From the NCBI GenBank assembly GCA_002256025.1, contig NKIB01012883.1, positions 48,669-68,668 on the forward strand: 20,000 nt of DNA, written 5' to 3'. Source of the DNA: Asterionella formosa. Taxonomy: Eukaryota. The stretch's first letter is position 1. The number at the start of each line of letters is the position of its first letter. Positions 1-20,000 of this stretch are shown here, in pieces. Under the pieces are notes generated by a model, which was given only the letters and a program-made list of their open reading frames with translations, was not told where the DNA came from and made no database searches. Position numbers and translations under genes: made by a program.

Positions 1-408
1 AACGTCTTCAAAAGGAAGCTGATGATATCAATCAATAGTCCAGTCGACAGCATGCACAGAGATGGCTACAACTGAATCACTATTGGTGGCCGCGAAAAGC
101 ATTTTTTCTTTTCATGATTCCGGCTTGTCGGGCACGGCAACGAAGTGAAGCAGTGCTCATTGGATGATGAATGATACGCTTACATGTCTATCGTATTAAA
201 AATTTTACCATTAGCTCTTGATCAAGTTTTTTTGTTTGATACCCGATGTTCTAGTGCAGGAGACTGTATATCAGAATACAAACTAGGCGGCTGTAGTGGT
301 TCGCAATAGCAAGTGAGACTGTATTCAGAGAATAATCTCCTTTAGTTTCTAAGACATCTGCACCCCTCGAACTAGCTATTGAATTCAGACCTGCCGACGG
401 TTATGTGC

Positions 409-2196
409 TCATTGAGGTGGTTTCAAAATATCATCATTTGTTTCATCAATTTCTATCCACCGTTGATTCAATGGAACCGCCTTGGTGCCAGTAAAGATAG
501 AAAAGAACTTGTCGGCGTTGTCCGCATCACGGAAGGTCTTCCACTCGTTCTCCTCGGGATTTAGTGGATCCAAATTGGCGCGATGCTCACTAGACAACAG
601 TTGAAAGTTGCGGAGATTCTGACCCTGTTCGTTCAATAAGGTATAGTTTCCAATATCAACAGGGTACTTGGCATCCTTAAGGGTTCGTGCCATTAGTAAC
701 AGATCGTACTTAGAATAGTCTCCCTGGCTAACCCAGTATGGATGATCGTCGTTGGTCAAGTAGTCATCCCAGGCACCGTCGAGTGAGCTCCAAGCTTCTC
801 TAAAGTTAGGATCCATGTAGTAGCGTGCATAAGGATACTGCATTTCTGTCAGAGCCTGTTGGATGTTTTCTTGGCGCATCTCTTCAGCAGAAGGAATTGG
901 CGTTTCTCCGAGCACAAAATTTACCAATAACCATGCCATGGCATCAATTCCGAGCAATGGGTAGTCACTGTGGTTGTGGCGAAGATACATCATGTTGGGG
1001 TTGTCAATTAGAAGGCCACGATATATGTCCGGGTATGTCACATAGCCTCCCGAAAAGCTCACCTTGCCTGGTTTTACATCACCAAGACTAAGATTGTTGG
1101 GCTTCATTTTCCAATCAGCTGGTACTGGCAGCTCCTGCTCGCCGTACCTTTCAAAGGGTGCTCGTAGCGAAGGCTCAAGCATATCGAGTTGTTTTTCATA
1201 TCCAGTGCACAAGATGACCGTGTCTATATCGCTCAACTCTCTTGAGACATCTCCAATTATATCGTAAGTACTGCCTTCCACCCATAAACATCTTTTGAAT
1301 TGTATTTTACTATTGACAACACCGATTGGTGTCTCTTCCAGAAAAACCTCTACTTTGTTCATCGGCCAGGCTGAGGTCCAACTCACAACGTTCTCAGTTC
1401 CTCTAGATGAAATATATACTTGTTGTACGCCAAACTTGCAAGCCATTAAGGCCAAGTCTTCTGCCGAATATGATCCACCAACAATCAAAATCCGTTTTCC
1501 CCTAACGTCGTCCTCAAAGTTGTCGGTGTCAGTGCTGTGAATCACACGACCGCGAAAGTTGGAAAATGTCGCTACCATGGATTGCGGAATGCTTGGCTTC
1601 CCATTATCCCCGGCTGCCCAAATGCAAACATCGTAATGGTGTGTCTCCGTGGTACTCATACCTCGCTTCGTGACTGTGACTTGAAACTTGTGTATGTCTT
1701 CCTTCCAGACTACAGATTGCACAGCCGTATTGAAGTGAACGTATTTTTCGAAGAAATCAGGGCAATGCTTGGTCACTCTTTTGACCATGTAATCCAACAA
1801 CGCCCGCCTCGGCATGTATACTGGTAAGGCATGACCAAAGTGCTCATCGTAGGTATGATCAAAGAATTCAATTCCTTCCTTTGCTCCGTTGGTCCACAAT
1901 GCCTCGTACATGTTGGGATGAGATTGCTCGTCACGTGGCACGTCCGAGTGTTTCTTCTCATCGAAACTTTCATCATAAAAGCTTCGTTGAGACCTCCAAA
2001 CTCCACCGCAAGAGTTAGCCCGTTCATAGCAAGTAATCGTGGGAAGGTGTGCCTCATTGTGACCCCCGCCGAGTTGCCGTCTCTTGTGCTCCATAGCATT
2101 GCAAAAGAACATGCCACCAGGGCCGCATCCAATGACAACAACGGATTTCTTATTAGGAAAGACGCTAGCTGTTGGTGGTCCCTTGGGCGTCGTCAT
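409..2196 (-). CDS. Flavin-containing monooxygenase (class B FMO), trimethylamine monooxygenase/mFMO-like, 595 aa
   Basis: FAD Rossmann motif VIGCGPGG; GGVW; MYEALWTNGAKEGIEFFDHTYDEHFG block; FMO fingerprint FRGRVIHSTDT; NADPH motif IVGGSYSAED; DTVILCTGY. Start placed at ATG 2196 (MTTPKG...). The ORF-track extension to 2373 runs through the GGTACC repeat array. Confidence 0.92.
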   Translation of the reverse strand: MTTPKGPPTASVFPNKKSVVVIGCGPGGMFFCNAMEHKRRQLGGGHNEAHLPTITCYERANSCGGVWRSQRSFYDESFDEKKHSDVPRDEQSHPNMYEALWTNGAKEGIEFFDHTYDEHFGHALPVYMPRRALLDYMVKRVTKHCPDFFEKYVHFNTAVQSVVWKEDIHKFQVTVTKRGMSTTETHHYDVCIWAAGDNGKPSIPQSMVATFSNFRGRVIHSTDTDNFEDDVRGKRILIVGGSYSAEDLALMACKFGVQQVYISSRGTENVVSWTSAWPMNKVEVFLEETPIGVVNSKIQFKRCLWVEGSTYDIIGDVSRELSDIDTVILCTGYEKQLDMLEPSLRAPFERYGEQELPVPADWKMKPNNLSLGDVKPGKVSFSGGYVTYPDIYRGLLIDNPNMMYLRHNHSDYPLLGIDAMAWLLVNFVLGETPIPSAEEMRQENIQQALTEMQYPYARYYMDPNFREAWSSLDGAWDDYLTNDDHPYWVSQGDYSKYDLLLMARTLKDAKYPVDIGNYTLLNEQGQNLRNFQLLSSEHRANLDPLNPEENEWKTFRDADNADKFFSIFTGTKAVPLNQRWIEIDETNDDILKPPQ

Positions 2197-2261
2197 GCTG
2201 ACATAGATGTAGGAGACAGCATTGTAAAGAATAAGAGGGTTTGGTTTTAGGTTAGAAGTTT

Positions 2262-2754
2262 GTACCTGGTACTGTATTGAGATTGCAAAGCATGAACGAC
2301 ACATCATACCGTACCTGGTACCAGGTACCAGGTTCCCTGATGGTTTCACAGTGCCGGTACCTGGTACCGGCATTGTTAGCTACCGGTAATACCAGGTACC
2401 TGGTACCGGTACCAGGTACTGTATTTCAAATTCCGGTATCCCAGCCAGCATTCAGGAATGATTGATGTACCGGTACCGATAATAGACAATGATACCAGTA
2501 TCATTCAGCATGATACGACTGAGCTAACCGTAGCTAGTACCGGTACACCGGTCCTGGTACCAGTGTACAGTACATGGTACTAACAGGTATACCAAAGTAA
2601 ATCTAATTTACTATGATAGGTATCAGCAGGGTACGCTACCAGTATACCGTATGGTCTATTACAGTCATATTTTATATTACTAACGGTAGTCTACCGGTCT
2701 ACCGGTAGTCTACTCCGAGAACAAACACCGATAGTATCTACCGGCATACCGGTA
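2262..2754. repeat. GGTACC(W)/TACC(W)GGTA palindromic repeat cluster in the FMO/VPS53 divergent promoter region
   Basis: Perfect palindromes at 2311-2328 (GTACCTGGTACCAGGTAC) and 2396-2419 (24 bp), a 10-bp-arm inverted repeat at 2352-2372, and many TACCGGTA, TACCAGTA and TACCGTA units. Confidence 0.9.
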
Positions 2755-2781
2755 TAGTCATTGCATTTGCTTCCGTTGACC

Positions 2782-5607
2782 ATGTCGAACACGACTACCT
2801 CCCCTAATTCCCCGCACCCAAGCAGCGGCTTCAAAACTCCTGCTTCCATTGACCCCGACGCCTTGCTAGATAGCCTCGATGCCTTTTCTTCCAAACGCGC
2901 TGCCCTCGGGGCTTCCAAGGGCCAAGGCATGACCTTGCCCATGTCCTTGGATCCAGTCGACTTTCTCAATCGGCACTACACGACGGAAGCCGTGCTACAG
3001 AGCCAACTCGTGCCACTAAGAAACGCGGTAGAAGAACGTATGGAATCTTTGGAAGATAGGATTTCTCACGCACTTCAACGCCAAAGCGAAACTGCCGATG
3101 CCACCAAGCGGCATGTTCAAGACGCCAAGGCCAGCGTTGTGTCGCTCGAACGGCGGATTCGACTAGTACAGGAAAAGGCCAGCCAAAGTGAGCGGGCTGT
3201 ATTGGAAATAACAAAGGACATGAAAAGATTGGATTGCGCAAAGCGACATTTGCAGAGGACAATTACGACGCTGAAGAGATTGCACATGTTGGTTCACGCC
3301 GTGGAGCAATTGAGGTTGGCGTGCTTGTTGAAGCCCTTCCCAGATTACAGAAACGCATCTCATTTAGTCGATGCCACACGTCTGCTCTTGAAACATTTTG
3401 AAGCATATACGCTCAAGGTCGAACCCATGAGATTGTTGGAAATTAAAGTCATGGACTTGCAATTAGACTTGAAGAAGGGGATCACCAGAGGCTTTCGTGT
3501 CGTAGGATTTGGCATGGTTAAGGCGTTAGAAATGGAGGGGGCGCCAGTAATTAATGGCAAAGATGATAATGAAGTTATGTCTATCATGACAACACAAGTC
3601 ATGGCAGATGGAACACTGTTGGTAGATAGTCTTGGCCTCGATTCCAGAGAAGCGTTTTTGCAAACCATTTGTGACGACCATTTGCGGCCATATAAGACAC
3701 TCTTTCTACCGCAAGCCGCACCAAACAAAAAATCGAAACCTCAGCATTCCTTCAAAATTCAGGAGGAAATCGTCGAAGAAAAGCCTGCATATGCCCTCGA
3801 ACAAGTGGAGCGTCGGTTTGCTTGGTTCAGGCGCCTCTTGCGAGAAATGGACGAGAAGTTTCCCGGTGTCTTTCCTCATTATTGGAATTTTCAATACGTC
3901 TTAACTAAGCACTTCCTTGAGTTAACTCACAATCATCTACTGGATCTATTTCGTGGACCAACCAAGGATAAAGATAGCCAAAATGCAACACTATTATTGA
4001 AGGCCTTGCAAAAAACAATTTTGTTTGAAAAAGAAATGATGGCATGGTTGCAGCGTGATTATAAAACTGTCTTTTTGTTGCACAGTGCAGATGGAACAAG
4101 GGCGCCAGCTTCTCATGTGCAGGATGACGAGAGCTTGGAGTTTGATCTAGATGGCAAGGCCGTCGCTGCAGGCAGCGCAGAGGGGATTCGTATCAAGTAT
4201 GAACGACAAAAGCGAGATCAGCGAAAAGGCGAAAAAATTGCAGCTGCTGCACTAGACGAAGGACGCGCATCGGCCGAACAAGTACCAGTTGAAACGTTGG
4301 TTGGAATCGCATCTTCTGCCTTTGATGATTACATGGGGCCATATATTGCCCTGGAAGAACAGTCAATGGACGAACAACTCGTCGAATCATTGGGGGACGG
4401 AGCTGTTGATAGTCGCGGTGAACTCCCAGTCTTTACATCATCTACTTCCCTTTTCGTTTACATCAAGGGTAGCATTACACGTTGTACAGCAATGACCAAG
4501 GGAAAGGCATTCTTCTTGCTGTTTCAATCATTTCAAGATTCTCTCAACAAATATGCCCAAGTACTTTCTAGCAAGTTACCAGTTAATGGATCGGAGAAAC
4601 CCTCTGTTGCGGTAGGAGGTCTCAAGTTAACAGCATCGTCGTTTGGAAAACATGCAGAAAATTCCTCGACAATTATTCCTCCCGGCGGGGAAGTTACTGT
4701 CTGTCATGTAATTTCCACTTGTGAATACTGTGTTGATACGGTAGAAGCCCTGCAGGATTTGATTCGCGACACAATCGACGCCGAGTTTCAAGAAAGAATT
4801 GACGTGACGAATCAGCAGGATCATTTCCACGATGTCACTGCCAAGAGTATCCGCGTCCTGGTAGCTGGTTTGATGAACAGAAATGAAAGTGTCTTGAATA
4901 CAATGCAGAACACTAAGTGGGAAACGTTTGATGAAGTTGGAGAGGAGAGTTGGTATGTGAGATCTGTTCACAAGGAGACAGAACCGTTTGTGGCGCTTAT
5001 TCGAGGTTTACTCCCAGCCTCCTATTTTCGTTCCTTTTGCGATAAGTTTGCCATGGTGTTCACCACGACATACTACGAAACATTGATTCGCCTGAAGCGA
5101 ATCAGTGAACAAGGAAGTCAGCAGCTCTTGCTCGATGTATACAATATTAAGACATTGTTACTGAGGTTGCCAGTTATTGAAGCGACAAATCTGAAGTCAC
5201 CAAAGAAGGGGTCTGCTGGCTCTACTATTCCTCCAGCAATCTACACAAAGATGGTGACAAAACAGTTCAAGCGAATTGAGACACTCCTCAAATTGGTAGG
5301 GACTCCTCAACCGTTGTTGGTGGAACTGTTTAAAGTACAATGGGTAGGAGGTAGCGCACTGGATCTTCAAACAGTCATGTCTCTCAAGGGAATGAAACGA
5401 ACAGATATGGCAATCATGTTGGAGAAGCTTGGTCTCGATTCAGCCACAGCCATGAAAGGCGCCACTATTGGTGTTACTGGAAGTTCCATAGTATCTGAGC
5501 ATGTGGCGCAGTTGCGAGAACAGAGCTCAGATGTTGCCGCAAAGGTCAATTCAGATCTCAGCCAAATGCGACAGAAAGTGGACGATTTCAGGCGAGCTTT
5601 CCGCTAG
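2782..5607 (+). CDS. VPS53: Vacuolar protein sorting 53 (GARP/EARP tethering complex subunit), 941 aa, intronless
   Basis: Conserved Vps53 blocks: DPVDFLN, LDCAKRHLQRTITTLKRLHMLVHAVEQL, VERRFAWFRRLL, LLKALQKTILFEKEM, EYCVDT, YFRSFCDKF, QQLLLDVYNIKTLL. First ATG is at 2782. Confidence 0.93.
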   Translation: MSNTTTSPNSPHPSSGFKTPASIDPDALLDSLDAFSSKRAALGASKGQGMTLPMSLDPVDFLNRHYTTEAVLQSQLVPLRNAVEERMESLEDRISHALQRQSETADATKRHVQDAKASVVSLERRIRLVQEKASQSERAVLEITKDMKRLDCAKRHLQRTITTLKRLHMLVHAVEQLRLACLLKPFPDYRNASHLVDATRLLLKHFEAYTLKVEPMRLLEIKVMDLQLDLKKGITRGFRVVGFGMVKALEMEGAPVINGKDDNEVMSIMTTQVMADGTLLVDSLGLDSREAFLQTICDDHLRPYKTLFLPQAAPNKKSKPQHSFKIQEEIVEEKPAYALEQVERRFAWFRRLLREMDEKFPGVFPHYWNFQYVLTKHFLELTHNHLLDLFRGPTKDKDSQNATLLLKALQKTILFEKEMMAWLQRDYKTVFLLHSADGTRAPASHVQDDESLEFDLDGKAVAAGSAEGIRIKYERQKRDQRKGEKIAAAALDEGRASAEQVPVETLVGIASSAFDDYMGPYIALEEQSMDEQLVESLGDGAVDSRGELPVFTSSTSLFVYIKGSITRCTAMTKGKAFFLLFQSFQDSLNKYAQVLSSKLPVNGSEKPSVAVGGLKLTASSFGKHAENSSTIIPPGGEVTVCHVISTCEYCVDTVEALQDLIRDTIDAEFQERIDVTNQQDHFHDVTAKSIRVLVAGLMNRNESVLNTMQNTKWETFDEVGEESWYVRSVHKETEPFVALIRGLLPASYFRSFCDKFAMVFTTTYYETLIRLKRISEQGSQQLLLDVYNIKTLLLRLPVIEATNLKSPKKGSAGSTIPPAIYTKMVTKQFKRIETLLKLVGTPQPLLVELFKVQWVGGSALDLQTVMSLKGMKRTDMAIMLEKLGLDSATAMKGATIGVTGSSIVSEHVAQLREQSSDVAAKVNSDLSQMRQKVDDFRRAFR

Positions 5608-5649
5608 ATCTCCTCCAAAGTTCCCTGTATAGTTTTGGATATTCGTTTA

Positions 5650-6540
5650 GTCTTTTTTGCACTTGAAAATGCTATTAGATCTACCCATATTTATTTTCGT
5701 TCATGATGATTCAGCTGATCTGAAGCAACAAAAAGGCGAAGTTGACAATAAAGAAATGCTTCACAGTCTTGAATATGGGCTGCAAAATGAACCAAATTTT
5801 GGGACAACTAATGCATCCGTAGTCACTACGACTATGCATGGCATAAACTTGTCTGAAGGTATGTCTGAGCTTAGGTGTATGCCCTCATGACCACGAGCAA
5901 TGGAGCAAATAGTACACCAGTCCAAACTAGTTGGTTTTGGTCTAGGAATGATAAATTATTTCTGTATAGCTGATTCCAGAAGCCTTGTGTCAATTCATGC
6001 CTCTTAGCAGGAGGAAATTGGAGATATGGATCAGAGTTTTGGAGAAGTCTACAAGCTATATTTAGTGTCCCACAGTGTACGTGGACATATTCACCAATTA
6101 ACAACTGAATTCATAATCTCCTCTCACCCGTATTTCAAATCCTTTTTTATACCTACAAATTTTTTGCATTGATGACCCTGGTTGGTGTACCAACAAACTG
6201 TCATTGAAAAAATCCGCTGTGATTGAAAGTCCATCATAATTTTTAGCATTCTATGCAAGTATTTGTTGATGTACCGGGTATCAGCAGGCAGCAAGGCATC
6301 GAACCAGTTGTCCGTGATGCAGGAAATCAAAAGACACAGCAAGACAAGGAAGATGCACTTAAGAAGGTTGCACACTTGCCTGACCAGCATGCTCTTTTGT
6401 ACAAGGTGCAGATGATGCCATTGTCAGATCTTCTTCACTACATTTGCATCTTGAGAACTTTTCATCACAAATATTGCAAGACACAAAAGCTTAATGAAGT
6501 TTTTCTTTTATCAAGCTTTGATCAAAGTTAAAATCATGAA
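5650..6540 (+). pseudogene. Decayed coding or transposon-like remnant of unknown family
   Basis: CpG-poor (about 7 CG in 5881-6540 by hand count) with short broken ORFs. Peptide KKVAHLP at 6361-6381 recurs at 14061-14081. Boundaries approximate. Confidence 0.35.
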
Positions 6541-6679
6541 ACATATTCTGCTACATTTTTATACTGTAGTCCAATTGAAATACAGACGAAACAGAATGCC
6601 TGCTGGTATAACAGTTTGTATATATATATAGGAATAAGTATATAAACAATCCTAACAATCATCAGCATTGGCTTTTCTT

Positions 6680-6965
6680 GGTACCAGGTACCTGGTACGC
6701 ATGCTTATCGGTACTTGCCAACCGTATATGGTAGTTCCACTTGCTTGCGATCTGTTCTATATACCGGTATGTACCGTTCAGCATTCATCATAGTAGTTGG
6801 GGCCTTATATTATGTCATGTACAATGTGATTTAGTATGATTCAAAAAATCTACCCGTTACTATCGGCGCAGGGGCCCCGGAGTCGGCTTGTACCAGAATG
6901 TACTTCGGGCATGTTTACATTGGAGCTATTTGTTGAGCAAATAGCCGGTACTGGTGGTACCTGCT
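6680..6965. repeat. GGTACC(W) palindromic cluster upstream of nicastrin
   Basis: 18-bp palindrome GTACCAGGTACCTGGTAC at 6681-6698; TACCGGTA near 6762; CCGGTACTGGTGGTACC near 6945-6961. Confidence 0.8.
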
Positions 6966-7113
6966 ATCTGTTCTGGCGGATTAGAGAAACATTGCTCCCT
7001 TTATATCCATCCTGCTCTACATACATACCAGCTACCAGTATTGGCCCAACAACTCTACCTTGCACACAAGCTAAGTTTGTTCAACCGTTCAACTACCTCA
7101 AACCCCGAAGACA

Positions 7114-9390
7114 ATGCTGAAATCCCTTGCGGTCCTGCTGTCGTGTTTGCTTCATTCAACACGAATCCAAGCGAGTGGCACCCCTTCTCTCGACAAACCC
7201 TTTGAAACGAGCTTCTCTTACCTCTCGCATGTCCCGTGTGTGACCCTCTTTCATCGCAATGGTCAAATGGGATGTGGAACGACCGATCGAACATTGCAGA
7301 TAGGCAATCTGGAATATTACGCCAAGGAGGATTGGTCGACACCTACCGAAAAATACGTTGTGGTCTTGGAAGACTACTTGCTCAGCAACGAGCTTGTCCA
7401 GGAGTTTTTCAGCAATAACAAGAACGGATTGCTTCAAGGACTGTTGGTATTAAACTCGACGAAAGAAGGGGCTGCTATCTACTCTCCGGCAGTTCGGGGG
7501 CCGTCGGGCAAACGCACTCCTGCACAAAAGTTGAACTATGGAAATTCAGCTTACCAGTGGAATATCTACGGAGATGGACTATCGGAAACAGCGCTTCATG
7601 GGCTTCCCATGGCATATGTAACCCAAGTAGACGTCTCGGACACGCTCAGAACGGCGAGTCAGAACCCTTCAGATGATTTTTCCATCGTTGCAGAGTTTAA
7701 CTACTACATGGGGCCCGACGAAATGACATCAGACATATGCCTGAGTTGGGTCGACCAAGGCGACAACGTGTGGCGCCCCAAGTGTTTGCCATTGGGTGGG
7801 ACGTCTGTGTGGGCAACAGCTGGAACCGTTTCCTCGGCACGTCGCTTGGCGGCTGCAGCGAAAGAAGTCGTCATGGTAGCGACCAGTATTGATGCTAGTT
7901 CACTCTTTCATGATGCCTCCCCTGGGATTAATACGGCAGCAAGTAACATTCTTACATTACTCATGGCTGCCAAGTTGGTTGGAGGGATCGACACTTCCAC
8001 CATTGCAGACCTAAGCAAGAAAATTGCCTTTGGCTTTTTCCAAGGCGAAGCCTTCGGCTTTTTGGGATCAAGAGCCTTCTTGAACGATGTCATGGGCTTT
8101 GAGTGTGCAACTGACATGACTGTCCCTTCAGTTTGGAAAACGAGGAATACATCGCTTTGGCCTGAAATGGCATGTTTATATCCTCTTCGACCATCGCTTG
8201 AATTTCAAAAACTCGGTACAATCGCCGGCATGATTTCTGTCGATCAGGTTGCTGTCTTAGCGAATGCTCAGCAGTTCTATGTTCATCAAGACGCAACTGA
8301 TTTTGGTACATTTGTGTCAGAAGTACTCCAAGCTTCGTCATCAAATGACTACTCTGTATCGGCTATACAAATCCAAGCCGACGACGATCATTTTTCCAAT
8401 GCAGATGTGACAGTGCCGCCGACGCCACTCACTTCTCTCCTCTCGCTCACGGGCGGAGCAACTGGGGGTGCTGTCTTGACTGGATTTGGGAAGGCTTTTG
8501 CAGGATACTATCACTCGCACCGTGACACGACGTGGGATCAAATTATTGATTTGAATGCAATTGCAACAGCAGCAACTTTGATGGCTAGGGCAGCGGTAGC
8601 GGCGGCATATGACACTGGAAGTTTTGACAGTCAAACTGCGGCGGCATATGCTGTCAAAGTAGTCCCGGAGCTATCGTCAGACGATAGTACAATGAAGACT
8701 CTCAAAGACTGTTTATTTTACAACGGCGATTGTGATATGTTGCGCAATTATGCTAAAATGGAGCAAGCTAATGATAAATCATTGACTGGCATTGATTTGG
8801 GCATCGGTATTCCTCTGGGAAGTCCTCCCAACTACTACGTGAGTGTATTTGATCTTAATCATGGTCAACCCTTTGTGCAAGTTGGTGAGGCTTGGTATGG
8901 ATCATACACCGGAGGTGATTATGGCAAGAAAGAATCAGATACCTTTGGTATGCGGCCATCCTTGCTGGAAATGTCTATTAAGGGGATGCTCAATGACTTC
9001 CTGGGTCGGGTTACAAAAGTCACACTTACCAATTGCAAGACCACGAGTGATTGCTCGAGAATCGACTACTGTTCTGAGTCAGCTGCAATTTGTTCAGGAG
9101 GAAACGTTTGCGTTTGCACTCAGGCTCACTACCACATCGCCTTAGACGAGGCATTGCTGGCGGCCCCCAACAATGTCACTGGACGGTTTTTGGTGAATGG
9201 CAAAGATCAAGGAATTAGCGGGATGTACACAGAACCGAATTGGTCAAACGAAGTTGGTATTCGTGTGTATCGGGATGCCGAAAATTCGGCTGGTACGAAG
9301 ACGTTGATTTCTGGATTGTTCTTGGCAGGTTTCTGCGTGCTTTCAACTACGTTGATTAGATCCAAAATGGTCAAAGAAAAGCTTTACTAG
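7114..9390 (+). CDS. NCSTN: Nicastrin (gamma-secretase subunit), 758 aa, signal peptide and C-terminal TM helix
   Basis: PCVTLFHRNGQMGC; CLPLGGTSVWA; VVMVATSIDASSLFHDASPG; FQGEAFGFLGSRAFL (equivalent of the DYIGS motif); PPTPL; YYHSHRD; YTEPNW; single TM helix near the C-terminus. Confidence 0.92.
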   Translation: MLKSLAVLLSCLLHSTRIQASGTPSLDKPFETSFSYLSHVPCVTLFHRNGQMGCGTTDRTLQIGNLEYYAKEDWSTPTEKYVVVLEDYLLSNELVQEFFSNNKNGLLQGLLVLNSTKEGAAIYSPAVRGPSGKRTPAQKLNYGNSAYQWNIYGDGLSETALHGLPMAYVTQVDVSDTLRTASQNPSDDFSIVAEFNYYMGPDEMTSDICLSWVDQGDNVWRPKCLPLGGTSVWATAGTVSSARRLAAAAKEVVMVATSIDASSLFHDASPGINTAASNILTLLMAAKLVGGIDTSTIADLSKKIAFGFFQGEAFGFLGSRAFLNDVMGFECATDMTVPSVWKTRNTSLWPEMACLYPLRPSLEFQKLGTIAGMISVDQVAVLANAQQFYVHQDATDFGTFVSEVLQASSSNDYSVSAIQIQADDDHFSNADVTVPPTPLTSLLSLTGGATGGAVLTGFGKAFAGYYHSHRDTTWDQIIDLNAIATAATLMARAAVAAAYDTGSFDSQTAAAYAVKVVPELSSDDSTMKTLKDCLFYNGDCDMLRNYAKMEQANDKSLTGIDLGIGIPLGSPPNYYVSVFDLNHGQPFVQVGEAWYGSYTGGDYGKKESDTFGMRPSLLEMSIKGMLNDFLGRVTKVTLTNCKTTSDCSRIDYCSESAAICSGGNVCVCTQAHYHIALDEALLAAPNNVTGRFLVNGKDQGISGMYTEPNWSNEVGIRVYRDAENSAGTKTLISGLFLAGFCVLSTTLIRSKMVKEKLY

Positions 9391-9499
9391 ATGAATCTAG
9401 ATATTATGTAAGTTATGAGTACATCGGTTCGGTTTCATTGTGTTTGATTTGTTCATGAGGCCTCTTTTAGTAATCGCATGGTACCCCTTCGTCTACCAT

Positions 9500-10096
9500 T
9501 TAAAAAGAAAGGACTCTTTCCACAGCAACACACAGGTATTCTGAGCTAGAAACGTTTTGCAGAGCAGAAGCAGCATAGGCTGCACGCCGCTGCGCTGCAT
9601 TGGCGCACACCAGTTTGAAATCCGTCTGCAAAAGGCTATCCATGACCAATACAATGTGCACATGATGTTTTGGAAGTTCATTGGGAATATTCTTACAAAG
9701 TATGGGGTATAGAAAGAAGTTAAGATCCATTCTTGCCATGCAAGGATTGACCACTCCGATATGATGCCAAGAAGGTAGAGGGATGAAATTGGACGATGAA
9801 GGCATTACACAAAATTCATAAATGTAAACTGACTTTTCTCCATTTTTGGTTCGTCTCTTTCGTCGATTATTCATCAAGTACAAATCCCATGTTCCACGGC
9901 TATGCTCAAGAAAGTGCTGCTCCTTAACTTCAACGACGCGCTTGCCACTGTTTTTGCAACAACCCCAATGCGGTAAATTGAATTCTGGAAGAATGGCCTG
10001 GGCATGAATGATTCTGGCATTAATACCCAAGTGAGTGAGAGTGTGTCTTCCCGTGATGCGAGACCCCCAAAAATCAGTTCTGTGATAGAGCTTCAT
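9500..10096 (-). CDS. Hypothetical protein, 198 aa, no recognised domain
   Basis: Uninterrupted ORF filling the gap between nicastrin and DDX52. The ATG has a C/A-rich leader (catcaacacaaacaagATG) and a GGTACC cluster lies upstream, as for the recognised genes. Confidence 0.45.
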   Translation of the reverse strand: MKLYHRTDFWGSRITGRHTLTHLGINARIIHAQAILPEFNLPHWGCCKNSGKRVVEVKEQHFLEHSRGTWDLYLMNNRRKRRTKNGEKSVYIYEFCVMPSSSNFIPLPSWHHIGVVNPCMARMDLNFFLYPILCKNIPNELPKHHVHIVLVMDSLLQTDFKLVCANAAQRRAAYAASALQNVSSSEYLCVAVERVLSF

Positions 10097-10247
10097 CTTG
10101 TTTGTGTTGATGAATGAAATCAAAATGTGAGAATGTGAACGGATTGTTTGCGTCGTTGCAGAACACGTTCGTTTTTGCCACCGACATCAAAAACGATGTT
10201 TTAGATAATGCATTGCTTTCACACATGTTGTTGTTTCGACAATTACA

Positions 10248-10640
10248 ACCGGTAATCTCGATCGGGTACTACCTGGTACTGGTACTCGTACTGTACATAG
10301 ATCTATACACATATTTTTTACCGGTATGTACTGGTACTCTGGTCCCTGTACCTGTAGGGTACCGGTAGTCTACCAGGTACCTGGTACCAGTACCTACAAG
10401 TGGGACTTATTATGCGTTTATTTCGAACGCAATCTTTGGGCGTCTGGCCGCTACCCTGTAGAGTATCGCTATAACATATGTGCTGGTATTTTCATTTTCG
10501 AAATCTAAAAAACTTGCCGTTCCGTCGTACATCCAGTACCTGGTACAGAATACGGTTCATAGACGGGAATATAGCAGTATATCTATGTATGTAGTGTGGT
10601 GCTGGATTACCGTACAAGCACCATACCAGGTACCAGGTAC
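10248..10640. repeat. GGTACC(W) palindromic cluster in the orphan-ORF/DDX52 divergent promoter region
   Basis: TACCAGGTACCTGGTA palindrome at 10371-10386; further units across 10264-10395, 10536-10546 and 10624-10640. Confidence 0.88.
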
Positions 10641-10846
10641 AATGAGTAAAAGCAACGACGCACAGCCATCAGTCAATGGGGAAAAACTTTAGCCAGGATA
10701 ACCTTGAACAAATAAAGCAAACTAAAAATGTAAAGCGATTCCTATTTTATTTTGTAAGGAATATTCTTCACATCGACTCTGTCAACAAAAGACCACAAGG
10801 CAATCCTTCTTTACTCTGTCCCCTACTAAGGAAAAACAAGGATACG

Positions 10847-12661
10847 ATGGATGAGCTCTTTAACATGCTCTCGTCGTCGGCTCGACTGGACAAATCCAAG
10901 CGTCCCAAGCGTCAGCGCACATCATTAACTTCTGCCGTTGCCACCGCTTCCACCACAAAAGCACCAGACTCGAACGAAGAAGCCTCTCGAGATAGAACTG
11001 GCAAACGAGACACGTCAGAAGAGAAACAAGAGCAGGTTCATCGTGAAAGTATTGCAGCCTTTCGACGAAGCATGTTCATCAAACTCTCGGCCAATCACGG
11101 TGCCCCAGATCCCATTGCCAGTTTCAAGGAACTAGCTTGCCCGTCGTGGTGGAACAACGATAGCCTGTCATTCACCAACACTTATCGGACGATTTTGAAG
11201 AACATCGAATCGGGTAAATGGAAGGAGCCCACCAGTATTCAGATGCAGGCCATTCCGACGATTATGGCGCGAGAGGACTTTATTGGCTGTGCTCCTACTG
11301 GCTCTGGTAAGAGTGGAGCCTTTATTCTTCCCGCCTTGTTACTGACCAGTGTGAGTGATGTCATTTTCTATGGAACATCTCCTACAGAAACTAGTAATGT
11401 TACGAAGAAGAGCAAAAAGAAGAAAACTGCATCGTCACCACCTTCACAACAAGGCCATGTAAGGTCGGTCCTTTTAGCGCCTTCCCGTGAACTTGCCGCG
11501 CAGCTTCATCGTGAAGTGGAGCGTCTTGGAATTGGTAAGCAAGGTGGGTTGCACTCTTTATTGCTTGAACGATCCAATGCATCCAACGTCATTTCTGGGT
11601 CAGCTGGTGGTAAACGAGGATTAGATGTGCTAGTCTCAACACCACTTCGCCTTGTTGATGCAATTGAAAAAGGTATGTCTTTATCTGGTGTTAGATTGAT
11701 AGTACTAGATGAGGCTGATAGACTCTTGGATGCTACGGATCAAAAGTTTCAAGACGCTCGAGATGCCAAAGAAGGACAGAATAAGGACGAAACAGGAGAT
11801 GACAACGATGAAGATGACACTCCAGCACAGCAATCTGGATCCACCAGAACAAAAACGTTCTTGGCCCAAATGGATGTTATCTTTAATGCTCTTCCCGCCA
11901 CTGCCACCAGAGCTCTATTTTCCGCCACAGTAACGCCCAGTGTACGTGAGTTATCAGAGAGCATTCTCCGCAATCCTGTGGATGTCACCGTTGCTTCAGG
12001 TAAAACTGGTGGTGCAAACACTGACATAGAACAAGAGTTGACCTTTGTTGGAAGAGAAGAAGGCAAACTGCTAGCTATTAGACAATTGGTTGCTCGTGGC
12101 GAGCTAAAACCTCCAGTCATTGTATTTGTGCAATCCCAAGAACGAGCGCAAGCACTCTTTGCAGAGTTGTTATATGATGGCATTCATGTGGATGTAATTC
12201 ATGCCGGTCGATCTCGTTTGGCTCGAGACAATGCTGTCGCCAAGTTTCGCAAGGGTGAAACATGGGTCTTGATATGCACAGATGTCGTATCTCGTGGTGT
12301 TGATTTTCGTGCGGTCAATATGGTGATTAATTATGATTTGCCATCGTCTGGAATTACCTATGTGCACCGCATTGGACGAACTGGCCGTGCAGGACGAAAG
12401 GGAAAAGCAATCACTCTTTTCACTGAAGCTGACTTTGACAATTTGAGAACAATTGCCAATGTTATGAAACAGAGCGGATGTGAAGTGCCAGAGTGGATGT
12501 TAACTCTGAAACAGACAAGGACAAAGAAGGGAGCTCCAGAACGACCAAGAGCTACAATTGATACAACCCCACTCTATGACAAAATTAAGAAAAGGAATCG
12601 AATGCAGAGCATTCAAAAAAGTAAGAAACAAAAGACCGAACATGGAAGTAAACAATCCTAA
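10847..12661 (+). CDS. DDX52: DEAD-box RNA helicase DDX52/Rok1 (rRNA processing), 604 aa
   Basis: Q motif EPTSIQMQAIP; APTGSGKS; APSRELA; DEAD; FSAT; HRIGRTGRAG. Rok1-type blocks IEQELTFVGREEGKLLAIRQL, PPVIVFVQSQERA and IANVMKQSGCEVPEWM. Start placed at MDELFNMLSSSA (ATG 10847). Confidence 0.93.
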   Translation: MDELFNMLSSSARLDKSKRPKRQRTSLTSAVATASTTKAPDSNEEASRDRTGKRDTSEEKQEQVHRESIAAFRRSMFIKLSANHGAPDPIASFKELACPSWWNNDSLSFTNTYRTILKNIESGKWKEPTSIQMQAIPTIMAREDFIGCAPTGSGKSGAFILPALLLTSVSDVIFYGTSPTETSNVTKKSKKKKTASSPPSQQGHVRSVLLAPSRELAAQLHREVERLGIGKQGGLHSLLLERSNASNVISGSAGGKRGLDVLVSTPLRLVDAIEKGMSLSGVRLIVLDEADRLLDATDQKFQDARDAKEGQNKDETGDDNDEDDTPAQQSGSTRTKTFLAQMDVIFNALPATATRALFSATVTPSVRELSESILRNPVDVTVASGKTGGANTDIEQELTFVGREEGKLLAIRQLVARGELKPPVIVFVQSQERAQALFAELLYDGIHVDVIHAGRSRLARDNAVAKFRKGETWVLICTDVVSRGVDFRAVNMVINYDLPSSGITYVHRIGRTGRAGRKGKAITLFTEADFDNLRTIANVMKQSGCEVPEWMLTLKQTRTKKGAPERPRATIDTTPLYDKIKKRNRMQSIQKSKKQKTEHGSKQS

Positions 12662-12719
12662 AGAACAATTGATAAGTTGGACGAAGTTTTTCTGACATGC
12701 CTAGTTCCAATCATGTGAT

Positions 12720-14200
12720 GGCAATTGGATGCTTTATTTATATTTAATTATAGTTATGTTTATACCAGTATGAATTATTTTGTTCTACTGGTAGAAGCAA
12801 CCTGACCAATACAACACACTCTTGGGGCAAAAAACCTGTGCCATCCCTCATCTTCGAAACAAGATTTTTAATTGCGGGATTGATAGCTGACCCTTTGTGC
12901 CTACTCAACGTTCCTTCTATTTAAAAATAACGAATATTGTTGGGGCAAAAACATCCATTTTCGGGGATTTCAGAAACATTACATATGAATTTGCAATTCA
13001 TTAAATACCCTGCACTACTGGCATGATACAAGAGATAAACAAGTTAAAGGGGCGAGCTGCACTAGCTTCAGAATCAACGCAGTAGAATCATGTGCTAACA
13101 AGTCATCTCAAGACTATTTAAGTAGCTAGTTTAATCTTTTGCTGTGGGGTTTAATGCAGCCCTCTCATCTCTATATACATTAACAGATGCTTTAACAGCA
13201 TTCGTCAATCCATCTTTGTCTAATTTCATAATGTTCAAAGTGAAATACTTCAGCAAATGATCAAGGAAGCTGCTTGTTTGTCCAAACAGTTATCATATCC
13301 TTGTTTTGTATGGCTGTGTCAACCAGTGGAGTTGTATGAGATAAATGTGCAACCTGCTACTGCTCCAACGATGTTGATGCTTCAACCTTTCTTGTCTCCT
13401 TATCCTGGCCTCGACTTTCTTCGAAATTGACCTAGCTTGCCGTCTTTGCCCTGTCATTGTCTCCACAAATCTCACCAAGAACAGTCATGCCTTCATTGCA
13501 GAGCTGTTGCTTTATTGACATTTGAAACTTTTTGTAGTCGTTGTCTATATAAATATGCCCCCCCCCGATTCAAGATTTGATACAAAGAAATTCATAAATG
13601 GAGGAAACAAAAATATTGTATAATCCTATGGAATTTCTACACAGGGATGTACCGCAACAATGTCAAATTCAATTGCTGATTGTTGTTGCCAGAAACATTC
13701 ACTAACCCTCTTCTCCATCCTTGAATCTCTGACAGAATACTGCGTTTGAGATGGCATGGGGAGAGTATTTGAATTATATCAATTTCGAGTTATGAAAAGG
13801 AATTTGGGCAGCCATGCAACCAACGATGATGTAACAGCAATAATCAGGTAGGTGCTGGCCAGCAAGCAAGGAAAGGTTTGGAGCCTCCAGGATCTCCTTC
13901 ATTCTTGTAGAAGTGCTATCAAAATAATATTGGAATTTTCACATGGATGATCAACAGGGACAATGAAGAATGGCATCATATTCAACAATTGTTGGCCAAT
14001 CAAATGACAATCAACCTGAAAAACTCACTGGACTGAAGAGCATCTAGCTAGAAGCATTCCAAAAAAGTAGCTCATCTGCCTCAAATTGACGAGCACTTGT
14101 GGGTATTAGATCTCTCTCCATTTTAGCTTTAACAGTTCATCATCTGATGCAGGTTGCCATAATTACATAAAAAACGATGATGGTAGGCTAGTCGAGCTAT
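12720..14200. pseudogene. AT-rich, CpG-poor decayed sequence, probably old transposon remnants
   Basis: About 20 CG in 1.5 kb by hand count; broken reading frames; KKVAHLP at 14061-14081 (+); 12-bp direct repeat TTGGGGCAAAAA at 12822-12833 and 12940-12951. Boundaries approximate. Confidence 0.3.
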
Positions 14201-14237
14201 GCAAGGGGTCTCGATATTTCTACTATGACTGTAATAA

Positions 14238-14842
14238 TATCGAATAATTTTTTTTTTCACAATATAATTTTAAAGTGCATTTAAGCTGTCTGAAATTGCA
14301 CTTGTGCCCATCATAGGACACGAGGGTCCTTCTATCGACTCCTTTTACACTTTTACAAACCCCTGGTCTTCTTCCATATCCTTGTTGCCACGCCAGAGCT
14401 CTATTTCCTATTTCCTCCCTCTGCGTCTGATACCATGCGTTGAAAGCTAAGTCGATTGTTTCTTCTCACTGTCTCTTGTCGATCAAATTATGTCTTCGAA
14501 TCCCCACCTCTACCAGTAATAAAAATAGAGTCCTATCCTCTCCCTGATTTGGTGTGTGTCATATTTCTATCGCTGGCTTTTCTGGTTATCCACCTGTTTG
14601 AGTTGTTTTGTGTGTTGCTCCTCTGCTGAGTTGCCATATAATTCGCTATTGCGGAAAATCCAACTCGCTGTCCCCATATGCCACAAACTTGTAATTAATC
14701 TTTCACTCCACCCATCTGCTTGGGCTATATCGGTGTGTTTTCTTTCTTGGCAATACGCCATACTTGCCAAACTCCAATTTTAAGCACTCGCCCTCGAAAG
14801 GCCTGATGCCATCCAATGTCCATCTGAAAAGTATCGAATAAT
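14238..14842 (-). mobile_element. 5'-truncated non-LTR retrotransposon (LINE) copy with poly(A) tail and 11-bp target-site duplication
   Basis: Direct repeat TATCGAATAAT at 14238-14248 and 14832-14842. T-run at 14248-14257 is poly(A) on the minus strand. Frameshifted minus-strand peptide QMDIGWHQAFRGRV...W...WSERLITSLWHMGTASWIFRNSELYG...EDRTLF matches my recollection of the C-terminal Q-x-x-IGW...W-x-x-RN pattern of diatom (Ambal-like) LINE ORFs. Confidence 0.85.
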
Positions 14843-14976
14843 ATTTTACTACAAATTTAGAAAAAGATGGACGAGCTAAATTGATTTGCATCCTTTATTA
14901 AGAACGAGACTTCTAGTACACGTTCCTAGTAGGGATATACCAGAGCAAAAAATATGATCTGCACCCGAATCCCTGC

Positions 14977-15443
14977 GTACCGGTACTCAGTAAAAAGTAT
15001 TCGTTTGATGGGGGGGTCCAGAATACTGAAGTTGTGGAGTTTCCCTTACCTCCCTGATGTTGCCTTGAGGATTGTTTGTCTATTGCTGCAGCCATGCCAT
15101 AGTTAGTATAGTACCTGGTACCCAGTACCAGGTACCAGTAGAACATCAAACATAGATGGATGGATTCATAGTACCACCTGGTACCTCGTACCTACCAGGT
15201 ACAACGAGCAAGGGGAGCGAAAATCATGATGGCTTTCCGGTTACTCTTCATTCTTTATTATATATGCCAGTATACCGGGCCCTGTATATGTATTGCCTAT
15301 TTATGTGATGTATGATACATACCGGGACCAGGTACCAGGTACCGTACCAGCAAGTTGCTCAAATAAACAATATAGGATAAAGATAGCTAAAGTATTAGTT
15401 TTAGCACAATCATTACCGTACCGCAACTTGCAGGTACCAGGTA
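14977..15443. repeat. GGTACC(W) palindromic cluster upstream of the + strand K+ channel
   Basis: GTACCGGTAC at 14977-14986; arrays at 15111-15140, 15171-15201, 15321-15350 and 15431-15443. Confidence 0.85.
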
Positions 15444-15592
15444 GCACTATGTAATAATAGTCTCCTACGATCAACTCAAATCTGCAACTTGTTTATTTTG
15501 ATGCACTCATTCAGTGTTATGTCGCACTCCAGAACTCAAAGCGATCCAAAAACTTGCGAAAAAAGAAGTCCTCGCACCAGATTTCAATCACA

Positions 15593-16840
15593 ATGATTAT
15601 TCTGAGTGGCATTGTCAAGCTCTCGTCCTATCTGAGAAGGAAAGCATATGATTCTTTAATTCATGTTTCGAGGAGTTTTGGACACGTCGACGAGTTCGAA
15701 TACGAAGAGTCCCATTCTAGCGACAGGTCTTGCCTCCAACGCTCAACCAACGCTAGCATCGATCCAATTATCGATCAAACAACGCATTCTCTGACCAAAG
15801 ATTTCCATGGTTTCGCCTTTCAACATTCTAGTGTCGCCATCAAGCTGTCGATGTTCTACTTCTTCACATTTCTGGTCTTGAACGTTATTTCCTTTAGTTT
15901 CCTCTTTGAGAAATGGCCTATTATCGACAGTCTTTACTTTGCTGTGGTAACTTTTACAACCGTCGGGTACGGAGATCTGGCGCCAAGCACTCAAGGAGGA
16001 CGCCTATTCACGGCTTTAGTCGGCTTGTATGGTATTATTATTTTGGGGATTTTCCTCGGAATCATCGGTCATACTCTTGGGGAAATGCAAAAAAGTGCTG
16101 TGAAAGATATTGAAACCCAGACATCGAGGCGAGTTATGGCCATGTTTAGTGAGCCGGGTGACGACGAGACGGGCTTGCGGGCCAAGCCAACAACTTTGTA
16201 CGAGGAACGAGGAATAATTAGGCATGATGTCCTTGAAGTGTTAAAGTTAGAAGCTCCCATTCTGGTGCTGATTTTCTTGATTTGTCTCCTCATTGGATGG
16301 TGGGAAGGCTGGACTTTCATTGACTCCCTGTATTTCTGTGTTATTTCATTTTCATCCGTTGGATATGGCGACCTATCTCCCCAAAGCAGCGCGATGCGAG
16401 CTTTGCTCGTTTTCTTTCTTCCCCTTGCGGTTGCTGTCTTTGGAGAAACGTTGGTAAGAATTGCCAACCTTTACATTTTACGAAAGTACAAAATAGCTGA
16501 GCACAAATTCTTGACAAGGAGTATTACACTTTGTGACTTGGAAATCATGGACGAAGACCAGAACGGAGAAGTTTCCAAAGAAGAATTTCTGAAATTCATG
16601 TTGTTGACACTGCAAAAAGTGGATAAAGATACATTGGATGAAATCTGTGGAGTCTTTGACGGTCTCGATGTGAGGCAAAAGGGAAGGATAGGAAAAGAGG
16701 ACTTGGTCGCCATCTCCAGAAGGCAACGAAAGAAGGCACTTCATCAACTTGAGCGGGTGACCGCTGAGACGTCACTCATCGAGAATTTCAAGGCTTTCCG
16801 AAGTTCACGGGGACTTTCGGGAAGTGATGGCTGTGTATAG
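15593..16840 (+). CDS. Two-pore-domain K+ channel with C-terminal EF-hands (plant TPK-like architecture), 415 aa, intronless
   Basis: Four TM segments; pore loops DSLYFAVVTFTTVGYGD and DSLYFCVISFSSVGYGD; EF-hand DEDQNGEVSKEE plus a degenerate second loop DVRQKGRIGKED. First ATG is at 15593. Confidence 0.9.
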   Translation: MIILSGIVKLSSYLRRKAYDSLIHVSRSFGHVDEFEYEESHSSDRSCLQRSTNASIDPIIDQTTHSLTKDFHGFAFQHSSVAIKLSMFYFFTFLVLNVISFSFLFEKWPIIDSLYFAVVTFTTVGYGDLAPSTQGGRLFTALVGLYGIIILGIFLGIIGHTLGEMQKSAVKDIETQTSRRVMAMFSEPGDDETGLRAKPTTLYEERGIIRHDVLEVLKLEAPILVLIFLICLLIGWWEGWTFIDSLYFCVISFSSVGYGDLSPQSSAMRALLVFFLPLAVAVFGETLVRIANLYILRKYKIAEHKFLTRSITLCDLEIMDEDQNGEVSKEEFLKFMLLTLQKVDKDTLDEICGVFDGLDVRQKGRIGKEDLVAISRRQRKKALHQLERVTAETSLIENFKAFRSSRGLSGSDGCV

Positions 16841-17358
16841 TAGTTCAATGTATTTCAAAGCCCAATTTGATTTCTTTGATGTTGGTAGGAAGCATTATTT
16901 CGAAATAATTTAGTAGTACATTAGAACAGCTTTGTTTTGGCGGGAGAATCCCAGAGATTTTCACCGAGGAGGTATTTGAAACATTTTAGGGTCTGCAATT
17001 GGTAGAAATAAGAAGTTTACAATAATGCATTGGTGAGGCTATAGGTATCGGCAATATGAATCAAACATTTCTTGTACTTCTCCCACGTTTCGAGAAGCCC
17101 AAAAAAGGATATTACATATTAACTATAATCACACAATCCAACGTTTTGCACCTTTTGATAACAACAACCCAAAACTACACTATACCCTGGTCATTGCACC
17201 TGTTTGCATTTCCACATTGAATATACGACTAAATGGAATCGAATTCGTCGACGCTGACACCAAGAATCCATTGTTTTCCAACTCAGTTCTCGCGATCATT
17301 CCCAAATAATTTGACGAAATTGCATTACTCAATGCTGGTATACGCATTCTTTCTTTTG

Positions 17359-18679
17359 TCACTTGGACCTAAACCACGATTTTGTTTTGTTCCCCACCTA
17401 AAATTGAACGGAGTACAAAGAAAAAATTACAAACAGTCATGAGCAAAAGCAGTCAAACCAGCATAAGAAATAGTGATTCCATGTCTCTCACCTGCTTAAC
17501 TAGATCCGCTTTATCAAGCGAGTTACTCTTGTCTCTGTCAAGCTTGTCGAAGATTTCTCGAATTTGGTCAATGTCTGCTTTCTCGATTTTCTGCATGGCA
17601 ACAAGCATGAAGGCCGCGAATTCTCCCCTACATGTGATAAAACACTACAGTAAGTGACGCGAATAAAGAAAAATTCCATAAATCTCCTCCCTCAAATGTA
17701 GTGCGACTTACCACGTCACCTTTCCGTCCTTATTCAAGTCCATACGTTCAATGTCGGTAAGTGTCAATTGTCGGTTCAAAAATGCTTTTTCGGCAATCGC
17801 CGTCTGGCGCGCCATGTAAGCTCCAGCTATTCTCCCTAAAACTTCGCAAAAGACTGATACAGCAATAGGTGTAAATACTATCGCTACCATTCTCATTTCG
17901 TTTGATTGAGGACTAACATCACCATATCCAACTGTCGACGAGGTAATGACCCCGTAGTAAATGGATGAAATCACTGACCATCCTTCGTAGTGGCCAATGC
18001 CGAGCGAGATAAGGGCAATCAAAATAACGATTGGAGCTTCCAAAACAATAATATCTCTCATCGTTTCAAAAAGAGACTTTTCATTCGGTCTGAGTAGCGT
18101 TGGTGTCTCGTCATGAGGTTCATCTCCAAACATTTGCAACACTCGTTCTTGCGCTTTTGCCTTGGCTGCTTCAACATAAGCATTGTGCTTTTCCACAATA
18201 GTCTGTCCAACCAGTCCTACCAGCAATCCAAGAATGACCACTCCATATAGTGCAAAGACGCACGTGAATGCTCTACTGCTGTCATTAGAGGGGTATGGAT
18301 CACCATAGCCAACTGTGGTAAAAGTGACGCAGGCAAAGTAAATGCTGTCCACCACGGGCCACTGTTCAAATACAAATGAATATGCCACGACCGCGACAAG
18401 GAAGTACATGGCAAGATTGAGGGCACACATGATATACATGGATTTAGAATGCATAAAGTCTGTAAAGTCCTGTGTCAAGGTGGGCGTGCCCCGTCCAGGG
18501 ATGGTCCGATAGTCTCGTGACACTTGCAGAGGTGTTTCCTCTGAGGAGCAATTCGTGTCATCCAGCATGGGGAGCGGCTCTCGCGTGCGAAATGATGCGG
18601 CATTTCTTCGTCGTATACTTTTGATGCAATGATCAAAAGGCACAGTCACGATTCTGATGAAGAATCCGGAAAGCGACAT
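17359..18679 (-). CDS. Two-pore-domain K+ channel with EF-hands (TPK-like), spliced. Exons 18679-17712, 17627-17492, 17397-17359; about 380 aa
   Basis: Pores TFTTVGYGD and TSSTVGYGD. Removing intron 17711-17628 restores DLNKDGKVTWGEFAAFMLVAMQKIEKADIDQIREIFDKLDRDKSNSLDKADL, collinear with the + strand paralog. The last exon is less certain. Confidence 0.88.
17398..17491 (-). other. Probable intron 2 of the minus-strand K+ channel (94 nt, phase 0)
   Basis: Donor CAG|GTGAGA, T-rich interior, acceptor TTTTAG|G. Splicing gives the tail VGNKTKSWFRSK*. Confidence 0.6.
17628..17711 (-). other. Spliceosomal intron 1 of the minus-strand K+ channel (84 nt, phase 2)
   Basis: Donor TG|GTAAGT and acceptor TAG|G. 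Splicing removes an in-frame TAA and completes EF-hand 1. Confidence 0.88.
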
Positions 18680-18902
18680 TTGGCTGGGCTCTGCGGATTG
18701 GCTGGTTCTCCTTTTCTGTTCAATGGATTGCTTCGTTTCCTTGTTGTTTTAGTTGTAATTTTGGTTCACAATTGTTCGGTGATTCAGAGAAGTAATAATA
18801 AGGAAGGATGTGGCCTAAACGTGGTGTGCGGTGTGCGAGGTAACAAGAACACAATTACCGCTATTTCATGTCATTGGCAATGATGAGTAGACATGATCAG
18901 AT

Positions 18903-18935
18903 TACCTGGTAACCAGGTACCTGGTACCTGGTACC
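18903..18935. repeat. GGTACC(W) tandem array upstream of the minus-strand K+ channel
   Basis: TACCTGGTAACCAGGTACCTGGTACCTGGTACC, about 225 bp upstream of ATG 18679. Confidence 0.88.
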
Positions 18936-20000
18936 ACTTAAAAACTGTAAGCCACCGCTACGGCGACTTTTGAACTGTAAGCCACCGCTAAACAGAGTAA
19001 ACGCACGGTTTGAACTTAGTTTACAAGATACGCTATTTATTGTCACGAACGAGTTGTTCAGATTTATATAGTGAGTAAATACTTCCGTTACTTGTATTGT
19101 TGCATTGTGTACATTGTTAATTAGGTATTATCGCCCAAAGGTTGCTGTCGACGTGAAATTGCGAAAATTGGATATTTTCACGTTTACTCGATTGAGCAAG
19201 CATCACCTTTTATATACGTATACAGCTATGAGAATATTCCTCCGCTAGAAAACTAATTTAGTATCCTCTAAAATTTATTTAATATGGCTACGACGGCATT
19301 GCACTTTCGCTCGTGCGCCATAATAAAGAGATAAATTCAGTAATGGAAAACGTCAAATAGGAATTCCTGGTGCGCCCGAATTATGAGTACAAAAATTAAA
19401 TGCAAACACACAACAATCACCCATCACCCATCACAACACCAACACCATGACCTCGAAAGCGCCTCGACAAGGCAATGCCTTGCCTCGAAAGAAATTGTCT
19501 CCTGAAGAGTTGGTCAGTGTTCAGATTTGTCTTAACAATGTGATTAGGGAGCTATAAGCTAAGAAGGCTAACAATGGTGGAAAAATGCCTTATGGTGCTA
19601 TTTCTAGGACAGTATCAGCTAAGCAATGCATTTTCCCTTGGATATCTGTTAACCAAGTGAAGAATGAACTAAAACAAAGTGCTAAACTAGAAGTTAAGTC
19701 TAGTACTACTAGTATGTATACTACTTCTGGTTCGTCCCTCTTTCAGCCATCAACTGCAACCATGGTGTCTACATTGACACCTGACCATTGTGGCCCTACT
19801 AAACCCCAACTCTTGAATGCTGATGGCAGCTTTGCCTTGTTATTTCCCAGTAATCTCATTCATAATTCATATAAAATTGTCGAGGAGGAAGAAGATGACA
19901 ACAATGAAGGTGTGAGTGAGCATTATGATAGTCAGTTTACAATGATGGGCACTTTGGCATATGAAACTGGAAACAATGGTGTGCTTACCTGGGGAAGTTT
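18934..20000 (+). mobile_element. Probable left end of a pogo/Tc1-mariner-like DNA transposon, continuing past the window
   Basis: Starts after TA (18932-18933). An 18-bp exact direct repeat AACTGTAAGCCACCGCTA at 18943-18960 and 18973-18990 resembles transposase-binding repeats inside a TIR. An AT-rich leader and a disrupted, CpG-poor ORF follow. The right TIR is not visible. Confidence 0.55.
19447..20000 (+). pseudogene. Disrupted ORF, probable transposase N-terminus (absent from the ORF track)
   Basis: ATG 19447 MTSKAPRQGNALPRKK..., one in-frame TAA at 19555-19557, then open to the window end (NNGGKMPYGAISRTVSAKQCIFPWISVNQVKN...). The NGG-x-x-PYG...FPW pattern resembles my recollection of diatom pogo-like transposase N-termini. 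Only 2 CG in 19501-20000. Confidence 0.5.

Follow-up and report, generated by a model that had tools for sequence, protein, structure and literature searches.

Why should a short palindrome recur ahead of gene after gene in a stretch of diatom DNA? The window analyzed here, 20,000 nt of an Asterionella formosa contig, raised this question when a preliminary description, made by eye, placed ~25 GGTACC sites in five clusters plus a single site at 9480–9485, and none in coding sequence. All of these sites were recovered where described. The window holds 26 GGTACC (shuffle mean 2.30; 0 of 200 shuffles as high) and perfect palindromes of 16, 18 and 24 bp (2311–2328, 2390–2405, 2396–2419, 6681–6698 and 10371–10386), matching the 16–24 bp reported earlier. 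The fuller unit, TACCWGGTA, occurs 23 times against 0.10 expected.

Two TA-bounded words and where they occur

Genome-wide, we counted 26,886 TACCWGGTA sites and 28,528 sites of a second word, TACCGGTA, which is as common, behaves differently and was absent from the preliminary description. The 11,851 coding bases of the window contain neither word and no GGTACC, in line with the earlier count; for GGTACC alone this zero is weak, because one to two sites would be expected there. Units of both words can stand side by side, e.g. in a mixed chain of five at 2390–2423 in cluster 1 (Table 1).

As far as tested, the clusters are not an assembly artefact, a possibility raised at the outset: contigs of independent DNA runs, with no long reads among them, span 1880–2881 (X6) and 2415–9391, 15131–15356 and 15461–18926 (X2). 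The X6 and X8 contigs also show 7-letter gaps somewhere over cluster 1.

Table 1. Genes, unit clusters and transposons of the window
Feature	Position	Strand	Remarks
Flavin monooxygenase-like (FMO-like) gene	409–2196	−	Start codon inferred; RNA contig 227–2210
Cluster 1	2263–2754	no strand	FMO/Vps53 divergent spacer; 7 TA-CCWGG-TA, 6 TA-CCGG-TA, further TA-bounded words
Vps53 gene	2782–5607	+	Start codon inferred; RNA contig 2694–5884
Cluster 2	6680–6961	no strand	Upstream of nicastrin; weak: 2 CCWGG, 1 CCGG, 1 lone GGTACC
Nicastrin gene	7114–9390	+	RNA contig 7000–9391
Isolated GGTACC	9480–9485	no strand	Convergent spacer; belongs to no unit
Orphan 207-codon ORF	9500–10123	−	Coding status unproven; no Pfam match; RNA contig 9800–10055, depth 2.7
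Cluster 3	10248–10639	no strand	Between orphan ORF and DEAD-box helicase; 6 CCWGG, 2 CCGG
DEAD-box helicase gene	10847–12661	+	Presumably DDX52/ROK1-like; RNA contig 10723–12768
Cluster 4	14977–15443	no strand	Upstream of ion channel 1; 5 CCWGG, 1 CCGG, MITE within
Family C MITE	15347–15434	no strand	In cluster 4; ends CCAG..CAGG; TA on both sides (15345–15346, 15435–15436)
Ion channel gene 1	15554–16840	+	Two Ion_trans_2 domains; true start uncertain; RNA contig 15488–16740
Ion channel gene 2	17400–18679	−	3′ introns probable; ends approximate
Cluster 5	18903–18933	no strand	Upstream of ion channel 2; 3 CCWGG units
Family A pogo-like TIR transposon, left part	18934–20000	+	Ends CCA..TGG; extends past contig end

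Resident transposons end in the letters of the words

While the six genes and the orphan ORF had been recognized before, the two transposons in clusters 4 and 5 had been missed. They represent two (C and A, respectively) of three resident families whose ends match the words: CCA..TGG (A), CCG..CGG (B) and CCA..AGG (C). Family A, with 206 exact ends in the genome searched (G000), has terminal repeats of 26–29 bp and a TA beside 44 of 49 sampled ends (for flank work, ends were located by terminal repeat alone). Its protein was assigned to DDE_1 in 27 of 30 atlas matches (top score 0.95), and its decayed ORFs (five pieces) gave no Pfam match at E 0.01, only a sub-threshold Integrase_1. TA duplication, terminal repeats and atlas matches together suggest a pogo-like transposon with a DDE_1-like protein. 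In the window copy (terminal repeat 18934–18960, subterminal repeat 18966–18990, ORF fragment 19585–19998), the last TA of cluster 5 (18932–18933) serves as target duplication. The X2 contig departs from the window at 18926 and continues unbroken for 5,270 bases, which may mean that this run lacks the element. A loose RNA end at 18927, considered as an empty allele of this site, was rejected as it maps elsewhere (G000:C13925).

Family B (85 ends) has a Pfam match to DDE_1, and a variant of it with CCC ends (four flanks) fits a rarer CCCGG/CCGGG word. Family C has 655 exact TA-flanked ends in the same genome; in the first 100 of these ends, all eight complete copies carry one CCA and one CCT end, and no autonomous partner of the family was found. 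Its copies measure about 96–100 bp at other loci and 88 bp in cluster 4. Among the words surveyed, CCAGGG/CCCTGG (34 sites) is matched by no resident element ends, and CCATGG was found at no site. Elements also land in the TA beside another element's end (loci L125 and L117). Neither a triple array nor a family A relative was found in viral contigs.

Units and elements lie on the 5′ side of genes

The claim that clusters mark every gene holds in the window, not across the genome: in a survey of long ORFs (at least 250 aa, 600-bp flanks), 55 of 89 carry at least one unit in the upstream flank, whereas 34 carry none. A 5′ signature is nonetheless present genome-wide, as downstream units occur in only 17 of 87. 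Units are concentrated 200–700 bp ahead of start codons, reaching 6.6 per kb at −400 to −300, as opposed to 0.05 per kb within ORFs (7 units in 136 kb), and are carried by 13 of 14 divergent vs. 4 of 12 convergent spacers.

Transposons are also 5′-biased, albeit in small numbers and with a single usable end for family B. The nearest ORF points away from 153 of 223 CCWGG units and from 17 of 27 classed family A and C ends, compared with 149 of 386 random non-ORF TAs (p = 0.015 against the A and C ends); for family A ends alone, the figure is 13 of 21 (p = 0.04).

Units are gained as insertions at single TAs

An excision footprint is expected to be TA-bounded and to enter a lone TA in a single step, and such gains were seen on comparing repeat copies. 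Seven of 26 distinct 6-bp indels convert TA into TACCGGTA (TA-CCGG-TA), none by tandem duplication, and in six of the seven the partner copy has plain TA. Single cases each of CTGG, CCGGG, CAG, TGG and CTAG were also recovered. Among 62 aligned family A rows, one shows CCAGG at plain TA; in a second instance, CCAGG stands at a site where two other copies hold TA-GC-TA. These are the only two clear filled/empty cases for CCAGG, both compound and old, and direct support for CCWGG is thin. Two 7-bp CCWGG gains are also explained by tandem duplication, and a perfect GGTACC internal to family B is filled in 0 of 17 copies. No locus showed the element in one allele and the scar in another, and excision itself was not observed. 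Two sets of candidates were not counted: a relaxed filled/empty search for CCWGG, which returned mostly self-matches inside arrays, and a CCGG insertion seen in 6 of 21 rows of family C, which differs from a tandem duplication by one mismatch and might reflect one inherited event.

In simulation, the target preference reproduces the array structure

GG precedes the TA at 27 of 44 family A ends vs. 3 of 33 family B ends (Fisher p = 4e-6). Of 410 CCWGG flanks, 60% have GG in this place, vs. 11% of 500 CCGG flanks. At sites without an adjacent unit, GG and G precede 12 and 21 of 29 family A ends, respectively, and 38% and 71% of CCWGG flanks. Family C ends show a weaker preference than A (GG at 11 of 31; 6 of 26 without adjacent unit). 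The flanks of CCWGG thus agree with family A and partly with C, and those of CCGG, like family B, lack the GG preference.

A simulated process in which each scar makes a target reproduced the array structure. With the family A preference, 30–47% of units adjoined another and 48–60% had GG (observed for CCWGG, 35% and the above 60%); without it, 2–5% adjoined another (observed for CCGG, 7%). The simulation is partly circular, because the preference was measured at sites that may be decayed arrays.

A proposed self-seeding footprint model

Observed here are both words, the elements with their termini, TA duplication, target preferences, filled/empty pairs and a 5′ bias of words and elements alike. 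We consider it probable that each word is the footprint that a TA-duplicating, pogo-like DNA transposon (IS630-Tc1-mariner group) leaves on excision, in a process that seeds itself and builds arrays. An element would insert at TA, duplicating it; upon excision and end-joining, the first bases of both element ends would stay between the two TAs. As to the excision chemistry and the assignment of families to scars, we infer a stagger of 3 bases, with which CCG..CGG ends would yield CCGG, and CCA..AGG or CCA..TGG ends CCAGG or CCTGG, by orientation or mismatch repair. Family C would offer the neatest chemistry, with the weaker GG preference, and the family A join would require an A-A mismatch.

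CCA-ended elements favor (A/G)G^TA^C(C/T) targets, and a CCWGG scar placed inside GG-TA-CC would create two fresh GGTACC targets. Because every CCWGG scar makes new landing sites, such scars would accumulate in arrays, extended by repeated visits and probably some slippage, and CCGG scars would stay mostly single because their source family lacks the GG preference. Scars would lie upstream of genes for two reasons: elements insert there, possibly drawn by open chromatin, and scars that shift the reading frame would be purged from coding sequence. As a difficulty, the model demands very heavy traffic, with ~55,000 units but under 1,000 exact resident ends. Of the origins first suggested for the clusters, a mutational process confined to open chromatin comes close to this model, the process being transposon insertion and excision.

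Possible later co-option, slippage and selection

A host factor or chromatin effect may now use the words as promoter elements, sharpening the 5′ peak. Such co-option is an addition to the footprint model and compatible with it, and everything supporting a scar origin supports it too; we nevertheless regard it as rather unlikely. Units are slightly more 5′-biased than elements (69% vs. 63%), a difference that is not significant (p = 0.66), and in Fistulifera solaris another TA-bounded word, TABASTA, goes with higher homoeologue expression (PMC5935921). Against this, the decay spectrum of the words looks neutral.

Replication slippage or template switching that starts from a quasi-palindromic GGTACCW seed in open DNA could instead be the sole source of CCWGG arrays, with CCGG alone a transposon scar. 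Of 205 CCWGG units, 73 could be plain tandem duplicates of their own flanks, and homogeneous runs of 3–4 units are present, given which slippage likely contributes. The two 7-bp gains fit duplication, as does a TACCAGG insertion at 10370 in the X2 and X8 contigs, which possibly derives from other loci. Yet slippage minisatellites grow by units copying the adjacent unit, and here the remaining 132 units cannot be such copies, 21 of 49 neighboring pairs are mixed (28 same; p = 0.39 against 1:1), and in xGGTACC-W-GGTACCy the W is unlike both flanks in 25 of 80 cases. Slippage also does not account for the two CCAGG gains at TA, the identity of the unit with the termini of two of the resident families or its family A-like flank profile, and as the sole source we judge it unlikely.

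Alternatively, a general promoter factor could bind TACC/GGTA half-sites as a dimer, slippage multiplying the sites, selection keeping them and transposons merely homing in. The sharp upstream peak and the excess in divergent spacers would suit such a factor, as would the same word in F. solaris promoters (PMC5935921) and, weakly, RNA contigs that start at or just past clusters; RNA contigs cannot give transcription starts. This option, part of the preliminary description, is disfavored because units arise within transposon bodies, where promoter selection is unexpected, because variants one mismatch off the words exceed expectation at almost every position, and because orthologous 600-bp upstream regions are poor in units: conservation, expected of factor sites, was not borne out, with CCWGG in 0 and CCGG in 1 of 14 regions of distant orthologues (50–63% protein identity). 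Over a third of long ORFs, as counted above, have no upstream unit, and the flanks of the two words differ, each fitting another transposon family. Altogether, we hold this reading to be improbable. In favor of the footprint model, CCWGG appears lineage-specific: no unit was found at the orthologues of other organisms (37 loci, 35.9 kb of non-ORF sequence), where ~19 would be expected at this genome's rate.

Highly improbable is a word driven by methylation or repair through a CCWGG or GTAC methyltransferase system, akin to HIP1 of cyanobacteria, a short palindrome far above chance genome-wide: the words here are highly iterated palindromes with CCWGG and GTAC, and TACCGGTA shows a strong excess of CpG transitions (139 vs. 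21 expected), but each gain is an insertion of the whole word that duplicates the TA, and the words are TA-bounded and nearly absent from ORFs, whereas HIP1 is frequent in coding sequence and not TA-bounded, and in the one-mismatch survey C-to-T changes at CCWGG are no commoner than transversions, which argues against the methylation target proposed initially.

Comparison with known transposons and diatom promoters

Excision footprints usually count as rare and invisible by-products of transposition. In this genome, the most over-represented words appear to be such footprints, massed before genes. Footprints of the Tc1/mariner group consist of a few end bases between duplicated TAs after end-joining, and that of Sleeping Beauty is printed with either central base for a symmetric end (PMC2874221). 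Tc1, Sleeping Beauty and ZB resemble the present case in leaving TA-bounded end bases, reportedly 2–4 bp (ZB, 0–3 bp; PMC7913693). CCGG falls within 2–4 bp, and the 5-bp CCWGG would join two 3-base ends with a 1-base overlap. However, those footprints are single events, whereas the main words here, 4 and 5 bp, are stacked in arrays; and ZB and Sleeping Beauty target AT-rich palindromes, whereas family A targets GG-TA-CC, remade by its own scar. With pogo-like DDE_1 transposons and MITEs, our families share TA duplication, short terminal repeats, a DDE_1-type transposase (by Pfam in family B, putatively in family A) and many short non-autonomous copies, while differing in the decayed family A ORFs, which lack a Pfam match, and the partnerless family C; family A is likened to pogo by sequence features.

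If true, repeat arrays could also originate in a new way, through insertion and excision with a self-made target instead of slippage, leaving a transposition record far exceeding what resident copy number suggests. A native transposon that prefers GG-TA-CC targets on the promoter side is a prediction of the model and a candidate tagging tool. The P element, Mutator and Tf1 insert preferentially near transcription starts, and we know of no promoter-seeking transposon that builds promoter-wide repeat arrays from its own scars. Tol2 and piggyBac share this insertion bias (PMC7913693). A literature search that covered few subscription papers found none on these arrays or on footprint-built arrays.

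Tentatively, and with much less confidence than in the footprints themselves, one may imagine a pogo family whose scar recreates its own preferred target writing diatom promoters by positive feedback: tens of thousands of upstream palindromes would result, and the commonest promoter motifs, including subgenome-biased ones of F. solaris, would be a ledger of lineage-specific traffic, some co-opted to tune expression. Motif discovery in diatom promoters may then return transposon scars. For the 500-bp promoters of F. solaris, CCWGGTA, MCCTGGTA, TACHRGTA, RGTACY and CGGTACY are listed as possible regulatory motifs, and that listing neither assigns a factor nor proposes a transposon origin (PMC5935921); it shows a bias toward one subgenome for CCWGGTA, MCCTGGTA and RGTACY (Table S4).

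Abundance and authenticity of the TA-bounded units

Counting in the window revealed 26 GGTACC sites (2.30 expected), in line with the ~25 estimated by eye in the preliminary description, and 23 copies of the CCWGG unit, TACCWGGTA (0.10 expected). Both words lie in the five clusters located there and, as it had claimed, avoid coding sequence (none in 11,851 CDS bases). Across the 68.4-Mb eukaryotic assembly, the CCWGG unit occurs 26,886 times (reversed control, 902), the CCGG unit, TACCGGTA, 28,528 times (control, 1,718) and triple arrays 2,186 times (control, 0). Every over-represented word in 330 kb was TA-bounded, with enrichments of 57-fold for CCGG, 44-fold for CCWGG, 45-fold for CCAGGG/CCCTGG, 16-fold for CCGGG/CCCGG and 6-fold for CCAG/CTGG, and CCATGG was absent from 545 kb. 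TA-CWG-TA words showed mild enrichment and a 5′ bias. Window clusters are mixed chains of units with TAs in common, and contigs from independent DNA runs span several of them, which argues against an artefact of this assembly; the sequencing runs containing this DNA come from algal and freshwater samples. The arrays are a real, genome-wide and 5′-biased feature, and we consider it likely that they represent stacked excision scars of pogo-like elements with a self-renewing target.

Position relative to genes

Positions were surveyed over 475 kb in nine long contigs (six chosen for a triple array, two for a copy of the pogo-like family A, and the window's own), genes being represented by long ORFs, a definition that takes in transposon ORFs and inner exons. 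Unit density was highest 300–400 bp upstream of the ATG (6.6 per kb), and ORFs were nearly free of units (7 in 136 kb). Clusters had been proposed to mark the 5′ region of every gene; what stands is a genome-wide 5′ bias, as among ORFs 250 aa or longer only 55 of 89 had a unit within 600 bp upstream, compared with 17 of 87 within 600 bp downstream (p = 1e-8). Nor is density uniform with respect to gene orientation: units were present in 13 of 14 spacers between divergent genes, 14 of 23 between tandem genes and 4 of 12 between convergent genes. RNA contig starts, located at or slightly past clusters, provide a weak hint. For sites with an ORF no more than 900 bp away, the nearest one read away from 153 of 223 CCWGG flanks and 163 of 281 CCGG flanks; for random TAs outside ORFs the figure was 149 of 386. 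It also read away from 13 of 21 family A ends (41 examined) and 4 of 6 ends of the MITE family C (10 examined), so the elements of these two families share the 5′ bias of the units. Targeting of open chromatin would put elements, and hence their scars, upstream of genes, while frameshifting scars would be lost from within them.

Resident elements and target preference

The final TA of cluster 5 precedes the terminal repeat of family A (206 exact copies), whose whole copies measure 730–760 bp or 2.1–3.7 kb and end in CCA..TGG. Its decayed ORFs had no match in Pfam and resemble DDE_1 transposases (27 of 30 atlas hits, the best with a very high score). Family C, an 88-bp MITE inside cluster 4 with ends CCAG..CAGG, has 655 exact TA-flanked ends; among the first 100 listed, all eight whole copies carry one CCA and one CCT end. 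Family B is a 2.46-kb DDE_1 element with ends CCG..CGG (85 ends) and a CCC-ended variant.

In samples of 49 of the 206 ends of family A and 40 of the 85 ends of family B, TA preceded 44 and 33 ends, respectively, in the form GG-TA in 27 of 44 and 3 of 33 cases; family C was intermediate (GG in 11 of 31). Correspondingly, GG was seen in 60% of CCWGG flanks (n = 410) and 11% of CCGG flanks (n = 500), over a TA background of 7%. The eight-position base profile of family A ends is almost identical to that of CCWGG flanks, and the match persists for sites that have no adjacent unit (GG, 12 of 29 vs. 38%; G, 21 of 29 vs. 71%).

Excision scars as a probable source of units

Tc1/mariner excision leaves 3-base overhangs, and all our end-pairing predictions assume the same here by inference from that group. 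CCG ends would then pair over CG to yield CCGG, and CCA with CCT ends over A-T to yield CCAGG; two CCA ends, through an A-A mismatch, would give CCAGG or CCTGG, and CCC with CCG ends CCCGG. Such chemistry would be ordinary, its scale and feedback unusual; footprints lying between duplicated TAs are well established for Tc1/mariner elements (PMC2874221; PMC7913693).

All-against-all comparison of 822 kb of the genome's DNA recovered 26 distinct 6-bp indels, seven of which turn TA into TA-CCGG-TA, none by tandem duplication and three with perfectly matching flanks. Further short TA-bounded gains comprised G/C, GC, CAG, CTGG, CCGGG and CTAG. Gains of TA-G/C-TA, 15 of which were not duplications, and of TA-GC-TA (11) were also frequent and are possibly scars of further families; TAGCTA lacks a 5′ bias. 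A second pass returned five CCWGG candidates: one irrelevant, two compatible with duplication and two at a plain TA, each of the latter a compound event in an older copy. At the perfect GGTACC within family B, none of 17 copies was filled. A scar origin is thus directly shown for CCGG units and only thinly for CCWGG units.

Both words show an excess of one-mismatch variants at almost all positions. CpG transitions dominate those of TACCGGTA (139 vs. 21 expected; other C-to-T change, 30 vs. 12). CCAG/CTGG may therefore have arisen from CCGG by deamination or represent a scar of its own. CCWGG variants showed no C-to-T excess.

Array growth

A CCWGG scar dropped into GG-TA-CC would create two GGTACC sites. 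In simulations on random 500-bp sequences over 2–3 insertion rounds, family A's preference left 30–47% of units with a neighbour and 48–60% GG flanks, compared with 2–5% with a neighbour when it was omitted; observed values were 35% and 60% for CCWGG, and 7% with a neighbour for CCGG. Self-seeding hence suffices for the arrays, a demonstration of sufficiency rather than proof, since the simulated preference was measured on possibly decayed arrays. Homogeneous runs of units do suggest that slippage contributes alongside; as sole cause it fails, because flank duplication is impossible for 132 of 205 CCWGG units, W differs from both flanks in 25 of 80 cases, and neighbouring units are mixed (21) as well as same (28).

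Occurrence in other organisms

In 37 of 80 metagenome DEAD-box loci (hand-chosen, 47–78% identity; 200 kb, 35.9 kb non-ORF), we found no CCWGG units where this genome's non-ORF rate predicts ~19, including none in 14 upstream regions, and 7 CCGG units instead of ~26. In Fistulifera solaris, the promoter motifs MCCTGGTA, CCWGGTA, TACHRGTA and RGTACY are biased towards one of the two subgenomes (p down to 7e-99), whereas TABASTA favours the opposite one, and no factor is assigned to any of them (PMC5935921). Such patchy, subgenome-specific occurrence would be easier to reconcile with a history of transposons than with a universal factor. Our literature search, with preprint supplements and subscription papers outside its scope, found no account of such arrays or of arrays built from footprints.

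Allelic variation and further features

At the family A junction in the window, an 8,736-base contig from sequencing run X2 departs at 18926 and extends a further 5,270 bases without a break; this insertion is therefore probably polymorphic between populations. Additional features are compiled below.

Features of the window (G000:C12883:48669-68668, at the contig end) and of other element-bearing loci (L) of the source assembly G000; X, independent DNA sequencing runs
Location	Feature	Remark
Window 2390-2423	Mixed chain	Five units, four kinds
Window 9384-9391	~34 extra bases at nicastrin stop codon in X2 and X6 contigs	8 bases repeated
Window 9391	X8 and X9 contigs also depart	Window allele lacks the extra piece
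Window 12700-14900	2.2 kb, AT-rich, no long ORFs or units, weak inverted repeats	Higher variability between populations; possibly a decayed element
Window 15554-18679	Tail-to-tail pair of paralogous ion channel genes, two-pore type	EF-hand-like tails
Window 18926-18934	Family A junction	
L125:1100-1140	Element in TA adjoining another element's end	One TA in common
L117:656-2232	Element in TA adjoining another element's end	One TA in common
L117	843-bp MITE	CCA..TGG
L142:299-2626; L164:70-2400	Further DDE_1 elements	Ends CAG..CTG and asymmetric CCG..TGG
L099:1363-1483; L114:253-373	~120-bp repeat within family A copies	Telomere-like motifs
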